This document shows positions 1 to 64,000 of a DNA stretch of 64,000 bases, piece by piece. Made by a program: the position numbers and the translations under genes. Source of the stretch: Candidatus Parcubacteria bacterium (GTDB lineage: Bacteria > Patescibacteriota > Minisyncoccia > Phycocordibacterales > JAKFXT01). Where the stretch lies: positions 342,157-406,156 of the forward strand of contig JAIOOV010000004.1 of the NCBI GenBank assembly GCA_021414235.1. Reading direction: 5' to 3'. Within the stretch, counting starts at the first letter, position 1. Every line of letters begins with the position of its first letter. A model generated the notes under the pieces. It had not been told where the DNA came from. It searched no databases and saw nothing but the letters and a program-made list of their open reading frames with translations.

Positions 1-997
1 CCGTTGGACCAGTATGGACGATCTCTACAAGGTGGCGGATAGCTCGGGCAGGGAAGTGGCGCTCGGTCCTACGCACGAGGAGATTATCGTGCCCATCCTC
101 AAGCAGTTTGTTTCTTCCTACAAGGATCTGCCGCAGGCGGCCTATCAATTCCAGAACAAGTTCCGCATGGAGCTGCGCGCTAAGAGCGGCATCCTTCGTG
201 GACGTGAGTTCGTGATGAAGGACCTCTATTCCTTCCATGCGGACGAAGCCGATTTCGAGAAATTCTATGAGGCAGCCAAGGAATCCTATGTGCGCATTTT
301 TGAGAAGGTCGGCATCGGGCATCTTACCTATGTGACCTTCGCTTCCGGCGGCACCTTTGCCAAATACTCCCATGAATTCCAGGCTATTACGGATGCAGGA
401 GAGGACATCATCTATTACGACAAGGACAAAAGGATTGCAGTAAACAAAGAAGTCTACGAAGACGAGATATTAAAGAACCTCGGGCTCGATAAGGGATCTC
501 TCGTCGAAGCAAAATCTATCGAGGTGGGCAATATCTTCAGCCTCAAGACCAAGTATTCCGATCCCTTCTCTCTCGCTTACACGGACGCGACGGGCACTGT
601 GCATCCGGTCCTCATGGGTTGCTACGGTATTGGGCTCGGACGCCTCATGGGCACAGTCGTAGAGATTCTCGCGGACGAGAAGGGACTGGTCTGGCCTAAG
701 AGCATCGCTCCCTTCGACCTTCACCTCCTGCCTCTCGGCGAGCCTGGTTCGGCGGCCTACAAGGAAGCTGAGAGCCTCAAGGCAGAACTCGAGAAAGAAG
801 GTTTTGAAGTCCTCATGGACGACCGCGACGCGCGTCCTGGAGAGAAATTCGCGGACGCTGACCTCATCGGCATCCCGCTCCGCGCTGTCATCAGCGCACA
901 GTCTCTGGAGAAGGGCGGTATCGAACTCAAGGGTCGTACTGACAAAGACGCCCGTATCGTTTCCAAAGAAGAATTACTGACACAGCTCCGCTCCTAA
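1..997 (+). CDS. proS: Prolyl-tRNA synthetase, C-terminal portion (5' end lies outside the window)
   Basis: Class II aaRS motif 3 GCYGIGLGRLMG; anticodon-binding domain architecture. The ORF is open to the window edge, so the first ATG at 14 is internal. Confidence 0.8.
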   Translation, partial: RWTSMDDLYKVADSSGREVALGPTHEEIIVPILKQFVSSYKDLPQAAYQFQNKFRMELRAKSGILRGREFVMKDLYSFHADEADFEKFYEAAKESYVRIFEKVGIGHLTYVTFASGGTFAKYSHEFQAITDAGEDIIYYDKDKRIAVNKEVYEDEILKNLGLDKGSLVEAKSIEVGNIFSLKTKYSDPFSLAYTDATGTVHPVLMGCYGIGLGRLMGTVVEILADEKGLVWPKSIAPFDLHLLPLGEPGSAAYKEAESLKAELEKEGFEVLMDDRDARPGEKFADADLIGIPLRAVISAQSLEKGGIELKGRTDKDARIVSKEELLTQLRS

Positions 998-998
998 C

Positions 999-2075
999 AT
1001 GTTTCAGGATGCACGAGCGAAATTTTACTCTCTTGTCTCGAACGACTTAGGGATAGACCTGGGCACGGCAAATACCCTGGTGTATCTCCGTGGGCAGGGG
1101 ATCGTGGTGAATGAACCCTCCGTAGTAGCGATCAATCAGAAGACGGGGCGCGTGGTGGCGGTGGGCGCGGAGGCCAAGAGTATGCTCGGCCGCACGCCTG
1201 CGCACATCACCGCGGTGCGTCCTTTGGTGGACGGCGTCATTTCGGATTACGAAGTAGCAGAAGAGATGCTCTCGTATCTCATTGGGCGCGCGGAAGCGCC
1301 GTTCAAGAAGCTTTTAGGTCCCCGGGTGGTCATCGGCGTACCCTCCGGCATCACCAATGTGGAGACTCGCGCAGTGCGTGATGCTGCCCGCACCGCAGGA
1401 GCGAGGGAAGTGCACATCATTGAAGAACCCATGGCTGCAGCTATTGGCATCAGGCTTCCCATACAGAACCCGATCGGCAGCATGATCATCGATATCGGCG
1501 GCGGCACTACCGATATTGCAGTCATCTCGCTTGAGGGCATCGTGCGCTCCAAGAACCTGCGCGTGGCCGGAGACAAGCTCAACAACGACATCATTTCCTA
1601 CATACGCAGCGAGTTCAAGATATTGATTGGCGAGAAGACCGCGGAAGACCTCAAGATGCGCATCGGCGCGGTCATTCCTTCAGAACCCCTGGAGATGGCG
1701 GTACGCGGGCGTGACCTGGTCACCGGGCTTCCGCGGGAAGTCATCATCACCGACACTGATGTGCGCGAAGCCATTGCGCAGTCCATTGATAGCATCATGG
1801 AGGCAGCCCGCGAGGTGCTGGAGCAGGCGCCTCCCGAGATCCTCGGCGATATCATGCGCCATGGGGTATATCTCGTAGGCGGAGGCGCGCTCATCAAGGA
1901 GCTTCCGGAACTGCTCTCGGACGTGCTCAAGATTCCCGTGCGGGTGGCGGATGATCCGCTCACTGCGGTCGCGCGCGGGACCGGCGTGGTACTCGAGAAT
2001 ATCGACGAGTACCGCGACCTTCTTGTAAAAGACGAAGATGCTGCGACCATTACCAACGCTCGGGAACAGCAATAA
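999..2075 (+). CDS. mreB: Rod shape-determining protein MreB (actin homolog)
   Basis: N-terminal GIDLGTANTLVY phosphate-1 motif, DIGGGTTD phosphate-2 motif, 358 aa. Confidence 0.9.
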   Translation: MFQDARAKFYSLVSNDLGIDLGTANTLVYLRGQGIVVNEPSVVAINQKTGRVVAVGAEAKSMLGRTPAHITAVRPLVDGVISDYEVAEEMLSYLIGRAEAPFKKLLGPRVVIGVPSGITNVETRAVRDAARTAGAREVHIIEEPMAAAIGIRLPIQNPIGSMIIDIGGGTTDIAVISLEGIVRSKNLRVAGDKLNNDIISYIRSEFKILIGEKTAEDLKMRIGAVIPSEPLEMAVRGRDLVTGLPREVIITDTDVREAIAQSIDSIMEAAREVLEQAPPEILGDIMRHGVYLVGGGALIKELPELLSDVLKIPVRVADDPLTAVARGTGVVLENIDEYRDLLVKDEDAATITNAREQQ

Positions 2076-2841
2076 GAGGCGTAATCGCTATGTTGTGCTG
2101 GCGCTCCTGGCGGCGCTCGTCTTAGCACTTGTCTTCGGCGGCTCTCTCATTCTTTCTGTTTTTTCTTCTTCAGCGAACGCACTTGCGTTCCCGCTTACGA
2201 GTGCAGCGAGCGTCTTCCGGGAGAAGGTGTCCTTCGGAGCAAGTACTTTTTTCTCTTCCAAGGCGGCGCTTGTCTCGGAGAATACTGATCTCAAGAGTCG
2301 CCTCGAGACCATGCGGGCGGAGATGCTTGATAGGGATATGCTCCTCCTTGAGAATCGTTCCCTGAAAGAAGCCCTGGGGAGGAGGGAAGAGGAGGAGACG
2401 GTCCTCGCGAGCGTGCTCTCGCGTCCGAACCGCTCTCCCTACGACACCCTGCTCATCGATGTCGGCACAGATCGCGGCCTCCGCGCCGGAGACTATGCCC
2501 TAGGCTTAGGTTCCGTGGTCATCGGACGCGTAGCGGCCGTGTATGAGCGGAGCGCCTTAGTGAAGCTCCTCTCTGCTCCTGGGGAAGAGCAGGAGGTCAT
2601 GATCGGGTCGAGTACCCCGGGGAAGGCGATTGGGGTGGGCGGTGGAAATTTCCGAGTCGTTTTGCCCAAGGGATCGCCGGTTGCCATAGGGGATTCAATC
2701 GTCTTCCCGGCGATCAACTCGCGTATCTTCGGGAAGGTGGAGGAGATCGCCACGGATGACTCGGATACGTTCGTGCGGGTCTTCTTCCAGAGCCCGGTGA
2801 ATATCTTCGAGCTTCGGTGGATAGAGATATTGCAGCAATGA
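2038..2841 (+). CDS. mreC: Rod shape-determining protein MreC
   Basis: N-terminal TM helix, coiled-coil (LKSRLETMRAEML), C-terminal beta-rich domain; follows mreB. The start is uncertain because it overlaps the mreB 3' end. Confidence 0.7.
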   Translation: MLRPLPTLGNSNKRRNRYVVLALLAALVLALVFGGSLILSVFSSSANALAFPLTSAASVFREKVSFGASTFFSSKAALVSENTDLKSRLETMRAEMLDRDMLLLENRSLKEALGRREEEETVLASVLSRPNRSPYDTLLIDVGTDRGLRAGDYALGLGSVVIGRVAAVYERSALVKLLSAPGEEQEVMIGSSTPGKAIGVGGGNFRVVLPKGSPVAIGDSIVFPAINSRIFGKVEEIATDDSDTFVRVFFQSPVNIFELRWIEILQQ

Positions 2842-3125
2842 TGACTACGAATCGTCTCCGTATCTTCCTCGACATACTGCTCCTTATTGCCTTCTTCTTC
2901 CTGCCGTGGTGGGCGCTCTTCCTTCTCGCCCTTCCGGGACTCTCCCTCTATCCATGGTTCGGGGAAGTGCTTGTTCTCGGCTTTGCTCTCGATGTGCTCT
3001 TCCATGAGCCTTCGACGGGCGTTACGCCGCTCTGGATGACTCTTCTTGCTCTGGCACTCCTGTTCCTTTCTCTCCTCGCTAAGCGAGGCCTCCGTCTCAC
3101 CTCATATGTTTCAAGCTCTCACTAA
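2817..3125 (+). CDS. mreD: MreD-like small polytopic membrane protein
   Basis: Very hydrophobic 102-aa product in the mreBC-pbp2 position. Shorter than typical MreD. Confidence 0.45.
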   Translation: MDRDIAAMMTTNRLRIFLDILLLIAFFFLPWWALFLLALPGLSLYPWFGEVLVLGFALDVLFHEPSTGVTPLWMTLLALALLFLSLLAKRGLRLTSYVSSSH

Positions 3126-4815
3126 TCTTTTTAAAAGACTCTTCTCTCGCCCTAGGGGGAGCTCCCTTGTCGATCCGGATGAGATGTTTTTCGATGCGTA
3201 CAACCTCTCTTCCTTTCGCGCAGAGCAGTTTGAGGGCCGCCTGGAGAAGCCTATCGGCAAGCGTTCCCTCTACGGGCTCCTTGGTTTTTTTGTACTCATC
3301 ATCTCCGCCTTCGGCTACCAGATCTGGGATCTCCAGATCGCGGAGGGCGCTGCCTACCGCTTGAAGAGCGAACAGAACCGCCTCAAGCACACCCTCATCT
3401 TCGCGGAGCGCGGGCGGATACTGGATAGGAATGGGGTGGAGCTCGCCTGGAACGAGCCTGTCTCCGGGGACGAGGTCTCTAAGCGCGTATATACGGACCT
3501 TCCCGGCTTCGGACACCTCCTGGGCTACGTGAGCTATCCGCAGAAGGACAAAGCCGGTAATTACTTCTCCTATGAATTCGAAGGAAAGGACGGGGTGGAG
3601 AAGCAGTATGCCGCGCGTCTCGGGGGAGTGAACGGCATCAAGATCACTGAGACTGATGTGCACGGGGAGGTGGAGTCCGAGAGCGTGCTTGAGCCGCCTG
3701 CGCACGGAGAAGATCTGACTCTCTCCGTGGATGCAGAGATCCAGTCGGTGCTCTACAAGGGCATGCAGGATCTGGCGGGCAAAGTAGGTTTTGAAGGAGG
3801 AGCCGCCGTCATCATGGACATACGCACCGGAGAGCTTCTCGCCATGACCAGCTTCCCTGAGTACAAGAGCCAGGTGCTCTCTGATGGCGAGGATCGTGCA
3901 GAGATCGCCCGCTACAATTCCTCCAAGCAATCCGTCTTCCTCAACCGCGTCGCCGCTGGCGTATATACGCCGGGCTCCATCGTAAAGCCCTTCGTGGCTA
4001 CGGCCGCGCTTACTGAGAAGATCATCGATCCCGCAAAGCAGATCCTCTCTACCGGCTCCATCTCCATACCTAATCCATATGTGAAGGGGAAAGACACGGT
4101 CTTCTCCGACTGGAAGGCGCATGGGTGGGTGGATATGCGGCATGCCATCGCGGTCTCTTCGAACGTGTATTTCTATGTAGTAGGCGGTGGTTACAAGGAT
4201 CAGGCGGGCTTAGGCATCACGCGTCTCGAGAAATATTTCCGTATGTTCGGCTTCGGCTCCTCTACCGGTATCGATCTCCCGAGCGAGAATATCGGCACCA
4301 TACCTAATCCAGAGTGGAAGGCGCGGAACTTCGATGGGGAAGCGTGGCGTCTCGGGGACACCTACTTCACATCCATCGGCCAGTACGGCATGCAGGTTAC
4401 TCCGCTCCAGGCGGTGCGCGCCATCTCCGCGGTAGCGAACGGCGGTTCTCTACGCACGCCTTCCCTGGTAGCAGGGAATCATCTCGAATCCGTACGGCTC
4501 GCGGTCGCAGCCTCCGATCTCAGGGTCGTACGGGAAGGCATGCGCATCGGAGCGCTCGAAGGAACTGCCAGGGCGCTCAATGTGCCCTATGTCCAGGTGG
4601 CAGGTAAGACGGGTACAGCGGAGCTCGGTGTCTCCAAGGAGAAGGTCAATTCCTGGGTGATGGGCTTTTTCCCGTATCAGGAGCCGCGCTACGCTTTTAT
4701 CGTGATGATGGAGAAGGGGCCGCGTCAGAATCTCACTGGGGCCGCTTTTGTGATGCGGGGACTCCTCGATTGGATGGCGGTGCATAGGAAGGAATATTTG
4801 GATGGTTCACAATGA
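3106..4815 (+). CDS. mrdA: Penicillin-binding protein 2 (elongasome transpeptidase)
   Basis: SIVKPF (SxxK), SSN, KTGTAE (KTG) motifs; N-terminal TM; position after mreCD. Start at 3106 (MFQALTN) or 3046 is uncertain. Confidence 0.85.
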   Translation: MFQALTNLFKRLFSRPRGSSLVDPDEMFFDAYNLSSFRAEQFEGRLEKPIGKRSLYGLLGFFVLIISAFGYQIWDLQIAEGAAYRLKSEQNRLKHTLIFAERGRILDRNGVELAWNEPVSGDEVSKRVYTDLPGFGHLLGYVSYPQKDKAGNYFSYEFEGKDGVEKQYAARLGGVNGIKITETDVHGEVESESVLEPPAHGEDLTLSVDAEIQSVLYKGMQDLAGKVGFEGGAAVIMDIRTGELLAMTSFPEYKSQVLSDGEDRAEIARYNSSKQSVFLNRVAAGVYTPGSIVKPFVATAALTEKIIDPAKQILSTGSISIPNPYVKGKDTVFSDWKAHGWVDMRHAIAVSSNVYFYVVGGGYKDQAGLGITRLEKYFRMFGFGSSTGIDLPSENIGTIPNPEWKARNFDGEAWRLGDTYFTSIGQYGMQVTPLQAVRAISAVANGGSLRTPSLVAGNHLESVRLAVAASDLRVVREGMRIGALEGTARALNVPYVQVAGKTGTAELGVSKEKVNSWVMGFFPYQEPRYAFIVMMEKGPRQNLTGAAFVMRGLLDWMAVHRKEYLDGSQ

Positions 4816-5120
4816 GAATTGAGGGGGCTTGGTTCAAAAGTTAACAGGCAACCTTTCGGTCGCCTGTAGAGGTGGATGTGGCCCTCGGGATGGGTGTACG
4901 CTTGGGCCTACATTTTTTATAGAGGTGTGCGGCTTAACTCGCGTTTGAGCTGCAAGGGTCACCTGTGATTGGCGATGCTGAGACTGCGAGAAGGTCTCAG
5001 TGAGGAAGAGCGTACAGTTATAGTAAAATATAAAAAGGTAGGTTGGTCAAACTAAAGCTCTCCAGATTACGTTGACTTTTAACGTTTTCGCGGGTAAGAT
5101 GTGCCCCTAATAACGCCCAT

Positions 5121-5591
5121 ATGCCAGAAGAAAAAGAGTATCTGACGCAGGAGAAATTCAACGAGCTTTCGACCGAGCTCCAGCGCCTCAAGACCACCCG
5201 CCGCAAGGAAATCGCGGATAGCCTTGAGTACGCCAAGTCTCTTGGAGACCTCTCCGAGAACGCAGAGTACCAGGAGGCTCGCGAGCTCCAGACGACCCTC
5301 GAAGAGCGCATCACCAAACTTGAGAGTGTGCTCAAGTCTGCTGCGATCGTCTCCGAGCGTCACAGCGACACCGTAGGCGTCGGCTCCTTCGTGGTGGTGA
5401 AGAAGGAAGGTGCCAAGGATACCCAGCGCTACGGCATCGTCGGCTCTGAAGAAGCCAACAGCGCTGAGGGCCGCATCTCTAATCGCTCGCCTTTGGGCGA
5501 GGCGCTCATGGGCCGCAAGCGCGGTGAGATGGTCACGGTGACGACTCCTAAGGGTCCGAGCAAGTACGAGGTGGTGGAGATTGAGAAGTAA
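5121..5591 (+). CDS. greA: Transcription elongation factor GreA
   Basis: Coiled-coil N-terminus with the acidic DLSENAEY tip motif, FKBP-like C-domain, 156 aa. Promoter-like TTGACT-17-TAAGAT at about 5071-5100. Confidence 0.9.
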   Translation: MPEEKEYLTQEKFNELSTELQRLKTTRRKEIADSLEYAKSLGDLSENAEYQEARELQTTLEERITKLESVLKSAAIVSERHSDTVGVGSFVVVKKEGAKDTQRYGIVGSEEANSAEGRISNRSPLGEALMGRKRGEMVTVTTPKGPSKYEVVEIEK

Positions 5592-5602
5592 CTCATGCTT
5601 AA

Positions 5603-5640
5603 AAGGACGCTTGGCTTAGAGCCAGGCGTCCTTTTAATTA
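5603..5640 (+). terminator. Rho-independent terminator after greA
   Basis: aaggacgcttggc-ttaga-gccaggcgtcctt hairpin followed by ttttaatt. Confidence 0.6.
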
Positions 5641-5666
5641 TTCTCAGAAGAAGGTAGTCTATCTTT

Positions 5667-7250
5667 ATGTTTTGGGCTGATCGCATTGCGGAATCCATAG
5701 AGAAAGACAGAGCCAAGGATATTGCAGCCGGGCCTCTAGTCATTCGCGACGAGAAGACGGCTTCTGGCCGCGTGCATGTGGGCTCGATGCGCGGGGCGGC
5801 TATCCACGGACTCGTCTCCCAGGTGCTTGCGGATAAAGGGGTTGCTAATACTTTCTATTGGGAGATCAACGATTTCGATCCGATGGATGGTATGCCCGTG
5901 TATCTTGATGAAGCAGTGTATCGGCAATACATGGGTAAACCCCTTTACACTATTCCCTCGCCGGACGGTAAGGCCAAGAATTTTGCAGAATATTATGGCG
6001 AGGAGTTTGCGGGCGTGCTTAAGGATAGCGGCTTTTATCCTACCTACTATCGCGCGAGCGAGCTCTATCTCTCTGGTCGCATGAACGAGGCTATTAGGAT
6101 AGCCCTTGAGAAAGCGGAAGACATACGTCGTATCTATAAAGAGGTCTCGGGTTCAGAACGCGCCGATACTTGGCTTCCGCTCTCGGTTGTTTGTGAGAAG
6201 TGCGGCAAGATAGGCACTACGACTGCTGTTTCTTTTGACGGCGAGAAAGTGACCTATCGCTGTGAGGCGAAGAAGGTAGAGTGGGCGGAGGGCTGTAGTC
6301 ATGAGGGCAGCGTCTCGCCGTTTGATGGGCGTGCCAAGCTCCCGTGGAAAGTGGAGTGGGCTGCGAAGTTCAAGGTAATGAACGTCATGGTAGAGGGTGG
6401 AGGTAAAGACCACTCTACTAAGGGCGGAGCGCGCGATGTGGCCAATCGTATCTCCCGTGAAGTCTTTGGTTATGAGCCGCCCTTCGATATACCTTATGAA
6501 TTCTTCCTCATTGGCGGTAAGAAGATGTCTTCTTCCAAAGGAAGAGGCTCTTCTGCTCGTGAAGTAGCCGACCTTCTGCCACCGCACATCTTCCGTCTCG
6601 GGCTTTTGTCCAAGGATATCAATCAGGCAATCAATTTCGACCCAGAAGGGGATACTATTCCCGTACTCTTCGATCTCTATGACCGTTTGGCGGAGAAATA
6701 TTTTGTTGGCGAGACCGATGATCACGTGCGGATGCTCGTCCTTTCTCATAAGCCGGAGGATCAGAAAAGCATTCCTCGTCGCTTCTTGCCGCGCTTCTCG
6801 CTGATAGCTTTCCTCGTACAGATGCCTCACCTCGATCTCTTTGTCGAGGTGGAGAAGATGAAGGGAAGCCCTCTGACTCAAGAAGACAAGGAAGAAACTG
6901 AACTTCGGGCACTGTACGCCAAGAAGTGGCTCGAAGAGTGCGCTCCGGAAGATTTCAAGTATGAACTGGCCAAGGAGCTTCCCGAAGCAGCCAAGAGCCT
7001 CTCTCCCGAGCAGAAGAAAGCCGTTAAGGCCATCCTGGAGTATGTGGAAGCGAATCCGATCTTGGACGGCCAGCTGCTTCATACTGCCCTCCATGAGATG
7101 CGGAAGGCCCTCGGTATCGAGGCTGCGGACTTCTTCAGTGCCGTATATCTCTCTTTCCTAGGGAAGCCGAGCGGCCCTAAGGCGGGCTGGTTCCTCTCTG
7201 TATTGGAGAGGGAACTCCTCCTTTCCCGCCTCCGGGAAGCCTCCTCCTAG
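5667..7250 (+). CDS. lysS: Lysyl-tRNA synthetase, class I type
   Basis: HIGH-like HVGSMRG and KMSKS-like KMSSSKG motifs; overall class I LysRS layout (not the class II OB-fold plus motif 1-3 form). Confidence 0.8.
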   Translation: MFWADRIAESIEKDRAKDIAAGPLVIRDEKTASGRVHVGSMRGAAIHGLVSQVLADKGVANTFYWEINDFDPMDGMPVYLDEAVYRQYMGKPLYTIPSPDGKAKNFAEYYGEEFAGVLKDSGFYPTYYRASELYLSGRMNEAIRIALEKAEDIRRIYKEVSGSERADTWLPLSVVCEKCGKIGTTTAVSFDGEKVTYRCEAKKVEWAEGCSHEGSVSPFDGRAKLPWKVEWAAKFKVMNVMVEGGGKDHSTKGGARDVANRISREVFGYEPPFDIPYEFFLIGGKKMSSSKGRGSSAREVADLLPPHIFRLGLLSKDINQAINFDPEGDTIPVLFDLYDRLAEKYFVGETDDHVRMLVLSHKPEDQKSIPRRFLPRFSLIAFLVQMPHLDLFVEVEKMKGSPLTQEDKEETELRALYAKKWLEECAPEDFKYELAKELPEAAKSLSPEQKKAVKAILEYVEANPILDGQLLHTALHEMRKALGIEAADFFSAVYLSFLGKPSGPKAGWFLSVLERELLLSRLREASS

Positions 7251-7280
7251 GCTCTCTTTAAAGTCGGTTATCCCCTCCGG

Positions 7281-7310
7281 GCAGCAAGACAGCTTGCTGC
7301 TTTTTCGTTT
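7281..7310 (+). terminator. Rho-independent terminator after lysS
   Basis: gcagcaag-acag-cttgctgc followed by tttttcgttt. Confidence 0.6.
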
Positions 7311-7351
7311 GCGTGGCCTGTTGTGGAAAAAGGTGGATAACCAGTTTCAGA

Positions 7352-7398
7352 GTGGGAAGGAGTGGGATAGAATGGTATGGAAGTGGGAAATTGTGGGA
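7352..7398 (+). promoter_or_regulatory. Array of four GTGGGA direct repeats at 10/11-bp spacing upstream of mraZ (candidate MraZ operator)
   Basis: GTGGGA at 7352, 7362, 7383 and 7393, plus degenerate GTGGAT/GTGGAA at 7332 and 7322. E. coli MraZ binds TGGGN direct repeats in Pmra. Confidence 0.5.
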
Positions 7399-7410
7399 TG
7401 AAGAATTTAT

Positions 7411-7848
7411 ATGCTGATCGGCGAATACACGCACACATTAGACGCAAAGAACCGCGTGTCACTCCCCGCCAAGTTCCGCAAGGTGCTCGGCAATAAGGTG
7501 ATAGTGACCAAAGGACTCGACGCCTGTCTGTTCATGTTCTCGCTCAAGGCATGGGAAAAGTTTTCGGATGATGTAGGCAGGCTCCCGCTGGTACAGGCAG
7601 ACAAGCGTAAGTACAGCCGCTTCATGCTAGGAGGAGCAGTTGAGGTAGATGTAGATTCCATCGGGCGCATCCTGATCCCGGACTTCCTTAAGGAGTTCGC
7701 CTGTATCAAGGGCAAGGTGGTCTTCGCCGGCATCCATGAGCGCGCGGAGATCTGGAACGAGAAGACCTGGATGGACTACAAGAAGAATGTGGAGAAGGAC
7801 ATCGATATCCTCGCCGAGAAGCTCGGCGAAGCAGGAGCCCTCGTCTAA
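7411..7848 (+). CDS. mraZ: Transcriptional regulator MraZ
   Basis: Duplicated SpoVT/AbrB-like halves with DAKNRVSLP and the second DxxGRxxIP motif, 145 aa. Confidence 0.9.
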   Translation: MLIGEYTHTLDAKNRVSLPAKFRKVLGNKVIVTKGLDACLFMFSLKAWEKFSDDVGRLPLVQADKRKYSRFMLGGAVEVDVDSIGRILIPDFLKEFACIKGKVVFAGIHERAEIWNEKTWMDYKKNVEKDIDILAEKLGEAGALV

Positions 7849-7854
7849 AGAGGT

Positions 7855-8733
7855 ATGGCTCACGTAAGCGTTCTTTTACAAGAAGTAGTAGAGGGCCTCA
7901 ACCTTCATGGCGGCGTCGTTCTCGATGCCACGGTGAATGGGGGAGGCATGAGCGAGGCGATACTCGCGGCTGACAAGAACGTAGAGGTCGTTGCTACGGA
8001 CGCTGACGAGGGTGCGCTCGTACGCGCTTCTGAGCGCCTCAAGGAGTACGAAGGTCGCATAACGTTCCATCACGTAAATTTCCGTGAGCTCGATCGGGTG
8101 CTTGCGGAAAGGGATGTGCAGGGAATAGACGGAGCGATCTTTGACCTCGGCCTCAGTTCCAATCAATTGGAAGAGTCCGGACGCGGCTTCAGCTTCCAGA
8201 GAGACGAACCTCTCCTCATGACCTTCGGTGCTTCTCCTAAGGAGGGGGAGGTAACGGCGAAGGAAGCGGTCAACGAATGGTCTGAGGAGACCTTGGTCAC
8301 GGTGATCAAGGCTTACGGAGAAGAGCCTCGCGCGCGGCACATCGCACGAGCCATCATCGCAGCGCGCGCCAAGCGCCGGATCGAGACGTCTGCGGAACTC
8401 GCTGAAGTCATCGCTTCAGCCATCCCGCGTAGAGGCAAGACGCATCCTGCCACTAAGACGTTCCAGGCTCTCCGTATCGCGGTGAACGACGAGCTGAGAG
8501 CCTTGGATGAAGCCCTCGAGAAGGCCTGGGCGGCGCTCAAGCCCAAAGGGCGACTCCTGGTGATCTCCTTCCATAGTTTGGAGGACCGTCCGGTGAAGCA
8601 CTTCTTCCGGAAGCTTTCAGATGAAGGCCAGGGAACGCTCCTCACCAAGAAGCCTATCGTACCGAGCGAGCAAGAGTTGAAAGAGAACCCCCGATCCCGC
8701 AGTGCCAAGCTGCGGATTATAGAAAAGAACTAA
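7855..8733 (+). CDS. rsmH: 16S rRNA (cytosine1402-N4)-methyltransferase RsmH (MraW)
   Basis: HVSVLLQEVVEGL start, SAM-binding fold, 292 aa, follows mraZ. Confidence 0.9.
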   Translation: MAHVSVLLQEVVEGLNLHGGVVLDATVNGGGMSEAILAADKNVEVVATDADEGALVRASERLKEYEGRITFHHVNFRELDRVLAERDVQGIDGAIFDLGLSSNQLEESGRGFSFQRDEPLLMTFGASPKEGEVTAKEAVNEWSEETLVTVIKAYGEEPRARHIARAIIAARAKRRIETSAELAEVIASAIPRRGKTHPATKTFQALRIAVNDELRALDEALEKAWAALKPKGRLLVISFHSLEDRPVKHFFRKLSDEGQGTLLTKKPIVPSEQELKENPRSRSAKLRIIEKN

Positions 8734-8747
8734 ATTATTAAAATCAT

Positions 8748-9077
8748 ATGAATTCCGTAGCCATCCTCCGTTTCGAATACCGCCAGCGAGCCTTCTTCGT
8801 CCTTGCTGTCCTTGCCGGCATGCTCGTCGCCACCTATCTCTTCCTGCTCAATCAGACTATCCGCGACGTGGTAGCAGTAGAGGACACCCAGCGCGCCATC
8901 GCCACTCTCCACTCCGAGGTGAGCGACCTTGAGAGTAAGTATCTTGTAGCACGCAGCAAGGTGAATCTGGAAACAGCTCTCGCCCTTGGCTTCCACGATG
9001 CCTCTTCGGTAGATTTCTTGGCCCGCTCCTCTGAGCACACCCGTCTTTCCTTGGTTAATCAAGGCTCTGCTGAGTAG
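8748..9077 (+). CDS. ftsL: FtsL-like small bitopic division protein
   Basis: 109 aa, one TM helix then a coiled coil, located between rsmH and ftsI. Sequence conservation is weak, so the call rests on position. Confidence 0.45.
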   Translation: MNSVAILRFEYRQRAFFVLAVLAGMLVATYLFLLNQTIRDVVAVEDTQRAIATLHSEVSDLESKYLVARSKVNLETALALGFHDASSVDFLARSSEHTRLSLVNQGSAE

Positions 9078-9146
9078 GGTTTGAGGTAGTATTGGTGTGC
9101 GAGGCATACGTCTCTTCTTGGGGCAGATGCGTGACGCTTTTTATAA

Positions 9147-10859
9147 ATGAAACCTAGCCACGTCTTCCGCATACGCCTCTTCTCGGGACTCATGTTCCTG
9201 GTGGGGCTTGTGCTCATCGGCAAGCTCTATGCCATCCAGATCGTCTACGGCGATATTTTCCGCGAGCGCGGGGAGGCGCAGTACACGGGGACTGCCGGCG
9301 CCACGTTCAATCGTGGTTCGATCTACTTCTCCGACAAGGGTGGCAACCTGGTGGGCGCCGCCACGCTCAAGAGCGGCTATATCATAAGCATCAATCCGAA
9401 GCTTCTCACGGAAGAAGAGAAGGTCTACGAGATGCTCTCCGCTATTACGCCCATAGACCGCGCTAATTTCTTCGTGCGGGCCGCGCAGAAGACCGGCTCC
9501 TACCGGGAGATCGCCAAGCATGTACCGCTTGAGAAAGGCGCTCCGCTCGCGGAGCTCGATATCCCCGGCGTAGGCCTCCGTAAGGAGCGCTGGCGCTTCT
9601 ATCCCGGCAACGACCTAGCTTCTCAGGTGCTTGGCTTCGTAGGCTTCAAGGGTGACGTGCTCACCGGCCGCTATGGCCTAGAGCGCTACTATGACAACGT
9701 ACTCTCTCGTGACGAGAAGGGTGCGTATGCCAATTTCTTCGTACAGATCTTTTCTAATATCAAGGACTCTCTCGTCGAGCAGAAGCTCGACGCGGAAGGG
9801 GACATCGTGCTGACCATCGAGCCCTCTGTGCAGTCATTCCTCGAGGAGCGTCTCAAGGAAGTGGCACAGGCGCGTAATACCGATCTGGTGGGTGGCATCA
9901 TCATCAATCCGGAGACAGGTGAGATCTATGCCATGGCAGGGTATCCCGATTTCGACCCCAATGCCTACCAGGAGGTCAAGAATCCGCAGGTGTATGTAAA
10001 TCCGATGGTGGAGGGCGTGTATGAGATGGGCTCGATTATAAAGCCTCTAACCGTGGCTGCGGGGCTGGACGCCGGCGTCATCAATCGCAACACTACCTAC
10101 AACGATACTGGTACCATCACCTTGAATGGTTCAAAGATCAGCAACTACGATGGCAAGGCGCGCGGCGTCGTACCGGTACAGGAGATTCTCAGTCAGTCAC
10201 TGAACGTAGGCGTCTCCTATATCGTCGGGCGTCTCGGCAACAAGCGCTTTGCGGACTATATGCGGGACTTCGGCATAGGGGAGAAGACGGGGATCGATCT
10301 GCCGAACGAAGTAAACGGCATCATCACGAACCTCAACAGTCCGCGCGACCTGGAATACGCGAACGCCTCCTTCGGCCAGGGCATCGCTATGACGCCGATC
10401 GAGACGGTACGCGCGCTTTCCGTGCTCGGGAACGGCGGACATCTCATCACGCCGCATGTGGTCAAGCGCATCGACTACCGCTTGGGCGTAAGCAAGGAGA
10501 AGGCTTACCCGCCTGGCAAACAAGTGCTCAAGGAAGAGACCTCTACCGAGATTAGCCGCATGCTCGTCACTGTGGTGGACGAAGCGCTCCTCGGCGGCAA
10601 GGCTAAGCTCCCACATTATTCCGTAGGCGCCAAGACCGGTACGGCTCAAATTGCGAAGGAGAACGGTCGCGGGTACTATGAAGACAGGTATCTCCACTCG
10701 TTCTTCGCTTACTTCCCGGCCTATCAGCCTAAATTCCTCATCTTCTACTACGCAGTGAATCCCCATGGCGTGAAGTACGCCTCCGAGACCTGGACGGAAT
10801 CCTTCCAGAAGACCACTAAGTTTCTCATAAGCTATTACGAAGTCCCTCCTGATCGCTAG
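9147..10859 (+). CDS. ftsI: Penicillin-binding protein (FtsI/PBP3-type transpeptidase)
   Basis: N-terminal TM, SIIKPL (SxxK) and KTGTAQ (KTG) motifs, dcw-cluster position. Confidence 0.8.
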   Translation: MKPSHVFRIRLFSGLMFLVGLVLIGKLYAIQIVYGDIFRERGEAQYTGTAGATFNRGSIYFSDKGGNLVGAATLKSGYIISINPKLLTEEEKVYEMLSAITPIDRANFFVRAAQKTGSYREIAKHVPLEKGAPLAELDIPGVGLRKERWRFYPGNDLASQVLGFVGFKGDVLTGRYGLERYYDNVLSRDEKGAYANFFVQIFSNIKDSLVEQKLDAEGDIVLTIEPSVQSFLEERLKEVAQARNTDLVGGIIINPETGEIYAMAGYPDFDPNAYQEVKNPQVYVNPMVEGVYEMGSIIKPLTVAAGLDAGVINRNTTYNDTGTITLNGSKISNYDGKARGVVPVQEILSQSLNVGVSYIVGRLGNKRFADYMRDFGIGEKTGIDLPNEVNGIITNLNSPRDLEYANASFGQGIAMTPIETVRALSVLGNGGHLITPHVVKRIDYRLGVSKEKAYPPGKQVLKEETSTEISRMLVTVVDEALLGGKAKLPHYSVGAKTGTAQIAKENGRGYYEDRYLHSFFAYFPAYQPKFLIFYYAVNPHGVKYASETWTESFQKTTKFLISYYEVPPDR

Positions 10860-10866
10860 AATCACG

Positions 10867-12180
10867 ATGTTCAAAAGCCTCTTTAAATGGGTTGTCCTCT
10901 CCATCATCACCGCAGAGTCTAAGGCGGTGCTTAAGAAATTCCATCCGCGCATCATCGCGGTCACCGGGAGCGTCGGCAAGACCTCCACCAAGGACGCCAT
11001 CTACACCGCGCTCAAAGGCACGCTCTCGGTGCGCAAGAGTGCCAAGAGCTACAATAGCGATTTTGGCGTACCCCTCACGATCCTCGGGCGTGAAGGGGCC
11101 TGGAATAATCCTGTCGGGTGGATGCTGACCATGTTCCAGGGGATCAAGCTCCTCCTCTTAAACTACCCGTATCCGGAGTGGCTCATCCTCGAAGTGGGTG
11201 CGGACAAGCCGGGAGACCTGCGGGAACTCATGTCCTGGGTGAAGCCCGATATCACCGTGGTGACGCGCTTCCCGGATGTGCCGGTGCATGTGGAATTCTA
11301 CGAATCCATCGAGGCACTTTTCGCGGAGGAAGCTATCCCCGTGTTCTCGCTCAAGACGCCGGGGGTACTGGTTTTGAACAATGATGATGAGCGCGTGCGT
11401 TCTTTTGCGGATGATTCCCCGCATGCGGTCTATACCTATGGTTCCACGCCTTCCGCTACTGTGCGTAGTTTTGATGAGGCAGTGGAGTATGTTCCGGATG
11501 CCGAAGGTAAGCTCATGCCGATCGGCATGAAGTTCGATGTCATTTCGGGGGATCGTCAGGCAACACTCCGTGTGCGTGACGCTCTGGGCATGCAGCATGT
11601 CTATCCGCTCCTTGCGGCGGTCGCCGTAGGGCTCTCTCAGAACGTACCTCTCCTTGCTATGGCAGAGGCGCTCAACAAGGAGCATATGACTCCGCCCGGG
11701 CGCATGCGCCTTATTCAAGGGGAGAAAGAGACGTACCTCATCGACGACACCTACAACTCCTCTCCGGTGGCAGCCCGCGAAGCGCTCCTTGCCCTGGGAT
11801 CGCTCAAGGCGTATGGACGCAAGATCGCAGTGCTGGGGGGTATGCGTGAACTCGGTCAGTATACGGAGGAAGAGCACAAGAAGATCGGCGCTTTGGCGGC
11901 CGAACAAGTGGACATCCTCATCGGAGTAGGGGAGGAAGCTCGATATCTGGCGGAAGGAGCGCTTGATGCCGGCATGTCGGACGAGAATATCTTTCAATAC
12001 GACAATTCTCGGGAAGCGGGTAAATTCCTGGAGAGTATCTTGGTGAAGGGGGACATCGCGCTCATCAAGGGCTCCCAGTCGGTGCGCATGGAGCGCATCG
12101 TGGAGGAAGTCATGGAGCATCCAGAAGATCGTGCCAAGTTACTGGTACGCCAGGAACGTCAGTGGATCGTGAGGCCATAA
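10867..12180 (+). CDS. murF: Mur ligase family protein, most like UDP-MurNAc-tripeptide D-Ala-D-Ala ligase MurF
   Basis: IIAVTGSVGKTSTKD P-loop, typical of MurF; 437 aa. A MurE assignment cannot be excluded without alignment. Confidence 0.6.
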   Translation: MFKSLFKWVVLSIITAESKAVLKKFHPRIIAVTGSVGKTSTKDAIYTALKGTLSVRKSAKSYNSDFGVPLTILGREGAWNNPVGWMLTMFQGIKLLLLNYPYPEWLILEVGADKPGDLRELMSWVKPDITVVTRFPDVPVHVEFYESIEALFAEEAIPVFSLKTPGVLVLNNDDERVRSFADDSPHAVYTYGSTPSATVRSFDEAVEYVPDAEGKLMPIGMKFDVISGDRQATLRVRDALGMQHVYPLLAAVAVGLSQNVPLLAMAEALNKEHMTPPGRMRLIQGEKETYLIDDTYNSSPVAAREALLALGSLKAYGRKIAVLGGMRELGQYTEEEHKKIGALAAEQVDILIGVGEEARYLAEGALDAGMSDENIFQYDNSREAGKFLESILVKGDIALIKGSQSVRMERIVEEVMEHPEDRAKLLVRQERQWIVRP

Positions 12181-12278
12181 ATATATTAGTGAGAGATTTT
12201 ATATTGAAGGTATCTCTTGCGAGAGTGTAATACTTACAGTATGGTGCTTGAAAATTCACTCGAACCAAGGAGGTTTTC

Positions 12279-12833
12279 GTGACCACGTTCTTTCGAAGAG
12301 ATAAGAAGAAGGGTTTTAAAGCTCCACCTTCCGCGCGTAGCAAGGGGCCGACCTGGTCGCCCCCTTGGGTGAATCTGGTCTCCGGACAGGATCCCTTTGC
12401 GGCGGCAGAGGGTTCAAGGAAAACTTATCATCCCGACGGAATGCCTCGTATTCCGTTCGAGATGCTGCCGGAGCAGATCGCGCAACGAAAGAGTGAGCTC
12501 CAGCGCATGGCACTCGTACCGGGGAGGAAGATTCGCGCTGTCAGTACCCAGGGCAAAAAGTATCTTGGCCTGTTCTCCCGGGAGGACCCCAAGACCGGCT
12601 ACTTCTACATGAAGGGTTCGAAGGATCGGTTCGATCCCCGTGGCTCGGAAGTGGAGATTCGGCTGAATGACCTGGTCACTTTTAAGGGCGAGAAACCCAT
12701 CTATCTCGTTCTTGATTTGGACCAGGACAGAGCCAAACTGAATCAGCGTGAAGGGTGGGTGTTGGTCAGTGACCTTCGCTACTTCAGATCCATGATCCCT
12801 TCCCGTCAGGCGGAACGGTCGACGAGGAGATGA
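12279..12833 (+). CDS. Hypothetical protein (GTG start)
   Basis: AAGGAGG RBS 7 nt upstream of GTG; promoter-like TTGAAG-N18-TAATAC at about 12214-12245; I recognised no conserved domain. Confidence 0.5.
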   Translation: MTTFFRRDKKKGFKAPPSARSKGPTWSPPWVNLVSGQDPFAAAEGSRKTYHPDGMPRIPFEMLPEQIAQRKSELQRMALVPGRKIRAVSTQGKKYLGLFSREDPKTGYFYMKGSKDRFDPRGSEVEIRLNDLVTFKGEKPIYLVLDLDQDRAKLNQREGWVLVSDLRYFRSMIPSRQAERSTRR

Positions 12834-12858
12834 GAGCAGGATCTCCGGTCCTGTTCCT

Positions 12859-12890
12859 TGAAGGGCCCGTAAGGGCCCTTCTTTTTTTGT
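12859..12890 (+). terminator. Rho-independent terminator
   Basis: gaagggccc-gta-agggccctt hairpin followed by ctttttttgt. Confidence 0.7.
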
Positions 12891-12942
12891 AAAAATCGGG
12901 GTATAGTGTTGAACGCCTGCTCTGCAGGCACGTTTTAGATTC

Positions 12943-13017
12943 GGCCTTATCGTCTAGCCCGGTCCAGGACACGTCCCTCTCACGGATGAAACGGGGGTTC
13001 AAATCCCCCTAAGGTCA
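12943..13017 (+). tRNA. tRNA-Glu (anticodon CUC), CCA not encoded
   Basis: Cloverleaf folds by hand: acceptor GGCCTTA/TAAGGTC, D-arm GTCT..GGAC, anticodon stem CGTCC/GGATG with loop CTCTCAC, T-arm GGGGG-TTCAAAT-CCCCC. Close to E. coli tRNA-Glu outside the anticodon. Confidence 0.8.
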
Positions 13018-13033
13018 CATTGGCAGCAGATAC

Positions 13034-13065
13034 AAAACAACCGCCTCGAAGGCGGTTGTTTTGTT
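13034..13065 (+). terminator. Rho-independent terminator after tRNA-Glu
   Basis: aaaacaaccgcc-tcgaa-ggcggttgtttt followed by gtt. Confidence 0.7.
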
Positions 13066-13099
13066 ACCGAAGTAAGGTCTGAGTATACGACTCAGAAAG

Positions 13100-13130
13100 A
13101 AAAACCGCCGCGTCTTGCGACGCGGCGGGC
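13100..13130 (-). terminator. Terminator for the minus-strand small Cys-protein gene
   Basis: ccgccgcgtc-ttgc-gacgcggcgg with a U-run on the minus strand. Confidence 0.6.
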
Positions 13131-13152
13131 CGTATGGGAGTTGGCTGAGCTC

Positions 13153-13524
13153 TCAGCAGTCCGGGTAGGCGATGGGGCCGGCCTGGCACTCGATCTGGAA
13201 CTGCAGCAGCTCCTCGACGTTCTTTTTCTTGCCGCCGACGACGCCGCTGCAGCAGTTCACGAAGGCGAGCTCCTGGCCGTGGCAGACCTTCTCTTGTACC
13301 AGCGGCCGCACGGCGTCGCTCGCATGGATGCGGATGAGCTGCTTGCCGAGGATGGAGCTGGGATCGACGCTCCAGGTCACGGCTTTGCCACCGTCCTGGG
13401 CTTCGTGCGCCTTCTTGTGGAGGAAGGCGACTCCTTCAGGGCAATCTTCCCTCACTGCGGCGAGCAGGGCTTCGGCACCGGCGAGACCCTGCGCGATGTG
13501 TCGCGTGATCGAAGGGAACGACAT
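13153..13524 (-). CDS. Small cysteine-containing protein (CC motif). Possible thioredoxin-fold or ArsD-like metallochaperone, unconfirmed.
   Basis: 123 aa, GAGGAG RBS, motifs NCCSGVVGG, CPEG and C-terminal Cys. Amino-acid composition is protein-like, unlike the overlapping + strand ORFs. Confidence 0.5.
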   Translation of the reverse strand: MSFPSITRHIAQGLAGAEALLAAVREDCPEGVAFLHKKAHEAQDGGKAVTWSVDPSSILGKQLIRIHASDAVRPLVQEKVCHGQELAFVNCCSGVVGGKKKNVEELLQFQIECQAGPIAYPDC

Positions 13525-13560
13525 AGGCTTCTCCTCGAAAGAACGCTGGCGATGTTACCA

Positions 13561-13593
13561 GCATGCCCTCCGCCATATATTACGGAGGGCATG
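13561..13593 (-). promoter_or_regulatory. 12-bp perfect GC-rich stem-loop in the 5' leader of the small Cys-protein gene
   Basis: gcatgccctccg-ccatatattac-cggagggcatgc with no flanking U-tract. A second hairpin at 13623-13660 covers the ATPase stop codon. Confidence 0.4.
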
Positions 13594-13656
13594 CTGTCAG
13601 CATCTCCTTGTATGTCCAGCATTTAGCCCGCGTGAACGCAGCACGCAAAGCGCGGG

Positions 13657-14340
13657 CTAAGTGCTGGACACAAAGAACGAATCTATTTTTTCAATAGCTG
13701 CCTTCGTGTCCGCGACAAGATCAGTGACCTTGTTGTCGATGATCAGGCAGGGGATATCGGCTATCTCTAATTCTTGCTTGATCTGCTCAGCTACTCGACG
13801 GCTATTCACTGTGTCCTCTCGGACAATCACCCCCAGATCAACACCTTTAAGTATTCCCGTAGCTACCGGATCGGTACCCGCCCGTTCGTCTATGACCACA
13901 GCCTCTTTGGGGTTAAGCCGGAGGAGGGGGAGATACGTCTTTAGAGGAGCAGCAAGCGAATGGCTACAGGCTTCTAGGGAACGTACACGATCCGTGTGGG
14001 GACCGGCGGTCATGAGGTGAAGCAGGGGCTCTATCTCTACAGAGACGCTTTGAGTGAACGGGTCGAGAGGGGAGAGGGAGAAACAGATGCCTCTTTCCTC
14101 AGCAATCTTTACTGCCGCAAAGAATCCTCCGGAGCGTTCAGCTCCTACATACTCCTTTATCCGATCCGGATCGGTTCCTAGAAACACCTTTGGATCAGCT
14201 CCTAGGTTATATGAGAGGTCCATATTGTGGTCGGCATCAATAGCCAGAACCCGCATACCGCGGGAGTGCAGATGGCGCACCAGGGCGGTTGCCATGGTTG
14301 ATTTGCCGGAGCCTCCTTTGCCGAGGAATGCTATTTTCAT
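13657..14340 (-). CDS. P-loop ATPase of the MinD/ParA/CooC family (CooC-like)
   Basis: Deviant Walker A KGGSGKST at residues 7-14; VLAIDADHNMDL resembles the CooC LAIDADPD motif; 227 aa. Confidence 0.75.
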   Translation of the reverse strand: MKIAFLGKGGSGKSTMATALVRHLHSRGMRVLAIDADHNMDLSYNLGADPKVFLGTDPDRIKEYVGAERSGGFFAAVKIAEERGICFSLSPLDPFTQSVSVEIEPLLHLMTAGPHTDRVRSLEACSHSLAAPLKTYLPLLRLNPKEAVVIDERAGTDPVATGILKGVDLGVIVREDTVNSRRVAEQIKQELEIADIPCLIIDNKVTDLVADTKAAIEKIDSFFVSST

Positions 14341-14408
14341 AAACGCAACTTAGTTGCATTTAGGACTATACCTCAGATGGGTATCTAATTGCAAATCTAT
14401 TGCGTTTA
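14341..14408. promoter_or_regulatory. Two inverted copies of an AAACGCAA-N5-TTGCAWTT palindromic element in the divergent ATPase/Fur promoter region
   Basis: 14341-14361 aaacgcaaCTTAGttgcattt contains a perfect 7-1-7 TGCAACT-T-AGTTGCA. 14388-14408 is its reverse-complement variant. The centres are about 46 bp apart. Confidence 0.45.
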
Positions 14409-14422
14409 GGTACTATGAAGAC

Positions 14423-14719
14423 ATGGAAGATTTCAAAAAGCTCCTGCATGAACGCGGCTTCAGGGCGACACCTGGTCGTCTAGAACTATTGCGCACTCTT
14501 TTTATTGCAAAGCACCCGTTGAACGTCGATGAGATAGGGAAGAGGCTGGATCTCAATGTGGTTACGCTCTACCGTGCCCTCAATGATCTGGCCGATGCTG
14601 GTATTCTTCTGCGAGGGAGCGGGGAAGGAGATGCAATTCACTTCTCATACCCCAAGAACCACCATCATCACATGATCTGCACGGATTGCGGATTTAAGAC
14701 TGGCTGCGTCACTTGTTAA
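14423..14719 (+). CDS. Fur-family metalloregulator (Fur/Zur/PerR type)
   Basis: Winged-helix ATPGRLELLRTLF..VTLYRALNDLADAGIL, then HHHHMICTDCG and a C-terminal GCVTC metal site. Start probably at MEDFKK (14423), not the ORF-track M at 14354. Confidence 0.8.
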   Translation: MEDFKKLLHERGFRATPGRLELLRTLFIAKHPLNVDEIGKRLDLNVVTLYRALNDLADAGILLRGSGEGDAIHFSYPKNHHHHMICTDCGFKTGCVTC

Positions 14720-15840
14720 GCGTGACTGTGTCCGTGGTGTTCTCCTGATTTTCCGCGCTGCTTTTCAAGCATGTAGGAGGCGATGAGGGTGGTGATCGGT
14801 ACTCCGAGGATGAGGCCGATGCTGCCGATGATGATGCGCACTATCTCCGTAGCGAACATCTCGCTGTTGATGATGGAGGCCAGGCTCATGGTCGAGGAAT
14901 GCTGAATGAGGAGGAGCAGGGGCAAGGAGACGCCGACATAGGCGATGGCAAGGGTATTCACCAGGGCTCCGATGTGCTCGCGACCCACGCGAATCGCTCG
15001 CTTGTAGATCTCTAGCTTGGTCATATGCTTACCCGCTCTGAAGAGCTCTTCCACGGTAATGGCTTGGCCGATGGCGATATCGTAGAGCACGCCGAGGAGA
15101 CCTATCATGATCCCGCCAAAGAGGAGTCCGACCATATCGATGCCCCCGCGAGTATCAAAGTTGAGGTAGATGTTCTCTTCGGCCGTATAGCCGCTGAGGT
15201 GTCCTGCGTGGACGGCCCAGTATGCGGTTAAGCCGGTGACAGCCACTGTGCCGATCATGCCGAGCACGGCAGCCGAAGTGGTCCTGTTGAACCCATGAGT
15301 GATGTAGGACCCGATGATGATGATGAGTGAGGCGACGCCGACGCTCACGAGGACCGGGGAGTAGCCACCGAGGATCCCAGGAAGAAGGACATAGAGGATG
15401 AGCACGAGGCTTCCGAGCAGGCTTGCGAGCCCTCGGAGTCCCTGGATGCCGCCGAAGACGAAAAGGAGCGCCAGGAAGGCGACTGCGAGAATCAGCAGGA
15501 TATCTAGCCGATACGGATCCGAGACGACCCAGTAATCGCTCCCGCTTATGGAATTGCTTTGGTGGCGGATGAAGAAAACATCATCCTGGCTTAATTGGAT
15601 GTAGTCGTTCTGAAAGGTCACTACCTGGCCTTTGTCGGGACCATCAAGCACCTCTGCGGTAAGGGTCTGCGTCTTTGAGGGAGTATCGGTGCCGGGGATG
15701 ATGGTTTCGCGCTGATCTCTCGCTTCAAGTACCCGAGCGCGTTCGATGCTGATCGTGTCCGGTACCAGCTCGGATTGAGCGTGGGAAGGGGTGGGTAAAA
15801 GGGTAAAAGCAAGCGTCAGTAGGATGGCTTTGAAAATCAT
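14716..15840 (-). CDS. YibE/F-family polytopic membrane protein with a His-rich C-terminal tail
   Basis: Signal peptide, about 110-aa extracytoplasmic domain, then about 8 TM helices; C-terminus GEHHGHSHA. Its stop overlaps the Fur stop (shared TTAA). Confidence 0.65.
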   Translation of the reverse strand: MIFKAILLTLAFTLLPTPSHAQSELVPDTISIERARVLEARDQRETIIPGTDTPSKTQTLTAEVLDGPDKGQVVTFQNDYIQLSQDDVFFIRHQSNSISGSDYWVVSDPYRLDILLILAVAFLALLFVFGGIQGLRGLASLLGSLVLILYVLLPGILGGYSPVLVSVGVASLIIIIGSYITHGFNRTTSAAVLGMIGTVAVTGLTAYWAVHAGHLSGYTAEENIYLNFDTRGGIDMVGLLFGGIMIGLLGVLYDIAIGQAITVEELFRAGKHMTKLEIYKRAIRVGREHIGALVNTLAIAYVGVSLPLLLLIQHSSTMSLASIINSEMFATEIVRIIIGSIGLILGVPITTLIASYMLEKQRGKSGEHHGHSHA

Positions 15841-15958
15841 AATTAGAGTATACGCCCAAGAGCAGAAGCCGGCAGCCCCCGGCTTCTAATGGTTGTTAAG
15901 TATATAAGTCCCACCCGCCTCGATTTGCCTTTTCCTCCTATAGGCGTAGGCTCAGTCA

Positions 15959-16207
15959 ATGAACCCTAGATTTCTCATCTCAATCCTGGCTGCAGCTGTA
16001 TTCCTCGCCTCTTCTTTTTCTCCTGTTTTTGCCATCGCCGCGAGCTCCTATTACACCAATGTTTCTGGAGTCCAGGTTCATGTCCCTGTCCAAGCTGTTA
16101 AGGCACCCAAGGGGGCGTCAGCTCGATGCAAAGATGGAAGCTATAGCTTCAGTAAACACCGGAGCGGTACGTGCTCGGGACACAGAGGAGTGGCCAAGTG
16201 GCTCTGA
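15959..16207 (+). CDS. Small secreted DUF3761-family protein
   Basis: Signal peptide plus CKDGSYSFSKHRSGTCSGHRGVAKWL, matching the DUF3761 signature as I recall it. Confidence 0.55.
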   Translation: MNPRFLISILAAAVFLASSFSPVFAIAASSYYTNVSGVQVHVPVQAVKAPKGASARCKDGSYSFSKHRSGTCSGHRGVAKWL

Positions 16208-16609
16208 TTCGCTGCGCGGGTCACTGACACGCGTCCGCTAGGGTTATAAGATTGACCTATGCGGGGATTCCTATTCTTTGGTTTGAAAGAAGCCCAGGCT
16301 TGCGTATTTGCGGGTTCCTTCTTCGTCCTCCTTTTCTTATCCAATCACATCCCGCTATTCGGCCTTCCTCGTTATGATTTCCTTTTCCTGGCAGCGCTTC
16401 TCCTCTACTCATAAGGTGGGTGGTTTCTCTTTGATATATTCGTAGCCGTAATAGCCGCCGATGCCGAGTAGGGCGAGGAGTATAAGCAGGATGGAGAGAG
16501 AGCGGGTGTTCATGCTGTGATGACGGCTATAGCCTTAGGTACTTTCATGCTCCTAGTATATAGCGGAGAGAAGCAGGGCATAGTACCATTCAGGGCATAA
16601 TTAAACGAT

Positions 16610-16894
16610 ATGGATACTATAGATATTCTTGAGCGAGAGGAAAAGCAAGATAAAGATAAGCTGTCGGAATTAGAGCGCGAGCTCGGCCGTCGCCAAGGGT
16701 ATCTGAAACGGGAACAGGATAAGATCGAGGATAAGGAAAGGGAGATGAAAAACCAGATCGACGTACTCAAGCGAGGTTTATCCAGACTAGAAGAGGATGT
16801 AAAAAAGACGGAACAAGATATCACCGTCGTAAAGAGTAGAATCAGTAATAGGGATGAAAAAATAAAGCAGATGGCCAGTCAGAAGAGGAAATAA
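16610..16894 (+). CDS. Small highly charged coiled-coil protein
   Basis: 94 aa, K/E/R-rich heptad pattern; stop overlaps the start of the next gene (ATGA). Lower-GC region. Confidence 0.5.
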   Translation: MDTIDILEREEKQDKDKLSELERELGRRQGYLKREQDKIEDKEREMKNQIDVLKRGLSRLEEDVKKTEQDITVVKSRISNRDEKIKQMASQKRK

Positions 16895-17466
16895 TGCTCC
16901 TGCTTCCGGATTCTTTCGTCATCTTTGATACCGAGTACACGGCCTGGGAAGGGTCGTGGCTGCGCGGCTGGGATAGGCCAGGAGAATATAAGGAGATCGT
17001 GCAGATCGGCGCACTCATCGCGGACGGCCGGACCCTCGAAGAGAGGGAATCTTTTCTCGTCCTGGTGAAGCCGGTCAAGAATCCTGTTTTGTCTGAATAT
17101 CTCTCTCTGCTTACCGGCATCACTCAGAAGGCAGTAGACGAGGAGGGGTTGGATCTCCAGGATGCGCTCAGCCGCTTCCGTGCTTGGGCGGGGGAGAGGG
17201 AGATGTACGCTTTTGGTCATGACGGGGATGTCATAGAAAAGAACTGTCAGCTGGTGGGTATCGATTCTCCGTTTGTGACGGAGCGATTCCATGATGTGCG
17301 CGAGGTATTTAAAAATGCAGGTACCGATGTCGATAGTCTCTCAAGTGGAACGGTGACGCGTGCATTCGGCAAAGAGCCAGAGCGTCGGGCACATAACGCA
17401 CTCTCGGATGCGCAGACCATTCTGGATGGACTGAGAGAACTCAAGAAGACCCTTCGCTTCAGCTAG
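16894..17466 (+). CDS. DEDDh-family 3'-5' exonuclease (DnaQ/RNase T-like)
   Basis: Exo I FDTEYT, Exo II GHDGD, Exo III HNALSDAQ motifs; 190 aa. Confidence 0.75.
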   Translation: MLLLPDSFVIFDTEYTAWEGSWLRGWDRPGEYKEIVQIGALIADGRTLEERESFLVLVKPVKNPVLSEYLSLLTGITQKAVDEEGLDLQDALSRFRAWAGEREMYAFGHDGDVIEKNCQLVGIDSPFVTERFHDVREVFKNAGTDVDSLSSGTVTRAFGKEPERRAHNALSDAQTILDGLRELKKTLRFS

Positions 17467-17544
17467 CACGAGATCTGTACGCTTTGGAAAAAGATCAAGC
17501 GCTTTCTATGCATAAAGGGTATTTCGTGGTAAAATATTTTTTCA

Positions 17545-19374
17545 ATGGACTCATCTATCGATCCAAAAGAAAATAAAGTCTCTCTTTCCGCTCTGCCGGA
17601 GCTCTGGCGCAACAGTTTGCGTCTGACCCGTATCGTGTGGACGGACCGCCCTGGCATGGTGCTCACCATGCTCGGAGTCTTGGCATTGGCATCGCTCACG
17701 CCGTTCCTTCAGAACGGCGTCTTCGCCCTGCTTCTCAATGTGCTGACCGCCGAGGCGCATGAGCATCTCTTCTCTTACCAGATCACGCTCTATACGCTCC
17801 TCTTCCTGTTCATCGCGCTCCTCACCCCGCTCCTCTATAAGCTCCAGGGGTATATCTCCAAGCTTTTCTATTTCTACCTCGGCCAGAAGTTCGAGCTTCT
17901 TGTGCTCTCTCGCCGCGCGGAACTCGATGTAGCAATCCAGGAGGATCCTAAGAAGAACGACCTCTTCATGAAGATCGAAGAGGGTAGTACGCACCGTGCG
18001 CAGAACTTCGTGGATCGGCAGTTCTACATCTACCAGAACCTGGTGGAGATCGTCTTCGCCTCTGCCATCATTCTCTATGCTGATTGGTGGGTCCTGCTCG
18101 TACTTCTCGCTGGCACCCTCCCGGAGCTCCTCATCGAAGGACGCTACGGCACGGAGATCTGGGGCATCTACAGCACTAAGGCCGAGTTCCGCCGCCAGTT
18201 CTGGAATCTGCGCAGTCACTTTACCAATATCCCGAATCTGGTAGAGCTCCGCCTCTTCCAGAACGTAAAGCATTTCTATGACCGCATTGCGGCGCTCTTT
18301 GAGATCTTCCAGAGCGACCAGCGCACTGCGGAGAAGCGTAAGATCAAGCACACCATGAGCGGCGCGCTCATCTCCCAGCTCGCCATAGGCTTTACTCTCT
18401 TCTGGTTCATCTACCAGGTGGTGCAGGGGGAGATAGAGATCGGTACGCTCACTTTCCTGCTTACTTCCGTGACCGCACTCCGTGGCGCGCTCTCTGGTCT
18501 CTTTGCCAACATCGGTCGCCAGTACAGCGACAGTCTCTTCGTTAGTGACTATTTCAAATTCCTTAATCTGCCGGATGTGGTGGTAAAGCCGGTCGCGGGC
18601 ATCGTCCTCCCCAAGGATCTCACTCCAGAGATTGTCTTTGAGAAGGTCAGCTTCCGCTATGAAGGCGCGGAGCAGTGGGCTCTCAAAGATCTCTCGCTTA
18701 CCATAAAGCCGGGAGCCAAGCTCGCTGTAGTGGGTGTGAACGGAGCAGGCAAGACCACCTTTGTGAAGCTGCTCTGCCGTTTCTATGACCCCACGGAGGG
18801 GCGCATCCTCATCGGCGGTCACGATCTGCGCACGCTCGATATCGAGAGCTGGTATCACCACCTCGGCATCCTCTTCCAGGATTACGCCTCGTATCACTTC
18901 CCGGTGAAGGAGGCTATCGCCATAGGGCGCACTGACATCCCGCTTGATATGGAGCGGGTCAAGGATGCTGCTGAGTCAGGCGAAGCACAGATCTTCATCG
19001 AGCATTGGGGTAATGCTTACGAGCAGATGCTCGGCAAGAAGTTCACCGGTGGCGTGGAGCCTTCTATCGGCCAGTGGCAGAAGCTCGCTATCGCGCGTAC
19101 CTTCTACCGCGACGCGCAGGTGCTCATCTTGGACGAGCCGACTTCCTCCATCGACGCGGAGGCGGAAGCCAAGATCTTTGAGAAGATGGAGCATCTCTCG
19201 CGCGACAAAACGGTGATCCTCATTTCGCACCGCTTCTCTACTGTGCGCCAGGCGGATCAGATCTGTATTTTGGAGGGAGGCACCATCAGCGAGCTGGGGA
19301 CGCACAAGGAGCTTCTGGAAAAGAATGGTACCTATGCACGCCTATTCAAACTACAAGCGAAGGGGTATGAGTAA
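17545..19374 (+). CDS. ABC exporter, fused permease plus ATPase (MsbA/Atm1-like)
   Basis: 6-TM N-domain, Walker A GVNGAGKTT, Walker B ILDEPTSSID; the signature motif is degenerate (SIGQWQ instead of LSGGQ). Confidence 0.85.
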   Translation: MDSSIDPKENKVSLSALPELWRNSLRLTRIVWTDRPGMVLTMLGVLALASLTPFLQNGVFALLLNVLTAEAHEHLFSYQITLYTLLFLFIALLTPLLYKLQGYISKLFYFYLGQKFELLVLSRRAELDVAIQEDPKKNDLFMKIEEGSTHRAQNFVDRQFYIYQNLVEIVFASAIILYADWWVLLVLLAGTLPELLIEGRYGTEIWGIYSTKAEFRRQFWNLRSHFTNIPNLVELRLFQNVKHFYDRIAALFEIFQSDQRTAEKRKIKHTMSGALISQLAIGFTLFWFIYQVVQGEIEIGTLTFLLTSVTALRGALSGLFANIGRQYSDSLFVSDYFKFLNLPDVVVKPVAGIVLPKDLTPEIVFEKVSFRYEGAEQWALKDLSLTIKPGAKLAVVGVNGAGKTTFVKLLCRFYDPTEGRILIGGHDLRTLDIESWYHHLGILFQDYASYHFPVKEAIAIGRTDIPLDMERVKDAAESGEAQIFIEHWGNAYEQMLGKKFTGGVEPSIGQWQKLAIARTFYRDAQVLILDEPTSSIDAEAEAKIFEKMEHLSRDKTVILISHRFSTVRQADQICILEGGTISELGTHKELLEKNGTYARLFKLQAKGYE

Positions 19375-19425
19375 TCTAGGCGTTTAAGGAAATAGCTGGT
19401 GAGAGAGGATTTATATAAAAAGTTT

Positions 19426-19470
19426 GGCGACGCTCGGATTGCTCCGTGCGTCGCCGTGTTCGTTTCTCCC
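19426..19470. terminator. Bidirectional terminator between the ABC exporter gene and the convergent minus-strand gene
   Basis: ggcgacgc..gcgtcgcc hairpin with an A-run upstream and a T-rich tail downstream. Confidence 0.55.
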
Positions 19471-19473
19471 AGA

Positions 19474-19977
19474 CTAAAAGAACGCTAGTTGCTGGGAATT
19501 GTCCTTCCTCTGTTGAGGTTTCCTGCGTGGCGCGTTACGCCGTGGTTCAAGATGTCGTCTCGGGAGGGAAGCGGGTTCTTCCTCACTCTGGAGGGGTGGA
19601 AGCTCGCAGAGGAGATTGCCGTCGTCGTCCGTCAGCATAGGAACTTCGCCGCGGGAGGCCTGGAAGAGGAACTTCTTCCACTTGTCCTCTTCTTTTCGCT
19701 CCGCAGCGATCTGTACCTGGATCTTTTCCTTTTCTTTCCAGGTTTCAGTCTTGGGCTTAGATTTCTTTTTGATCGTTCGCCTCTTCTGCTGCTCGGCTCG
19801 CCGTCGAGCCCCTTCCTTGCAGATCTCGGAAACGTAGTAATCGAGATCCCAGTAAGGGCAACCGAATTCCTTGGCGACCCTGAGCGCAATTCGCTTGAAC
19901 TCTTTCCTTTCGGGACTTGTCACCGCGCGCCAGCGGCGAGCGGTGACGGTAGTCATCTCACCAATGCTGGGGAGCAT
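19474..19977 (-). CDS. Hypothetical protein with a highly basic, charged middle region
   Basis: AAAGGAGG RBS; 167 aa; EFGCPYWDLDYYVSEIC segment, then a K/E-rich low-complexity stretch. Confidence 0.5.
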   Translation of the reverse strand: MLPSIGEMTTVTARRWRAVTSPERKEFKRIALRVAKEFGCPYWDLDYYVSEICKEGARRRAEQQKRRTIKKKSKPKTETWKEKEKIQVQIAAERKEEDKWKKFLFQASRGEVPMLTDDDGNLLCELPPLQSEEEPASLPRRHLEPRRNAPRRKPQQRKDNSQQLAFF

Positions 19978-20053
19978 GGTTCGCCTCCTTTCTGGCGTAG
20001 AGCGGGGAACCGATTTAACCTGTCTTTATTATACCACCTATTATATAAAAAGC

Positions 20054-20086
20054 AAGGGCGCGCCGGATTGGGTACCGGCTGCGCCC
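20054..20086 (-). terminator. Terminator for the 20102-20569 gene
   Basis: agggcgcgccgg..ccggctgcgccct hairpin followed on the minus strand by tttttatata. Confidence 0.5.
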
Positions 20087-20101
20087 TGGAGAGCTTTTCT
20101 C

Positions 20102-20569
20102 TCACGTGAGTGAACGTAGTGAAGGCGGAAGGATGAAAGCCTGCATGTGCTCGACAAGGGGAATGGGGATCTTTTCGACCTCAAAACCATGTTCCTCAAG
20201 AACGTCTTGGGTCTGAAGAGCTGCTACTTGGATATCCTCCTTGATGTCCAAGCTTATTCCGATTGTGAGCCAACGCTCCTCCGCTTTGAATCTGGTACCG
20301 GCTTGCTGGTGGAACCTGCGAATCGTCTCGGCGTCAAAGACGAGAGCGGTAATGCCAAATTCCTCCTTGAGATGCCGGACGATCTTTTCCTTGCTAGCGA
20401 AGAAGAACAGTGTGCCGACGGGATTGAACATCACCCCTATGCCACTTGTCCGATTTGGTTGCCGTTCCGGATAAAGGATGAAGGCTGCTGGGATGTGGCC
20501 TGGAGCTCTTGCTTTCAAGAGGCAGACATTGGATTCAGTAGGTACGTCGACCCCTTCAGTTCCAAGCAT
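20102..20569 (-). CDS. Hypothetical protein
   Basis: AGGGGG RBS, 155 aa, no recognised domain. Confidence 0.45.
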   Translation of the reverse strand: MLGTEGVDVPTESNVCLLKARAPGHIPAAFILYPERQPNRTSGIGVMFNPVGTLFFFASKEKIVRHLKEEFGITALVFDAETIRRFHQQAGTRFKAEERWLTIGISLDIKEDIQVAALQTQDVLEEHGFEVEKIPIPLVEHMQAFILPPSLRSLT

Positions 20570-20631
20570 GGTTACCCCCTGCGATAGAGAAAGGACGTCT
20601 CCAACTTGTTACCATATTTTTTATACTTTGT

Positions 20632-21081
20632 CTACGATAGTATTTCCTCTACCACTACCTTCACATCACTACCGTCAGCTGCTCCTTTGAGTTCCTTCAT
20701 GAGTGCGCCCATGAACACGCCCATCTTGGCTTTATCGGTGACACCGAGCTTCTCTTTGAGAGCGAGAGCTACTTTGCGGATCTCTTCGTGGGTCATGGAA
20801 GCGGGGAGATAGGTGTCGAGGATGGCTAGTTCAGCTTTCTCAGTATCGGCTAGATCCTGGCGGCCACCTTTCTCGAATTGCTCGATAGAGTCCTTGCGCT
20901 GCTTGACCAGGCGCTTCACCACGGCGATCTGCTCATCCTCGGTAAGGGTGTCCTGGGGCTTCTTACCCTTAGCCACGAGTTCGTTGGTGAAGGCGGCGAG
21001 GACGCCGCGGAGCACAGTGACCTTCCCGGAATCCTTGGCTTTCATTGCTGTCACTAGTTCGGTACGGATGTTTTCTTGCAT
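20632..21081 (-). CDS. yqeY: GatB/YqeY-domain protein
   Basis: MQENIRTELVTAMKAKD..VLRGVLAAFTN..YLPASMTHEEI matches the YqeY family. The real start is the internal M at 21081, not the ORF-track start at 21363. Confidence 0.75.
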   Translation of the reverse strand: MQENIRTELVTAMKAKDSGKVTVLRGVLAAFTNELVAKGKKPQDTLTEDEQIAVVKRLVKQRKDSIEQFEKGGRQDLADTEKAELAILDTYLPASMTHEEIRKVALALKEKLGVTDKAKMGVFMGALMKELKGAADGSDVKVVVEEILS

Positions 21082-21127
21082 TGTTAAAGTATAAGGATAT
21101 ATTGCGGGGAGTCCAACGGAGGCGCGC

Positions 21128-21412
21128 ATGCAACACGCTACTCGTTCCCCGATCAGGGCGTTTGCTCTGATACTGTTCTGCTTTGTCTGGTTCGCTGAGA
21201 TGATCATGGGGTGGTTTGGCAGAAATCCACTCCCTGGATCTTTCGAGGATTGGGCATGGCTTTTCGGCGGCCTCTTCTTCCTGGCTTTGGTCGCCGCGGC
21301 AGCCTGGTACTTCTGGGACTTCTCGGTCTGGAATGTTCTGGTATGGGACCTCGCCCTCGGCACGATTTATTACGTCCTATTTTGGAAGGGTCCCCAACCC
21401 ATCAAGACCTGA
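21128..21412 (+). CDS. Small membrane protein (2-3 TM helices)
   Basis: 94 aa, Trp/Phe-rich hydrophobic segments; followed by a terminator. Confidence 0.45.
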   Translation: MQHATRSPIRAFALILFCFVWFAEMIMGWFGRNPLPGSFEDWAWLFGGLFFLALVAAAAWYFWDFSVWNVLVWDLALGTIYYVLFWKGPQPIKT

Positions 21413-21420
21413 CGCAGGAA

Positions 21421-21455
21421 CCCCGCGGCGCATGCGTCGCGGGGTCGTCTTTTTA
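21421..21455 (+). terminator. Rho-independent terminator
   Basis: ccccgcggcgcatgcgtcgcgggg hairpin followed by tcgtctttttat. Confidence 0.7.
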
Positions 21456-21475
21456 TAAAATGCTAGAATAGCCGT

Positions 21476-22558
21476 ATGTCTACCACCACCATCATTCTGC
21501 TCTTCCTCGGGCTCCTTCTCCTGCTCTCCCAGGGCTTTTTCTTCTGGTGGCTCTCTCGCCGTCAGGGCGGGGGAGAGGAGAGGGGCGATACGGGCTTCAA
21601 GCTCCTCTTGGAGCAGATGAACGAGCTCACCCGTACGGTGGATCAGAAATTAGGTGAGAACTCCCGCCAGATGAACGACTCACTCCATAAGACGAGCGAG
21701 TCCTCCCAGCGCATCGTGCGGGACGTGACTGAGCGCCTCACTCGTTTGGACGAGACCAATAAGCAGGTGGTCTCTTTTGCTGATCAGTTGAAAAGTCTGC
21801 AGGACATTCTCAAGAACCCCAAGCAGCGGGGCATTCTTGGTGAGTACTACTTGGAGACCCTCCTCAAGAACGTACTGCCACCCGGGAGCTACCAGATGCA
21901 GTACGGCCTCGGCAAAGATGACGATGGGTCAGACCTCATCGTGGACGCCATCGTGCGGGTGAAGGACAAGATCATCCCCATCGACTCTAAATTTTCCCTA
22001 GAGAACTATAATCGTCTCGCAGAAGAACAGAATGAAGGGGAGAGGGTCAGGTTAGAGAAGCTTTTCGTGAGCGACCTCAAGAATCGCATCACCGAGACGG
22101 CCAAGTATATCCGTCCGAGCCAGGGCACCATGGACTTCGCCTTCATGTTCATCCCGCATGAGGCCATCTATTACGAACTCCTGGTGAACAAGATCGGCGC
22201 TATGGCAGAGGAGACGGACAACCTCATTCAGCGGGCGGCCAACAAGTACAAAGTCATCATCGTTTCGCCGACCTCCTTCCTGGCATATCTCCAGACGGTG
22301 CTCCAGGGGCTTAAGGCGATGCAGATAGAGGAGACGGCCAAGGACATCATCCTCCGGGTGGGGGAGCTCGGTAAGCACCTCAAGGCCTACGAGGAGTACC
22401 ACGGGAAGCTGGGGAACACGCTCGGTACCGTGGTGAATCACTACAATGCCTCTGGCAAGGAATTCAAGAAGATCGACAAGGATGTCATGCGCATCACCGG
22501 AGCGGGGCTCGCGATGGAGAATACTCTGATAGAGGGGCCGGAGAAGGACGCGGAGTAA
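21476..22558 (+). CDS. rmuC: DNA recombination protein RmuC
   Basis: N-terminal TM helix, long coiled coil, C-terminal RmuC nuclease-like region, 360 aa. Confidence 0.8.
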   Translation: MSTTTIILLFLGLLLLLSQGFFFWWLSRRQGGGEERGDTGFKLLLEQMNELTRTVDQKLGENSRQMNDSLHKTSESSQRIVRDVTERLTRLDETNKQVVSFADQLKSLQDILKNPKQRGILGEYYLETLLKNVLPPGSYQMQYGLGKDDDGSDLIVDAIVRVKDKIIPIDSKFSLENYNRLAEEQNEGERVRLEKLFVSDLKNRITETAKYIRPSQGTMDFAFMFIPHEAIYYELLVNKIGAMAEETDNLIQRAANKYKVIIVSPTSFLAYLQTVLQGLKAMQIEETAKDIILRVGELGKHLKAYEEYHGKLGNTLGTVVNHYNASGKEFKKIDKDVMRITGAGLAMENTLIEGPEKDAE

Positions 22559-22838
22559 TTTTGGTCATCCGGGCGATACGTGCTAAAAAGTATTAAGCAT
22601 GTACAAAGCAGAGGAGCGTCACGATGCCTCAGGATACCGAATCAGAGCCTGGCGGGATCATCCAGGATCTCTTCGAAGAAGGGCGCTTAAGACGACTGGT
22701 ACACCCGATCGCGCGGATGCCTTCCATCGATCCCCCACAACCTACGGTCGCGGAGTCCGTTAGGATTTCAGCGACCGGGCTTTCCGCAAAGGAGCGGGAA
22801 GGCTCAATGTTCGATCAGTGAGGCCGGGCTAGTCTTGG

Positions 22839-22895
22839 CCCCGCCCTTATCCAGCTTAGGCTGGATAAGGGCGGGGCGGGACTTGCCTTTTTTCG
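22839..22895 (+). terminator. Very strong terminator or attenuator hairpin (17-bp stem) 25 nt upstream of rplU
   Basis: ccccgcccttatccagc-ttag-gctggataagggcgggg followed by cgggacttgccttttttcg. Confidence 0.7.
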
Positions 22896-22919
22896 TTTTA
22901 CAGGCTAAGGTTAGCCCCT

Positions 22920-23240
22920 ATGAAGGAATTCGCGGTCATATTCACAGGGGGCAAGCAGTACAAGGTCTCTGAGGGCGACGAAATCGCCATCGAGAAATTG
23001 TCTGACGAAGCCAAGGCCGGAGACGCTATCGTCTTCGACAAAGTGCTCGTGGTGGACAACGGCCAGGACACTACCCTGGGCACTCCGTACATCTCTGGAG
23101 CCAAAGTGACCGCCACCGTACTCCAGGCAGGCCGGGCCAAGAAGGTAGAGGTGGTTAAGTACAAGGCCAAGAGCCGTTACTATAAGAACCGCGGTCATCG
23201 CCAGCCTTTCACTAAGGTGAAGATCGAGAAGCTCTCCTAA
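22920..23240 (+). CDS. rplU: 50S ribosomal protein L21
   Basis: MKEFAVIFTGGKQYKV..YKAKSRYYKNRGHRQPFTKVKI, 106 aa. Confidence 0.9.
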   Translation: MKEFAVIFTGGKQYKVSEGDEIAIEKLSDEAKAGDAIVFDKVLVVDNGQDTTLGTPYISGAKVTATVLQAGRAKKVEVVKYKAKSRYYKNRGHRQPFTKVKIEKLS

Positions 23241-23250
23241 AGAATCAAAA

Positions 23251-23278
23251 ACCCCTGCCGGGGTTGCCGGCAGGCCTT
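23251..23278. terminator. Bidirectional terminator between rplU and the convergent minus-strand gene
   Basis: cctgccgg-ggtt-gccggcagg with an A-run before it and a short T-run after. Confidence 0.55.
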
Positions 23279-23295
23279 TGGGTTCCCGATGTGTC

Positions 23296-23697
23296 TTACG
23301 CCCGAAAGCGCACTGGCTTAGGAGACATCGCGAATATCGTACGACCGGCAGAGTCCCGCATCTCGAGGAGATAGCGAGTGGTCTGGCCTCCGTTCGTTCT
23401 GATGCCGTTCACGTGGTCGTGTTCGGCGACGACGGTGACTTCGAGGCGACCCTCAAAGCACGGTTTGTCTCCGGCTCGCGCACCTACGAGGGAGGCTCGT
23501 ACCTCGGCTTTCTCTCGATCCGAAGTGGACGTCAGCGACGTGACGACGGCCTTCAGGTGGTCGAGATTGGAGCAGAAGAGCCCTCTTACTAAAAGCTTCT
23601 CTCCTGGTTGGAGAAAGGAGTTGTCCGTGTTCTGGGCGGTAGAGGGCGCGGAGAACAGCAAGAGCATTGTTACGAGGGTCGATATCGTACGCGTCAT
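23296..23697 (-). CDS. Small secreted hypothetical protein
   Basis: Signal peptide MTRTISTLVTMLLLFSAPSTAQ, AGGAG RBS, 133 aa. Confidence 0.5.
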   Translation of the reverse strand: MTRTISTLVTMLLLFSAPSTAQNTDNSFLQPGEKLLVRGLFCSNLDHLKAVVTSLTSTSDREKAEVRASLVGARAGDKPCFEGRLEVTVVAEHDHVNGIRTNGGQTTRYLLEMRDSAGRTIFAMSPKPVRFRA

Positions 23698-23757
23698 AGC
23701 GCGACTCCTGAGTGAGGGGGACGTCTGTTCTCACTATACAACGTATTTATAATCAGT

Positions 23758-24372
23758 CTAGGTGCGGTGCGTCAGTGCGCTCTTGATAGTGTCGCTGTCC
23801 ACGTATTCAAGTTCAGAGCCGGTGGAGAGGCCTCTGCCCAGCATGGAGATACGCAGGCCCTTCTCACGGAGGGGTGCGAGGAGTCCTGAGAGATATTCGG
23901 CAGTGTTCTCGCCTTCGGCGTTCACCGACATAGCCAGGATGACTTCCTTGAGGTGACCCGCTTCCATCTCTTTTGTTGCGGTAGCGAGGAACTCGCGGGA
24001 ACGTACCCGATGAGTGGGCTCTTTCTCGAGTATTGGCACAGTGCCACCGAGGACGAAGTAGCGGCCCTCGTAGGCATCGCTCTTCTCAATGTTCTCCAGG
24101 TCGATGTCTTTCTCTACTGCCATGAGGAGGCTCTTGTCGCGGCTTGGGTCGGCGCAGATAGGGCAGAGGGGGGCCTGGGTACGTCCGTTAAAGAAGCGCT
24201 GGCAGAAGGTACAGACGTGGATCTCGCGGCGGATCTCTAATATCAGATTGGAAAGCTCCTCCAGGTGCTCACGGTTCTTGGTGAGGAGGTAGTAGACGAA
24301 GCGGCGGGCCTGGCGGGGGCCTATGCCCGGAAAGTGGCGGAAAGACTCCGTGAGCTTGTCGATGCTCGACAT
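23758..24372 (-). CDS. recR: Recombination protein RecR
   Basis: HhH FPGIGPRQA, C4 zinc finger CxxC..CxxC, Toprim domain; 204 aa. Confidence 0.9.
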   Translation of the reverse strand: MSSIDKLTESFRHFPGIGPRQARRFVYYLLTKNREHLEELSNLILEIRREIHVCTFCQRFFNGRTQAPLCPICADPSRDKSLLMAVEKDIDLENIEKSDAYEGRYFVLGGTVPILEKEPTHRVRSREFLATATKEMEAGHLKEVILAMSVNAEGENTAEYLSGLLAPLREKGLRISMLGRGLSTGSELEYVDSDTIKSALTHRT

Positions 24373-24373
24373 A

Positions 24374-25750
24374 CTAGAAGGTGGCTACATCCGCGAAGTC
24401 ACCGAAGCTCGACTTGTCGATGGACTGGTAGGAAGAGCGGTCGGCGTTGAAGTAGAGCTGCACTACGCCGGTGGGGCCGTTACGGTGCTTCTCGATGAGG
24501 ATCTCGGCGATGTTGGTGCGCTCAGAAGCATCTTTGTTCTTGTCTTCGCGGTGGATGAACATGACCACGTCCGCGTCCTGCTCGATGGAACCGGAATCGC
24601 GGAGGTCGGAGAGCCGGGGCTTGCCGCCACGCTGCTCCACCGCACGGGAGAGCTGGGAGAGGGCGATGACCGGGACGTCGAGCTCGCGGGCGAGATGCTT
24701 GAGGGAGCGGGAGAGCTCCGTGACCTGCTGCACGGCAGAATCGGAGTTCTTGGTGTTGACGGGGGTCATGAGCTGGAGGTAATCCACGATGATGAGGCCG
24801 AGGTTTTTCTCGCGCTTGAGACGACGGGCCACCGAGCGCATCTTGAGGATGTTGTTGCCTGGTTGGTCGTCGATGAAGATGGGTGCCTTGGAGAGACGGT
24901 CGAGGGAGTTGCGGATACGGTCGAATTCCTCGTCACGCGAGAGATGTCCTGTACGCATGTGCCAGGCGTTCACATTGGATTCCGCGGCGAGCATGCGGTC
25001 CACCAGCTGCTGGCTGGACATTTCCAGGGAGAATACGGCCACGGTGGTGTTGTGCTCGGTAGCAGAGCGGCGGGCGATGTCGAGGGCGAGCGCTGTCTTA
25101 CCGACGGAAGGGCGGGCGGCCAGGATGATGAGGTCGGACTTCTGGAAGCCGGAGAGCATGCTGTCGATCTCCTTGAAGCCGGAAGAGACGCCGCGCAGGC
25201 CGTCTTTCTTCTCGTGGATGCGCTCAAGGCGCTCCCAGGCCTCCGCGAGCATGTCTTTCATGGCGTAGAACTTGCGGGAGCCGCCGGAGTTGCTGATGGT
25301 GTAGAGGCGCTGCTCGGCTTGATCGACGAGGGTCTCGATCTCTTCGTGCTCGCTGTAGCCGAGCTCATTGATCTCCTCGGAGGCACGGATGAGGGAGCGC
25401 AGCACGAATTTCTTGTAGACGGTATCGCCGTAGTACTTGATGTTGGCAGCAGAGGGCACGATGGAGACGATCTCTGCGAGGTAGCCTGCGCCACCCACCT
25501 GCTCCAAGAGACCTCGCTCCTTGAGACGTGAGGAGAGAGACACGATGTCGATGGGTTCGTTCTTGCTGAGGAGCTCGAGCATCACTTCCCAGATGATGCG
25601 ATGCTTCTCTGCGTAGAAGCTCTCCGGAGAGACGCTATCCAATATCTCGTGGATGGCTTCCGGACGCAGCATCACCGAGCCGAGCACGGCTTTCTCGGAC
25701 TCGATGTTCTGCGGTGGGACGCGGGCGAAGGAAGGGGAGGGGCGGGCCAT
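24374..25750 (-). CDS. dnaB: Replicative DNA helicase DnaB
   Basis: N-terminal ESEKAVLGSVM, Walker A GARPSVGKT, RecA-like core. Start at MARPSP (25750), not the ORF-track start. Confidence 0.9.
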   Translation of the reverse strand: MARPSPSFARVPPQNIESEKAVLGSVMLRPEAIHEILDSVSPESFYAEKHRIIWEVMLELLSKNEPIDIVSLSSRLKERGLLEQVGGAGYLAEIVSIVPSAANIKYYGDTVYKKFVLRSLIRASEEINELGYSEHEEIETLVDQAEQRLYTISNSGGSRKFYAMKDMLAEAWERLERIHEKKDGLRGVSSGFKEIDSMLSGFQKSDLIILAARPSVGKTALALDIARRSATEHNTTVAVFSLEMSSQQLVDRMLAAESNVNAWHMRTGHLSRDEEFDRIRNSLDRLSKAPIFIDDQPGNNILKMRSVARRLKREKNLGLIIVDYLQLMTPVNTKNSDSAVQQVTELSRSLKHLARELDVPVIALSQLSRAVEQRGGKPRLSDLRDSGSIEQDADVVMFIHREDKNKDASERTNIAEILIEKHRNGPTGVVQLYFNADRSSYQSIDKSSFGDFADVATF

Positions 25751-25875
25751 GGGTAGAAGTTTAGCATGTAGGATTTTTCCCACTCCCTTACGGAAAGGGG
25801 GTAAGCTGTGTCCAAGTTGGGGACAGGAAATGCCCTTGTTTGACAGAGGGGTTTCCTTGGCTAGCATTAAGCCCT

Positions 25876-27450
25876 ATGCGTCTGAATCTCGGCTGCGGAT
25901 ACAATAAATTGCCGGGTTACGTCAATGTGGATCGGGAAGAGGCCTGCACTCCCGATATCATCTGGAATCTCGAGAAGTATCCCTGGCCGTGGCAGGAGAA
26001 TAGTGTGGAGGAGATCGTCTTCGACCACTCGCTCCAGCAGCTTGCTCAGGACCCGCGGGCATATATCCGCCTTTGGCAGGAGGTATACCGGGTCGCGAAG
26101 GATGGTTGTTCTGTGAAGGTGTCTGCGCCGCACTGGCGGAGTGATGCTTTCCTGAACGATCCGCTCAATGTACGCACGGTAACCCCGGAAGGGCTCGCCA
26201 TGTTCGACAACGTGCGCAACCTGCGGGATGAGGCGAGCGGAGGAAGGGAGACCAAGCTCGGCATCTTCGCGGGTATCGACTTGGATTGCGAGCCTGCTTC
26301 TGCGCAGTACCGTTTCGTGCCGGAAGTAGCAGAGGCCCTACGGAACGGACATATCCCATATGAGAGGGTACGTGCGCTCCTGGAGCATGAGGGGAATGTG
26401 GCGCAGTCCTTTGCGCTTGAAATGAAGATCGTGAAGCCAGCGCGTGCTACGCTCTTTGCGAATGGAAAAGGATTAGAAAAACCGAAGCGCGCTCACCCCC
26501 ATGTGCTCTTCGTCACCGAGGAGCCGGTAGGCTTCATATTTGATTACAATTTCTGGGGGTCCCTGGAAGCAGCAGGAGTGGCTACGTACAGTCGCTTCCA
26601 CTTGGATACTTTTCGCACTCGTCACGGTTACTCCGGGGATCTGGAGCTCATCAAGCATTGTCTCCGGGAGAAGCCTGACCTCATTATCCTGCAGTGCCAT
26701 TCTCTTGATGGAGTGAGCGGACCTACCAAGGAAACTCTGCAGACGATAAAGAAGCATCTCAAGATCCCCATAGTCTCCGTCTGGTCTGACTCGGAAACGC
26801 ACTATTTCGGCATTAGTGATGAGATCGCAGAGTTCGCGGCGCTCGCGGTGGTCTGGGATTCTGCCGAGGCATATCGCAAGGACAGCAAGCTGACCGAACG
26901 CTACGCCGCTCTCTGGACGCCATATGACACACGCGTGTTTGGCGACATGGGGCTGCCGCGGGATATAGACGTCTGTTTCGCTGGCACCATAGAGGGGGCG
27001 CATCCGGAGAGGGAAGAGATGATTAAGGCTCTACGGGATGCGGGAATAAACGTGGTGACGCTAGGTAGCAACAAGGATGTGCTGAAGAAGGTGAGCATCC
27101 AGGAATATGCCAGCGTGCTGCAGCGCTCCAAGATTTCCCTCAATTTCTCAAAGACCACTACGGGTCTGGTGCAGCTCAAGGGTCGTGTATTTGAGACGAT
27201 GTTTTGCGGTGCGCTCCTCATGGAGCAGGAGGGGAGCGAGACCCCGCGTTTCTTCAAAGAAGGAGAGGAGTATGTGCAGTTTAGAGATATAGAGGATTTG
27301 ATTGCAAAGGTTAAGAAGTATCTGGCGGATGATACAGGGCGGGAGCGCATTGCTAAGAATGGTCAGCGTATGGCGCTTGAGAAGTACTCACCTAAGAAAT
27401 ATTGGATGGAGATATTCCGCCGGGTGTTGGAGAAGAATCACGGGTTTTAA
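25876..27450 (+). CDS. Bifunctional-looking protein: N-terminal class I SAM-methyltransferase-like domain fused to a C-terminal CgeB-type glycosyltransferase domain
   Basis: MRLNLGCGYNKLPGYVNVD plus the acidic IVFDHSLQQL motif (methyltransferase); C-terminal CFAGTIEGAHPEREEM..FETMFCGALLMEQ..GEEYVQFRD region is CgeB/Glyco_trans_1_2-like. TTGACA-N17-TAGCAT lies close to the ATG. Confidence 0.6.
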   Translation: MRLNLGCGYNKLPGYVNVDREEACTPDIIWNLEKYPWPWQENSVEEIVFDHSLQQLAQDPRAYIRLWQEVYRVAKDGCSVKVSAPHWRSDAFLNDPLNVRTVTPEGLAMFDNVRNLRDEASGGRETKLGIFAGIDLDCEPASAQYRFVPEVAEALRNGHIPYERVRALLEHEGNVAQSFALEMKIVKPARATLFANGKGLEKPKRAHPHVLFVTEEPVGFIFDYNFWGSLEAAGVATYSRFHLDTFRTRHGYSGDLELIKHCLREKPDLIILQCHSLDGVSGPTKETLQTIKKHLKIPIVSVWSDSETHYFGISDEIAEFAALAVVWDSAEAYRKDSKLTERYAALWTPYDTRVFGDMGLPRDIDVCFAGTIEGAHPEREEMIKALRDAGINVVTLGSNKDVLKKVSIQEYASVLQRSKISLNFSKTTTGLVQLKGRVFETMFCGALLMEQEGSETPRFFKEGEEYVQFRDIEDLIAKVKKYLADDTGRERIAKNGQRMALEKYSPKKYWMEIFRRVLEKNHGF

Positions 27451-27499
27451 AACCAAAGGCCTCTCCCGACGAGTGTCGGGAGAGGCGGTGCAGTAGATG

Positions 27500-27817
27500 C
27501 TATTGCAGGATGATGATGGTCGGGTTGCCGACATCCCAGCCCACGAACTCGTCGCCGAAGCGCCGTCTGAGCTGATCACGGTGGGCGTGAAAGAACTTGT
27601 CGTAAGCCTTCTTGCCGGGACGCGGAAGCGTGTACTGAAATCCGATAGCCCGCTGGTCTTTTGCGCTTTCGCGCACGTGGAGTTGCGTGTATCCGGGCTG
27701 CGCTGCTCTCCATTCCATGGCAAGCGCTACTAGAACTTCCGGAGGCACGCTTTTGTGGAATTTCCACACACCTGTAACGACCTGCGGATTTTCGACAACC
27801 TGTGTCATCTGAGCCAT
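27500..27817 (-). CDS. Hypothetical small protein
   Basis: AGGAGAG RBS, 105 aa, no recognised domain. Confidence 0.4.
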   Translation of the reverse strand: MAQMTQVVENPQVVTGVWKFHKSVPPEVLVALAMEWRAAQPGYTQLHVRESAKDQRAIGFQYTLPRPGKKAYDKFFHAHRDQLRRRFGDEFVGWDVGNPTIIILQ

Positions 27818-27923
27818 CGACGCTCTCCTGAGAGGTACGCACGACTGCGCACCTATTCAGCATGCTATGAAAGTGTATATATGTCAATAGTTATGTTGTA
27901 CCATTCAAAATTAAAGCGGCGAA

Positions 27924-29318
27924 TTAGAAAGGATAGATTCGCACGCCCTTGCTGGTATCTTCGAGTCCAAATCCTCTTTCTTTAAGTTCATCACGTAGTC
28001 GGTCGGAGGTGGGGAAGTCTTTGCTGGTGCGAGCGGACTCGCGTTCCCTGGCGAGCGCGAGGATGTCGTCGGGGATGACCTGATTGAGACCGAGAGCCAG
28101 TACCGTATCCATGCGAGCGAGAGCATCTTGCTTGGCTTCTTCATCCACATTCTCGTCCTTGGCGAGCTCAAAGGCGGCGGCGAGAGCTTGGGGAGTATTC
28201 AAGTCGTCTTCGAGGGCTTCTAGGAATTTCTGTTCGTAGGCTTGAGTGTCATCGGAGCCTGAAGGCTTTTCGCCTAGGGTGATTTGAGAAGCGGATTTGA
28301 CCAGCTGGGCGCGGGCAGAGCGAGCGCCCTCTAATGCTTCCCAGGAGAAGTTCATAGGGGAGCGGTAGTGGCCAGAGAGGAGCCAGAAGCGGTAGTCGAG
28401 AGGGCTGAAACCTTTTTCTTCTATATCTCGTAGCGAGAAGGTGTTACCGAGAGACTTGGAGATCTTCTGATCTTCAATGTTTATGAAAGCATTGTGCATC
28501 CAGAAGCGAGAGAGGGGTTTCCCCGTAGCGCTCTCAGACTGAGCGATCTCGTTGGTGTGATGCACTGGGATGTGGTCGATGCCGCCGGTGTGGATGTCGA
28601 AGGTCTCACCGAGGTAGCGCATGCTCATGGCAGAGCACTCGATGTGCCAGCCAGGGAAGCCTTTGCCCCAAGGGCTTTGCCAACCGAGTGCTTCATCAAA
28701 TTTCCAAAGAGCGAAGTCGCGAGGGTTCTTCTTTTCTGCATTTGCGCCGATGCGGGAGCGACTCTCGTCTACTGGAGGAAGTTCCTTACCGGCCAGCTTT
28801 CCATAATGAGGGTCTTTGGAGGTGTCGAAATATAAGCCGTCGGAGGTTTTGTAGAGGAAACCCTTGTTCTCGAGTCGTTCCAGGAGGGCGATATCCTCAG
28901 TAATGTGCTCGCTCGCGCGGGGCAGTTCGTGCGGAGCGAGGATGTTCATGGCTTCCAAGTCCTTCTTGAAGGCTTCCATATAGAAGGTGCCGAGCTCGAG
29001 CATGGCCTCCCGAGTGAGGGGTTTGCCTTCACGTTTGAGGGCCACGGTCATCTTGTCTTCGGTATCATCCGCATCTCCCACCAGATGTCCTATGTCGGTG
29101 ATATTGATGACCTGTTTGGTGGAGTAACCGAGCTTCTCCAGAGTACGGCGCAGTATATCTGCAAAGGTAAAAGAGCGGAGATTGCCGATATGGGCGTAGT
29201 CGTAGACGGTAGGGCCGCAATGGTACATCCGCACTTCATACGGAGGTGTGGGAGTGAAGTCTTCTTTTTGTCTGGAGACGGTGTTGTAGAGGCGGAGAGG
29301 CATGTGAGTTATAGCCAC
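27924..29318 (-). CDS. cysS: Cysteinyl-tRNA synthetase
   Basis: HCGPTVYDYAHIGN (HIGH) and KMSKSLGN, 464 aa. Confidence 0.9.
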   Translation of the reverse strand: MAITHMPLRLYNTVSRQKEDFTPTPPYEVRMYHCGPTVYDYAHIGNLRSFTFADILRRTLEKLGYSTKQVINITDIGHLVGDADDTEDKMTVALKREGKPLTREAMLELGTFYMEAFKKDLEAMNILAPHELPRASEHITEDIALLERLENKGFLYKTSDGLYFDTSKDPHYGKLAGKELPPVDESRSRIGANAEKKNPRDFALWKFDEALGWQSPWGKGFPGWHIECSAMSMRYLGETFDIHTGGIDHIPVHHTNEIAQSESATGKPLSRFWMHNAFINIEDQKISKSLGNTFSLRDIEEKGFSPLDYRFWLLSGHYRSPMNFSWEALEGARSARAQLVKSASQITLGEKPSGSDDTQAYEQKFLEALEDDLNTPQALAAAFELAKDENVDEEAKQDALARMDTVLALGLNQVIPDDILALARERESARTSKDFPTSDRLRDELKERGFGLEDTSKGVRIYPF

Positions 29319-30226
29319 TTCTTGTATCTAAAGTACACCACGATACTTGCGAGAGCGAGGAGCATGAGGATGATCACTCCGTAGAAGCCGTTCGCTACGT
29401 CGGTGAAGGGCTTGCCCTGTACTTCCATGGCAAAGAGTTCGGCGATGAGGGAGAGCGGCAGGATAGCGAAGGAGATGACGGTGAGCGTGCGGATGACCTC
29501 ATTCTGCTTGGCAGAGACGAGCGCGTCGTGGGTGAGGCGTAGTTCGTGGAGGAGTTCCTTGTTGCTCTCGAGCGCCTCGCGTACGCGGTAGTAGGCGCCC
29601 ATGGCCCCAGAGAGGCTGTCTTTGAAGTCTTCTCCGAAGAGCTGGGCACCTGAGCTCTCCAGTGAGGTCAGCACTTCGTGGTGAAGGCGGGTAGCCTGCT
29701 TTGACGCGAGGAGTTCACGGCCAGCAAAGGAGAGCTTGCCTACTAGGTCGCGGGCATTCTCGTCGAAGACGCTTTTCTCTATGGCGATGAGCGTACTCTC
29801 TAGGTGCTCCAGGTCGTGGAGGAGGGAACCGTAGAGGCTTTTGAGGAGGTGGGAAAAGAGGTGTCCGGCATGGGCTCCATTCTTTTCTCCACGATCTCTG
29901 AGTGCTCCCACCTCAAAGGCTTTGGCGAAGACGCGCAGCGGCTCGATACTCTCGTAGCGTACGGTGAGGAGGAAATTCTTGCCGATGACGAAATCTATTT
30001 CATGGCTGCCTCCGGTGCGTACATTGGGACCCGCAGCAGGGAAGTGGAGGATGAGATACAGGTGGTCGGCATAGAGATCGACTCTCGGTTTGGCGGTAGG
30101 GGTGAAGAGCTCTTCGCCCGCGGAAGGCGCGATGTGATATTCCGCGACCAGCGCGCGGACTTCTTCAGGGGTAGGGCAGGAGGCGTCTATCCAGGTGAGG
30201 CCGTTGTATTGTCGCTTCTCCACCAT
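29309..30226 (-). CDS. CorA-family divalent-cation transporter-like protein
   Basis: Soluble N-domain plus two C-terminal TM helices; FAMEV in place of the canonical YGMNF. Start at MVEKRQ. Overlaps cysS by 10 nt. Confidence 0.65.
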   Translation of the reverse strand: MVEKRQYNGLTWIDASCPTPEEVRALVAEYHIAPSAGEELFTPTAKPRVDLYADHLYLILHFPAAGPNVRTGGSHEIDFVIGKNFLLTVRYESIEPLRVFAKAFEVGALRDRGEKNGAHAGHLFSHLLKSLYGSLLHDLEHLESTLIAIEKSVFDENARDLVGKLSFAGRELLASKQATRLHHEVLTSLESSGAQLFGEDFKDSLSGAMGAYYRVREALESNKELLHELRLTHDALVSAKQNEVIRTLTVISFAILPLSLIAELFAMEVQGKPFTDVANGFYGVIILMLLALASIVVYFRYKKWL

Positions 30227-30307
30227 ATGCGTATGTCGATAAGTATACCCGATGCAGCGCATTTACTTATACCAAACGCTTTGAGATAATCCTCAGATAT
30301 ATTTCGT

Positions 30308-31516
30308 ATGCCTTCCTCCAGCTATTCTCGCTACATCGTCAAAGGTCTCCTCGCGCTCGCCATCTTTGCAGGCGGCGTATATAGCGCACCTCTCTTCCGG
30401 TCTTCTGTTGCTTCTGTAGGTGCGGTCAATACTCAGTCGGATGTAAAAGCCGACTTCGGTCCCTTCTGGGATGCGTGGGCGCTCCTCAATGAGAAGTATG
30501 GCGGCGACACGGTCCCTACCGATCAGGAAAAGGTCTGGGGAGCCATCTCTGGGCTTGCCTCCTCCTACGGCGATCCGTACACGGTCTTCTTCCCGCCGGT
30601 AGAATCCAAGAACTTTGAGAGCGATATCGCAGGTAACTTCGAGGGCGTGGGTATGGAGATCGGTATCCGGGATGATGCGCTGGTAGTCATTGCGCCTCTC
30701 AAAGACACCCCGGCAGCCCGTGCAGGCATCCTCGCGGGAGACAAGATACTCCGTATCGGCACCACTACGACCGCAGGTCTTGGCGTGGACAAGGCGGTCA
30801 AGCTCATCAGGGGACCGCGTGCGACTCAGGTGACGCTCCTTCTCTCTCGCGAGGGTATCGGGCAGCCTTTTGAAAAGACGCTCACCCGCGCGCAGATCGA
30901 TATCCCCACGGTGCGTACGGAGATGCGCAAGGACGGCGTTTTCGTCATTAGTCTCTATAACTTCTCGGCTCCCTCCATGGGACTCTTCCGGAACGCGCTC
31001 CGTGAGTTCGTAAGCTCAGGTACCGACAAGCTCATCCTCGACCTCCGTAACAACCCTGGCGGTTACCTGGAAGCCTCTGTGGATATGGCCAGCTGGTTCC
31101 TGCCTGCGGGCAAGACGGTGGTGAGGGAGGATTTCGGCAAGGAAGAGAGCGAACAGATCTATCGCAGTAAAGGCTATGACATTTTCACTGATCAGCTCAA
31201 ATTCGCCATCCTGGTGAACGGTGGCTCCGCTTCCGCTTCCGAGATTTTAGCAGGTGCGCTCCAGGATCATAAGAAAGCGATTCTCGTAGGAGAGAAGACC
31301 TTCGGAAAGGGCTCTGTGCAGGAATTGGTTAAGATCACTCCGGAGACTTCGCTCAAGGTGACCATCGCACGTTGGCTTACTCCGAACGGTCTTTCCATCT
31401 CGCACAACGGACTCACTCCGGACGTAGTGGTGTCTCTCTCTACGACCACTCCTAAAGGCGAAGTGCCGGTAGATACGCAGATGGAGAAGGCAGCGGCGCT
31501 CCTTAAGGCACGCTAG
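30308..31516 (+). CDS. ctpA: Carboxy-terminal processing peptidase (S41 family, PDZ domain)
   Basis: Signal/TM N-terminus, PDZ domain, S41 catalytic region GGSASASEILAGAL..K. Confidence 0.85.
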   Translation: MPSSSYSRYIVKGLLALAIFAGGVYSAPLFRSSVASVGAVNTQSDVKADFGPFWDAWALLNEKYGGDTVPTDQEKVWGAISGLASSYGDPYTVFFPPVESKNFESDIAGNFEGVGMEIGIRDDALVVIAPLKDTPAARAGILAGDKILRIGTTTTAGLGVDKAVKLIRGPRATQVTLLLSREGIGQPFEKTLTRAQIDIPTVRTEMRKDGVFVISLYNFSAPSMGLFRNALREFVSSGTDKLILDLRNNPGGYLEASVDMASWFLPAGKTVVREDFGKEESEQIYRSKGYDIFTDQLKFAILVNGGSASASEILAGALQDHKKAILVGEKTFGKGSVQELVKITPETSLKVTIARWLTPNGLSISHNGLTPDVVVSLSTTTPKGEVPVDTQMEKAAALLKAR

Positions 31517-31551
31517 GGGACAGACAGGCTTTTTCTTGATAGGTTAGGGGT

Positions 31552-31995
31552 ATGAAAGTAGTGCTATTGAAGGATGTCCCAAAGTTCGGGCGGAAGAACG
31601 AGGTCAAAGATGTCTCCGACGGCTACGCGGCTAATTTCCTCTTTCCGCGTAAGCTGGCCCAGCCCGCTACGGCAGCACTCCTCGCCAAGGTGGGGGAGAT
31701 GAGCCTAAAGAGTGCCGCCCAAGAGAAAGTGCATAGCGCCTTCTTCGCTAAGCACCTGCGGACGCTTGAGGAGACGCCGGTGGTCCTCTACGGCAAGGCC
31801 AACGAACAGGGGCATCTCTTCGCAGGTATTCATAAGGAAGCCGTACTCAGTGCGATCTGGGAGAAAGTGGGTGCGGAGTTCCCCAAAGAAGCGCTGTTAC
31901 TTGATAAGGCGATCCGTACGACGGGGGTCACGCGGATTCCGGTGGAAGCCCATGGTCAGAAGGGCTTCGTGACGGTGGAGGTGAAGGGGAAGTAG
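31552..31995 (+). CDS. rplI: 50S ribosomal protein L9
   Basis: MKVVLLKDVPKFGRKNEVKDVSDGYAANFLFP, 147 aa. Confidence 0.9.
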   Translation: MKVVLLKDVPKFGRKNEVKDVSDGYAANFLFPRKLAQPATAALLAKVGEMSLKSAAQEKVHSAFFAKHLRTLEETPVVLYGKANEQGHLFAGIHKEAVLSAIWEKVGAEFPKEALLLDKAIRTTGVTRIPVEAHGQKGFVTVEVKGK

Positions 31996-32009
31996 TTTAT
32001 AAAAAAGTG

Positions 32010-32036
32010 AATCCCGCGCCAGATTGGCGCGGGATT
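32010..32036 (-). terminator. Hairpin whose U-tract is on the minus strand, 330 nt downstream of the minus gene ending at 32368
   Basis: aatcccgcgcc-agat-tggcgcgggatt. An A-run precedes it on + (a U-run follows on -). There is no U-run for the + strand rplI transcript. Confidence 0.5.
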
Positions 32037-32367
32037 GTGCCGAGAGGGTGAACTCAGGCGGCGGCGAACCTGCCCTGTGCTCCTTCCGGATTAATATTCC
32101 CGGGCAGAGAAGAGGGAGTGATTGTGGAGATCTCCCAGAGACCGAGAGCTGGCCTGATGGGGACTGGCAAGCACTGTTGCTGTGCAGCAACTGCCAGGTG
32201 GTAGGTGGACGGCATGATGGGTTCCGACGACACGATAACTTCTCCAGTCTTTTTGCAATTAAAGAACAGTGTGCCCTTTTGTTATCGGCGAAATGAGAAG
32301 CGATGTCAAATTGTGGATTAGGGAAACCGCCCGCACCAAGGTGCGAGCGGCGTAGTTGCGGGGGTGT

Positions 32368-32868
32368 TTATGAAGCCTTCAGGAAGATGACCTCCTGGTT
32401 GAATCTCTTCCTCACGAAGTCCCTTACTTCTCTGTGGAAGAACTTCGGGGTGACGCGGGGCATATACTCTCGGCACTCCGAGCGTGGTTGTCCGGGCCTC
32501 GGCAGGTCAAAGGCAAAGCAGGCAAAGAGTTGGGGGAGAAGAGTTGTGCCCCGGCCCATGCCTGCTTTTTCCGGTTCGACGCCTTCGACGTAGATGGCGA
32601 AGGCGCTACTAGAGATGGTGAAGGGGACCGTGTCCCGACGGACAAGTCCACCTTCTCCGGGGGTGAGGTACTCCTGTCGGAGAAATTGTCCTTCGCACCA
32701 GTCGATCACTCGCAGGTAACCGATAGAGAAGTCGTACGGGTTCTTACGTTGGCCGAGGAATGGCAGGTAGGGGTATTGCGCCGAGAAATGGTTCTGCAGC
32801 TTCTCCACGAGCTTTTTTGTGAAGGCCTGGCAGTCGGTCACTTCGGCATAGGGCCCGATTGTGTCCAC
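32368..32868 (-). CDS. Hypothetical protein (GTG start)
   Basis: AGGAGG RBS 7 nt upstream of GTG; 166 aa; no recognised domain. Confidence 0.4.
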   Translation of the reverse strand: MDTIGPYAEVTDCQAFTKKLVEKLQNHFSAQYPYLPFLGQRKNPYDFSIGYLRVIDWCEGQFLRQEYLTPGEGGLVRRDTVPFTISSSAFAIYVEGVEPEKAGMGRGTTLLPQLFACFAFDLPRPGQPRSECREYMPRVTPKFFHREVRDFVRKRFNQEVIFLKAS

Positions 32869-32923
32869 GATGGGTCCTCCTGTTCAGTTCTGGCTGCAGG
32901 ATAGCGCTTTGGCGTTAAAAAGC

Positions 32924-32952
32924 AAAAACCCCGCCTTTTGAGCGGGGTTTTT
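32924..32952. terminator. Bidirectional terminator downstream of rpmA
   Basis: aaaaaccccgc-cttttgag-cggggttttt. Confidence 0.7.
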
Positions 32953-32954
32953 GT

Positions 32955-33227
32955 TTACTTTACGTTGACTACTTTCTTGATGAGAGTTTTCCCGTCAAAG
33001 TGCTTCTTGCGGGTAGAGGAGAAGGAGACGATGCCAGGCTTGAGAGCGAAGAGAGTGTGGTCTTTGCCCATGCCGACGTTTACTCCCGGGAGGATGCGGG
33101 TGCCGCGCTGGCGTATGATGACAGAGCCCTCTTTGGCAGTCTCGCCTTCATAGAGCTTAGTACCCAGGTATTTGGGCTGTGAGTCGCGTAGGTTTTTGGC
33201 TGAACCGCCAGCTTTTTTCGTTGCCAT
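32955..33227 (-). CDS. rpmA: 50S ribosomal protein L27
   Basis: [35 protein letters not shown], 90 aa. Confidence 0.9.
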
Positions 33228-33251
33228 AGCTTGCTTTTACCGTATAATTAA

Positions 33252-33650
33252 GTGCGTGTGATTATACGAGATGCCTTGGATAAAATCAAGGGCGCTCTGC
33301 TCTCTGTGCCACGGGAGCTCTTTGTGGGGGTAATCGTGGTCCTGGTGGGTACCGCCTCCTTCGGCCTCGGGAGGCTTTCAAGTCAGGAGATAGCTAGGAC
33401 CCCGGTCAGGATCTTGTATCCAGAAGGGGAGGGCACAGAAGTGGCTTCAGGGGGGAGAGGAGTGGCTACCGCGGCGGCTGCGGCCGCCCTGAAGCCTTCA
33501 GGAGCCGTAGTAGCCTCCTCCAAGGGAACCAAATATCACTTCTCCTGGTGCCCAGGGGCCAAGAGCATCAGCGAGAAGAACAAGATTTCCTTTGAATCAG
33601 CGGCTCTAGCCGAGAGCGCGGGCTACACGCTGGCAGCCAATTGCAAGTAG
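33252..33650 (+). CDS. Membrane-anchored protein with a C-terminal Ada-type metal-binding-domain-like motif
   Basis: TM helix at residues 23-40; the C-terminal YHFSWCPGAKSISEKNKISFESAALAESAGYTLAANCK resembles Ada_Zn_binding (CRPSC..NVSFY..A..AGFRPCKRC) but keeps only 2 of the 4 Cys. Confidence 0.45.
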   Translation: MRVIIRDALDKIKGALLSVPRELFVGVIVVLVGTASFGLGRLSSQEIARTPVRILYPEGEGTEVASGGRGVATAAAAAALKPSGAVVASSKGTKYHFSWCPGAKSISEKNKISFESAALAESAGYTLAANCK

Positions 33651-33651
33651 T

Positions 33652-33930
33652 ATGTTCAAGAAATTCAAGCCTACCCACAAGCGGATACTCTTAAACTTCT
33701 CCGGCTGGGCGTTGATAGTATTTGGCGGGGTAGGGATTTTCCTGCCAGTCCTCCAGGGCCTCCTCTTCCTTGCCATAGGATTCTATCTCCTCTCGCTCCA
33801 TTCCCCGTGGTTCCATGCAAAGCTGCTGAGCCTCCGGCGTAGGTACCCGCGTTTCGCCGGACCGCTTAAGAGAGTGGACACTTGGGTGCGCAAGCAGTTC
33901 GGGCTGGAGATAGAAACACAATCCGTATGA
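33652..33930 (+). CDS. YbaN/DUF454-family small inner-membrane protein
   Basis: GWALIVFGGVGIFLPVLQGLLFLAIGFYLLSLHSPWFH matches the DUF454 signature; 92 aa. Confidence 0.65.
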   Translation: MFKKFKPTHKRILLNFSGWALIVFGGVGIFLPVLQGLLFLAIGFYLLSLHSPWFHAKLLSLRRRYPRFAGPLKRVDTWVRKQFGLEIETQSV

Positions 33931-34520
33931 TCGTCCTTGATGTAGAAGCGAGCGGTACCGACCCGTACAAGCACTCCTTAGTGAGTATCGGGGCGCTTGA
34001 TTTTAATAATCCCAAGAATCAATTCTATGCAGAGTGCCGCATTTGGGAGGGTGCGCATGTGATGGAGGAAGCGCTCGCGGTCTGCGGCTTCTCAGAAGCG
34101 GAGATCCGCGATCCCAAGAAGAAGAGCGATAAAGAGATCGTGCAGGAATTCCTGGCATGGATGAGCAAAGCGGAGGACCATACCACGGCGGGTCAGAATC
34201 CCTCTTTCGACCGCGACTTCATCAAGGCGACTTGCGAGCGCTATCATCTGGACTATCCGCTGGCGCATCGCACCATCGACACGCACACGGCTGCGTATGT
34301 GCATATGGTGAAGTGGGGAATAGAGCCGCCGGTGGAGCATAAGCGCTCTGCGCTCAATTCCTCCGCCATCCAGCGCTATGTGGGGATACCCGAGGAACCC
34401 AAGCCCCACAATGCGCTGAATGGCGCCAAAGTGGCCGCAGAAGAGCTCTCCCGCCTTCTCTACGACAAGAAGCTCCTGCCGGAATTCAAGGAGTTTGATA
34501 TTCCCTGGCTCGCACGTTAG
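33927..34520 (+). CDS. DEDDh-family 3'-5' exonuclease-like protein (second copy in the window)
   Basis: MIVLDVEASGTDP (Exo I), NPSFDRDFI (Exo II), HNALNGAKV (Exo III, the final Asp is not conserved). Start overlaps the YbaN stop (ATGA). Confidence 0.65.
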   Translation: MIVLDVEASGTDPYKHSLVSIGALDFNNPKNQFYAECRIWEGAHVMEEALAVCGFSEAEIRDPKKKSDKEIVQEFLAWMSKAEDHTTAGQNPSFDRDFIKATCERYHLDYPLAHRTIDTHTAAYVHMVKWGIEPPVEHKRSALNSSAIQRYVGIPEEPKPHNALNGAKVAAEELSRLLYDKKLLPEFKEFDIPWLAR

Positions 34521-34551
34521 GATGCCTTCAAGGCGTTACCGCCTATATTCC

Positions 34552-34824
34552 ATGCCGCGAACTCAGAAGATATATCTCTCGGATACGGACAAGAAGATCG
34601 CCGGTGTCTGCGGGGGACTCGCGGAGCGCTTCGCTCTCGACTCGACACTCGTCCGCTTGGCTTTCGTATTCACAGCGCTGGTGACGGCCATCTTCCCGGT
34701 AGTCTTCACCTATATCGTGGCGATGCTCATCATCCCGCATAAGCCGAAGATGGCGGCTCCTGCCAAGGATCCCTGGAGGGAGTTTGTGGAAACAGAAGAA
34801 GCCAAGGATTTGGATCAGCAGTAA
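34552..34824 (+). CDS. PspC-domain membrane protein
   Basis: IYLSDTDKKIAGVCGGLAERFALDSTLVRLAFV is a PspC-domain signature; one TM helix. Confidence 0.65.
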   Translation: MPRTQKIYLSDTDKKIAGVCGGLAERFALDSTLVRLAFVFTALVTAIFPVVFTYIVAMLIIPHKPKMAAPAKDPWREFVETEEAKDLDQQ

Positions 34825-34828
34825 ATAT

Positions 34829-34902
34829 CGGGCCGTAGTATACCGGTAGTACGCGTCCATGGGGTGGATGTAGACCGGGTTCGATTCCCGGCGGCCCGAC
34901 CA
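34829..34902 (+). tRNA. tRNA-Pro (anticodon GGG), CCA encoded
   Basis: Acceptor CGGGCCG/CGGCCCG, T-arm CCGGG-TTCGATT-CCCGG, anticodon loop AUGGGGU (U33, G37), discriminator A, 3' CCA. Confidence 0.8.
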
Positions 34903-34912
34903 AAATTTATAC

Positions 34913-35260
34913 ATGGTCTCACTTCGAACAGAGGAGGCGAAAAATAAATACAACGAACATCGACGGGTCAGCACCTCGGAACCTTGTCCCTTATGCGGGA
35001 GGGAGGCGATAAAAGCTTTCAAATACTGGAAGATCATACTCAACCATTTCCCTTACGATAGGATCGCGGAAGTGCATCATATGCTCGTGCCTATGCGTCA
35101 CGTGGCTGAGGACGCCCTAGACGAAGAAGAGTTAGAAGAATTGAAAGCCATCAAGACAACCTCCGCACATATGGACTACGACTGGATCATCGAAGCGACC
35201 CACAAGAATAAATCTATTCCTGAACATTTTCATCTACATCTGATAGTTGGGAAGGCGTAA
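34913..35260 (+). CDS. Minimal HIT-superfamily-like protein (histidine triad HFHLHLIV plus CxxC)
   Basis: C-terminal HxHxHxx-hydrophobic HIT motif; N-terminal CPLCG, as in the GalT/Ap4A-phosphorylase branch; 115 aa. Confidence 0.5.
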   Translation: MVSLRTEEAKNKYNEHRRVSTSEPCPLCGREAIKAFKYWKIILNHFPYDRIAEVHHMLVPMRHVAEDALDEEELEELKAIKTTSAHMDYDWIIEATHKNKSIPEHFHLHLIVGKA

Positions 35261-35323
35261 AAACGAAACCAGCGCCTGCCCGGGAGGAGGCAGAGCGCTG
35301 GGATAGGTATGAGGATTTCCTCT

Positions 35324-35722
35324 TCATACCCGTGGGCGAGGTTGGAAGCAGAGCAGACGTTGGCAAGGATCTAAATATGCCGGGCTGGTCGTTCCAGGAT
35401 CGGCATTGTAGAGCTTCCGGACACAGATGTGATTCCGTGACCAATCCGGAGCGTTGCCTTGCTTGAGGTAGTGGTGGTTGAGGACGGGGCACCACTTGTT
35501 CTCTATGAAGACCTTGGTGACAGGGGATTCCTGGACATCTTCGTCGGCGATCGGCCGACAGTCCTGGTTATTGCAGCAGCCGTCGCCCTTGAGGTTCTTC
35601 CAATCCGAGTAATTGACGGACGGCTCATCGGCCTTGGTCGGATGGTGTTCCTCGTGTGCGGCTGCGGGGCTGCTCAAGAACCCCATGAAAAGAATCAAGG
35701 CGAGCAATGCTAAGCGTGCCAT
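35324..35722 (-). CDS. Secreted cysteine-rich small protein
   Basis: GGAGGG RBS, signal peptide MARLALLALILFMGFLSSPAAA, 8 Cys including GDGCCNNQDC. Start at the internal M (35722). Confidence 0.5.
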   Translation of the reverse strand: MARLALLALILFMGFLSSPAAAHEEHHPTKADEPSVNYSDWKNLKGDGCCNNQDCRPIADEDVQESPVTKVFIENKWCPVLNHHYLKQGNAPDWSRNHICVRKLYNADPGTTSPAYLDPCQRLLCFQPRPRV

Positions 35723-36187
35723 TGTTGCCCTCCATCTCGTTTGGTTTGTCTGATGAACTCTGACGAGCTTTATATGCCGAAGTGCGACTAAGGAAGGTAC
35801 AAAGATAGCTCGTCCCCTTAAGCCTACATCCAGGGGAGGGGAGGGCAACTGGACGGTTTGTTTGCGGGATGTCGTAAAAAAGAGCCGGGCCTGCCTTGCG
35901 GCGAACCCAGCTCAGTTGATTGCTCGGGGCGGGTTCTAAACCCACCAATTGATTCCTCCGAGCCGCTGTGACTTCGGAGGGTCAACCGCCGCAGGCGGCG
36001 CAGCCGACTGATCCTTCCGGTCCTCCTTAGGGGTTTCGGTCGGCTTCCTTACCCCCGTATCCTCGCGTTTCTGGTCGTCCATGAACCCCTCCATCCGGGT
36101 GATGACTTCTCAAAACGTATTTGTACTTCTTTCTCATAAAGGTAGACCTTGTCGTTAGAGGGCGCAATGTGTGGATACTGTCATAAC

Positions 36188-36216
36188 ACAAAACCCGCCT
36201 CGTGGCGGGTTTTTGC
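36188..36216. terminator. Bidirectional terminator downstream of the DoxX gene
   Basis: aaaacccgcc-tcgt-ggcgggtttt. Confidence 0.65.
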
Positions 36217-36236
36217 AGTTCCTCAGAAGAGGAGAC

Positions 36237-36632
36237 TTATGCAGACTTGCGGTTGTCTATGCTGAGGGTGCCTGCGCCATAGGTGGCGACGTAGAGGAGA
36301 CCGCCGATGATGGAGAGGTTCTTGAGGAACATGACGATCTGCGTCTCGTCCTGCAGGAAGTTATGGAAGAGAGCAGAGGCGACGAGGGTGAAGAGGATAA
36401 GCGCCCAAGCTCCCCAACGGGTCTTCCAGCCGAGCAGGAGGGAGAGGCCGCCGATGAGCTCGAAGGCGATACCGAGGCCGAGCATGAAGGAAGGCCACAT
36501 GACTACGTCTTGCATGTAGGCCGCCGTGCCGGCAAAGCCGGTGATCTTGCCGTACGCTGCGTAGAGGAATAAGGAAGCGATGAAGACGCGGCCTACGAGC
36601 GCGGCGTACTTCTCGGTAAATGCCATCAACAT
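36237..36632 (-). CDS. DoxX-family membrane protein
   Basis: 4 TM helices, LFLYAAYGKITGF..LLLGW pattern, 131 aa. Confidence 0.8.
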   Translation of the reverse strand: MLMAFTEKYAALVGRVFIASLFLYAAYGKITGFAGTAAYMQDVVMWPSFMLGLGIAFELIGGLSLLLGWKTRWGAWALILFTLVASALFHNFLQDETQIVMFLKNLSIIGGLLYVATYGAGTLSIDNRKSA

Positions 36633-36685
36633 GAAGTATTGCTAACTATTATGGGTAATGAGACTATTCTAACACCCTCATTTTT

Positions 36686-37141
36686 ATGCGCTATTGGCTG
36701 CTCAAGACCGAACCTGACGCCTTCTCCATAGACGATCTCAAGCGAGATGGCTTCACTTCCTGGGAGGGGGTGCGCAATTACCAGGCGCGTAATTTCCTAA
36801 GGGCAATGAAGAGCGGGGATAGGGTCCTCATCCACCACTCCAGCATCGCGGAGCCTGCGGTAGTGGGGGTAGGGGAGATACAGGGGGAAGCTACGCCTGA
36901 CCCCACCCAGTTTGATAAGAAAAGTCAGTATTTTGACGCAGCCTCTAAGAAGGATACCCCTCGCTGGACGACCCGGAAGGTGGTCTATAAAGGGATTTTC
37001 AAGGTCCCCGTGAAGCTTTCCTTCATAAAGCTCCATCCAGAGCTCAAAGGGATGCTCCTGGCCCAGCAGGGCAGCCGTTTATCGGTCCAACCAGTAGAAA
37101 AGAGCCATTTTGACCTCATTGTGAAGCTCGGGAAGGGGTAG
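36686..37141 (+). CDS. EVE-domain (PUA-like) protein
   Basis: MRYWLLKTEPDAFSIDDL..WEGVRNYQARNFLRAMKSGDRVLIHHS is the canonical EVE start; 151 aa. Confidence 0.8.
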   Translation: MRYWLLKTEPDAFSIDDLKRDGFTSWEGVRNYQARNFLRAMKSGDRVLIHHSSIAEPAVVGVGEIQGEATPDPTQFDKKSQYFDAASKKDTPRWTTRKVVYKGIFKVPVKLSFIKLHPELKGMLLAQQGSRLSVQPVEKSHFDLIVKLGKG

Positions 37142-37324
37142 GTTTAGGGCTCATTGTAGGCCTTGACAAGTAACTCCAGAAGTTATATAATAGACAGTAT
37201 CAGGGCCTAACCGGGCCTTGGTTTTAGTTTCAGCCATACCCCTTTTGGCGGCAGTCGCCATGGAGGGCACCGGTTACTAGCTAAACTTAGGCTTATACTT
37301 CCACTCATTATCGGACTCGCGCTC

Positions 37325-37822
37325 ATGTCCTCTGGGACCTCCACGCCGATTACCGTTCAGGGCAGCACCCAGGCCGTCTCTAATAAGACCCAGGTTGCGG
37401 CCGTTGCCACGGTACTCGAGACCAAGAAGGAAAATGCTCAGCGTTCTCTTGAAGCAGTCGTTCGCGAATACTTCAGCGACACGCCGATGCTAGCTGAGGT
37501 CGCACGTTGCGAAACTCGCTTCCGTCACTATGACCGCAAGGGCGAAGTCCTGCGCGGAGAGATCGACAACAACGACGTCGGCATCATGCAGGTCAACGAA
37601 CGCTACCATTTGAAGCGCGCAGAAAAGCACGGCTTCGATATCTACTCCTTGGAAGGGAACTTGGCCTACGCCAAATACCTCTACCTGGAGGAAGGTAGCG
37701 ATCCTTGGGCAAGTTCATCGCGTTGCTGGGGAGGTTATCGCGAGAATGCGACTAAGAGCGTCGCGATCAAGTCTTCGGCTTTCGCCAAGATCTCAGTCCC
37801 CCTCGTGGATCAAAATAATTAA
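37325..37822 (+). CDS. Lysozyme-like / lytic-transglycosylase (SLT, GH23)-like domain protein
   Basis: The ARCETRF..DVGIMQVNERYH..LAYAKYLY pattern resembles the SLT catalytic Glu, the G(L/I)MQ(I/V) motif and the YL motif. No signal peptide seen. The frame is open upstream to 37211 with no ATG. Confidence 0.45.
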   Translation: MSSGTSTPITVQGSTQAVSNKTQVAAVATVLETKKENAQRSLEAVVREYFSDTPMLAEVARCETRFRHYDRKGEVLRGEIDNNDVGIMQVNERYHLKRAEKHGFDIYSLEGNLAYAKYLYLEEGSDPWASSSRCWGGYRENATKSVAIKSSAFAKISVPLVDQNN

Positions 37823-37889
37823 GTCTCAGTTGAGTTTGGTAGAAAGAAATTAAAACCATCTCGACAGGGAAGAGAAAGATCTTCCAAAA

Positions 37890-37925
37890 CAGACCCGGAC
37901 GAAAGTCCGGGTCTGGTTGTTTACT
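37890..37925 (+). terminator. Rho-independent terminator
   Basis: cagacccggac-gaaa-gtccgggtctg followed by gttgtttact. Confidence 0.65.
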
Positions 37926-37949
37926 GGTTCCCAGGCTCGGGGAAGAGAT

Positions 37950-37991
37950 TAGGGATACGTCGCACAATATATCTTTTGCGACGTATCCCTA
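37950..37991. repeat. Perfect 14-15-bp inverted repeat with a 12-nt loop
   Basis: tagggatacgtcgca-caatatatcttt-tgcgacgtatcccta. No U-tract on either side. Confidence 0.6.
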
Positions 37992-38150
37992 TACAAACCT
38001 GGGTTTGGTTCCCGCTAAGCTCTGTAAGACTTCTTTCCTTGAATCGACTTTCGAGCAGATCTTTTGCTGTACCTTCTCCCTTAGTGATGATGACAAAAAA
38101 TTCCTCAGGTCTTCCCTCGACTCATGACATTAAAATTCTTCTTTCAACCA

Positions 38151-38200
38151 GTTTTAAAAATTCGACTTTCGATAGGGGACTCTCTCCCCTCTTTTTCTTT
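38151..38200. repeat. Copy 1 of a ~50-bp hairpin repeat (AAAAATT..TAGGGGACTCTCTCCCCT followed by a T-run)
   Basis: Core AGGGGA-CTCTC-TCCCCT at 38173-38189, identical in all three copies. Confidence 0.7.
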
Positions 38201-38210
38201 AATGAAGAAT

Positions 38211-38250
38211 GGCCGACACTGCATCGTCCCCTGTGGGTGCAGTGTCGGCC
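38211..38250. repeat. Perfect 13-bp inverted repeat 18 nt downstream of the 38268-38690 gene
   Basis: ggccgacactgca-tcgtcccctgtgg-tgcagtgtcggcc. Confidence 0.6.
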
Positions 38251-38267
38251 GGTTAGATAGCGACGCG

Positions 38268-38690
38268 TTAATCGCCAAGAGTCCAGAGAATGTGTACGAC
38301 GTTGCAGGAGGGCGTTGAGCACCGGAAAGCGATCAGGGGGTTGCTGAGAAGGCTCCGATTCTTGTACTCGTCCTTCGCCTTCTCAGCTTCGGCTTCCTGA
38401 TCATTCGCTGCGGCGCGCTGAAGCGGACTGTCGCAGACCCGGCAAACCGGGATCTTATCCCTGTCTACCCGCTCCAGCTGGCAATCGGCGCAATGATAGG
38501 TCACGTTCCAGCGCTCTTCGTGGTAGTTGTTGACCTGGTACGTGAAGGTCCATCGATGCGCGCACTCCTCTCGTACTTTTGCGAGTTTCTTCTGCGCGGC
38601 TACGATCTGGGTAGAAGCGTTGGTGATGATGGTGGTAGCCCGGTCGATCTCGTTGAGATAGCGCCTGGCCAGGGCTCGCGTGGTCGGCAT
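38268..38690 (-). CDS. Hypothetical protein with a Zn-ribbon-like CxxC..CxxC
   Basis: AAGGGAGAG RBS, 140 aa, YHCADCQ..(14 aa)..CRVCD, N-terminal helical region. Confidence 0.45.
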   Translation of the reverse strand: MPTTRALARRYLNEIDRATTIITNASTQIVAAQKKLAKVREECAHRWTFTYQVNNYHEERWNVTYHCADCQLERVDRDKIPVCRVCDSPLQRAAANDQEAEAEKAKDEYKNRSLLSNPLIAFRCSTPSCNVVHILWTLGD

Positions 38691-38763
38691 TCCAACTCTC
38701 CCTTAAGTAGTTCCGAGGAGATATTCCTGTATTTGGAGGTTTTTGTCTAGGGATTCCTAGGGT

Positions 38764-38812
38764 CTATCAAAAATTGGTTTTCAGTAGGGGACTCTCTCCC
38801 CTTTTTTTGTAT
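38764..38812. repeat. Copy 2 of the hairpin repeat
   Basis: Core AGGGGACTCTCTCCCCT at 38786-38802, followed by ttttttgtatg. Confidence 0.7.
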
Positions 38813-38835
38813 GAAAAGAAAAAGACCGCCGTCGG

Positions 38836-39594
38836 TTAGACATTGGTCTTAGTTTCTTGCCGACGAGCGATGACAGATTCTATCTTCTTAAGAAGCTCGG
38901 GTGTGCATTCGTCTCGACGGAAAAGAAGTCGCGGCTTGGGATTTTTTTCTGTGGCAAGCGGATTCCTGAACTGGCAGATTTCGATCCATTCAGTTTGGCT
39001 GAAAGCGATTCCGAAGTATCGGTTCCAGCCGCAATCTGGATAGAGACTGAAGTCGACCGCGTCTCGGTCGTGGTCTTGATAGGCGTTCCAGGCATGAAGC
39101 ATCGGCGCATTTAAGCTTGGACCAAAGACGAGGCCTTCAACATAGGTCATTGGCGGCCAGTGCTCGTTGACTGGCTCCTGACGTCTTTGATTATGAGCGT
39201 ACATCAAGATCGTCGCGTTGAAGAAACAGCATCGGGGCTTAGGCTCAATATGCGGGCGCCTCTTCCAGCGCAAGGGTGTATAGTCGGTCCCGTAACGCTG
39301 CAAGAAGTTGAGAGCCTCTGAATGCATGAAGTCCAGGTAGTTCATGTACCACTTAAGCCGCCAGGATGGAAGCATGTTTCGAGTAGCCGGATCGCCTCGC
39401 TGGAGATTCTGAAGAAATGGAACTATCTGATGCAGGCTCTCGTCGTGTCCATTCGGGAAGTACCTCGTGAACATGCTGTCGAGGTTTTTACGCCTTTCAG
39501 TGGCCTCTGGGGTGTTGCCATGAATTTCGTCCCAATAGGTTTTTGGGGGCGGGAGACAGAACTGAGTCTGTGTCCCAGTTGGCTGATTAGCCAT
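38836..39594 (-). CDS. Transglutaminase-like (papain-fold) domain protein
   Basis: Candidate Cys-His-Asp triad: PRCCFFNATILMYAH ... MLHAWNAY ... DHDRDAVDFS resembles the transglutaminase-core G.C..fA...HAW.EV..fDPT. 252 aa. Confidence 0.45.
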   Translation of the reverse strand: MANQPTGTQTQFCLPPPKTYWDEIHGNTPEATERRKNLDSMFTRYFPNGHDESLHQIVPFLQNLQRGDPATRNMLPSWRLKWYMNYLDFMHSEALNFLQRYGTDYTPLRWKRRPHIEPKPRCCFFNATILMYAHNQRRQEPVNEHWPPMTYVEGLVFGPSLNAPMLHAWNAYQDHDRDAVDFSLYPDCGWNRYFGIAFSQTEWIEICQFRNPLATEKNPKPRLLFRRDECTPELLKKIESVIARRQETKTNV

Positions 39595-39679
39595 GAGACT
39601 CTCCCTTCGGTTTAGTCAAATAACGCTTCAAGTGGGATATTCTCTAAAATTCTTCTTTTTGTCTAGAGACTCAAGATTT

Positions 39680-39730
39680 GTCCCAAAAATTTTGGCCCTC
39701 AATAGGGGACTCTCTCCCCTATTTTGTTTT
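39680..39730. repeat. Copy 3 of the hairpin repeat
   Basis: Core AGGGGACTCTCTCCCCT at 39704-39720, followed by attttgtttt. Confidence 0.7.
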
Positions 39731-39760
39731 GACTACTTAATACTCTTAAACTCTTTTAAT

Positions 39761-40294
39761 TTATTTTTGAATTTTTTCTAAAACAAGCCGCAATTCCTCC
39801 TCAATCGTCATCGAAGTTGTATCCAGCACCAGATCAAAGTTCTTAGGATCAAGGAAGTTATCGATGTCGTAGTATTTTTTATAGCGGTCAGTGATAGTCT
39901 CTTCGCGGTGTCTGGTGCGCTCACGAGCTGTTTCTATGGAAATGCCTTCACGATGCGCCACGCGGGTCAGACGAACCTCTTCGTCACAGGTCATATTGAC
40001 CTTGAGTGAGTGCGGGATAAATTTCCAAGCCAAGCGGCCATCAATCACGAAGTCTTGTTCGGTCTGACCTAGCTTCTCAGTACGTTCGTCGAGTGCCCGG
40101 TCGAATTGAGGGTCATGTCTGGCAGCCTCATCGATCTCATTTATAGTCATACCACGTTCTTCGGCCATCTGACGGAGCAAGTCCCCTGCAGAATATTTCT
40201 TCCAGCCGAGCTCGTTCTGGATCGCTTTACAGAGGGCGCTTTTGCCGACGCCCGCGAGCCCGGCGATGGTGATGATTCGCTTATTCGGGTTCAT
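39761..40294 (-). CDS. P-loop nucleoside-monophosphate kinase of the cytidylate-kinase family
   Basis: IITIAGLAGVGKS Walker A at the N-terminus, DGRL motif, 177 aa. Overlaps the upstream HD gene by 14 nt. Confidence 0.65.
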   Translation of the reverse strand: MNPNKRIITIAGLAGVGKSALCKAIQNELGWKKYSAGDLLRQMAEERGMTINEIDEAARHDPQFDRALDERTEKLGQTEQDFVIDGRLAWKFIPHSLKVNMTCDEEVRLTRVAHREGISIETARERTRHREETITDRYKKYYDIDNFLDPKNFDLVLDTTSMTIEEELRLVLEKIQK

Positions 40295-40895
40295 AAAACA
40301 GATGCTTATCCTTAGTCAGACGCTCAGCTAGTTCCTCGAAGAAATCAGCCGCTACGGCGTGCCCTTTGACCTTGGGACGCTTGTTCTCGAGGGTCATATC
40401 GAGAGTGACCTCGAGGCGTTTCCAGTTGCGCCCGCCGTCGAGGTAGACGTTCATGGGAGCGATGATCTTGTCGAGGGCGTAGATGAACTTAGCTTCCTCG
40501 CTTTCCTTACTCTCGTACTCCTTGATTGCAGAGATGAATTCCGGGAAGCGGCTCCCCCATTCCTTTTCCAATCTCTCCAGTGCTTCGGATTCCCGCACAT
40601 GCTTGGTCGCTACCGTACCTGCGTTCGGACCGAAGACGGGAGTGTCTCCGGCATACACTTCAGGGAAATCGTGTACTAGAGCGAAGCGTATGGTCTTGCC
40701 TATATCGAGATCGAGCTTGGCCTTGCCGATAAGGTACCAGGCCAGCATGGCGAGCTGGTAGGAATGCTCTACATCATTCTCTTCTATATCAGACCCGCGG
40801 CAGAGGAGTGTACGCTGGACTAAGCGGAAGTCGCTGAGGAGCGCGAGGAAGTCCAGGGCATCGGGGAGAAGGTTCTTGGTGCCTGGGGGGTTCAT
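40281..40895 (-). CDS. HD-domain phosphohydrolase (YfbR-like 5'-deoxynucleotidase type)
   Basis: HSYQLAMLAW..LVHDFPEVYAGD (H..HD..D metal ligands), 204 aa. Confidence 0.7.
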   Translation of the reverse strand: MNPPGTKNLLPDALDFLALLSDFRLVQRTLLCRGSDIEENDVEHSYQLAMLAWYLIGKAKLDLDIGKTIRFALVHDFPEVYAGDTPVFGPNAGTVATKHVRESEALERLEKEWGSRFPEFISAIKEYESKESEEAKFIYALDKIIAPMNVYLDGGRNWKRLEVTLDMTLENKRPKVKGHAVAADFFEELAERLTKDKHLFYEPE

Positions 40896-40907
40896 GGCGG
40901 TATCCTA

Positions 40908-42188
40908 CTACAAATATGACATCGGATTCATATAGGCCTTGAGGTCGGCCACCGGCATCTGCACGCCGCGGCAATTGGAGGCCCCTGAGGGGTTGTAAGT
41001 GACCACACGCACGCCCTGGCTTGCGAGGACCGAGAAGTGGAGGTGGGGACCAGTAGCGTAGCCGGTAGCGCCCGTATAGCCGATGAGGGAGCCACGGGCT
41101 GCTGTCTGCCCTGCCGAGACGTTCACGAGAGAAAGATGAGCATAAAGCGTGGAGAGGCCGTTGGTATGCTCGATGAGGACCCACTTGCCGTAGGAGTAGC
41201 AACCCGGCTTGCTGTCCGTGTTCCCTGTCGCCTTCACGATGCCCGCTCCTGCGGAGAAGAGCTTGGTGCCGACGGATGCGCCCAAGTCGATGCCATTGTG
41301 ACCTTTGCCGCTGTAGGCGCCAGACATGGCGAATTCAGTATTGCCGAAGTATTGAGTGATGACCACCTTCGAGAGCGGCCAGCCGAGGATGCCCTTGCCT
41401 GCCTTAGGAACGCTCGCCGGATCGATGACGAATTTAAGCTGGGCTTCGTAGCTTGCGATTTCCTGCAAGAAAGCGTCGCGACGAGCAGTTTTCTCCGCGA
41501 GAAGCTTCTTGTACGCAGCCTCGCTGTTCTTGGTCTCTGCAAGAAGCTTGTCCTTCTCGCGTTTGTTGGCTTCCGCGAGCGCTTTCTGATCCTGGAGCTG
41601 GCGCTGGTAATCGGTGAGTTTCTTCTTCTCAGCTTCGGTGGAGCGCTTGCTCTCGGCCAGGGTATCACGCAGCTCGGTGAGGTCGTTTACGTGCCGCTTC
41701 ATCTCCTCATTCACCGTCAGGATGTTCTCCTGGTCATTCCAGAAATCTCCGAGGCTCTCATACGAGAGGAGGGCGGCTGCGGTAGAGACCTGGTCGTGCT
41801 CGTAGAGGTTGCGCAGGGCTTCCCCGAGGCCGGAGCGCTGTGTCCCGATACTCGTCTCCTTGTCTACGATCTGATCGCCGAGCGAGAGGATGGTAAGAGT
41901 GGTCGCATTGATTTTCTTCTGAGTCACGGAGATATCCGCCGCGAGCTTCTGGCGGGTGAGGTCGAGTGACTTGATGGCGTTCTGGAGAGTCTTGGCGTTC
42001 TTCTGGGTAGCGTCTATCTGCGTCTGGAACGCGGCAATCTCTTTTTCAAGATCGGCGATTTCACGATTCCTCGCTTCTATCTGTGCTCTGAGTGTCGCCG
42101 CGTCCTGGGCCTGCGCGTAAAACGGCGCCAATACGAAAAGGGCAATTAACGCTGCATATGCGAAAAAATTGGGATAGGAACGGAGCAT
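40908..42188 (-). CDS. M23/LytM-family peptidase with an N-terminal coiled coil (EnvC-like)
   Basis: Signal/TM, about 250-aa coiled coil, C-terminal HNGIDLGA..GATGYATGPHLHF M23 motifs. Confidence 0.8.
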   Translation of the reverse strand: MLRSYPNFFAYAALIALFVLAPFYAQAQDAATLRAQIEARNREIADLEKEIAAFQTQIDATQKNAKTLQNAIKSLDLTRQKLAADISVTQKKINATTLTILSLGDQIVDKETSIGTQRSGLGEALRNLYEHDQVSTAAALLSYESLGDFWNDQENILTVNEEMKRHVNDLTELRDTLAESKRSTEAEKKKLTDYQRQLQDQKALAEANKREKDKLLAETKNSEAAYKKLLAEKTARRDAFLQEIASYEAQLKFVIDPASVPKAGKGILGWPLSKVVITQYFGNTEFAMSGAYSGKGHNGIDLGASVGTKLFSAGAGIVKATGNTDSKPGCYSYGKWVLIEHTNGLSTLYAHLSLVNVSAGQTAARGSLIGYTGATGYATGPHLHFSVLASQGVRVVTYNPSGASNCRGVQMPVADLKAYMNPMSYL

Positions 42189-42207
42189 CGGTTTTTCATA
42201 CTCGAAC

Positions 42208-43614
42208 TTATGCGCTCTTTAAGAGCGCTACGGCTTCCTGGAGACGACGAAGCACCTCCGTCTTTCCCAGGATATCACAGAGGGTCATGGGGTCGGGGGA
42301 GCGCTCGCGGCCGGAGAGGGCGGTGCGGAGGGGCCAGAGCACGTTCCCTCTCCCCTCTTTCTCCGCATAGGCCCAGATGGCCTCTTTGACGCCTTCCTTG
42401 GTGAATGAGCCTTCCTCGAGCTTCTCCAGGGCTCCTAGGACCCATTCCAGGTGTTTGGCGACCTTCTTGGGGGTCAGGGACTTCCCTTCCTTGGGGGTGG
42501 GGATAAGGAGCTTGGGTTCGTAGCTGGGGAGGGCAAAGAGGTAGTCGAATTCGCCTCCCTCCCACATGGCATCCAAATCCTTGAAGAGCGCGATACGATT
42601 TCTGAGTTCAGGAACCAGTTTATCGAAGCGCGCCTCATTCCAATGAGGGTTTGCGGCGATGCGGGAAGCGAGGACGGCATAGGCGTGCTTCTTGAAGGTG
42701 GTATCATCCATCCGCTTGATGTGCTCCTGGTTGATCCAGCGGAGCTTCTCCGGATCGAAGACTGCCCCTGCTTTCTGAACCTTCTCTAGGTCGAACTGCT
42801 CGATCAATTCCTGCGGAGTGAAGATCTCCTGGGTCGTGCCTGGATTCCAGCCGAGGAGAGCTAGGTAGTTGAGGAGCGCTTCCGGAAGGATACCTTCGTC
42901 GCGATAGTCGAGCGCGCTGATGGCGCCATGGCGCTTGGAGAACTTCTTCTTGTCTGGACCGAACACGAACGGGATGTGGCAGTAGATGGGGCGCTCTGCA
43001 CCAATAGCTTCCTGGATGAGGATCTGACGCGGCGTATTGTAGATACCGTCTTCACCACGGATGACGTGGGTGATGCCCATCACGGAATCATCGATGACCA
43101 CGGCGAAGTGGTAGAGCGGCTCTTCCAGAGATTTGGCGATCACGAAATCGCCGAGCTCGGTGGTGTCCACCTCAATCTCTCCGCGGACTAAATCATTGAA
43201 GACAACCTTCTTGTTCGGATTCTTGAGGCGGATGACCTCGTCGCGATGCTCGCGTTCCGAACTTTCTTCATCCTGGTCTTCCCCGCCGCCGGTCTCATAT
43301 TCTAGGTCCGCTTCTTTGGAGACGTATGCACTCCCCTCTTCTATCATCTTCTCCAGATATTTACGGTAAATGAGCGTGCGCTCCGACTGTCGGTAGATAT
43401 GGTCGAACTTGAGGCCGAGCCACTCCAGCGATTCATATGCATGATCCTCGTACTCGGGCTTGGAGCGCTTGCGATCGGTATCCTCGAAGCGGAGGATGAT
43501 CTCGCCGCCATGCTTGCGGGCGAAGAGGTAGTTGAAAAGCGCCGTACGCACGTTCCCAATATGCAAAGGTCCCGTGGGAGAAGGCGGAAAGCGAGTAATG
43601 ATTGAAGAAGCCAT
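42208..43614 (-). CDS. gltX: Glutamyl-tRNA synthetase
   Basis: PSPTGPLHIGN (HIGH) and KFSKRHG (KMSKS), 468 aa. Confidence 0.9.
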   Translation of the reverse strand: MASSIITRFPPSPTGPLHIGNVRTALFNYLFARKHGGEIILRFEDTDRKRSKPEYEDHAYESLEWLGLKFDHIYRQSERTLIYRKYLEKMIEEGSAYVSKEADLEYETGGGEDQDEESSEREHRDEVIRLKNPNKKVVFNDLVRGEIEVDTTELGDFVIAKSLEEPLYHFAVVIDDSVMGITHVIRGEDGIYNTPRQILIQEAIGAERPIYCHIPFVFGPDKKKFSKRHGAISALDYRDEGILPEALLNYLALLGWNPGTTQEIFTPQELIEQFDLEKVQKAGAVFDPEKLRWINQEHIKRMDDTTFKKHAYAVLASRIAANPHWNEARFDKLVPELRNRIALFKDLDAMWEGGEFDYLFALPSYEPKLLIPTPKEGKSLTPKKVAKHLEWVLGALEKLEEGSFTKEGVKEAIWAYAEKEGRGNVLWPLRTALSGRERSPDPMTLCDILGKTEVLRRLQEAVALLKSA

Positions 43615-43623
43615 ATATATTTT

Positions 43624-44751
43624 TTAGCGCTCGTGCGCGAGGGCGATGTTCAGGATCTCGCGGGCGATGGTTTCGGCAGCGTCTTTCTTGGCGAATTTCG
43701 ATGCGGCTGCGCTCATGGCCGCAGCCTTCGGCGCATCCCCCAGGATGCGCTCGATCTCGGACTCGAGTATCACCGGAGTGAGGTTGCGCTGTTCGATGAT
43801 GGTAGCCGCTCCCGAGCGTCCGTAGGAGAAGGCGTTCTTGGTCTGATCGTGGCTGATGGATTCAGGTATGGGGATCACTATGGACGGCTTGCCCCAGGCG
43901 GCGATCTCAAAGAGCGTGGAGCCAGCCCTGGAGATCACCAGAGAGCAGACTCCTGCGGCCATGCGGAGCGCTAACACGTTGAGGAAGGCGTAGGGACGAT
44001 AACGATCCTTGTGAGGATGATCGTGGAGCGATCCTGCAGCGATCTGGCCGACCTCTTCGAAATTCTTCTCTCCTACTTGGTGGATGACCTGGTATTTGTT
44101 GAGGAGCCTCGGGAGCGCGTCGAGGACTGCTTCGTTGATGGCTTGAGAACCTGAAGAGCCGCCGAGGATGAGGAGGACCGGCGTGCCCTCTTCGAGCTTG
44201 AGGAATTCCCGGCCTCCCTCGTATGCAGGGGTAGCGATATCTTTGCGGATGGGGTTCCCGGTGAGCGCTACTTTTTCTTTGTCGAAGAATCGTGCGGCAT
44301 CTGGATATGAGATGGCTACGCGCTTGGCGAACTTCCCCGCCCAACGGTTCACCCTGCCTGGCTCGGAATCGGATTCGTGGATGACCACGGGGATGCCGAG
44401 GATCCTTGCTGCAAAGAGCGCCGGGAAACTTCCGTAGGCCCCTTTGCCGAAGACAACGTCGGGATAGAGCGAGAAGAGCCTCAGGACAGCCTTGAGGACG
44501 CCGAGAGAGGTCTTTACCAAGTCGAAGGCGTTCATCACTGAGAAGTAACGGCGTACGCGTCCGGCGCTTGCGGGGAGATACGTGATGCCCTGCTCAAAGA
44601 GGACCCGTTGGTCTCCCGGTTCGGGAGCCATGTAGTAGAGCTTGGGCGGCAGGAGCTTCTCCGCAGCCACGATGCGGTTAAGCGCCTCCGCGATGGCGAT
44701 TATGGGGTAGAAATGGCCGCCGGCGCCACTACCCGTGAATAGTATCTTCAT
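43624..44751 (-). CDS. murG: Lipid II synthase MurG (UDP-GlcNAc:lipid I GlcNAc transferase)
   Basis: MKILFTGSGAGGHFYPIIA N-terminus, GT-B fold, 375 aa, downstream of ftsW. Confidence 0.9.
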   Translation of the reverse strand: MKILFTGSGAGGHFYPIIAIAEALNRIVAAEKLLPPKLYYMAPEPGDQRVLFEQGITYLPASAGRVRRYFSVMNAFDLVKTSLGVLKAVLRLFSLYPDVVFGKGAYGSFPALFAARILGIPVVIHESDSEPGRVNRWAGKFAKRVAISYPDAARFFDKEKVALTGNPIRKDIATPAYEGGREFLKLEEGTPVLLILGGSSGSQAINEAVLDALPRLLNKYQVIHQVGEKNFEEVGQIAAGSLHDHPHKDRYRPYAFLNVLALRMAAGVCSLVISRAGSTLFEIAAWGKPSIVIPIPESISHDQTKNAFSYGRSGAATIIEQRNLTPVILESEIERILGDAPKAAAMSAAASKFAKKDAAETIAREILNIALAHER

Positions 44752-45869
44752 ACGCGCTGATACTTGGAGATGTTAAACAGGATACCTGCTTGGAAGAGGG
44801 CTAGGAGAAGGGCTGTTCCACCCTGGCTTACGAAGACAAGGGGGGTGCCAGAGAGCGGTACAAGGGCCAACATGGAGCCTATATTCAGGAAGGACTGGCA
44901 GGTGATAAGTATAACAATTCCGACGGCTACCAGTCCACCGAAGGAGTCAGGGGCCCGGGCGGCGATCCGGAAGCCCCGGAGAGCGAAGAATATGAACAAA
45001 AAGATGAGCAGGGAGGCTCCTACGAAGCCGAATTCCTCCCCGGCCACCGCAAAGATCGAGTCTCCTATGGGCTCCGGTAGGAATTCAAATTTCTGGAGGC
45101 TCTGACCGAAGCCTCGGCCGAAGATTCCTCCTGAACCTATGGCGATGAGCGACTGGGTGATCTGGTATCCCGCTCCCAATGGATCAGTCTCCCCTGGCGA
45201 GAGGAAGGTCATGATGCGGGACATGAGGTAGGGCCGCATGAATACGAGTCCGGTGAGGCCTACCAGACCTACGCCTCCCAGGATGGCCAGGTCCCTGATC
45301 TTTGCTCCCGCCACGACGAACATGGCGAGCCCTGCGGCGACCGCGATGAGGAAGGTGTCGGTATCCGGCTGCGCCAAGAGAATCATGCCCACGATACCGG
45401 TAAGCAAAGAGAATGGGATGAGACCGTACTTCCATTCACTCACCCGGTCCTTGGCCACGGTAAGCCAAGTAGCCAGGTAGAAGACATACGCAATCTTAAG
45501 AAGCTCGGATGGCTGGAAGGAAAACCCTGCAAGCGCTATCCAGCGCCGCGCTCCTCCGTGGGCGAAGCCTACTCCGGGTATGAATACGAGGAGCGTGAGG
45601 AGGATGGCGAAGACGAAGATATAGAAAGAATATTTGCGCCAGATCTGATAGCTCACTGTGCTCGCGGCGATGAGGGCTACTCCCCCGAGGCAGAGCCCGA
45701 AGACGAACTGCTTCAGCGCTACTGCTCCGAAATGCGCGCCTTCGCGCGCCAAGAGGCCGAGCGAGGCGGAGGTGAAAATGAAAAAGCCCACCGCGATCAG
45801 CAGGAACACGGTGATCATGAAGAGCTTGTCTATGGAGTGAGGGCGCGTACTCATTTTTTCGAAGGCCAC
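44748..45869 (-). CDS. ftsW: SEDS-family peptidoglycan polymerase FtsW
   Basis: 10-TM SEDS protein between mraY and murG; 4-nt overlap with murG. Confidence 0.85.
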   Translation of the reverse strand: MAFEKMSTRPHSIDKLFMITVFLLIAVGFFIFTSASLGLLAREGAHFGAVALKQFVFGLCLGGVALIAASTVSYQIWRKYSFYIFVFAILLTLLVFIPGVGFAHGGARRWIALAGFSFQPSELLKIAYVFYLATWLTVAKDRVSEWKYGLIPFSLLTGIVGMILLAQPDTDTFLIAVAAGLAMFVVAGAKIRDLAILGGVGLVGLTGLVFMRPYLMSRIMTFLSPGETDPLGAGYQITQSLIAIGSGGIFGRGFGQSLQKFEFLPEPIGDSIFAVAGEEFGFVGASLLIFLFIFFALRGFRIAARAPDSFGGLVAVGIVILITCQSFLNIGSMLALVPLSGTPLVFVSQGGTALLLALFQAGILFNISKYQRV

Positions 45870-45939
45870 TACGTATAGCTTTTAGACATCACACATCATA
45901 AGACGAGAATCGCATCTCTCCTATTCCCCACTCAAATAT

Positions 45940-47016
45940 TTACTTGCCTACGAGTGCGATGATCATGCCGAAGAGTGCACAGACCACGCTCACAATCCAG
46001 AAACGCATGGTCACCTTGTAGCCTGGCCAGCCGAGAGCTTCGAAGTGGTGGTGGAGCGGCGCTACCAGAAAGAGCTTCTTGCCGCGGAACCGCTTGGAAA
46101 TTATCTGCAGCACATTGGAGAAGGAGGTGGCGATGAGCGGAAGCGCGATGATGGGGAGCGCGGAGAGGCCGTGGCCGGCCCCCAGCGTGTCGGTGGTGAA
46201 GGCTACTACCGCGAGGGTCAGCGTGAGCGCCATCGAGCCCGTCTCCGACATATAGAAGCGCGCAGGCGGGATATTGAACCAGAGGAAGGCCAGGAGTCCA
46301 CCCACGATCACTGCGCAGAAGGCGGCGAGGTTAATCTGGTTCTGATAGAAAGCGATGCCCGCGTAGGCGCTGAACATGGTGGCAAAGACTCCGCCCGCGA
46401 GCCCATCGATGCCGTCGATCACGCCGCCGGAATAGAGGCCGATGGTCACCAGTACGAAGAGCGGGATGAACAGCCAGCCGATGTAGAGGTCGCCGAGGAA
46501 CGGAAGCCCGATGCTCGTCACTCCCAGCTTGTAGTAGAACCAGAGAGCACAGCCGAGCCCAATCACTGCGACCACGCCGAGTCGCTTCTTGAGAGAGAGT
46601 CCTCCGGCGATATAGTCCCTGCTCCCCTTCACCTCAAGCCAGTCATCGAGGAGCCCTACGAGCGCGCCGAGCATGAGGGTGGCGAACGGGATCCAGGTCT
46701 GGTTGCGGGAGAGGTAGGAGAGCTTCTCGAGGAGCGTGCCCGGGAAGAGCTGGCTTAAGAGAAGGAGGCCGAGGGTGGTGATAGCGGTCGAGGCCCAGAC
46801 GACGATGCCGCCCATGCGCGGAGTGCCTACTTCCTTGGTCTTATGGAGCTCGTTAAATACTTCAGCGTTAGAGCCGTCCATGCTTATCTTCCCGCTCTTC
46901 TTCTTCCACATCTCCTGCTTATAGAGGAAGTGTGTAAGAAAGGGGGTGAGCGCGATGCCGGCGATGAAGGCAAAGGTCGCGGGAAGGAAGACTTTGACGA
47001 TATCCTCGATGACCAT
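45940..47016 (-). CDS. mraY: Phospho-MurNAc-pentapeptide translocase MraY
   Basis: 10-TM, LLDDWLEVKG and other MraY loops. Start at MVIEDIV (47016). Confidence 0.9.
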   Translation of the reverse strand: MVIEDIVKVFLPATFAFIAGIALTPFLTHFLYKQEMWKKKSGKISMDGSNAEVFNELHKTKEVGTPRMGGIVVWASTAITTLGLLLLSQLFPGTLLEKLSYLSRNQTWIPFATLMLGALVGLLDDWLEVKGSRDYIAGGLSLKKRLGVVAVIGLGCALWFYYKLGVTSIGLPFLGDLYIGWLFIPLFVLVTIGLYSGGVIDGIDGLAGGVFATMFSAYAGIAFYQNQINLAAFCAVIVGGLLAFLWFNIPPARFYMSETGSMALTLTLAVVAFTTDTLGAGHGLSALPIIALPLIATSFSNVLQIISKRFRGKKLFLVAPLHHHFEALGWPGYKVTMRFWIVSVVCALFGMIIALVGK

Positions 47017-47041
47017 AGGTGGTGGCAGTATACAGGAAGCC

Positions 47042-48025
47042 CTACTCTTCTTCTCCCTTGGCTTCGAGATAGCGAAGGGTGGCATCTACCAGCTTGGCGA
47101 CGTCCTCGAAGCGGCCCTCCTGAGTGGAGCCGAGGACGCTTATAGCAACAGGGTGATTAGGACCGGCATCAAAGAGGATGACTAGGTTTCCTCCGGCGAG
47201 ATCGGTGAAGCCGGTTTTGGAAGCGATGAGGCCGGGCAAGGTCTCTACCGCACTATTGGTATTCTTCGTCTTATACGTCCCGCGAGCTGAGTCGACGATG
47301 AGTTCTTTGTAGCGCGTAGCTTCGAAACTCTCCGGGAATTCGCGTACGGCAGTGAGGAAGAGCTTGTTCACGTCGCGCGCAGAGCCATAGGCGCCAGAGA
47401 GTTCTTCGTTGAGATCGAGCCCGGTTTCGTTCAGGAAGTATGTTTGGGTCAGACCGAGCTCCTTGGCACGAGCGTTCATGCTGGCGAGGAAATCAGTAGA
47501 GGAGGCAGTGGCTTCGGGCTTGGCGCGAGCGACTGCTTCCCAGGCGCTCGCGATGGCTACGGCGCCGTCATTAGAAGAGCGCACCAGGGTCCAATCGAGG
47601 AGTGAGCGGAGTGACCACTTATCACCGGTTTTAAGTAATCCGTCGCCATCTGCTCTTAAGGTCTTCTCCCCTATCACCACCGTCTCATCTTCTCCCAGAG
47701 TCTCGCGCGCGGTGAGCGCGGTCATGATCTTGGTGAGAGATGCGAGCGGAAGCTGGGCTTCTCCATTTGCAGCAAAAAGTTCTACGCCTTTGGCAACGTC
47801 GTAGACGACGGCCGCGCGGGCGATGAGCTCCGGCGCTTCAAAGACTGCGGGGACCGGGGCCTTCGCCGGTACTTCCGTAGCTGCTGCTGCGCTCGCCATT
47901 TCCGTCGCTTTATCCGCAGGACGATAACTACGTAGTGCTACCGGCAGGAGGAGCAGGGTGCATATAAAAAAGGCCAAGCTTATGCCGAGCCACGATATGG
48001 AGATATTTTTATTCTCGTTCGGCAT
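47042..48025 (-). CDS. dacA: D-alanyl-D-alanine carboxypeptidase (S11, PBP5-like)
   Basis: Signal/TM, SLTK (SxxK), SSN, KTG-like motifs; 327 aa. Confidence 0.8.
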   Translation of the reverse strand: MPNENKNISISWLGISLAFFICTLLLLPVALRSYRPADKATEMASAAAATEVPAKAPVPAVFEAPELIARAAVVYDVAKGVELFAANGEAQLPLASLTKIMTALTARETLGEDETVVIGEKTLRADGDGLLKTGDKWSLRSLLDWTLVRSSNDGAVAIASAWEAVARAKPEATASSTDFLASMNARAKELGLTQTYFLNETGLDLNEELSGAYGSARDVNKLFLTAVREFPESFEATRYKELIVDSARGTYKTKNTNSAVETLPGLIASKTGFTDLAGGNLVILFDAGPNHPVAISVLGSTQEGRFEDVAKLVDATLRYLEAKGEEE

Positions 48026-48572
48026 TATTCTCAGTCGGTGTCGTTTTGAGCGCTTCCATCTTGGCGGCGATTTCGGCGCGGACCTCCGCGTACTCAGGGA
48101 GCTCTTCGACTGAGCTGACGCCTAAGTGTCCAAGAAGGTCGAAGGTCGGACGGTAGAGGAAGCTGCGCTTGTCCTCGGGGTTCTCTATCTTCTCCACTAA
48201 TCCGCGAAGCAGGAGATTGCGCAGGATGAAATGGGAGCTTACGCCGCGGACGTAATCGATATCCGCGCGGCTGATTGGTCCGTAGTAGATGACAAGCGAG
48301 AGCGCTTCGAGTCCTGCCTTGCCGATGTCGCGGTGGAATTCCTCTTTGACGAGCTTCTCGATGACGCTCGACGCTTCCGGCACAGTGCCGAGAGCTATCT
48401 CCTCGTCCTTCTCAAGTAGGGTCAATCCCCTTCCTTGAAGCGAAGCTTTCAGTCCGCCTAGAGCTTCTTTGATCTCCTCCTCGCTCTTATCAAGCAAAGA
48501 CGCGAGTTTCTTTACGGAAAGAGGCTCGCCGTAGAAGAATAGCACGGCTTCTATTGTGTTCGCAGTGTTCAT
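48009..48572 (-). CDS. scpB: Segregation and condensation protein B
   Basis: IEAVLFFYGEPLSVKKLA winged-helix start, 187 aa, downstream of scpA. Confidence 0.85.
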   Translation of the reverse strand: MNTANTIEAVLFFYGEPLSVKKLASLLDKSEEEIKEALGGLKASLQGRGLTLLEKDEEIALGTVPEASSVIEKLVKEEFHRDIGKAGLEALSLVIYYGPISRADIDYVRGVSSHFILRNLLLRGLVEKIENPEDKRSFLYRPTFDLLGHLGVSSVEELPEYAEVRAEIAAKMEALKTTPTENNAERE

Positions 48573-48574
48573 AG

Positions 48575-49300
48575 TTAGTAGGAAGGAGTGCCGAGCGCGC
48601 GGGATTCCATAGTGATGTCTTCGAAGGGATTGTGCTGTTCTGCTTGGATGATGCCTTGTTTGACGAGTTCCAGCATAGCAAGAAAACTCACGATGACCAT
48701 CTTCTTCTCCTCCTTTCCGTGGCCGGAGAATTCCTTGAAGCTCATGGAGATGCTCTTCTGTACGCGGCCGACGAGCTGCTCGATCATCTCCTCGAGGCTA
48801 ATGATCTTCTGGACCACCGTTTTAGTGATGTGTTCCTTAACCGGGATGGAGGCCAGCGTGCGACGGAGAGCTTCGAGGAGCGATGGCTTGGTGACGGAGG
48901 GTTCTACCGAGAAGACCGGTTGCGCCAGGGTCCGCTCGGAAGCTTGGAAGACGAACTGTTTACCGAAGCGTTCGCGTAGGTGAAGCGAGAGTTCTCGGAC
49001 CCTCTGGTAGCGCGCCAGACGGTCTTCCAAGTCTTTGATGTCAGCTTCTTCTTCGGTGGTGAGCGAGAGGGATGGCAAGAGGGCCTTCGATTTGATGAGG
49101 AGAAGCGTTGCGGCAGTCAGGATGAAATGCGCAGTGTGTTCTATGGGAAAGTGCTCGAGCTTACGCACATAGGCTACGTAGTCGTCTGCTACCTGAGCGA
49201 GGGAGACATCACTCACGTGGAGCTTCCGCTTCTCGATGAGGTCGAGGAGCATTTCAAGCGGTCCCTCAAAGGAATCCTGCTTCACCAGAAAGGCGTTCAT
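48575..49300 (-). CDS. scpA: Segregation and condensation protein A
   Basis: FEGPLEMLLDLIEKRKLHVSDVSLAQVADDY kleisin N-terminus, 241 aa. Confidence 0.85.
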   Translation of the reverse strand: MNAFLVKQDSFEGPLEMLLDLIEKRKLHVSDVSLAQVADDYVAYVRKLEHFPIEHTAHFILTAATLLLIKSKALLPSLSLTTEEEADIKDLEDRLARYQRVRELSLHLRERFGKQFVFQASERTLAQPVFSVEPSVTKPSLLEALRRTLASIPVKEHITKTVVQKIISLEEMIEQLVGRVQKSISMSFKEFSGHGKEEKKMVIVSFLAMLELVKQGIIQAEQHNPFEDITMESRALGTPSY

Positions 49301-49348
49301 TGTCTTAGTATTATAACATTTTTCTGCTATTTATCCAAACTTTAAAAT

Positions 49349-49379
49349 ACCTCAGCCCCGCTAAGTGCGGGGCTGAGGT
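49349..49379 (-). terminator. Terminator downstream of aspS
   Basis: acctcagccccgc-taagt-gcggggctgaggt followed by a U-rich stretch on the minus strand. Confidence 0.65.
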
Positions 49380-49402
49380 ATCTGAATGCCTCTGAACGGA
49401 AA

Positions 49403-50788
49403 TTACTTCTTGAGAGAAATACCGAGTTCGGCGAGGTTCTTTGGATCGATTTCTGCTGGTGCGCCCATCATGAGGTCCTTCCCTTCTCCGGTCTTGGGGA
49501 ACGCGATGACTTCGCGGATGTTGGGTTCGTTCTGAAGGAGCATAACGATGCGGTCTATGCCGGGAGCGATGCCACCGTGCGGCGGAGCACCGTATCCGAA
49601 GGCATCGAGCATGTGGCCGAAACGGTTCAGGATGGTTTCTTGTGAGAGGCCGAGGATTTCGAATATCTTGTTTTGCAGGTCACGCTTATGGATACGGATT
49701 GAACCACCACCGACTTCGTAACCGTTCAAGACGATATCGTATGCATTTGCTCGGGCTTTGAGAGGATCGGAATCGAGAAGATGCTCGTCTCCGGGTTTTG
49801 GCGCAGTGAAGGGGTGATGAACCGCACCGACGCTCCCGTCCTCACCCTTCTCAAACATGGGGAAATCGATAACCCAGCAGAATGCCAGCTCGTCGGGGTC
49901 GTCCTTGTTCACGCGCATGTCCGGCTTATCGTTCCCATATTTTGCCATTGATTCTGCGTATGAGATTCGCGGGAAGGGTTTCTGGGCGATCTTTTTGTTC
50001 GGGTAGAGTTTCTCAACGAGCTCGACGAACATGGGCTCTATCAGAGAAAGCATATCTTCTTGAGTGACGAAGGACATCTCCAAGTCCAATTGGGTGAATT
50101 CAGGCTGACGGTCGCCGCGAGTGTCTTCATCACGGAAGCAGCGGGCGATCTGGAAATACCGCTCGAAGCCAGCCACCATGGCGAGCTGTTTGAACTGCTG
50201 CGGAGACTGAGGAAGAACGTAGAATTTCCCGTTTTCAAGCCGACTCGGAACCACATATTCCCGAGAGCCTTCCGGAGTGCCCTTCATAAGGATCGGCGTC
50301 TCTATCTCCACGAAGTCGTTTTTATGCAGATAGTCGCGGAAGAAGGAGACGATCTTGTCCCGCATACGCACATTGTTTTGTAAGCGAGAAGAACGGAGAT
50401 CGAGGTAGCGGTACTTGAGGCGTACTTCCTCGCTCACTTCGCGCGTGTCTCCAGAGAGCTCGAAAGGAGGTGTAGCAGATTCGTTCAAAACAACGATGGA
50501 GGTGATCTCGAGTTCAATATCGCCATTCACCACTTCCGTATTCACCATCTTGGCAGGACGCTTGTTCACGATACCCTCAGCGGTGATGACCCATTCAGAA
50601 CGGAGCGTACTAGCGAGCGCATGCGCCTCTTCGTGGTTAGGTAATGCGACTGACTGTATCTTGCCGGAGGCGTCACGGATGTCTAAGAAAATGAGCTTGC
50701 CATGGTCGCGGCGGGCATCTACCCAGCCGGAGATGGATACGCTCTCCCCCACTTTCTGCCCGAGGTCTTTTATATGAGTTCTCTGCAT
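49403..50788 (-). CDS. aspS: Aspartyl-tRNA synthetase, short form lacking the bacterial insertion domain (likely non-discriminating)
   Basis: OB anticodon-binding domain, motif 2 FRDED, motif 3 GGGSIRIH; 461 aa versus about 590 for typical bacterial AspRS. Confidence 0.85.
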   Translation of the reverse strand: MQRTHIKDLGQKVGESVSISGWVDARRDHGKLIFLDIRDASGKIQSVALPNHEEAHALASTLRSEWVITAEGIVNKRPAKMVNTEVVNGDIELEITSIVVLNESATPPFELSGDTREVSEEVRLKYRYLDLRSSRLQNNVRMRDKIVSFFRDYLHKNDFVEIETPILMKGTPEGSREYVVPSRLENGKFYVLPQSPQQFKQLAMVAGFERYFQIARCFRDEDTRGDRQPEFTQLDLEMSFVTQEDMLSLIEPMFVELVEKLYPNKKIAQKPFPRISYAESMAKYGNDKPDMRVNKDDPDELAFCWVIDFPMFEKGEDGSVGAVHHPFTAPKPGDEHLLDSDPLKARANAYDIVLNGYEVGGGSIRIHKRDLQNKIFEILGLSQETILNRFGHMLDAFGYGAPPHGGIAPGIDRIVMLLQNEPNIREVIAFPKTGEGKDLMMGAPAEIDPKNLAELGISLKK

Positions 50789-50789
50789 A

Positions 50790-51731
50790 TTATATTTTTA
50801 CGCCGATCCTCTCCTTAACTTCCGCCATTTTCGCCTGGGCCATCCTTCTTGCTTTCTCTGCTCCTTCTGCGAGTACTCTTTTCACTTCTTCGTCAGTGAT
50901 GCTATCGCGACGTGCTCGCATCGGAGCGATGAAGGCATCGATATCTTCGATGAGGGCTTCCTTGAGTACCTTGTAGCTACCTTTGTTGGCTTCGTAGAGA
51001 GATTCAAGTTCGCTCTCTGGGCGGAAGAGCTTGTGCATGAGGTACACATTCTCGGGACGCTCACCCGAAGAATCGGTCACTATACTCATCACTGCCTTAG
51101 TGATCTCTTCTTTTGAGCCGAAGAGCGGAATGGTATTGCCATAGCTCTTGCTCATCTTCTTGCCATCTGTGCCAGGAACAGTACCCACCTCTTCTTTAAT
51201 CATCTCCTGCGGCTCTTTGAATGTCTGTCCGTACGCGGTATTGAATTTCGCTGCCGCTTCGCGCGCATACTCCACGTGTTGACGCTGATCAGCGCCTACC
51301 GGCACCACGTCGGTGTCGTAGAGGAGAATGTCTGCCGCCATGAGCATGGGGTAGTTGAAGAGTCCGGCGTTCGCCTCGAGTCCCTTGGCTACTTTGTCTT
51401 TGTAAGAGTGCGCTTGCATGAGGAAGGGCACGGTGACGAGACACTCGAACGTCCAGGCGAGTTCGGTATGCTCCGGCACGTCTGATTGGCGGAAGATGAC
51501 GGCCTTCTCGGGGTCTACGCCCACGGCGAGATAGTCGCGGGTGACGTTAAGGATATTCTGTCGGAGTTCTTGAGGGTTCCGAGCGGTAGTGAGGGCGTGA
51601 TAGTCCACCACACAGAGCATGCTGTCATACTCCTCGTACATGTCCTTGAAGGGCTTCAAGGCGCCAAAGTAGTTGCCGATATGGAGGTTGCCGGAAGGCT
51701 GGAGGCCGGTAAAAAGACGCTTTTTGTTCAT
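50790..51731 (-). CDS. trpS: Tryptophanyl-tRNA synthetase
   Basis: GLQPSGNLHIGNY and KMSKSYGN, 313 aa. TyrRS is not excluded by eye. Confidence 0.75.
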   Translation of the reverse strand: MNKKRLFTGLQPSGNLHIGNYFGALKPFKDMYEEYDSMLCVVDYHALTTARNPQELRQNILNVTRDYLAVGVDPEKAVIFRQSDVPEHTELAWTFECLVTVPFLMQAHSYKDKVAKGLEANAGLFNYPMLMAADILLYDTDVVPVGADQRQHVEYAREAAAKFNTAYGQTFKEPQEMIKEEVGTVPGTDGKKMSKSYGNTIPLFGSKEEITKAVMSIVTDSSGERPENVYLMHKLFRPESELESLYEANKGSYKVLKEALIEDIDAFIAPMRARRDSITDEEVKRVLAEGAEKARRMAQAKMAEVKERIGVKI

Positions 51732-51771
51732 AGCGGATGTAGCTGCACTTTAACAGAAATCTGGCTTTTTT

Positions 51772-52269
51772 CTAGCGTCGCAGGAGTACGAAAAGCACAG
51801 CCAAGCCGCCAAGGAGCCACCAGAAGAAGGCGTGTTCGAAGGTAAAGAAGGCGCTGATGCTCTGCGGGAACTTATGTATCGCGCCGAAAGGCACTGAATT
51901 ATGAAGCACCGCCAAGGTGACGCCAGTGCCGAGGGCTGCGAGGGCGAAGGGCGCTGCTCCCCCGCTCTCCCCCATGTCGAAGCTATCCACGCTATGCTTC
52001 ACCGCCATGTACGCCAGTCCCGAGAGCGCGAGGAGTACTCCGATGAGCACGAAGCTTTTTTGCGCAGCGGTAGATCCGTAGCTGGCGATCTGATTCGTAT
52101 ACGGGAAATATGCGAAGAGCAGAAGACCTATGTAGAGCGAGAGATACATCGCGACCGTCTTGGCGCGTCCGAGAGCAAATGCAACTGCGACGAGTGCACC
52201 AAAGATCCCGAGGATGATAAGAATATCGACTGAGACTAAGTTCGCAGAGAAAGAAGAGAGTGATGGCAT
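51772..52269 (-). CDS. Hypothetical polytopic membrane protein
   Basis: 165 aa, 5 predicted TM helices. Confidence 0.45.
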   Translation of the reverse strand: MPSLSSFSANLVSVDILIILGIFGALVAVAFALGRAKTVAMYLSLYIGLLLFAYFPYTNQIASYGSTAAQKSFVLIGVLLALSGLAYMAVKHSVDSFDMGESGGAAPFALAALGTGVTLAVLHNSVPFGAIHKFPQSISAFFTFEHAFFWWLLGGLAVLFVLLRR

Positions 52270-52296
52270 GAGGAATAGTATAGCACTGTAGATTCA

Positions 52297-52338
52297 CGAC
52301 ATGATGTGCACAAATCACCCACAACTAATGTTGTGGGT
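52297..52338. promoter_or_regulatory. Perfect 16-bp inverted repeat (5-nt spacer) between dnaJ and the membrane-protein gene
   Basis: acaaatcacccacaac-taatg-gttgtgggtgatttgt. No U-tract, so it is not an ordinary terminator. Confidence 0.5.
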
Positions 52339-52361
52339 GATTTGTCTGCTTGATTTAAAAA

Positions 52362-53438
52362 CTAGATTCCCTCTTTGCGGAGCTCATTGAGAAGCTCTCG
52401 TGCTTTCTTCCCGAGCTTCCCAGGGAACGTGATGTTGATACGCACCAGGAGATCGCCACGGCGATTCTTCTCTACAGGTACTCCTTTGCCGCGTACGCGC
52501 AGAATCTCGCCGAAGGCTACGTTCTCGGGAATCTTGAGGGTAATGTCGCCGTCGAGAGTATGCACGGTGTAATCCGCACCAAGAAGTGCATCAGAGAGCT
52601 TCACGTTGAGGTCGGTAGTGAGGTTAGCTCCCTCCTTGCGCAGGAACGGATGGCGCTTCACATGTACTTTTACGTAGAGGTCGCCCGCAACTCCACCTGC
52701 GACTGCTTCACCCATGCCAGAGAGGCGGATCATTTCGCCATCATCAATGCCAGGAGGGACGCTGATGGTGATCTCTTCCTGGCGACGGACTACGCCTGCG
52801 CCATGACAGGAGGCGCACTTCTCTTTCGGTATCTTTCCAGAACCGCGGCAGGAATCGCAGGTGCGAGTGGTGCTAATGGAGCCGAAGAAGGAGCGACGTG
52901 TCTCGTGCACGCGTCCCTTGCCGTTACAAGAATCACACGTCTTCATCTCCGTGCCCGGCTTGCCGCCAGAGCCAGTACAGGTCTCACAGCGAGAAGTCTT
53001 GGTGATGAGCACCTTGCGCTCTGCACCGAAGACGGACTCCGCAAAGGTCAGCTCAATGTCTATGGAGATGTCGCGGCCGCGGGCTACGCGTCCTGCTCCT
53101 CCTCCGCCGAAGATGTCTCCGAAGATGTCTCCGATGTTGAAGTCCTCAAATCCTGCCTGTCCTCCGGTGAAGCCGGAGAAGTCGAAACCGCCCATATCTG
53201 GGCCCGCTCCCCCTCCACCATTCGCGCCACTAAAGACGCGGCCATAGGAATCGTATTCCGCACGCTTCTTGTCGTCCGAGAGCACGCTATACGCCTCGTT
53301 CACTTCCTTGAACTTGTTCGCATCCCCTCCCTTCTTGTCGGGATGGTACTTATGCGCCAACTTGCGGAAAGCCTTTTTGATGTCTTCTTTCGAAGCTCCT
53401 TTGGCGATTCCTAGTATGTCGTAGTAGTTCTTGGGCAT
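52362..53438 (-). CDS. dnaJ: Chaperone DnaJ
   Basis: J-domain HPD, G/F region, four CxxCxGxG repeats. Confidence 0.9.
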
Positions 53439-53495
53439 GAGAGGTGTCGTTTCTCCATACTAGCAGGGTCGCTGCTAGGGTTCAATCTTTTTGAT

Positions 53496-55400
53496 TTACG
53501 CCTTCGGCTCTTCTCCTCCTTCCTTGAAATCAGCGTCGCGTGGAGTGGGACCAGCTTCTCCTTCGGGAGCAGCTTCGCCACCCGCACTCTGTCCTCCGGG
53601 AGCTTTGCTCATAGCTTCACCCATCTTCTGAAGCTCCTGCGAGAGCGCCTCAGTGTCGCGCTTGATGGCGTCGGGATCAGTACCTTCTTTGGTTTTCTTG
53701 AGTTCTGTGATCTTACCCTCGATGGCGCTCTTCAGTTCTGCCGGAACCTTATCACCATTGTCGCGTAGTGACTTTTCTGCGGTGTAGATGAGCTGGTCAG
53801 CGAGGTTGCGGGCTTCTACGGACTGCTTCTTCTTCTCATCTTCTGATCCGTGTGCTTCCGCGTCCTTCTTCATGCGCTCAATTTCTTCGCTAGAGAGACC
53901 GGAGGAAGCTTCAATACGGATGGTCTGTTCCTTGCCGCTGGTCTTGTCCTTGGCCTTCACAGAGAGAATGCCGTTCGCATCTACGTCGAAGGTGACTTCC
54001 ACCTGAGGGAGTCCGCGCGGAGCGGGAGGGATGCCGTCGAGGATGAAGCGACCGAGGCTCTTGTTGTCCGCCGCCATGGCGCGCTCGCCCTGGACGATGT
54101 GGATCTCAACAGAGGTCTGGTTGTCCGCAGCAGTGGAGAAAGTCTGAGAGCGGGAGGTAGGCACGGTAGAGTTCTTCTCGATGAGCTTGGTGCCGACGCC
54201 GCCGAGGGTCTCGATACCGAGAGAGAGCGGGATGACGTCGAGGAGGAGCACGTCCTTCACGTCACCAGCGAGGATGCCGCCCTGGATGGCAGCGCCGAGC
54301 GCCACTACCTCATCCGGGTTCACGCCCATATGCGGCTTCTTGCCGAAGAATTCTTCCACCGCCTTTTGTATTGCGGGCATGCGAGTCTGGCCGCCCACGA
54401 GGATGACCTCGCTGATATCAGCGAGCTTGAAGGGAGAAGCATCCATGGCGCGCTTGGTGATGGCCATGGCGCGATCGATGAATTCCTTGGAGAGCTCTTC
54501 GAGCTTGGCGCGGGTCAGCTTCTTCACGAAGTGCTGAGGGCCGGCCTCCGTAGAGGTGATGAACGGGATGTTGATCTCCGACTCAAGTGCAGCAGAGAGT
54601 TCGATCTTGGCCTTCTCTGCGGCTTCGTCGAGACGCTGGCGTGCAAGAGGGTCGTTCCTCACGTCGATGCCGCTCTCTTTCTTAAACTCTTCTGCAAGCC
54701 AATTGATGACTACCTGGTCGATGTCCTTGCCGCCGAGGTGCGCATCGCCGTCGGTGCTCTTCACCTCCACCACGTCATCTCCCACTTCGAGCACGGATAC
54801 GTCGAAAGTACCACCACCGAAGTCGAAGACCGCGATTTTCTCTTCTTTCTTTTTGTTGAAGCCGTAGGCGAGCGCGGCCGCGGTCGGCTCGTTGATGATG
54901 CGGAGCACCTCAAGTCCTGCGATCTTGCCGGCGTCCTTAGTAGCCTGGCGCTGAGAGTCGTTGAAATATGCAGGAACGGTGATGATGGCCTGAGTGATGG
55001 TCTCCCCGAGGCGTGCCTCTGCATCCGTCTTCAGTTTCTGCAGGATCATGGCAGAGATCTCTTCCGGACGATTCCAGTTCTCTCCCATCTTCACTTCGAT
55101 GCCGCCGTTTGTGGACTTACGCATCTCGAAAGGCACAGCTTCTCTGTCCTTGCCGACTGCTGGTTCGTCAAAATTGTGTCCGATGAAGCGCTTGATCTGG
55201 TAGATCGTGTTCTTGGGATTGGTCACTCCCTGGCGCTTGGCGAGGAGGCCGACGAGGCGCTCTCCGGTCTTTGATACCGCGACGACGGAGGGCGTGGTAC
55301 GTGCGCCTTCCGCATTCTCGATGATCTTGGGTGCGCCCACTTCGATGACTGCCATCGCGGAGTTGGTGGTGCCGAGGTCGATGCCGAGTATTTTTGCCAT
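53496..55400 (-). CDS. dnaK: Chaperone DnaK (Hsp70)
   Basis: [16 protein letters not shown] and other Hsp70 signatures; 634 aa. Confidence 0.95.
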
Positions 55401-55426
55401 ATGGACGAGTGATTAATTGTTAAAAG

Positions 55427-56002
55427 CTATTTTGTTTCCGTAATATATACCTTCACCTGTGCCGGCCTCAAGACCTTGCCGTTAAGCGTGTAGCCTCGCT
55501 GCAGGACTTGGGCGACGGTGTGATCCCCTTCTCCGTTCTCTGCAGGAACTTCAGCTACCGCTGCATGCTCTCGAGGGTCGAAAGGCTTGCCTTTAGGATC
55601 AAGCGCCTTGAGGCCGTGTGACTCGAGGATCCCAAGGAGCTGGGAGCGCACGTACTCCATGCCCTTGCGCCACTCCGGAGGAAGCGCTTCCCAGGAGGCG
55701 GAGTTCGCCGTCGCCATATCGAAGCTATCAAGCACCGGGATCAGTTCCTCGAGGAGATTCTCCTCGGCGAACTTGATGAAGCGCTCCTTCTCTTCCTTCT
55801 CGAGCTTCTTGCTGTTGGCGAATTCCGCCTTGATGCGCTGCCAGCCGTCGAGATATTCCTGCTTCTCAGCAACGCAGGTGGCGAGCTTCTCGCGAAGCTT
55901 CTTCATCTGCTCAGCTGGGGAGGTAAGCTCCGAGTCTTCCTCGAAGGTCACATCGTCTTTCTCTTTTTCAAATTCTGTGTCTGCCATAGGGGATAAGCTC
56001 AC
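55427..56002 (-). CDS. grpE: Nucleotide exchange factor GrpE
   Basis: Acidic N-terminus, coiled coil, C-terminal GrpE beta-domain; the gene lies immediately before dnaK in the minus-strand operon. Confidence 0.85.
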   Translation of the reverse strand: MSLSPMADTEFEKEKDDVTFEEDSELTSPAEQMKKLREKLATCVAEKQEYLDGWQRIKAEFANSKKLEKEEKERFIKFAEENLLEELIPVLDSFDMATANSASWEALPPEWRKGMEYVRSQLLGILESHGLKALDPKGKPFDPREHAAVAEVPAENGEGDHTVAQVLQRGYTLNGKVLRPAQVKVYITETK

Positions 56003-56058
56003 TATACATCAGATAGCGCGGAGCGGAAGAAAATCGGAGAGACAGAGGAGAGGAGAAA

Positions 56059-56463
56059 CTAGCGCTTCGCCCACTGAGCGGCTTTACGAGCCTTCTTGAG
56101 ACCGAACTTGCGGCGCTCCTTCATGCGCGGATCACGCTTGAGATAACCCTGCTTCTTGAGCGGGCTGCGGAGATCACGATCCCCTTCTACGAGTGCGCGG
56201 CTGATGGCGTGGCGGACTGCCACTGCCTGGGAGGAGACACCACCACCCATGACGCGAACGGTCACCTTGAACTTGGAGGTCGTTTCGGTGAGGTTAAGCG
56301 CAGAGAGTACGGTAGCTCTGAGGTCTTCGGTCTTGAAATATTCCTCGAGCGGCTGGTCGTTCACAGTGAAGGACTGCTTGCCGGATTCTTCGAGGCGCGC
56401 GCGAGCGACAGACGTCTTACGGCGTCCGACAGTCTCGATATATGCCTGTTTGGTCTTATCCAT
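56059..56463 (-). CDS. rpsI: 30S ribosomal protein S9
   Basis: C-terminal GLKKARKAAQWAKR. Confidence 0.9.
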   Translation of the reverse strand: MDKTKQAYIETVGRRKTSVARARLEESGKQSFTVNDQPLEEYFKTEDLRATVLSALNLTETTSKFKVTVRVMGGGVSSQAVAVRHAISRALVEGDRDLRSPLKKQGYLKRDPRMKERRKFGLKKARKAAQWAKR

Positions 56464-56468
56464 AAATA

Positions 56469-56822
56469 TTATTCAGTGACGATGAGATTCTTGAACATGC
56501 GGGAGCGGAGCTTGTTCTTGGGAAGCATGCCCCAGACTGCGTGGCGGATGAGCTCGCCGTAGCCCTTCTTCTCCATGACGGCTTTGCCGGTCTGCACGGT
56601 GCGGCCTCCTGGGTAACCAGAGTAGCGCTGGTGGCTGACCTCCATGAGGCGGCGCTCGTCGATAGAGAGCTTAGCAGCATTCTCCACCTTCACCTTCACG
56701 AGCGCGGTCGCGTTCCTGACGAAATCAGGGGTGCCCTTGCCGATGAGGAGCTTAGCCGCCTCGCTTGCGAGTCGTCCGAGCTTCTTCCCTTCCGCATTAA
56801 GTGTGTATTCCTTGGAGGTCAT
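56469..56822 (-). CDS. rplM: 50S ribosomal protein L13
   Basis: Recognised as L13 from the overall sequence pattern; 117 aa; adjacent to rpsI. Confidence 0.85.
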   Translation of the reverse strand: MTSKEYTLNAEGKKLGRLASEAAKLLIGKGTPDFVRNATALVKVKVENAAKLSIDERRLMEVSHQRYSGYPGGRTVQTGKAVMEKKGYGELIRHAVWGMLPKNKLRSRMFKNLIVTE

Positions 56823-56831
56823 ATAGGTATC

Positions 56832-57185
56832 TTAGACGAAGGATATCTGGGCCATCTTGCTCGAGTCCGAGAGGCGGCGCGGGAGCTTGGTGATGCGGGT
56901 GTAGCCGCCCTGGCGATCCATGTAGCGAGGCGCGATCTCCTTGAGGAGCATCTTAGCCTCGGCCTCGCCGCCGATGCGGGAGATGAGGAGGCGCTCCACG
57001 GCGAGTCCGCCCTTCTTGCTGTGAGTCACCATCCGCTCGATGAACGGGCGGAGTTCCTTGGCCTTGGCCTCGGTCGTCTTGATCTTGCCATGAAGCACGA
57101 GAGAACGCGAAAGGCTCTTCAAGAGGGCCTGCCTCTCAGAGCTGCTCTTCCGTCCTAGCCCGCGTCCTTTCTTGTGGTGCTTCAT
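56832..57185 (-). CDS. rplQ: 50S ribosomal protein L17
   Basis: MKHHKKGRGLGRKSS..TRI; follows rpoA. Confidence 0.9.
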   Translation of the reverse strand: MKHHKKGRGLGRKSSSERQALLKSLSRSLVLHGKIKTTEAKAKELRPFIERMVTHSKKGGLAVERLLISRIGGEAEAKMLLKEIAPRYMDRQGGYTRITKLPRRLSDSSKMAQISFV

Positions 57186-57203
57186 AAAGGATTACTTACA
57201 GGA

Positions 57204-58166
57204 TTATTTGAGGGTGATGCCGTAGTTAGAGAGCATGCGCTTGATCTCCTGGATGCCCTTGGAGCCCAATCCATCGATATCGAGGATGTCCTCTTCCTTC
57301 TTGCGGACGAGGCCACCCACGGTGCGGATGTTGGCTTCGGTGAGGGCATTCACGGTGCGCTGGGAGAGGTCGAGAGTGTCGATGCGGGTCTTGAGGATCT
57401 CTGCGTCGATCTCCGGGCGTACGCGCTCCTCCTTGGAAGACTCGGTCTCAGTCTCTGGGCGGAGCTCCTCTTCCTCTTTGAAGCCGACGATGGCACGGAG
57501 CTGGTTGATCATGATCTCGATGGACTGCTCGAGGGCCTGGTGCGGAGTGACGGTGCCGTCGGTCTCGATGAAGACCTTGAGGCGGTTGAAGTCAGTACGA
57601 TCACCGACGCGCATGTTCTCCACCTCGTAGTTCACGCGGCGGATAGGAGTGAAGATCGCGTCGAGAGTGATGGTGCCGATGTCCACCTTCTCCTTCTGGA
57701 GGACTTCCTTAGCGACGAAGCCCAAGCCGCGCTCGACTTTGAGTTCCATGTTGAGTTCGGTGCCCTTCTCGGTGGTGTGCGCGATGACGAGCTCAGGATT
57801 GAGCACTTCTACCTGACCAGGGACAGTGAGATCGCCTGCAGTGACTTCCTTAGCACCCTTGATGGAGAGAGAAAGCGTCTGGGGCTCATCCGTGAGCATC
57901 TTGATGCGGATGCGCTTGAGGTTGATGAGGAGAGTGACCACGTCCTCCTTTACGCCAGGGATGGTGGAGAACTCGTGGCTGACGCCTTCGATCTTGACCT
58001 CTGTGATGGCAGCACCCGGGAGGGAGGAAAGGATGATGCGGCGGAGGGAGTTACCCAAAGTGTGGCCGTAGCCAGGGTAAAGGCCGTCGATCTCGTACGA
58101 GCCGCTCCACTCTTGTTCCGAAACGATCCTGGGCTTCGACGGAAGCACGATGTTGTGGGCTGTCAT
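57204..58166 (-). CDS. rpoA: DNA-directed RNA polymerase subunit alpha
   Basis: N-terminal dimerisation domain plus C-terminal domain, 320 aa; located between rpsD and rplQ. Confidence 0.9.
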   Translation of the reverse strand: MTAHNIVLPSKPRIVSEQEWSGSYEIDGLYPGYGHTLGNSLRRIILSSLPGAAITEVKIEGVSHEFSTIPGVKEDVVTLLINLKRIRIKMLTDEPQTLSLSIKGAKEVTAGDLTVPGQVEVLNPELVIAHTTEKGTELNMELKVERGLGFVAKEVLQKEKVDIGTITLDAIFTPIRRVNYEVENMRVGDRTDFNRLKVFIETDGTVTPHQALEQSIEIMINQLRAIVGFKEEEELRPETETESSKEERVRPEIDAEILKTRIDTLDLSQRTVNALTEANIRTVGGLVRKKEEDILDIDGLGSKGIQEIKRMLSNYGITLK

Positions 58167-58231
58167 GATGAGTTTCTTAAAAATGAGTAATCTTTATACG
58201 ATAAAAATATACTTTTCGCAATATCCCACGT

Positions 58232-58846
58232 TTAGCGGGTGTAGAACTCAAGCACCTGCGGCAGGTCGAACGGCTGCACCGCTGCGTCCATGCGCGGGGC
58301 TCCGGCCACCTTACCCTCGCCCTTCTCCGGGTCGAAGGAGAGCCAGGAAGGATTCTTCATGTCCTTGAGGCGTCCGACGAGGTCGGTGAAGAGGGCGCTG
58401 TTCTTGCTGCCCTCGCGAATAGCGAAGACGTCGCCCTGAGACATCTGATAGGAAGGAATGGTTACCTTGCGGCCGCCGATGACGATGTGGCCATGAGAGA
58501 CCATCTGGCGGGCGCTACGGCGGCTCGAGGTGAGGCCGAGGCGGTAGACCACGTTGTCGAGGCGACGCTCGAGGAGCGCGAAGAGGGCAGCAGCCTGGTT
58601 CTCTCCCCCATGGCTCACTGCTGCGCGGATGTAATTGCGGAACTGGCGCTCAGTGATGCCGTAGGTCATGCGCACCTTCTGCTTCTCCAAGAACTGCTTG
58701 GCGTAGTCGGACTTGGCTCCGCCACGGCGCTTGCCGCGCTTCATCTCCGTACGTGCGAGCGAGAGCTGGAACTTCTGCGTCTGGGTCTTATCGAAGACCT
58801 GTGCGCCGAGGCGTTTCGCTATTTTGTATCTAGGGCCGATTTTCAT
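58232..58846 (-). CDS. rpsD: 30S ribosomal protein S4
   Basis: MKIGPRYKIAKRLG.., S4 RNA-binding domain, 204 aa. Confidence 0.9.
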   Translation of the reverse strand: MKIGPRYKIAKRLGAQVFDKTQTQKFQLSLARTEMKRGKRRGGAKSDYAKQFLEKQKVRMTYGITERQFRNYIRAAVSHGGENQAAALFALLERRLDNVVYRLGLTSSRRSARQMVSHGHIVIGGRKVTIPSYQMSQGDVFAIREGSKNSALFTDLVGRLKDMKNPSWLSFDPEKGEGKVAGAPRMDAAVQPFDLPQVLEFYTR

Positions 58847-58855
58847 ATGGAATAT

Positions 58856-59290
58856 TTAGACGCGACGAGGCTTAGGAGGCTTGGGACCATTGTGCGGCAC
58901 CGGGGTCGCATCCCTGATGGAGGCGACAGCGACTCCTTTAGAGGAAAAGCCGCGGATGGCAGACTCGCGGCCTGCGCCGACGCCCTTCACGACTACATCT
59001 ACTTCGCGCACGCCCATGGCGTTAGCTTTCTCCCCGAGAAGCTCGCCTACCTTAGCGGCTGCGAACGGTGTGCCCTTCTTGGCGCCAGCAAAGCCGAGTG
59101 CGCCAGAAGAGGAAGCCATGAGGGCGTTGCCTTCGCGGTCGGTGAGGAGCACCTGCGTGTTGTTGTACGTGGCCTGGACGAAGAGGATGCCAGCATCCAC
59201 CTTCTTGCGGGCGGCTTTCTGGAGAGACTTGCTGCGCAAGCCCTGATCCACTTCCCCGCCGCTCTTTTTAACTACTCGTTTCTTACCCAT
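58856..59290 (-). CDS. rpsK: 30S ribosomal protein S11
   Basis: Recognised as S11 from the overall sequence pattern; 144 aa; lies between rpsM and rpsD. Confidence 0.85.
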   Translation of the reverse strand: MGKKRVVKKSGGEVDQGLRSKSLQKAARKKVDAGILFVQATYNNTQVLLTDREGNALMASSSGALGFAGAKKGTPFAAAKVGELLGEKANAMGVREVDVVVKGVGAGRESAIRGFSSKGVAVASIRDATPVPHNGPKPPKPRRV

Positions 59291-59307
59291 ATAAATATTG
59301 AATCGGT

Positions 59308-59688
59308 TTAGGTCTTCTCTACCTTACGGCGACCCGAGCCCATGGTCTTGCGGACGTTGCCACGGAGCGTGCGGGAGTTGGTCTTGGTGCGCTGTCCGCG
59401 GGCCGGGAGCCTGCGAGCGTGGCGGTTGCCGCGGTAGGACTTGATATCTTTGAGGCGCTTGATGTTGGCGCCGACGATGCGCTTGAGGTCTCCTTCGATC
59501 TTGAAGCCTTCGACGATGGCGCGGATGCGGTTCTCCTGCTCCGGAGTGAGCTCCTTACCCTTCACGCTCGGCTCCACCTTGGCCTCCTTGAGGATGGTGA
59601 GGGCGCGCGGGCGTCCGATGCCGAAGAGGACCGTGAGGCCGATCTCGATACGCTTCTCTTCAGGAATATTGATACCGCTGATACGCAT
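59308..59688 (-). CDS. rpsM: 30S ribosomal protein S13
   Basis: MRISGINIP..; 126 aa. Confidence 0.9.
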   Translation of the reverse strand: MRISGINIPEEKRIEIGLTVLFGIGRPRALTILKEAKVEPSVKGKELTPEQENRIRAIVEGFKIEGDLKRIVGANIKRLKDIKSYRGNRHARRLPARGQRTKTNSRTLRGNVRKTMGSGRRKVEKT

Positions 59689-59690
59689 GA

Positions 59691-59804
59691 TTATTTCTGG
59701 CGCTGTTTATGCTTAGGGTTGCTGCAGATAACATGCATGCGCCCCTTACGACGGAGCGCTTTGCAGTTGGCACAGATTGTCTTGATGGATGCGCGGACTT
59801 TCAT
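59691..59804 (-). CDS. rpmJ: 50S ribosomal protein L36
   Basis: Hand translation of the minus strand gives [37 protein letters not shown] (37 aa). Too short to appear in the ORF track. Confidence 0.8.
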
Positions 59805-59807
59805 GGT

Positions 59808-60020
59808 TTACATTCTGCGGACGATTCTTCCTTTCCCGCCGTACGGCTCGAGTTCTACCTCGACCGTGTCTCCGACGAGCACTCGGATGCGGTGGAACCG
59901 CATCTTCCCGGCAAGGTACGTCAAGAGCTCCTTGTCAGTCTCTTTGAGAACGACCCGGAAAAGGGTGTTCGGCAGAGCCTCAACCACGGTGCCTAAATGA
60001 CGTATATTTGAAGTTTCCAT
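59808..60020 (-). CDS. infA: Translation initiation factor IF-1
   Basis: [41 protein letters not shown]1-like fold, 70 aa. Confidence 0.9.
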
Positions 60021-60105
60021 CAGCGGACAGAATGAAGAGTAGCCTATCAGATAGGGCTACAAGCGTCAACGGGAGCCCTGGGGACTCCTGTTGACCTTGG
60101 GGCTG

Positions 60106-61500
60106 TTATTTCTCCTTAAGGACTATCTGGATCTGAGAAGCCTTCTCCGGGAGGGCACTCTTCCAGAATGGCTGTACTACCACCGAGCTCCTATCCATTG
60201 GGTAGGCCTGGAGTACAGAGGTTACCTCTTTCTTAGGTACTCCGGCAAGGGATTCCTTGAGCTTTTCCGTATCTATGGCCCAGGTAAGGGTCGTTTCGCC
60301 CTTCAGGCTGAAGGTGATGCTGTCCGATTCCCACGGCTTACCCCCACTCTGAGGCTTGAAAGCCAGGGCCCGAAGGCTCTCTCCGCCGGTCAGTTCTTCT
60401 CCGTGGTAGTCGCCGGAAGCTAACTTGCGGTAGGCCAGGAACTGGGAGAGCTTGCCTTCCGCAAAGATGATGCCGTAGAGGGTGACACGCTGCTTGACCT
60501 CGCTTGCCTCTGGATTGGAGAGTGTCTCGGTCTCGGTGTAGATCGCATCCTTGTAGAGCACGTAGCCCTCAGGCTTCTGCTCATTGGCCTGCCGCATGAG
60601 GCTTTCGGTGAGTTCCGTGGTCAGGGCAGCCTTAGCCTGCTCGATATCGGAGGCGGAAGCGGTCTTTACGGTGCCGCTGAATCCGCCGGTCATGGCCGTC
60701 TTGCCACGGGCATAGAATTTGCTGTAGCGCGGATCTCCCTTGAAGCCAGGTATGGTGAAATCAGTAAGCCCGATGTTGTAGCTCTCCCCTGCCTGGTCGG
60801 CGATGACCTCTGCTTCTATGGTGCCCGGTGTGGTTCCCTTCTTGCCGGGGATGGTGATGGGAGAGGCGATGCGGTAGACCTTGCCGTCTGCGGTTTCAAA
60901 ACGGGTGGTGGCAACCAGGCGCTGTGTCGCCGAGCTGTAGTCGTTGTAGATGATGATGGTGCCGCGTGCCTTCTCGCTTATGGTCTTAGTGCCTGTCTCA
61001 GGGACGGTCTTCGAAGACTCCTCGGAGAGCTTCATTAGTTCGAACTGGAGCCCTTCAGGACCTGCTTCCTTCTCCGCCGTAATCATCTCATCTACAGAGA
61101 CGATGGAGACCTTGGGCACGATGCTGACGGTAGCTTTCGGCAGGAAGAACTTACCCGCGAAAAGAAGAACGCCTGCGAGCGCCAATCCGCCTATTACCAA
61201 TGCGATCTTCCCGAAATGAACGTGGGGTGGCCAGAATCTTCCCATAAATGAATCGTTAAGAGGTTGTCCCTTGCTACCGTACGCAAACACCTTCGGCCGG
61301 GGCGGAGGTGGGGGCGGAGGAGTTTCCCTTCTCGAGGGTGGAGCAACATCGCTACGCATCTCCCGAGTCTCTTTCGGCGCAGCGTGGTGATGAGTTTCAG
61401 GACGCACACTCTCGGATTTGGGGTGACGATGGTCGGGTATTGGAATATCGCGGATCGTCTTCTTGGGGGGTACTACGTCCTGAAAAGAATCCTTGGGCAT
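60106..61500 (-). CDS. Bitopic membrane protein with a Pro-rich cytoplasmic N-terminus and a large extracytoplasmic domain
   Basis: PPPPPPP tract, one TM (KIALVIGGLALAGVLLFAG), about 360 extracytoplasmic residues; no recognised domain. Confidence 0.5.
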   Translation of the reverse strand: MPKDSFQDVVPPKKTIRDIPIPDHRHPKSESVRPETHHHAAPKETREMRSDVAPPSRRETPPPPPPPRPKVFAYGSKGQPLNDSFMGRFWPPHVHFGKIALVIGGLALAGVLLFAGKFFLPKATVSIVPKVSIVSVDEMITAEKEAGPEGLQFELMKLSEESSKTVPETGTKTISEKARGTIIIYNDYSSATQRLVATTRFETADGKVYRIASPITIPGKKGTTPGTIEAEVIADQAGESYNIGLTDFTIPGFKGDPRYSKFYARGKTAMTGGFSGTVKTASASDIEQAKAALTTELTESLMRQANEQKPEGYVLYKDAIYTETETLSNPEASEVKQRVTLYGIIFAEGKLSQFLAYRKLASGDYHGEELTGGESLRALAFKPQSGGKPWESDSITFSLKGETTLTWAIDTEKLKESLAGVPKKEVTSVLQAYPMDRSSVVVQPFWKSALPEKASQIQIVLKEK

Positions 61501-61530
61501 ATCAAATAATATGGGCGAAATTAGATGAGC

Positions 61531-62694
61531 TCATGATACCACGGAGGCTTCTCGCAGAGTCTCCGAGCTTGTGGATAGGAGGAAGGGAGAACGCTGCGTG
61601 TGCGCGAAGAGTGCGGCGATAGCGAGCGTGGCGCTACCAAGATCCCCTGGGAGTGCGACACTGCGCGAGAGAGTGACTCCGGTAAGAGGGATCACCGGAA
61701 GCCCCCGACGGCCTCCCCGGTGATATGTGAAGCTCCCCCGGATGAGCGCTTCGAGCGGATGCAATATCTCGGGGGGAGCAAGGAGCACCACACTCTCCGG
61801 CCGCGGAGAGCGCTCTGTGATCATCTCGGAGGCCTTCTCGAAGAGTGAGACCCACTCCTTACCAGCGAGGCGAAGCAGATCCACAGAGAGCGCGGCGTGC
61901 CCTTTATGGGAGAGGCGGATCTTGTCGCGCATCACCTCTACGGTCGTATGCAAGCTGCGGCTGATCGCCGTGAAGAGATCCTGCGCCCCTATGGGAAAAG
62001 ATGCCGATTCGAGGAGCATCCCTTCTTCGAAATGAAGGAGCTCAGTGGCACGCCCGCTCATATGCACCGAGAGATGCGTCCCTTTGTCGAGTGCGGGCAT
62101 GGCGGTACGCAGACTCACCGAGAGCGCGAGGGAAAGCGGCTCTACGAGCACCGGCAGATGGAAAAAGCGCAGGATCTCGCTCTCGATGAGTCGGGCGGTT
62201 TCCCGCTCCAGAGCACTTTTCAATACAAAAAGCTCCAACGTACGTCCGAACAGTCCGTAGGGCTCCAGGGTGCGGTAGCCATTCACTACGGTGCCGATGA
62301 GATGCGAACCCTCGCTCTCCCCTCCTCCGCGCTTGAAATGCGCTTCGAGGAGCTTTTGCACGAGGGCAGGCGTCACTTTGAAATCTGAGGTCTCCTCGTA
62401 GCGGATGATCTCGGTGGATGCGCGATATGAAGGGGAACTGACCAGTACCACCGCCTCTTTGGGGAGCGGCAGGCCATGAGCATGGATGTCACGGGAGAGT
62501 GCTTCAAGCGCGGAACGCAGGCCCATGCGGAGCGGGCGTCTCTCTGTAGAGAGCGTACTCGCAGCCATAGCCGGGATGTGCACCTTGTCGCCGTGCGCGA
62601 GCGCAAGCGCTGCCTCCACGCTGCCTGAAGGAGCGTCTACGGTGAGGACGAGCTTAGGATGCGAATGAAAAGTTGAACGAGAGAACAGTCCCAT
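61531..62694 (-). CDS. Hypothetical protein, possibly a degenerate actin-fold (ASKHA) ATPase-like protein
   Basis: N-terminal LVLTVDAPSGSV resembles a phosphate-1 loop; LSVHMSGRATELLHF is a weak phosphate-2-like motif. Otherwise unassigned. Confidence 0.4.
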   Translation of the reverse strand: MGLFSRSTFHSHPKLVLTVDAPSGSVEAALALAHGDKVHIPAMAASTLSTERRPLRMGLRSALEALSRDIHAHGLPLPKEAVVLVSSPSYRASTEIIRYEETSDFKVTPALVQKLLEAHFKRGGGESEGSHLIGTVVNGYRTLEPYGLFGRTLELFVLKSALERETARLIESEILRFFHLPVLVEPLSLALSVSLRTAMPALDKGTHLSVHMSGRATELLHFEEGMLLESASFPIGAQDLFTAISRSLHTTVEVMRDKIRLSHKGHAALSVDLLRLAGKEWVSLFEKASEMITERSPRPESVVLLAPPEILHPLEALIRGSFTYHRGGRRGLPVIPLTGVTLSRSVALPGDLGSATLAIAALFAHTQRSPFLLSTSSETLREASVVS

Positions 62695-62736
62695 CGCTAA
62701 AAGTATACCGCAGGCACCCTCTTCTCTAAAGGGAGA

Positions 62737-63780
62737 TTATCCAATACGCGAAGATTCGGAGTAGATAGAGAGGAGTGCGAAGAGGAAACTCACCGAGAGC
62801 GGGCCCAAGAAGATACCGATGGGGCCGAAGAGCGCGAGTGCGCCGAGCACAGAAAGAAGGACGAGAAGCGGATGGAGGCTCATTCCTCTACCTACGAGCT
62901 TGGGACCAAGGAGGTTGTCGATGAGACCGACAGCAAGAGAACCCCATAACAGAAGTCCGAGGGCTGGGAGGCTGCCCACCGCGAAGAAAAGATAGATGAT
63001 CGCGGGTATGAATATGAGCGCGGTGCCGATGCTCGGTACGAGTGCCGCAAGAGCGGTGAGCGCTCCCCAGAGGATGGCGCTGGGGACACCGAAGAGGGTG
63101 AAGCCAATAGCAGCAAGGGTTCCTTGAATGAGCGCTATGAGCAGATTCCCCCTCACCACCGAGTTCACTGCCAGTCCGAGGCGATTAAAGACCTCCTCGT
63201 CGTCCTTGTCGTTAAGCGGGGAGAGATCCACCAAGACACGCTTCAGCTTACGGCCGTCACGCAGGAAGTAATACAGAGAGAGCAGGAAGAGGAAGGTTGC
63301 GAGGAGAAGAGAGGCTACGCTAGAGAAAGCACTGCCCGCATGGCTGATGATCCAGGTAAGGCTCGTGCGCACGTAAGTGTCGATGTTGGCGGCAAGCTTT
63401 GCTGCGAGCCCCTCTGTGCCGGGAATGAAATTACCAACCGCGCTTTCAATGTGCGTCAGGATCTCCATGAGGTGAGTCTCCCCTGCGCCATACTCTATAG
63501 AGAGATACAGGTCGCGAGCCTCGTTCCCTACCAGAGTCACCAGGAGCGAGAGTGGGATGAGCACTACCACTAAGCTGAGAAGGACGGTAAGTACAGCAGC
63601 CAAGCTGGGCCAGTCCCCCAGGCGCACGCGGATCCGGCCATAGAGCGGGTAGAGCACTACGGAGAAGACTGCTGCCAGGATGAGCGGAGGAAGGAACGGC
63701 AGGAAGATGAGACCTACCAAGAAAAAGACTCCTAAAAGGAGGAGTATCAGGAAGTATGGACGTAGTTGTTCACGGTTCAT
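62737..63780 (-). CDS. AI-2E family transporter (PerM/UPF0118)
   Basis: 8 TM helices, 347 aa, characteristic family topology. Confidence 0.8.
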   Translation of the reverse strand: MNREQLRPYFLILLLLGVFFLVGLIFLPFLPPLILAAVFSVVLYPLYGRIRVRLGDWPSLAAVLTVLLSLVVVLIPLSLLVTLVGNEARDLYLSIEYGAGETHLMEILTHIESAVGNFIPGTEGLAAKLAANIDTYVRTSLTWIISHAGSAFSSVASLLLATFLFLLSLYYFLRDGRKLKRVLVDLSPLNDKDDEEVFNRLGLAVNSVVRGNLLIALIQGTLAAIGFTLFGVPSAILWGALTALAALVPSIGTALIFIPAIIYLFFAVGSLPALGLLLWGSLAVGLIDNLLGPKLVGRGMSLHPLLVLLSVLGALALFGPIGIFLGPLSVSFLFALLSIYSESSRIG

Positions 63781-63816
63781 GCTGGATAGTATAGCGCTAT
63801 TCTCCCGCTTCGCCCA

Positions 63817-63852
63817 AAACAGAAACGCTCCCCTTGGGGAGCGTTTCTGTTT
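63817..63852 (-). terminator. Terminator-like hairpin downstream of the edge gene
   Basis: aaacagaaacgctcccc-ttgg-ggagcgtttctgttt. Confidence 0.5.
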
Positions 63853-63857
63853 GAGTT

Positions 63858-64000
63858 AGGCGTCTTTCTCGGTCGTGGTCTCAGGTTCCTGTACAGGAGC
63901 CATGGTCTCAGGAGAAGCGTCGCCCTCGGTTCCGTCAGTCTTCGGCTCTTCAGGAGTCTCGGTTTCGTCCAGTTTCTTCTTGTTATCGTCGTCCATGATG
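63858..64000 (-). CDS. 3' end of a minus-strand CDS running off the window (acidic low-complexity C-terminus)
   Basis: Open frame to the window edge; ..MDDDNKKKLDETETPEEPKTDGTEGDASPETMAPVQEPETTTEKDA then stop. Confidence 0.3.

Follow-up and report, generated by a model that had tools for sequence, protein, structure and literature searches.

Candidate-phyla (Patescibacteria) genomes are tiny and have long been considered poor in prophages and mobile DNA. The locus analysed here lies in a Candidatus Parcubacteria genome, within a stretch of 64,000 nt that we call the window (64 kb), and parts of it resemble several described systems. The dif/IMEX systems (CTXphi, VGJphi, XacF1) and integrase-adjacent attP sites have 11-bp inverted arms around a 6-bp centre, as does a palindrome at the edge of our locus. 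As with phage attB and attP, the same core occurs on the chromosome and on phage, and integrated elements are flanked by the core; a recombinase gene lies less than 0.5 kb from the site in two phage contigs, and integrase-less inoviruses use the site as well. At cer and psi, the Xer core lies next to accessory sequences of ~180 bp. These sites and the Acinetobacter pdif modules share with our locus a core of ~30 bp, a conserved segment of fixed length on one side (~190 nt here) and gene modules adjoining Xer-like sites. Integrons and CALINs likewise consist of small single-gene units that are parted by a directly oriented hairpin repeat and vary in number.

The locus differs from each of these. 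Unlike dif, the palindrome does not lie at a GC-skew switch in the window. Compared with known attachment sites, it is fixed downstream of the dcw cluster across two candidate-phyla classes and, in Parcubacteria, is always accompanied by a conserved ~190-nt spacer and a hairpin, M. Whereas cer and psi serve plasmid multimers, the context here is chromosomal, the modules are bounded by M and not by copies of the core, and we found no sites for accessory proteins. In contrast to integrons and CALINs, the locus has no IntI, its repeat is only 17 nt long (45 nt including flanks) and does not show the R''/L''/L'/R' layout, every unit comes with a putative promoter of its own, and at most three copies are present.

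We give a probability of roughly 0.55 to the reading that positions 37830-39760 of the window are one end of a conserved Parcubacteria locus, variable between strains and composed of an attachment site, the spacer with M, and gene cassettes, and not a compositional island. On this reading, the locus is a hotspot of gene gain and loss beside an unoccupied phage attachment site.

Layout and flanks of the locus

A minus-strand dcw-gltX-M23-HD-kinase operon and a plus-strand DoxX/EVE/lysozyme-like block converge on the stretch (Table 1). Its position at the distal end of the operon, given in the preliminary description, is correct: it follows the 3' end of the minus-strand scpB-dac-mraY-ftsW-murG-gltX-M23-HD-kinase run. 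The cytidylate-kinase-like gene is the last backbone gene of this long operon and borders the variable slot; it has the equivalent position in L001, L002, L195 and L012 (L numbers denote the loci and contigs compared). A synteny scan with the kinase gene yielded one close genome only, whose contig stops 181 nt past that gene. The hairpin between the convergent units has counterparts with other stems and an identical loop in L001, L195, L196 and L197.

Two minus-strand genes lie inside the stretch, encoding a Zn-ribbon protein of 140 aa and a Cys-His-Asp protein of 252 aa, and not three as first described; the third gene named at that stage, which is lysozyme/SLT-like, is on the plus strand and outside the range. 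The strong hairpins said to bound the genes are present. Flanking tRNA and integrase genes are missing, as had been noted: the nearest tRNA is tRNA-Pro at 34829, and none of the scanned ORFs is an integrase. No recombinase gene, xer included, was found in the 64-kb window.

Table 1. Features of the locus (positions in the window; strand given where assigned)
Feature	Position	Strand	Description
Lysozyme/SLT-like gene, 165 aa as called	37325..37822	+	SLT-like motifs, homologs, synteny
Putative terminator hairpin between convergent units	37890..37915		Terminator scan; 11-bp stem, GAAA loop
Palindrome	37950..37991		21-nt arms, 90% complementary
Palindrome core	37957-37984		ACGTCGCACAA-TATATC-TTTTGCGACGT; 11-6-11, 28 bp
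Conserved non-coding segment between palindrome and M	37992..38173		Length and sequence conserved in 7 loci
M copy 3, then T-run	38174..38190	+	Exact copy; in 45-nt direct repeat family D1
Hairpin, perfect 13-bp stem	38211..38250	-	Inverted repeat I16; directly 3' of Zn-ribbon stop
Zn-ribbon protein gene, 140 aa	38268..38690	-	Variably present cassette
RBS of Zn-ribbon gene	38697-38705	-	AAGGGAGAG, within leader
Leader of Zn-ribbon gene	38697..38749	-	Putative -35 TAGACA (38744-38749), 17-nt spacer, putative -10 GAATAT (38721-38726)
M copy 2	38786..38802	+	Exact copy
252-aa Cys-His-Asp protein gene	38836..39594	-	Undescribed family; papain/transglutaminase-like core
RBS of 252-aa gene	39599-39607	-	AAGGGAGAG, within leader
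Leader of 252-aa gene	39599..39665	-	Putative -35 TAGACA (39660-39665), 17-nt spacer, putative -10 GAATAT (39637-39642)
M copy 1	39704..39720	+	Exact copy; between kinase stop codon and putative 252-aa promoter
Cytidylate-kinase-like gene	39761..40294	-	Cytidylate_kin2 match, E 8e-22

The content of the slot is patchy among relatives. The Zn-ribbon gene is missing in L001, L002 and L195, and its homolog in L196 occupies the equivalent position. The 252-aa gene is kept at this locus in three relatives (82%, 63% and 61% identity) and is absent from L195. The slot of L001 has a 168-aa gene, that of L002 an AAA_16 ATPase, that of L195 a Trypsin_2 gene and a 203-aa gene, and that of L012 a different small ORF.

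The lysozyme-like gene is part of the conserved Patescibacteria backbone, outside the variable slot, and was mistaken for island cargo: it is present in every relative compared and adjoins the EVE gene (L001, L195, L196, L197). We found at least 177 homologous clusters, and all those with a named source are Patescibacteria.

The palindrome as an attachment site

The palindrome is present once in the window. The arms of its core match at 10 of 11 positions as an inverted repeat, in keeping with the architecture of a tyrosine-recombinase attachment site, where inverted arms of 9-13 bp enclose an overlap region of 6-8 bp. No second copy of the core exists in the window, even when 6 mismatches in 19 nt are allowed, and this rules out that the stretch is itself an element integrated at the palindrome. 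Conservation of the palindrome covers 7 Parcubacteria loci, with exact matches in L001, L195 and L196 and near-exact ones in L132 and L062.

An 18-mer derived from the palindrome occurs in 27 IMG/VR contigs, in which the left and right flanks of the site are combined differently; L169 matches the core at 28/28 nt. In the phage contigs L169 and L189, the gene for a 310-aa tyrosine recombinase with Phage_integrase and Phage_int_SAM_4 domains is located 420-460 nt from the site. Since the two phages are related (83% identity), they effectively represent one lineage. In TM7 (Saccharibacteria) locus L186, a Zot/Rep inovirus prophage lies between two copies of the palindrome, beside murG. In a sister genome the palindrome is split by an inserted element, with L197 as attL and L002 as attR, and these two junctions of one genome have GTCGCACAATATATC in common. 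Neither the capsid-like protein of L002 nor the L197 junction was found in IMG/VR. Annotated phage and plasmid collections gave only chance-level matches to the site, and a search of 8 million papers found no occurrence of its sequence. TM7 prophages are listed in Shaiber 2020 (PMC7739484), and the term 'attachment site' was not found in that text.

We conclude that the palindrome core is an unoccupied attB, presumably for an Xer-like tyrosine recombinase. It would be the entry point for phages with their own integrase, for inoviruses that lack one and for at least one further candidate-phyla element. The preliminary description considered the mechanism of acquisition not evident. A conserved tyrosine-recombinase attachment site is located at the edge of the region. 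However, copies of this site do not enclose the two genes, and it therefore explains the plasticity of its neighbourhood only indirectly.

Alternatively, the palindrome could be the chromosomal dif site, the inserts IMEX that use host XerCD, and the slot an instance of ordinary terminus-region plasticity. The 11-6-11 layout, the arm symmetry of 10/11 and the single copy in the window are in line with this idea, and so are the convergence of genes on the palindrome and the conservation of its sequence, position and orientation downstream of murG from Parcubacteria to Saccharibacteria. Furthermore, the inoviruses integrated at the palindrome are of the integrase-less Zot/Rep kind, a classic IMEX type (general knowledge; PMC5666396 and PMC7307601). 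However, the GC skew is positive (+0.04 to +0.10) throughout the 38 kb on the left of the palindrome and the 26 kb on its right, without an inflection at the palindrome, and the cumulative skew rises monotonically over 64 kb. Some phages carry their own recombinase for the palindrome, and xer is not among the genes found in the window. The sequence is also unrelated to what we take to be the proteobacterial and firmicute dif consensus, and its arms are unlike the conserved XerD arm, presumably TTATGTTAAAT. We regard identity with dif as rather unlikely.

Spacer, hairpin M and the cassettes

The start-to-start spacing from palindrome to M is 203-230 nt in the window, L001, L002, L195, L196, L132 and L062, and the conserved blocks of the spacer include TCTTCCCTC, AAAATT and TAAAAATT. 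In RNAalifold runs on 5-7 homologous spacers, covering both strands, the palindrome stem and M were the only conserved structures. An Rfam search of the window returned only two tRNAs at gathering score, and nothing with E <0.78 in 37100-39800. We rejected a small conserved ORF in the spacer, as the candidates in the window (35 aa, TTG start), L001 and L195 differ, by reading, in frame or start codon.

Three of the hairpins of the locus are exact copies of one 17-nt sequence, M (AGGGGACTCTCTCCCCT; chance expectation 0.01), and the 64 kb contain no further exact copy; another of the hairpins is the palindrome. The preliminary description had noted neither point. M forms a perfect 6-5-6 hairpin within a repeat unit of ~45 nt, AAAAATT-N10-M-T-run, which separates neighbouring cassettes. 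The stem of copy 1 can be extended to 9 bp, with a T-run behind it, and copy 3 resembles a plus-strand terminator. Copy 2 corresponds to the second M of L001, its ortholog, and the flanks of the two are identical. Apart from the segment from M2 to M3, L001 is collinear with the window; this segment is exactly the Zn-ribbon cassette, which the closest relative lacks. Two exact copies flank the ortholog of the 252-aa gene in L001, and L002 has two variant copies.

In total, we identified 13 copies of M at 8 loci. Scored on the plus sense of the window, the 8 nt after the hairpin contain at least 5 T in 8/13 copies and at least 4 T in 11/13; the two copies with fewer than 4 T are those of L195 and L011. 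Three copies have a T-run on the opposite side. Variant copies retain the stem through G.U pairs only on the plus sense of the window, and the distance from M to the putative promoter ranges from 7 to 38 nt. M is conserved, loop included, across genomes of visibly different base composition. Conservation of the loop goes beyond the needs of a plain terminator and suggests specific recognition, which lies outside our best explanation. A metagenome scan for M gave 120 single chance-level matches; only those in L132 and L062 were counted as real, because the palindrome is present there too. We also considered M as a CRISPR, a tandem repeat or a MITE, and rejected all three: the copies are 612 and 918 nt apart with genes between them, and terminal inverted repeats are missing.

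L001, L002 and L011 retain the leader of the 252-aa gene, and the sequences upstream of the 252-aa orthologs can be aligned with the leader of the Zn-ribbon gene (alignment A9). We read TAGACA-17-GAATAT as the putative promoter of each gene. The hairpin directly downstream of the Zn-ribbon gene is probably its terminator. The ~190-nt conserved non-coding segment ending in M lies between the palindrome and the cassettes. Under our preferred reading, the slot would hold one to three small monocistronic cassettes, each with its own TAGACA-17-GAATAT promoter and AAGGGAGAG RBS. M may act mainly as an intrinsic terminator on the plus strand, shielding the minus-strand cassettes from convergent transcription. 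Since M is repeated in direct orientation, it may also be a substrate for cassette loss or duplication.

The spacer might instead encode a plus-strand small RNA, terminated by M, whose CU-rich anti-Shine-Dalgarno boxes regulate the cassettes through the RBS AAGGGAGAG. The spacer keeps its length and its CU-rich boxes (TCTTCCCTC, CTTCTCCCTTAG) in 7 loci, the boxes complement the cassette ribosome-binding sites, and M with its G.U-compatible variants behaves like a plus-strand terminator. On the other hand, there is no conserved secondary structure beyond M, no convincing plus-strand promoter and no Rfam match, and the extension of the palindrome stem in L001 pairs, by reading, on the minus strand only. 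The boxes might just as well be decayed minus-strand copies of the RBS from a cassette leader: the M-proximal part of the spacer and the 252-aa leader have TAAAATTCTTCTTT and an RBS-like box in common (family D17). Such an RNA is unlikely in our opinion.

A further reading treats M as a site-specific recombination site in an integron-like platform, with circular promoter-gene-M cassettes that a recombinase from another part of the genome captures and excises; the attachment region would then consist of palindrome, spacer and M. M is locus-specific and exactly conserved including its loop, direct repeats of M are found at every cassette junction, and the edge of the Zn-ribbon cassette coincides with the M-containing 45-nt unit. 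The constant spacing from palindrome to M in 7 loci recalls the accessory sequences of cer and psi, and in L132 half-palindrome, spacer and M recur in tandem as a diverged copy. However, no recombinase is encoded nearby, M was not found in viral contigs, and no copies of M delimit the other variable genes (168 aa, AAA_16, Trypsin_2). Integron attC sites are 55-140 nt long and their cassettes mostly promoterless, whereas M, with 17 nt in a 6-5-6 arrangement, has neither the structure and length of attC nor an 11-6-11 core, and the cassettes here have promoter-like leaders of their own. Site-specific recombination of this kind at M appears improbable to us. The same applies to the proposal that palindrome, spacer and M form an undescribed recombination platform with M as a second site for cassette capture, duplication and loss; we find it hard to favor, but if true, it would be an integron-like system without a linked integrase in minimal-genome bacteria.

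Base composition, gene products and origin of the stretch

The low GC content reported for the stretch is real (0.495 versus 0.555 for the 64-kb window), with 400-nt minima of 0.43 at 37800-38199 and 0.41 at 39600-39999. The composition of the genes, which had been called atypical, is ordinary. Measured against 67 window genes, the GC3 z-scores are +1.0 for the Zn-ribbon gene (GC 0.579, GC3 0.73), -1.1 for the 252-aa gene (GC 0.514, GC3 0.593) and ~0 for the lysozyme-like gene; the backbone kinase gene (GC 0.494, z -2.2) is below all three. Non-coding DNA makes up 756/1931 nt (39%) of 37830-39760 versus 8.5% window-wide, and the spacers within it have a GC content of 0.36-0.46. The dip is therefore a product of the density of AT-rich spacers and not of foreign genes, and, given the normal codon usage, composition provides no evidence of recent horizontal acquisition. 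For sequence scanning in general, this is a caution that spacer density alone can produce a GC dip.

These data bear on the proposal that the stretch is a recently transferred island of ~1.9 kb with three accessory genes, whose low GC content reflects a foreign origin. Its GC difference, the variable slot content, the very few homologs of the Zn-ribbon protein and the remote tailed-phage relatives of the 252-aa fold would agree with such an origin. Against it, codon usage and GC3 of the three genes are within the range of the window (the Zn-ribbon gene is above the mean), the lysozyme-like gene belongs to the backbone outside the stretch, and synteny extends to three relatives for the 252-aa gene and to one for the Zn-ribbon gene. 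At its boundaries we found no integrase, tRNA or attachment-site repeats; the M units are the only direct repeats. The preliminary description, which suggested horizontally acquired cargo, had itself named uniform codon usage and conservation at the locus as arguments to the contrary, and both are largely what we observe. Of that suggestion, the variation of slot content among relatives holds; normal codon usage, the presence of the 252-aa gene in three relatives and the recurrence of the Zn-ribbon gene in L196 leave the rest without support. We consider a recent island very improbable.

The first assignments of the three proteins are qualitatively supported, with CxxC pairs in the Zn-ribbon protein, a Cys/His/Asp pattern and papain/transglutaminase-like topology in the 252-aa protein, and SLT-like motifs in the lysozyme-like protein. 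The Zn-ribbon protein has a weak match to Zn_ribbon_6 (E 0.034). C67xxC70, C83xxC86, C43/H45 and C124/C129 are kept in a 46% homolog, and in the AF2 model (pLDDT 75) a long helix at the N-terminus precedes beta strands. Only two homologs were found, P0010 in an unrelated context and the 52.6% homolog in L196. PADLOC found nothing for the Zn-ribbon and 252-aa proteins, with weak matches only for variable genes of other genomes, and a PHROGs search gave no meaningful match.

The 252-aa protein belongs to a family of at least 245 clusters without matches in Pfam, PDB sequence or Foldseek-PDB searches, and the family was not found in IMG/VR; remote relatives of its fold occur in tailed phages. Across 57 sequences of the family, C123 and H167 never vary, and conservation of D181 is at least 90%. 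In the model, the cysteine is placed at the N-terminus of a helix and the histidine and aspartate on the following strands, which fits the papain-like/transglutaminase-like catalytic pattern, and the fold as a whole shows a weak likeness of this kind. The closest known systems are transglutaminase-like and papain-like cysteine peptidases (LapG/BTLCP, TglA, PPPDE, PeiW/PeiR). The gene product is probably a cytoplasmic Cys-His-Asp enzyme, for which activity as a peptidase, amidase or transferase is predicted.

The 165-aa protein resembles SLT/family-1 lytic transglycosylases and C-type lysozyme in a CE(S/T) motif with the candidate catalytic Glu, after which come G(V/I)MQ(I/V)N and, as the third motif, one of the NLAYAKYL type. 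By eye, the motifs common to the protein and 6 homologs read CE(S/T), D.G(V/I)MQ(I/V)NE.YH and EGNLAYAKYLY. It differs from SLT proteins in scoring below the threshold of the Pfam SLT models (no HMM or PDB sequence match at E<=0.1), in that its family is apparently restricted to Patescibacteria, and in being backbone, not cargo.

The analysis delimits an uncharacterised Cys-His-Asp family and draws attention to the strongly conserved 17-nt hairpin and the 190-nt spacer. The spacer and M are seen in Parcubacteria loci only, and the palindrome in both Parcubacteria and Saccharibacteria: a site of 24-28 bp is conserved from soil/groundwater Parcubacteria to human-oral Saccharibacteria and is used by three unrelated kinds of element. 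The site helps to define a hotspot of genome plasticity, is a handle for finding prophages and host links in uncultured lineages, and may be useful for integrative genetic tools in the few cultivable members.

Base composition and variable gene content

The AT-rich stretch reported at 37830-39760 is real, with a GC content of 0.495 versus 0.555 in the 64-kb window and minima of 0.43 and 0.41 in 400-nt windows, and the hairpins and non-housekeeping genes ascribed to it are also present. The preliminary description counted three minus-strand genes; two lie inside these coordinates, and the third gene named, encoding a lysozyme-like protein, is on the plus strand and outside them. It also took composition as a sign of foreign origin. 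We scored GC, GC3 and codon-usage log-likelihood for the 70-odd called ORFs, with the window's own genes as reference, and the GC3 z-scores of the three genes (see the table) do not bear this out; all three genes exceed the backbone kinase gene in both GC and GC3. Non-coding sequence (spacer GC 0.36-0.46) makes up 756 of the 1931 nt (39%) versus 8.5% in the window. The unusual property of the stretch is its spacer density, which accounts for the dip.

The most deviant composition of the window, far beyond any gene of the flagged region, belongs to two short ORFs elsewhere (14354-14719 and 16510-16824). Within the neighbourhood, the lowest-GC gene is the cytidylate-kinase-like backbone gene. 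Among species-representative genomes, the nearest relatives of its product are, with one Paceibacterota exception (85%), mostly archaeal (DPANN, Methanosarcinales and Thermoplasmata, up to 47%), and this gene looks more 'foreign' than the flagged ones.

For synteny, loci were gathered via the 252-aa protein encoded in the stretch and the lysozyme-like protein. Every relative has the backbone murG-gltX-M23-(GrpB)-HD-kinase, convergent with lysozyme-like, EVE and DoxX genes. Between kinase and lysozyme-like gene, the content differs among genomes and thus defines a variable slot. The window carries a 252-aa gene and a Zn-ribbon gene. Among the other Parcubacteria loci, L001 (lysozyme-like protein 89% identical) has a 168-aa gene and a 252-aa ortholog (82%) without the Zn-ribbon gene; the L002/L003 genome has an AAA_16 ATPase and a 247-aa ortholog (63%); L195 has a 203-aa gene and a Trypsin_2 gene without the 252-aa gene; L196 has a Zn-ribbon homolog (52.6%) in the same place, where the contig ends; and L012 has a different small ORF behind the kinase. 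The proposed accessory island is thus borne out in part: the slot is variable and accessory-like, but the lysozyme-like gene is backbone. On these comparisons, the two slot genes appear to be long established and patchily retained rather than newly arrived. In L012 (DASPJT010000053.1), the only close species-representative genome, the contig breaks 181 nt past the kinase gene, where the slot begins, consistent with strain heterogeneity disturbing assembly at the locus.

Features of the region and of the compared loci
Feature	Position	Strand	Details
Short ORF	14354-14719		GC 0.473, GC z -2.9, codon-usage z -2.3
Short ORF	16510-16824		GC 0.441, GC z -4.0, codon-usage z -2.5
Promoter-like sequence and hairpin	37163-37222		TTGACA-17-TATAAT
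Hydrophobic in-frame stretch	37280-37324		AKLRLILPLIIGLAL
Lysozyme-like gene	37325-37822	+	GC 0.548, GC3 0.663, GC3 z 0.0
Palindrome, full arms	37950-37991		arms of 21 nt, 90% complementary
Palindrome, core	37957-37984		ACGTCGCACAA-TATATC-TTTTGCGACGT
Hairpin M3	38174
Zn-ribbon gene	38268-38690	-	GC 0.579, GC3 0.73, GC3 z +1.0
Zn-ribbon gene leader (predicted)	-35 38744-38749, GAATAT 38721-38726, RBS 38697-38705	-
Hairpin M2	38786
252-aa gene	38836-39594	-	GC 0.514, GC3 0.593, GC3 z -1.1
252-aa gene leader (predicted)	-35 39660-39665, GAATAT 39637-39642, RBS 39599-39607	-
Hairpin M1	39704
Backbone kinase gene	39761-40294	-	GC 0.494, GC z -2.2, GC3 0.562, GC3 z -1.5
Repeated right arm + flank	L132 2115-2130, 2556-2571		94% identical, 441 nt apart
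Repeated right arm + flank	L195 1726-1744, 1937-1955		79% identical
attL of the inserted element (hairpin)	L197 1747-1823		-42 kcal/mol (RNA parameters)
Region of the L002 element	L002 11449-13206
Tyrosine recombinase	L169 3823-4755, L189 10665-11597		Xer-sized, adjoins palindrome

Encoded proteins

The 252-aa protein has no match in Pfam, PHROGs, NCBIfam-type models or PADLOC. Word-indexed search returned 8 relatives and full profile search 245 clusters (50% identity), 117 of them at E<=1e-30, with lengths nearly all 215-250 aa; distant members lie in unrelated gene contexts. In an alignment of 57 sequences, G102, C123, G154, H167, W169 and G195 are invariant, and N126, Y151-V152-E153, N170 and D181 are conserved in at least 90%. 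In the AlphaFold model (pLDDT 87, pTM 0.86), a helix begins with C123, H167 is within a strand and D181 right behind the next strand, a layout that matches the papain/transglutaminase arrangement. Neither Foldseek against PDB nor profile search of PDB sequences and Pfam found anything; the model matches two proteins, both uncharacterised, from uncultured tailed phages (E 3.5e-6 and 1.3e-5). Given the conserved residues, the modelled layout and the lack of a PDB or Pfam match, we assign the protein to an undescribed Cys-His-Asp family with a predicted papain-like core. Read by eye, its N-terminus lacks a hydrophobic segment resembling a signal.

The Zn-ribbon protein has two CxxC pairs and a C/H...CxxxxC set, all conserved, and its model (pLDDT 75) has a long helix at the N-terminus. 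Only two homologs were found, one on a short unrelated contig and the syntenic one in L196.

No HMM or PDB match was found for the lysozyme-like protein, whose family comprises at least 177 clusters, from Patescibacteria wherever a source name is given. Read by eye, the family's motifs CE(S/T), G(V/I)MQ(I/V)N and NLAYAKYLY are reminiscent of SLT/lysozyme sequences. Upstream lies a perfect (12/12) sigma-70 consensus promoter sequence, followed 8 nt on by a 10-bp hairpin and then by a leader of ~100 nt. This arrangement is kept in L001, a similar promoter and hairpin occur in L132, and Rfam gives no match. A hydrophobic stretch, AKLRLILPLIIGLAL, is encoded in frame directly 5' of the called ATG; its changes relative to L001 are synonymous or conservative, and the N-termini of homologs are hydrophobic. 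The true start is probably upstream of the called ATG; the extended frame has no in-frame ATG, GTG or TTG.

Hairpin M and the cassette boundary

Three exact copies of M, the 17-nt hairpin AGGGGACTCTCTCCCCT, occur in the flagged stretch and none elsewhere in the 64 kb (expected 0.01). M is the core of a direct repeat of ~45 nt (family D1) of the form AAAAATT-N10-M-T-run. The 252-aa ortholog of L001 is flanked by two exact copies, and L002 and L011 carry the variants AGGGAAG(T/A)GA(G/A)TCCCCT (gene-strand sense). Among 13 copies from 8 loci, read in the plus sense of the window, at least five T follow within the next 8 nt in 8 and at least four in 11, and in three the T-run is on the opposite side. 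The variants keep the stem through G.U on the plus sense, with A.C on the gene sense. Because of these T-runs and G.U-compatible variants, M resembles an intrinsic terminator of the plus strand; lying 3' of each minus-strand unit, it would halt convergent transcription. Its loop is conserved to the same degree as its stem, and M is retained across genomes of visibly different base composition, a conservation that exceeds the need of a terminator.

The Zn-ribbon gene and the 252-aa orthologs have alignable upstream regions (alignment A9), with the predicted elements in the order M, CTAGACAAAAA (-35 TAGACA), 17-nt spacer, GAATAT and ribosome-binding site AAGGGAGAG. Anything from 7 to 38 nt separates M from the predicted promoter, so M does not act as an operator at fixed distance. 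A single segment, running from just right of M2 to M3, interrupts the collinearity of the window with L001; the Zn-ribbon gene is thus a cassette bounded by the repeat unit. Its loss in the L001 and L002 lineages through recombination between M units is the most economical reading of the sequences, and gain by the reverse reaction would be equally compatible.

In L132, the right arm of the palindrome described below is repeated with its flank before a second M, and in L195 the same is seen directly behind M, which suggests an old tandem duplication of a unit of half-site, spacer and M.

An attachment-site palindrome

The palindrome (ACGTCGCACAATATATCTTTTGCGACGT) has an 11-6-11 core and is single-copy in the window, also when 6 mismatches in 19 nt are tolerated. 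L001, L195 and L196 carry it unchanged, L062 and L132 nearly so; L132 is a visibly AT-rich locus with a lysozyme-like protein just 49% identical. Its 18-mer GTCGCACAATATATCTTT is found in 27 IMG/VR contigs, in most of which the sequence runs on into the right arm, (A/G)CGAC; the right arm is degenerate in a few, and the combinations of left and right flanks differ. Most of these contigs are 4-6 kb long, with genes for Zot and a G2P-type Rep but none for an integrase, and are thus inovirus-like. The larger phage contig L169 matches the palindrome at 28/28 nt. Both L169 and L189 have, 420-460 nt from the site, a gene for a 310-aa tyrosine recombinase with Phage_integrase and Phage_int_SAM_4 domains; since the recombinases are 83% identical, the two are related phages. 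On the opposite side of the site, L169 carries a family-6 glycoside hydrolase gene.

Two loci contain integrated elements. In L186, assigned by exact-sequence look-up to oral Saccharibacteria (TM7, Ca. Saccharimonas, Ca. Nanogingivalis), two site copies enclose a 5.4-kb Zot/Rep element, which has murG as its neighbour at one end and a DUF3048 gene at the opposite end; the site is oriented relative to murG as in the window. In the L002/L003 genome, the site is split by another element with AbrB-like, ParB-like and capsid-like genes, and the junctions read host-left, GTCGCACAATATATC, element (L197/L198) and element, GTCGCACAATATATC, TTTTCCGAC, host-right (L002/L003). Taken together, conservation, viral copies, integration junctions and the linked recombinase establish, at the level of sequence, the palindrome as the attachment site of an Xer-like tyrosine recombinase, shared by several types of element. 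The copy in the window is unoccupied.

At the attL end of the L002 element, an inverted left-arm copy, TATTGTGCGAC, lies 66 nt from the core within a long imperfect hairpin followed by the AbrB-like and ParB-like genes; this end recalls the folded single-stranded attP of CTXphi. The element also encodes a 280-aa protein whose two halves resemble each other, a possible double jelly-roll capsid protein, and proteins of 140 and 98 aa; none of the three has a PHROGs match or IMG/VR relatives.

Integration of inoviruses by XerCD at dif is an established route in Xanthomonas and Enterobacterales phages (PMC5666396, PMC7307601), and inoviruses were extended to the Candidate Phyla Radiation by Roux et al. 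2019 (PMC6813254). The palindrome could itself be the chromosomal dif site, given its 11-6-11 architecture, its use by integrase-less inoviruses, its conservation across classes and the genes converging on it. However, GC skew is positive to the left and right alike (+0.04 to +0.10) and does not inflect in the window. Measured on the coding strand, skew has opposite signs in the plus genes left and the minus genes right of the palindrome, so the GC skew is strand-specific and not caused by transcription. Since the GC-skew switch that defines dif was looked for and is not seen here, we do not file the palindrome as dif; it works like an Xer-type core site. Its sequence does not occur in the literature corpus searched. 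Nine prophage groups have been reported for oral TM7 (Shaiber et al. 2020, PMC7739484), in a text where a search for the term 'attachment site' found nothing.

Palindrome and M lie 203-230 nt apart (start-to-start) in seven loci, separated by a spacer of ~180-206 nt with conserved sequence blocks. We found no conserved fold on either strand, no Rfam match and no conserved ORF. The half nearer to M is a paralog of the cassette leader, with which it shares the 14-mer TAAAATTCTTCTTT and an RBS-like box. The spacer may encode a CU-rich small RNA on the plus strand, it may provide the recombination site with accessory sequences, or it may be an 'empty' cassette leader.

Three features make this locus interesting: the attachment-site palindrome, hairpin M, which is specific to the locus and comes with a conserved spacer, and the undescribed Cys-His-Asp family. 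No palindrome-core copies bound the two slot genes, and the site-bearing viral contigs contain neither homologs of these genes nor M. The attachment site thus offers no account of the two genes' arrival; what it signals is a hotspot of recombination in this neighbourhood.

Follow-up and report, generated by a model that had tools for sequence, protein, structure and literature searches.

A short intergenic hairpin module occurs three times, always in the same orientation, in a 64-kb window of a Candidatus Parcubacteria chromosome (the window being the whole stretch of DNA analysed), and we found it in seven further Parcubacteria genomes in the corresponding syntenic position, where extra copies go with extra genes in a variable slot (three copies in the window, one or two in relatives). 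On our best reading, the three window copies are paralogs of a Parcubacteria-specific intergenic module. From sequence comparison we give a probability of roughly 0.4 to the module being a conserved intrinsic terminator on the + strand, placed at the upstream edge of each minus-strand unit and travelling with genes that enter or leave the slot. Among the possibilities raised in an earlier note on this DNA, + strand terminators or the ends of small + strand RNAs fit best, on the grounds of + strand pairing, T-rich tails and promoter-like sites in one relative (L034); the conservation of the module across Parcubacteria at one syntenic locus, where it tracks gene gain and loss, is new relative to that note. 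Parcubacteria and other CPR bacteria are uncultivated, with transcription signals and genome dynamics that are almost unknown, and we found nothing in the literature on such elements in them. The locus is an easily recognised conserved non-coding landmark that combines a reverse-facing terminator-like hairpin with a second inverted repeat, and the gene slot between these two repeats and the housekeeping genes differs in content among close relatives. As a terminator, the module would show that very small genomes can have a dedicated insulator against antisense transcription; as a recombination site, it would reveal a novel means of single-gene shuffling in these symbionts.

The core of the module, TAGGGGACTCTCTCCCCT, has three exact + strand matches in the window (Table 1) and no further match at up to three mismatches, and three matches were reached in none of 100 dinucleotide shuffles (expected 0.08). 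With filters off, a covariance model of the module recovered the three copies from the whole window at E values of ~1e-9 to 1e-10 and nothing else up to E = 10. The three same-orientation hairpins with a + strand T-run described in the earlier note are thus borne out by exact matches, shuffles and covariance model. Each repeat extends over ~45-56 nt, with 78-80% identity across the window copies, and runs from AAAAATT through 9-11 nt to a stem with a CTCTC loop and then a T-run. The hairpin is a near-perfect 19-bp dyad (TAGGGGA-N5-TCCCCTA) whose stem comprises 6 bp in window copies 1 and 2 and 9 bp in copy 3, with four G-C pairs and a 5-nt loop; stem energies are -9 to -14 kcal/mol for stems of 6-9 bp, compared to the longer, 8-12-bp stems of the genome's usual terminators, and 61-nt folds of the module were not better than shuffles. 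After the stem, 7 T fall within 9 nt in all three window copies, and a terminator scan called every copy on the + strand and no minus-strand site at any of them. CRISPR arrays have repeats of 23-47 nt and spacers of 21-72 nt; with copies spaced 612 and 918 nt apart and protein genes between them, we rejected a CRISPR array, in agreement with the earlier note.

Table 1. Features of the module locus, in positions of the 64-kb window.
Feature	Position	Strand	Basis and remarks
Conserved non-coding unit, after copy 1	37885..38146	-	Sequence comparison across relatives; no Rfam family
Bidirectional terminator, within the unit	37890-37915		
Pyrimidine segment CUCUUCCCC, within the unit	37947-37939		
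Second inverted repeat GTCGCAAAAGATATATTGTGCGAC, within the unit	37959-37982 (core); 37950-37991 (outer stem)		
Purine block GAGGGAAGA, within the unit	38118-38110		
14-nt exact repeat TAAAATTCTTCTTT	38131..38144, also 39645-39658	+	Repeat search; -10-like TAAAAT inside
Module copy 1 (AAAAATT, 10 nt, hairpin core 38173-38190, T-run)	38147..38202	+	Adjoins the conserved non-coding unit; exact core; covariance model 64.1 bits; terminator-like on +
Own terminator hairpin of the 140-aa gene	38211..38250	-	13-bp stem GGCCGACACTGCA/TGCAGTGTCGGCC, then AUUCUUCAUU; before copy 1 on the gene strand; read from sequence
Cargo gene 2, 140 aa, orphan	38268..38690	-	Two CxxC pairs (zinc-ribbon-like); missing from the syntenic relative L022
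Sigma-70-like promoter, 140-aa gene	38721..38749	-	TAGACA (38749-38744), 17 nt, GAATAT (38726-38721); read from sequence; repeat search
Module copy 2 (core 38785-38802), between the 252-aa and 140-aa genes	38759..38814	+	Exact core, terminator scan, covariance model
Short hairpin ACCGACGGCGGU and U-run, end of the 252-aa gene	38812..38836	-	Before copy 2; kept in L022
Cargo gene 1, 252 aa	38836..39594	-	No Pfam family; invariant C122/H166/D180 in the family; weak transglutaminase/papain-fold resemblance
Sigma-70-like promoter, 252-aa gene	39637..39665	-	TAGACA (39665-39660), 17 nt, GAATAT (39642-39637); read from sequence; kept in L022 and L023
Module copy 3 (core 39703-39720; 9-bp stem 39701-39723), between the kinase-like and 252-aa genes	39677..39732	+	Exact core, terminator scan, covariance model

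Each copy lies 24-68 nt past a minus-strand stop codon, as the earlier note had recognised in placing the repeats downstream of minus-strand genes, a description that was incomplete: each copy also lies upstream of the next minus-strand unit, namely the 252-aa gene (copy 3), the 140-aa gene (copy 2) or the conserved non-coding stretch (copy 1). Read along the gene strand, copy 3 is followed after 38 nt by the start of the 252-aa gene's promoter, and copy 2 after 36 nt by that of the 140-aa gene. On the + strand, the TAAAAT within TAAAATTCTTCTTT precedes the hairpins of copies 1 and 3 by 37-52 nt. Kinase-like, HD, M23, GluRS, EVE and lysozyme-like genes make up the neighbourhood.

Pairing within the hairpin is strand-specific. 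We compared 12 copies drawn from 8 genomes. Each of their 72 stem positions is paired on the + (T-run) strand, as Watson-Crick in 66 cases and as G.U in 6, and on the gene strand those 6 are A.C mismatches, distributed over six copies; this G.U evidence amounts to only two or three independent substitutions. A T-rich tail, with 5-7 T among the first 9 nt past the stem, accompanies 11 of the 12 copies, the exception being that of L053, which has no T-run. Pair counting gave 95.8% paired positions versus 67-83% for slid controls, in an alignment that also took in a misaligned hairpin from L055. In the covariation check proposed in the earlier note, every stem position paired on the + strand, and the family showed no pair with both of its bases exchanged; the L055 hairpin alone is fully different. 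That Taylorbacteria genome carries a 7-bp hairpin, GGAAGGG/CCCTTCC, at the same position, so structure is kept there where sequence is not.

On the terminator reading, the module core would be a Rho-independent hairpin that works on the + strand and thus faces the opposite way to the flanking genes; each minus-strand transcription unit (the 252-aa gene, the orphan 140-aa gene, the non-coding unit) has one module at its upstream edge. Its most likely role is to stop short + strand transcripts before they read back into the preceding gene; these would be small RNAs, or else divergent or antisense RNAs that start in the neighbouring promoter regions. We infer both that such transcripts exist in the host and that they stop at the hairpin. 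Like known Rho-independent terminators, including antisense and divergent ones, the module is intergenic, has on one strand a T-run immediately behind a G+C-rich stem-loop, tolerates G.U variation on that strand and is flagged by a consensus scan. Unlike them, it faces against all annotated neighbours, has a stem shorter than is usual for the genome, carries AAAAATT 9-11 nt upstream and appears once per transcription unit. Terminators normally conserve structure, not sequence; in this module, however, hardly any base of the loop or of either arm differs between the GC-rich window and the visibly AT-rich L034. This near-invariance counts against a terminator, as do the short stems, the 61-nt folds, the missing T-run of L053, the lack of two-sided pair changes within the family and the promoter results below for the window and its GC-richer relatives.

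Candidate + strand promoters differ between genomes. In L034, the T-run strand holds the two best sigma-70-like sites of the region. TTTACA-18-TATAAT (11/12) stands 56 nt before copy 2 of L034, and TTGAAG-16-TATAAT (10/12) stands ahead of a small hydrophobic ORF whose end is 47 nt short of the L034 copy 1; promoter-like matches in this AT-rich genome are near shuffle expectation overall (8 found, 5.8 expected). GC-richer relatives have weak or inconsistent + strand promoters, the candidates in the window are all weak, and none of its module copies marks the end of a + strand gene. We rejected a leader or riboswitch serving some + strand gene past the motif, since the genes there are unrelated in L053, L045 and L055 and absent in the window and L022, and likewise an N4- or T7-like hairpin phage promoter, as the window is bacterial chromosome with housekeeping genes and no phage match.

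Slot genes appear to have been gained and lost as blocks of gene plus module, which would account for three copies here and one or two in relatives. Compared to L022, the window has an extra whole 612-bp block consisting of promoter, 140-aa gene, terminator and own module; its junction, that of the sole indel mapped, is at AATTTTT and not inside the longer identical core. L034 has two copies and a 408-nt insert, and its relative L045 has one copy. Other slot genes came without an extra copy (a 168-aa gene in L022 and an AAA ATPase in L023), and different lineages have unrelated genes on the unit's motif side. Window copy 2 is the ortholog of the unit-adjacent copy of L022, with 95% identity to that copy (L022-2) through CCAATTTTT. 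For the orthologous distal copies, window copy 3 and L022-1, all 22 of 22 core bases are the same within flanks that are 73% identical (0.73^18 ~0.004), which indicates that each copy is constrained in its own right.

Pattern scans covered genome, metagenome and viral contig collections. Among ~186,000 species-representative genomes they returned 20 stretches from unrelated phyla, at or below a rough chance estimate, of which 19 had a single match and one, in an unrelated Oscillibacter (L010), had two; none had the full module. All collection scans together gave 42 stretches, two of them from the module family (one with two copies) and the rest, besides the Oscillibacter, isolated single matches.

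The non-coding unit beside copy 1 contains the second inverted repeat, and in the Parcubacteria genomes compared one module copy always lies 203-220 nt from it. By inspection, this repeat consists of two ~11-bp inverted arms around a 6-bp centre (ACGTCGCAAAA-GATATA-TTGTGCGACGT), which fits an Xer/dif-type core layout; the dif site has 28 bp (PMC1914069). A replication terminus with dif and Ter-like sites was considered and rejected (genes converge at ~37.9 kb; GC skew is positive across the whole window). In L065 the second repeat occurs alone, directly after the terminator of a protein gene, and the unit is therefore separable. No Rfam covariance model came near significance on either strand of the window, L034 or L045, even at permissive thresholds. 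The 300-nt region folds equally well on both strands (z of -5.8 and -6.3), and RNAalifold across distant genomes retained only the two hairpins; for these reasons and because of the lone repeat in L065, we rejected a single 300-nt structured RNA that includes the motif.

Several other readings of the module were weighed against a + strand terminator. Ordinary or bidirectional termination of the adjacent minus-strand genes would suit the position of the copies shortly after minus-strand stops, as well as the kinase-like gene, which has no other hairpin before copy 3, but we consider it very unlikely: on that strand UAYYGAAA comes next to the stem and the T-run starts only 8-14 nt further on, the stem itself carries an A.C mismatch in six copies, and separate hairpin and U-run terminators precede the module at the ends of the 140-aa and 252-aa genes and of their counterparts in L022 and L023, so that these genes do not need it. 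The late T-run supports the earlier note's view that the hairpins fit poorly as minus-gene terminators and, with the genes' own hairpins, weakens its suggestion of bidirectional ones. A dispersed, mobile REP/MITE-like repeat, also suggested there, is hardly credible. The module shares with REP/BIME elements a short intergenic palindrome in several copies, here all in the same orientation, but it is neither dispersed nor abundant: the covariance model included, no other copy exists in the 64 kb, the collection scans gave mainly single core matches, and the position is fixed and syntenic across genomes. The search of related genomes recommended in the earlier note yielded further modules at this one locus. 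No target-site duplications flank the copies, and no transposase, of RAYT type or other, was seen among the ~20 window proteins scanned. An operator, in which a dimeric protein would bind the 19-bp palindrome and co-regulate the 252-aa gene, the 140-aa gene and the non-coding unit, is improbable. The near-perfect dyad, sequence conservation that includes its centre and a motif that is always upstream of a promoter-like region (TAGACA-N17-GAATAT for both genes; 53-62 nt before the GAGGGAAGA block of the unit, by manual count) agree with it; however, the distance from motif to -35 element varies without helical phasing (38, 36, 32 and 7-8 nt), the motif is too far upstream for simple occlusion, the cargo between the L034 copies is seemingly read from the opposite strand, the motif has no conserved candidate regulator next to it, and the T-run and A-run flanks and one-sided G.U pattern are left unexplained. 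We hold it to be marginally less probable still that the module is an RNA element on the gene strand, its purine half AGGGGAGAGAG forming the 5' strand of a long-range helix with CUCUYCCCU located 3' of the second inverted repeat in a ~260-300-nt ncRNA, and its extra copies serving as mimics or targets of the pyrimidine segment. RNAduplex pairing of these segments beats 300 of 300 shuffles in three genomes (L022, L053, L054) and is matched or beaten by only 5-7 of them in the window and L034, the fifth position is by inspection G-C in the window and L022, G.U in L053 and L054 and A-U in L034, the outer stem of the second repeat has 9 G.U on the gene strand versus 1 A.C (L022, L053, L045), and the distance from motif to repeat is constant. 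Against this, pairing is not above shuffles in L045, L055 and L023, RNAalifold gives the pyrimidine segment another partner, the purine block GAGGGAAGA, with the motif forming a hairpin by itself, no evident promoter precedes the motif, and the distal copies have no partner segment; the lone second repeat of L065 and the Rfam result also speak against it.

A site-specific recombination site of att or attC type, made up of TAGGGG-ACTCTCT-CCCCTA and the nearby AAAAATT, at which cassettes would move in and out beside the non-coding unit under a recombinase encoded elsewhere, is unlikely, though the most probable of the rival readings. It would explain the whole-block difference from L022 with its junction at AATTTTT, the second copy and insert of L034 relative to L045, and the unrelated motif-side genes, and the identity of arms and centre in every copy is as expected for a core site that needs overlap identity. 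Recombination does occur at the locus in other lineages, with two direct copies of ATATTGTGCGAAC beside an Xer-like integrase (L056/L057) and phage-like genes that adjoin the second inverted repeat in L023, and a distant homolog of the 252-aa gene lies directly after a tRNA gene in L025. As in integron attC arrays, including integrase-less clusters, imperfect palindromes in the same orientation stand between single genes, one site per gene, copy number follows gene content, and the mapped junction falls at a short conserved block beside the hairpin. Unlike integrons, whose cassettes are promoterless ORFs, each gene here has TAGACA-N17-GAATAT and a terminator, and no IntI-type integrase is nearby among the ORFs scanned; by reading, the module lacks the RYYYAAC/GTTRRRY core sites of attC, and it measures ~45-56 nt versus 57-141 nt. 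Repeats of islands at tRNA, tmRNA or small-RNA genes are similar in their direct-repeat array with an intact conserved non-coding locus at one end and variable cargo, and in that other lineages have integrase or phage genes at this locus; they differ in that the present "islands" are single genes of 0.6-0.9 kb with no integrase, the distal repeats show conservation by descent and not decay, and the conserved locus is only a putative RNA gene. Further points against a recombination site are that no integrase occurs near the module in L022 and L023 (precomputed Pfam lists) or among the ~20 window ORFs, that the integrase-linked repeats of L056 belong to the second inverted repeat and not to the hairpin motif, that the 168-aa gene and the AAA ATPase arrived with no extra copy, that GC3 does not set the cargo genes clearly apart, and that direct-repeat deletion accounts for the copy numbers with no recombinase needed. 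Orthologous copies are moreover conserved by descent, which implies a host-level function. We regard as slightly less likely again the more specific proposal that the module is the attachment site of an undescribed CPR gene-cassette capture system, an integrase-distal analogue of integron or Xer-module arrays; such a system would move single genes with their own promoter and terminator beside a non-coding locus bearing an Xer/dif-like core site, the recombinase being encoded elsewhere.

The cargo genes themselves have no PADLOC match as defence genes, and among ~20 window ORFs and proteins scanned there was neither a phage integrase nor a transposase. A phage origin of the cargo was rejected given only a faint PHROG match and no viral relatives, and a foreign composition of the cassettes was rejected because GC3 is near that of the neighbours, being equal for the 140-aa gene and only slightly lower for the 252-aa gene. 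In a within-species comparison across L058-L063 the sequences are identical and gene calls alone differ. The low GC content of the region is due to its long AT-rich intergenic stretches.

Three copies of a short hairpin repeat in one orientation, as an earlier note had described them, are borne out by our analysis. The exact 18-mer TAGGGGACTCTCTCCCCT occurs three times in the window, on the + strand only, with no other match at up to three mismatches, and 0 of 100 dinucleotide shuffles reach three matches. The repeat extends past this core, with about 45-56 nt alignable at 78-80% identity between copies, and comprises, in order, AAAAATT, 9-11 variable bases, a stem capped by the loop CTCTC and, last, a T-run. 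An unfiltered covariance model built from 12 copies recovered just the three known copies in the window, with no further match there up to E = 10. The stems are 6 bp long (9 bp in copy 3, W3), shorter than the 8-12-bp stems of this genome's typical terminators, and whereas those each differ in sequence, the motif hairpins are the only ones with a common sequence.

The window is bacterial chromosome (encoding GluRS, MurG, FtsW, M23 peptidase, DnaK/DnaJ, RpoA and MreB), with genes mostly on the + strand up to 37822 and on the - strand from 38268 onward. On the minus strand a kinase-like gene is followed by copy 3, the 252-aa gene, copy 2, the 140-aa gene and copy 1. Beyond copy 1 come some 260 nt of non-coding DNA, then a bidirectional terminator and the convergent 165-aa lysozyme-like gene. 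The copies thus do lie downstream of minus-strand genes, as claimed earlier, but each also lies upstream of the next unit. The 252-aa and 140-aa genes have in common a TAGACA-N17-GAATAT promoter-like layout, starting 36-38 nt past the motif, and the ribosome-binding site AAGGGAGAG. GC3 of the 252-aa gene is slightly below that of its neighbours, and the 140-aa protein has no homolog but itself among 5.8 billion proteins. At the convergent switch near 37.9 kb genes pass from mostly + to entirely -, yet GC skew is positive over all 64 kb, so the coding strand is C-rich over some 26 kb of housekeeping genes.

Features of the module locus in the window and in compared contigs (L-numbers)
Feature	Location	Strand	Remarks
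TAGGGGACTCTCTCCCCT (copies 1-3)	window 38173, 38785, 39703	+	
Protein identical to NCBI K8Q93_03050	window 37325-37822		Candidatus Parcubacteria bacterium, 544-kb contig
140-aa protein	window 38268-38690	-	two CxxC pairs; GC3 0.73, like neighbours
~260-nt conserved non-coding stretch	window 37885-38146	-	between copy 1 and convergent 165-aa gene
Same stretch in relatives	L022 10830-11095; L053 1600-1910; L054 2400-2680; L034 2000-2330; L045 700-1030		
Second inverted repeat, GTCGCAAAAGATATATTGTGCGAC	window 37950-37991 (core 37959-37982)		conserved in Parcubacteria, Taylorbacteria and Paceibacterota loci
ATATTGTGCGAAC direct copies	L056 6528-6540, 7203-7215 (also L057)		second ~37 nt upstream of 316-aa Xer-like integrase gene

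We retrieved relatives' contigs by way of proteins homologous to the 252-aa product or to the 165-aa anchor; in this sample only eight genomes have the element. L022, L034 and L023 have two copies (one degenerate in L023), and L053, L054 and L045 have one. One copy is invariably found 203-220 nt upstream, on the gene strand, of a second inverted repeat (consensus GTCG[C/T]AAA(A)GAT[A/G]TATTGT[G/A]CGAC) that adjoins the anchor gene. Genes on the motif side differ among lineages, making this a variable slot. In L055 (Taylorbacteria) a different 7-bp hairpin stands where the module would be, which shows that a hairpin is retained despite altered sequence.

The full module thus occurs at one syntenic locus, and scans of wider collections for its core, a search of the kind the earlier note proposed, did not show it dispersed. 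A 17-mer scan of about 186,000 species-representative genomes returned 20 stretches in unrelated phyla (19 with one match, L010 with two), not above a rough chance estimate. Among 21 metagenome stretches the full module was present in two only (L034; L032/L045), the others having the bare core; viral contigs gave one unrelated match, and no Rfam family matched the module locus on either strand. In L010, an unrelated Oscillibacter, exact 17-nt cores at 5085-5101 and 5272-5288, 187 nt apart, are embedded in a longer stem (GGGCAGGGGA...TCCCCTGCC) with the rest of the module absent, probably an independent terminator-like repeat. Six Thermodesulfobacteriota/Syntrophobacterales contigs (L009, L013, L036, L041, L042, L048) carry the 17-mer within one conserved, apparently coding stretch, unrelated to the module.

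On the T-run strand the stem pairs at 72 of 72 positions over the 12 copies (66 Watson-Crick, 6 G.U), and the six G.U positions are A.C mismatches on the gene strand; 11 of the 12 copies have 5-7 T within 9 nt past the stem. A pair-count tool gave 95.8% paired versus 67-83% in slid controls, on an alignment that also took in the misaligned L055 hairpin. As to covariation, which the earlier note had proposed to test, no pair within the module family is changed on both sides, and with only two or three independent substitutions the evidence favouring the T-run strand is suggestive, not conclusive. In AT-rich L034 the region's two best sigma-70-like sites are both on this strand, one of them 56 nt ahead of copy 2. 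The other, a 10/12 promoter-like site, precedes a small cysteine-rich hydrophobic ORF of 47-50 aa (site and ORF at L034 2515-2757 (+)), which stops 47 nt short of copy 1; the -10 reaches to the ORF's ATG, so that the mRNA would be leaderless. Next to this ORF is a second hydrophobic one (2328-2504). The GC-richer genomes show weak + strand promoters. Window copies 1 and 3 (W1, W3) have TAAAATTCTTCTTT in common upstream of the hairpin, and a -10-like GATATT on the + strand of W3 coincides in part with GAATAT of the gene strand, an overlap that could make this promoter bidirectional.

Window copy 2 and its upstream flank match the unit-adjacent copy of L022 at 95% identity up to CCAATTTTT, beyond which L022 runs into the unit that in the window follows copy 1. 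The window is therefore longer by 612 bp, made up of a promoter, the 140-aa gene, a terminator and its own module, with the junction at AATTTTT, outside the longer identical core. A second copy and an insert of 408 nt set L034 apart from L045, which has a single copy there. A 168-aa gene (L022) and an AAA ATPase gene (L023) occupy the slot without an extra copy. Between W3 and L022-1, the orthologous distal copies, the core is identical at 22/22 bases while the flanks agree at 73%, an argument that each copy is under constraint.

We tentatively read the module hairpin as a + strand terminator, at a probability of about 0.4. This would account for a hairpin followed by a T-run, for G.U pairs confined to one strand, for the substitute hairpin of L055 and for the transcription units of L034; the + strand transcripts themselves we infer in this organism, and the extreme sequence conservation is left unexplained. 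Sequence invariance, block-wise indels and the variable slot would all follow from a recombination site, a possible but doubtful reading, as it comes without a recombinase among the roughly 20 window ORFs scanned and is at odds with the vertical conservation. An operator, which the palindrome suits, is unlikely given the variable spacing.

A role in gene-strand RNA would fit the long-range complementarity of the motif, whose purine half matches the pyrimidine segment just 3' of the second repeat; the A.C mismatches and the distal copies do not fit, and we consider this role quite unlikely. The pyrimidine segment is also complementary to another purine block, which lies 53-62 nt downstream of the motif. 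Termination of the minus-strand genes, already judged an imperfect fit in the earlier note, is largely excluded and very improbable: the 140-aa gene has its own terminator (13-bp stem) ahead of copy 1, and the 252-aa gene ends in a short hairpin and U-run ahead of copy 2. The suggested REP/MITE-like element did not hold up, given the absence of further copies in the window, 64 kb of the 544-kb source contig, and the chance-level genome matches; it too is largely excluded and scarcely credible.

Besides a shared terminator, the non-coding stretch next to copy 1 contains the purine blocks GAGGGAAGA and CUAGGGGAGAAGG and, complementary to these, a CUCUUCCCU segment. The stretch matches no Rfam family; it may represent either a complex DNA site or an RNA gene of Parcubacteria not described before. 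Its second inverted repeat resembles Xer/dif core sites in its 11-6-11 layout, dif being 28 bp long (PMC1914069). There is no support for a chromosomal dif site, as the GC skew keeps its sign at 38 kb. On the gene strand the outer stem of the repeat has 9 G.U versus 1 A.C, and a symmetric variant (GTCGTA...TACGAC) occurs in L055 and in L065, where the repeat stands alone directly past the terminator of a small membrane-protein gene. In L023 (11040-13206) synteny breaks right after the repeat, and the 140-, 280- and 98-aa genes that come next look phage-structural by eye, with no PHROG match for any of them. L056 and L057 carry two direct copies of the repeat's 3' half, 675 nt apart, beside an Xer-like integrase, an arrangement suggestive of integration at this inverted repeat. 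A possible third, degenerate ATATTGTGCGAAC copy lies past the integrase in L056.

Follow-up and report, generated by a model that had tools for sequence, protein, structure and literature searches.

A conserved gene pair upstream of infA in Parcubacteria, encoding an actin-fold protein and a bitopic membrane protein

Few uncultivated bacteria are as abundant as the Parcubacteria (class Paceibacteria). A good part of their conserved core is made up of membrane proteins to which no function has been assigned (PMC6744442). A stretch of 64,000 nucleotides from the genome of a Candidatus Parcubacteria bacterium, referred to here as the window, contains two such genes, A and B, at the place upstream of infA where secY, adk and map are met in a canonical ribosomal operon. 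The locus raises the question of what these two proteins are, whether they belong together and to this position, and what they might do at the cell envelope.

Gene order around the pair

On the minus strand of the window an AI-2E family transporter gene is followed by A (387 aa) and B (464 aa) and then by infA-rpmJ-rpsM-rpsK-rpsD-rpoA-rplQ-rplM-rpsI-grpE-dnaK-dnaJ (Table 1). The open reading frames are as described in an earlier, sequence-only reading, according to which two genes replace secY-adk-map upstream of infA while the string from rpsI to infA is intact. Homologues were found for both A and B, and dN/dS against the sister genome (locus L088), whose gene order is identical to that of the window, is approximately 0.07 for each, equal to the values for rpoA and infA. 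A and B are therefore real genes, evolving under purifying selection, and chance open reading frames or pseudogenes are ruled out.

Table 1. Features of the locus, in window coordinates
Feature	Coordinates	Strand	Evidence
AI-2E family transporter, upstream of A	62737..63780	-	Pfam, 1.4e-52
Promoter-like TTTAGA-17-TATACT, within the 42 nt that separate the transporter gene from A	62702..62730	-	Consensus match only
Gene A, 387 aa, predicted cytoplasmic FtsA/PilM-class actin-fold (ASKHA) protein	61531..62694	-	ORF
Gene B, 464 aa, bitopic membrane protein, predicted baseplate-J/GlxA-like ectodomain	60106..61500	-	ORF
Conserved cytoplasmic linear motif, B aa 6-22, candidate docking peptide	61435..61485	-	Homologue conservation
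Single transmembrane helix, B aa 96-118	61147..61215	-	Only hydropathy peak; helix in model
Most conserved part of the ectodomain, B aa 177-280, predicted baseplate-J/GlxA-type beta-barrel	60661..60972	-	Invariant columns, PF21110, PHROG 6, GlxA alignment
B-infA spacer, two stable hairpins	60021..60105	-	Fold z-score -3.35
infA (IF1), opening the ribosomal alpha-type block after A-B	59808..60020	-	Pfam eIF-1a, 4.8e-19
rpmJ	59691-59804	-	ORF
rpmJ-rpsM-rpsK-rpsD-rpoA-rplQ-rplM-rpsI, intact block	56059..59804	-	ORFs; order matched in Pfam-labelled relatives

Synteny was surveyed in 80 Parcubacteria/Paceibacteria species genomes; the loci number 84 in all. In 69 of the genomes B is immediately preceded by A, in 66 infA follows the pair within 500 nt, and alaS-A-B-infA is the usual order, present at 48 of the 84 loci. 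Homologues of A and B at 35–45% identity are found at this position in dozens of species, and the gaps between the two genes are mostly shorter than 110 nt. Some loci carry insertions between alaS and A, A and B still being adjacent; in the sub-lineage of the window the intervening genes encode the AI-2E transporter, a PIF1 helicase and LexA, as the gene order of L088 and of L085, a locus of the window's own genome, indicates. Twelve loci have A-B adjacent with no infA nearby, seven of which include at least 2.9 kb of downstream sequence showing other genes, and 11 of the 80 species have alaS next to B and no A in the vicinity, the order alaS-B-infA being kept. A and B form a conserved pair at a fixed position, and to describe them as unrelated is wrong if this means that they came together by chance.

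The Bacillus-type spc-alpha string (...rplO-secY-adk-map-infA-rpmJ-rpsM...) and the window have infA-rpmJ-rpsM-rpsK-rpsD-rpoA-rplQ in common, intact in the latter. The block is severed from rplO-secY-adk-map and has alaS-A-B in front instead, a difference that extends across the sampled Parcubacteria. The canonical junction, with secY-adk-map directly upstream of infA, was encountered neither in the window nor in L085 or the other Parcubacteria loci. Pfam scans and tblastn searches with E. coli proteins detected no homologue of SecY, Adk, Map or L15 in the window, nor were any present in the 10 kb upstream, past the window end, in the same genome (L085) or in 1.07 Mb of Parcubacteria A/B loci. 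To call secY-adk-map almost universal upstream of infA was an overstatement: in E. coli rpmJ-rpsM come straight after secY, none of adk, map and infA intervening, and adk and map reside at distant loci. Of the two explanations put forward, a rearranged cluster or novel genes inserted into a conserved operon, the former is right and the latter wrong, the A-B-infA order recurring across Parcubacteria species. A and B would have been inherited in a lineage in which the block from infA to rplQ has become detached from secY-adk-map. The position beside ribosomal genes, though conserved, carries no information on function.

GC content and skew across A-B are continuous with the flanks; this continuity, together with the lineage-wide synteny, rules out a recent insertion or mobile element. 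No RNA family of Rfam was detected in the A-B region, the only matches being two tRNAs elsewhere, and a defence system was rejected, PADLOC returning no match for A-B. The 59 nt at the 3' end of the B-infA spacer, which include the first infA codons, are conserved and harbour a promoter-like TTGACG-17-TAGGCT directly upstream of infA; over the last 59 positions of the alignment, identity with the sister genome reaches 93%, while dS in coding sequence is saturated. The promoter-like element in front of A (Table 1) is of a type that is not commoner than in shuffled sequence.

The A and B families as such are absent from Pfam and NCBIfam, and no paper or curated family offered a functional hint for either. 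Literature searches brought up nothing relevant on the A-B pair, on membrane-anchored baseplate-J proteins in CPR bacteria or on a link between GlxA and baseplates. The sequence-only reading had named two outcomes that would refute it: relatives do show the same arrangement, but neither annotated functions nor confident mundane assignments came with it.

An actin-fold protein of the FtsA/PilM branch

The predicted structure of A is a two-lobed actin fold; structural and profile comparisons both rank PilM and FtsA first, and subdomain 1B is replaced by a 1C (SHS2) insertion, the hallmark of the FtsA/PilM branch. By its modelled fold A belongs to this branch of the ASKHA superfamily, and the earlier suggestion of a PilM-like protein or division ATPase is sustained at fold level. 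The model, built from a 10-sequence alignment, is of low confidence (pLDDT 61.9), so that residue-level statements on the groove between 1A and 1C are weak. A homologue search with a 54-sequence A profile returned at least 12 proteins.

Membership of the branch does not make A a representative of either namesake. Against the curated PilM family (TIGR01175) A scores 16.5 bits, the cut-off being 133, and PF11104 matches one of 54 family members. In hhalign E. coli HofM proved a poor stand-in for PilM (0.3%), and profiles do not rank the affinity of A to FtsA against that to PilM. No pilO, pilB, pilC or pilin gene, and hence none of the pilMNO(PQ) or pilB/C/T loci typical of PilM proper, was found in the A-B neighbourhoods, and in contrast to PilM the whole A family is devoid of the usual GG adenosine motif.

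It might be argued that A is a highly divergent FtsA of this lineage and B its division-specific bitopic partner, an analogue of FtsN or FtsQ, the pair being an ordinary divisome in disguise. This is an unlikely reading. PilM matches A at least as well as FtsA does; TIGR01174 (ftsA) yields about 14–15 bits against a cut-off of 175.85; and the match to PF14450 does not discriminate, because MreB is matched too. The A family sequences stop directly past the last core helix, with neither the linker nor the C-terminal amphipathic membrane-targeting helix of FtsA. The pair lies outside the dcw cluster, no ftsZ or dcw gene adjoins it at any locus, and 11 species possess B with no A beside it.

A further difference from FtsA lies in the phosphate loops. 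Across the family D20 (52/65), G22 (58/65), D211 (56/65), E215 (57/65) and T/S217 (65/65) are kept; in the A protein of the window and its three close relatives the family G, D and E are replaced by P22, H211 and R215. The resulting phosphate-1 (VDAPSG) and phosphate-2 (VHMSGRATE) motifs of the window clade are degenerate and depart from the DxG[ST] and DxGGxT[DE]-like patterns. The loops had been noted as weak in the window protein, correctly so for its clade. Judging from these substitutions, window-clade A most likely acts as a nucleotide-independent scaffold.

A bitopic protein with a baseplate-like ectodomain

The GenBank version of B comprises 379 aa and the open reading frame in the window 464; the longer start is taken as correct because the additional N-terminus holds a motif conserved in homologues at 35–45% identity. 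Its consensus is [FIL]-Q-D-[VI]-x-P-P-[KR]-[RK]-[ST]-I-R-D-I-P-x-P, with D8 and [VI]9 present in 38 of 38 sequences, P11 and P12 in 32 and I16 in 34, and the motif also recurs over the 84 loci. The tail that carries it is basic and proline-rich, with 16 lysine and arginine residues in aa 1-95 and seven consecutive prolines (aa 61-67). Hydropathy reveals a single peak, at aa 96-118, where the predicted model has a helix. B is a bitopic protein with its N-terminus inside, in agreement with the 464-aa bitopic protein with a poly-Pro N-terminus that had been proposed.

In the clade without an adjacent A the motif is kept in full, as scored with an ungapped PSSM, indels spoiling the scoring elsewhere; some genomes with A retain a motif reduced to a QD[IV] core. 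The full motif in species with no A nearby implies either that it is independent of an adjacent A or that A is encoded elsewhere in those genomes.

Outside the membrane, the predicted structure of B resembles the baseplate J/gp47 wedge proteins and the beta-barrel of GlxA, and its fold is not that of PilN or PilO. The most conserved portion, the putative barrel, contains the motifs TRFET..G..YR and DFTIPGFKG. In sequence comparisons PF21110, the GlxA barrel family, gives 15.8 bits with the window protein, the cut-off being 27, and matches 35 of 38 family members at E ≤0.1 (best 1e-6), its label being already precomputed on some B homologues; PHROG 6 matches weakly over about 70 residues (aa 177-247, E 4e-5 to 2e-3); PF04865 matches one of 38 members at E 0.005, below Pfam thresholds. 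The comparison with PilN/PilO thus stands for topology, as B is bitopic, N-in and endowed with a short conserved cytoplasmic motif, and fails for the ectodomain, in which the periplasmic coiled coil and ferredoxin-like domain of those proteins are replaced by a multi-domain assembly of predicted baseplate-J/GlxA type. The motif itself, QDVxPP..RSIRDIP, is presumably distinct from the INLLP motif of PilN.

The structural match to wedge proteins and the weak one to PHROG 6 could also be explained if a prophage, tailocin or other mobile element had once integrated upstream of infA and left A-B behind. This explanation is effectively refuted by a number of observations. There are no other phage, tail or baseplate genes near A-B in the window, L085 or the loci of relatives; composition runs on into the flanks; the same position is occupied in dozens of species at 35–45% identity; dN/dS is housekeeping-like; and no defence-system match was returned. 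In contrast to the phage proteins (Mu gp47, P2 gpJ, the C-terminal part of T4 gp6; PF04865, PHROG 6), B is a cellular, single-copy housekeeping-type gene product with a membrane anchor and a cytoplasmic tail, and its sequence likeness to them is sub-threshold. From GlxA, the radical copper oxidase of Streptomyces (PDB 4unm; beta-barrel PF21110), it differs in having no copper-oxidase propeller domain.

A putative pair at the cell envelope

In type IV pilus machines PilM binds the N-terminal peptide of PilN (PDB 2ych, 5eou), as FtsA does the cytoplasmic tail of the bitopic FtsN. By analogy, the interpretation preferred here, held tentatively and at somewhat less than an even chance, is that the two genes form a module confined to Parcubacteria (class Paceibacteria), with a fixed place in alaS-A-B-infA, whose products constitute a transmembrane pair at the cell envelope in the style of PilM-PilN or FtsA-FtsN. 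A would reside in the cytoplasm, as an actin-fold member of the FtsA/PilM branch that has the 1C insertion and lacks a membrane-targeting tail of its own, and B would be a single-pass protein whose short conserved N-terminal motif would face the cytoplasm. The outer part of B may be a domesticated form related to the phage/tailocin baseplate wedge protein J (gp47/gp6), with a beta-barrel that is also present in Streptomyces GlxA. On the cytoplasmic side of the membrane A would dock on the N-terminal tail of B, for which the conserved adjacency and the conserved motif in B are indirect evidence. A scaffold inside the cell would in this way be coupled to a structural domain outside it, and this outer domain probably oligomerises. 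The process served may be a housekeeping one of the envelope, for example division, wall growth or the building of a surface structure. Such a module would depart from the PilM-PilN systems of Thermus thermophilus (2ych), P. aeruginosa (5eou) and Myxococcus (3jc8) in the ectodomain fold and the gene neighbourhood.

A somewhat unlikely alternative holds that A and B are independent and remain neighbours through inherited order, B being a stand-alone surface protein, for instance for host attachment or cell-wall binding, and A having an unrelated cytoplasmic role. The 11 of 80 species in which alaS-B-infA persists with no nearby A, and in which B is unchanged, N-terminal motif included, are in keeping with independence. 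So is the frozen gene order of the region (alaS, the ribosomal block, grpE-dnaK-dnaJ), owing to which adjacency alone is weak evidence for a common function. On the other hand, the adjacency of A and B outlasts rearrangement on both sides, namely insertions between alaS and A and downstream loss of infA; the intergenic gaps are short; and A has no route to the membrane of its own, while its nearest structural relatives all hold the tails of bitopic proteins.

The preferred transmembrane pair admits a bolder and distinctly unlikely extension, in which B, as a domesticated phage baseplate-wedge protein, would form a ring or platform outside the membrane, organised by rings or filaments of A within, the two making up a hitherto unrecognised envelope-spanning machine specific to Parcubacteria. 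If true, this could for instance be the basal part of an organelle for attachment or uptake, befitting an episymbiotic lifestyle, or a lineage-specific replacement for missing divisome parts.

The operon rearrangement is of modest interest as a lineage marker, and the conserved alaS-A-B-infA junction could be a synteny signature for class Paceibacteria. Two near-universal core families gain a structural identity and are seen to form a fixed pair. The hypothesis raised, which is open to test, is that an actin-fold protein clamps the tail of a membrane protein whose outer part presents a module like that of a phage baseplate. Should it hold, docking as in PilM and FtsA would have been put to a new use, and the baseplate wedge fold would have been recruited to a housekeeping role.

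The gene pair upstream of infA and its conservation

Two genes, A and B, lie on the minus strand between an AI-2E family transporter and a ribosomal protein block that continues, on the same strand after rpmJ, with rpsM, rpsK, rpsD, rpoA, rplQ, rplM, rpsI, grpE, dnaK and dnaJ. The intergenic gaps measure 42 nt (transporter–A), 30 nt (A–B) and 85 nt (B–infA), and GC content and skew are smooth across the whole A–B region. The sequence-only reading, which saw these genes in place of secY, adk and map, is borne out: Pfam scans of essentially all long window ORFs detected no SecY, canonical adenylate kinase or methionine aminopeptidase, and E. coli SecY, Adk, Map and L15 used as tblastn queries gave no window match. 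Nor were secY, adk and map found in L085, another assembly of this genome, over the 10 kb upstream of A, a stretch occupied by pepF, prephenate dehydratase, a small RpoA-CTD-like ORF, alaS, a 2OG-Fe oxygenase, LexA, PIF1 helicase and the AI-2E transporter. That the three genes almost universally precede infA was overstated: in E. coli, rpmJ-rpsM directly follow secY, adk, map and infA are absent from this junction, and adk and map reside at distant loci.

Coordinates of the features discussed (nucleotide positions, or residues of protein B)
Feature	Source	Position	Strand	Remark
AI-2E family transporter	window	62737-63780	-	5' neighbour of A
Gene A, K8Q93_03195	window	61531-62694	-	387 aa
Gene B, K8Q93_03190	window	60106-61500	-	464 aa
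B tail	protein B	aa 1-95		variable, basic, proline-rich, cytoplasmic (alignment and model)
B transmembrane helix	protein B	aa 96-118		single; sole hydropathy peak
B ectodomain	protein B	aa 119-464		well predicted; pLDDT mostly >90
B-infA spacer	window	60021-60105	-	
Spacer counterpart	L088	11384-11470		
infA	window	59808-60020	-	3' neighbour of B
rpmJ	window	59691-59804	-	after infA
rplQ to dnaJ	window	52362-57185	-	
Cytidylate-kinase-like gene	window	39761-40294	-	177 aa
Class I lysyl-tRNA synthetase	window	5667-7250	+	PF01921
Class I lysyl-tRNA synthetase	L024	9293-10882		PF01921
RpoA-CTD-like ORF	L085	1509-1931		140 aa; ~8 kb past window end
alaS-B interval	L003	6856-8000		non-coding

Homologues of B number at least 686; every one comes from Patescibacteria and carries a hypothetical label. 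Gene order was compared in 80 species-level genomes with a B homologue plus four further loci, 84 loci altogether. In 69/80 species the gene immediately upstream of B is a homologue of A (~400 aa), with gaps mostly below 110 nt, and infA follows B within 500 nt in 66/80. The order alaS-A-B-infA is present at 48 of the 84 loci; nine show A-B-infA with alaS out of reach, 12 alaS-A-B with no infA within 500 nt, 13 (11 species) alaS-B-infA with A missing, and two only A-B, alaS and infA both being undetected. Among the 12, infA is located 0.8–1.8 kb downstream in two, and in seven neither infA nor rpsM was found in at least 2.9 kb of downstream sequence; PCMT, UDG, lysS and mraZ-mraW occur downstream of B in sampled loci of this last group. 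The lineages named among the loci include Kaiser-, Taylor-, Zambryski-, Campbell- and Wolfebacteria, all of them Parcubacteria/Paceibacteria. In the sister genome L088, whose B is 81% identical, the order LexA-PIF1-AI2E-A-B-infA is exactly that of the window.

SecY, Adk, Map and L15 are absent from the 1.07 Mb of Parcubacteria loci searched. Together with the lineage-wide A-B-infA synteny, this indicates that the alpha-type block split from the spc cluster early in the class, with alaS-A-B upstream of infA ever since. The missing secY-adk-map is an ordinary lineage-specific rearrangement; of the two explanations offered initially, the rearranged cluster is the right one, and insertion of novel genes is rejected, the arrangement being lineage-wide.

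A weak promoter-like site is present in the gap ahead of A. The B–infA spacer contains two stable hairpins (z = -3.35), and its alignment with L088 shows 93% identity over the last 59 positions, which reach past the infA start into the opening codons; synonymous sites of the flanking genes are saturated between the two genomes. This conserved stretch includes TTGACG-17-TAGGCT, overlapping a hairpin. On this pattern, the stretch probably acts as a promoter or leader for infA itself, or as another regulatory element, so A-B need not be transcribed together with the ribosomal block.

Other features of these genomes deserve mention. The stand-alone RpoA-CTD-like ORF of L085 matches only the RNA polymerase alpha C-terminal domain (PF03118) and lies just upstream of alaS, overlapping its start; full-length rpoA is inside the window. 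The cytidylate-kinase-like gene, the only nucleoside-monophosphate-kinase-like gene of the window, is a marginal ADK match (29.0 bits, cut-off 26.8) missed by tblastn with E. coli Adk. A second fused arrangement, in which rplM-rpsI come straight after rplQ and grpE-dnaK-dnaJ come next, is conserved in the window, L001, L003 and L088. Class I lysyl-tRNA synthetase, typical of archaea and found in only a minority of bacteria, is encoded in two or more of these Parcubacteria genomes.

An actin-fold protein with degenerate phosphate loops

No family in Pfam or NCBIfam is matched by gene A at threshold. It has only six close relatives in a word-index search, and its identity to the genes preceding B in other genomes is 18–27%. 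A profile search of the family against 1.84 billion representatives recovered 2,818 clusters at E ≤1e-3 (2,129 at ≤1e-10); among the best 150 of the 2,818, nearly all matches are ~400 aa. Against PDB sequences the profile matched PilM (3jc8, E 7.6e-5) and FtsA (1e4f, E 1.2e-3), PF14450 is matched by 27/54 family members, and hhalign gave 91.5% probability with E. coli FtsA over 240 columns, including the region of the 1C subdomain insertion, and 2.7% with the window's own MreB. These sequence comparisons place A within the actin fold, in its FtsA/PilM sub-branch. The original guess of a PilM-like protein or division ATPase was sound as far as the fold goes. A belongs to neither named family: its scores fall far below curated cut-offs, dcw or pil context is absent, and it lacks a C-terminal membrane-targeting extension. 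That A is the lineage's divergent FtsA and B a divisome partner is unlikely against this background.

The most conserved columns are P88, N138-G139-Y140, F233-P234-x-G236, W281 and P299; in the modelled structure P88 is placed at the start of the 1C insertion and the NGY motif within it. Phosphate-loop residues are largely kept in the family (D20 52/65, G22 58/65, D211 56/65, E215 57/65), and the GG adenosine motif is absent from all members examined. The weak loops first noticed in the window protein are real and clade-specific: in it and three close relatives the loops read VDAPSG and VHMSGRATE. This clade (window, L086, L087, L088; 64–80% identity) displays G22P, W89S, D211H, E215R, D307P and D354S, all at positions that the rest of the family conserves well. 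Its dN/dS of ~0.05–0.07, approximate as dS is saturated, is comparable with that of rpoA and infA and points to strong purifying selection despite the lost loop residues. The degeneration suggests a scaffold role, and the clade looks like a pseudo-ATPase sub-lineage.

A bitopic protein with a baseplate-like ectodomain

The architecture of B was derived from an alignment of 38 homologues and a predicted structure. Its tail opens with the motif [FIL]-Q-D-[VI]-x-P-P-[KR]-[RK]-[ST]-I-R-D-I-P-x-P, in which D8 and [VI]9 are each present in 38/38 sequences. The GenBank entry comprises 379 aa and misses the first 85 residues; the evidence favours the 464-aa reading, because the shorter call drops this family-wide motif.

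Conservation of the ectodomain peaks over aa 180-276, where the motifs read TRFET..G..YR and DFTIPGFKG. Foldseek comparison of the model with viral models returned baseplate J-like proteins (probability ~1.0, 340–400 columns), PHROG 6 (baseplate wedge subunit) weakly matches the barrel, and PF21110 (GlxA beta-barrel) is matched by 35/38 family members. A PilN or PilO fold, as initially guessed, was not found among the structural matches, and B is read, from its predicted fold, as a relative of baseplate protein J that is cellular and anchored in the membrane. Neither sequence nor gene context places B in the phage family itself. The viral resemblance might recall a mobile or phage remnant, a barely credible origin: prophage signs were not found near A-B in the window, L085 or L088. 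PADLOC gave no defence-system match at A-B.

A possible docking partnership

To our knowledge, all well-studied members of the FtsA/PilM sub-branch hold short N-terminal tails of bitopic proteins at the inner membrane face: PilM holds PilN (PDB 2ych, 5eou) and FtsA holds FtsN. The pair resembles this pattern, since A lacks its own membrane anchor and B is bitopic with a conserved N-terminal linear motif; as their adjacency has also been kept through rearrangements on both sides, docking is proposed. A would bind the N-terminal tail of B and connect a scaffold in the cytoplasm with a wedge-like module outside the cell, serving a housekeeping envelope process. This module probably oligomerises, because baseplate wedge proteins serve as structural units that form oligomers. 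Contact, oligomeric state and process are drawn by analogy, and the model as a whole is tentative, its chances falling somewhat short of even; the fold and synteny statements merit much higher confidence.

The main counter-evidence comes from the 11/80 species with alaS-B-infA and no nearby A, in which the B motif is fully intact: either A is encoded elsewhere in the genome or the motif serves another partner. These species would also suit independent functions for A and B with merely inherited adjacency, a rather unlikely reading in view of the persistence of the pair through flanking rearrangements. In the A-less species (L019, L033-L035, L041, L045, L063, L073, L077, L080, L081) alaS-B gaps span 13–287 nt. 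One low-GC clade without A (L003 and the equivalent L004 stretch) has an alaS-B interval of ~1.1 kb that is dense in hairpins and short direct repeats, including AAAGTCCATAAAGTC and GACTTTCGACTTT runs, and contains no ORF ≥80 aa.

Pfam, NCBIfam, PHROGs, PADLOC and the literature searched contain no description of either family; both probably belong to the Parcubacteria-enriched hypothetical membrane-associated families noted previously (PMC6744442). A PilM/FtsA-type actin-fold protein with a bitopic partner is a known theme. What has no precedent is the baseplate-J/GlxA-type ectodomain of the partner, and throughout a whole class the pair is a fixed part of the core genome.
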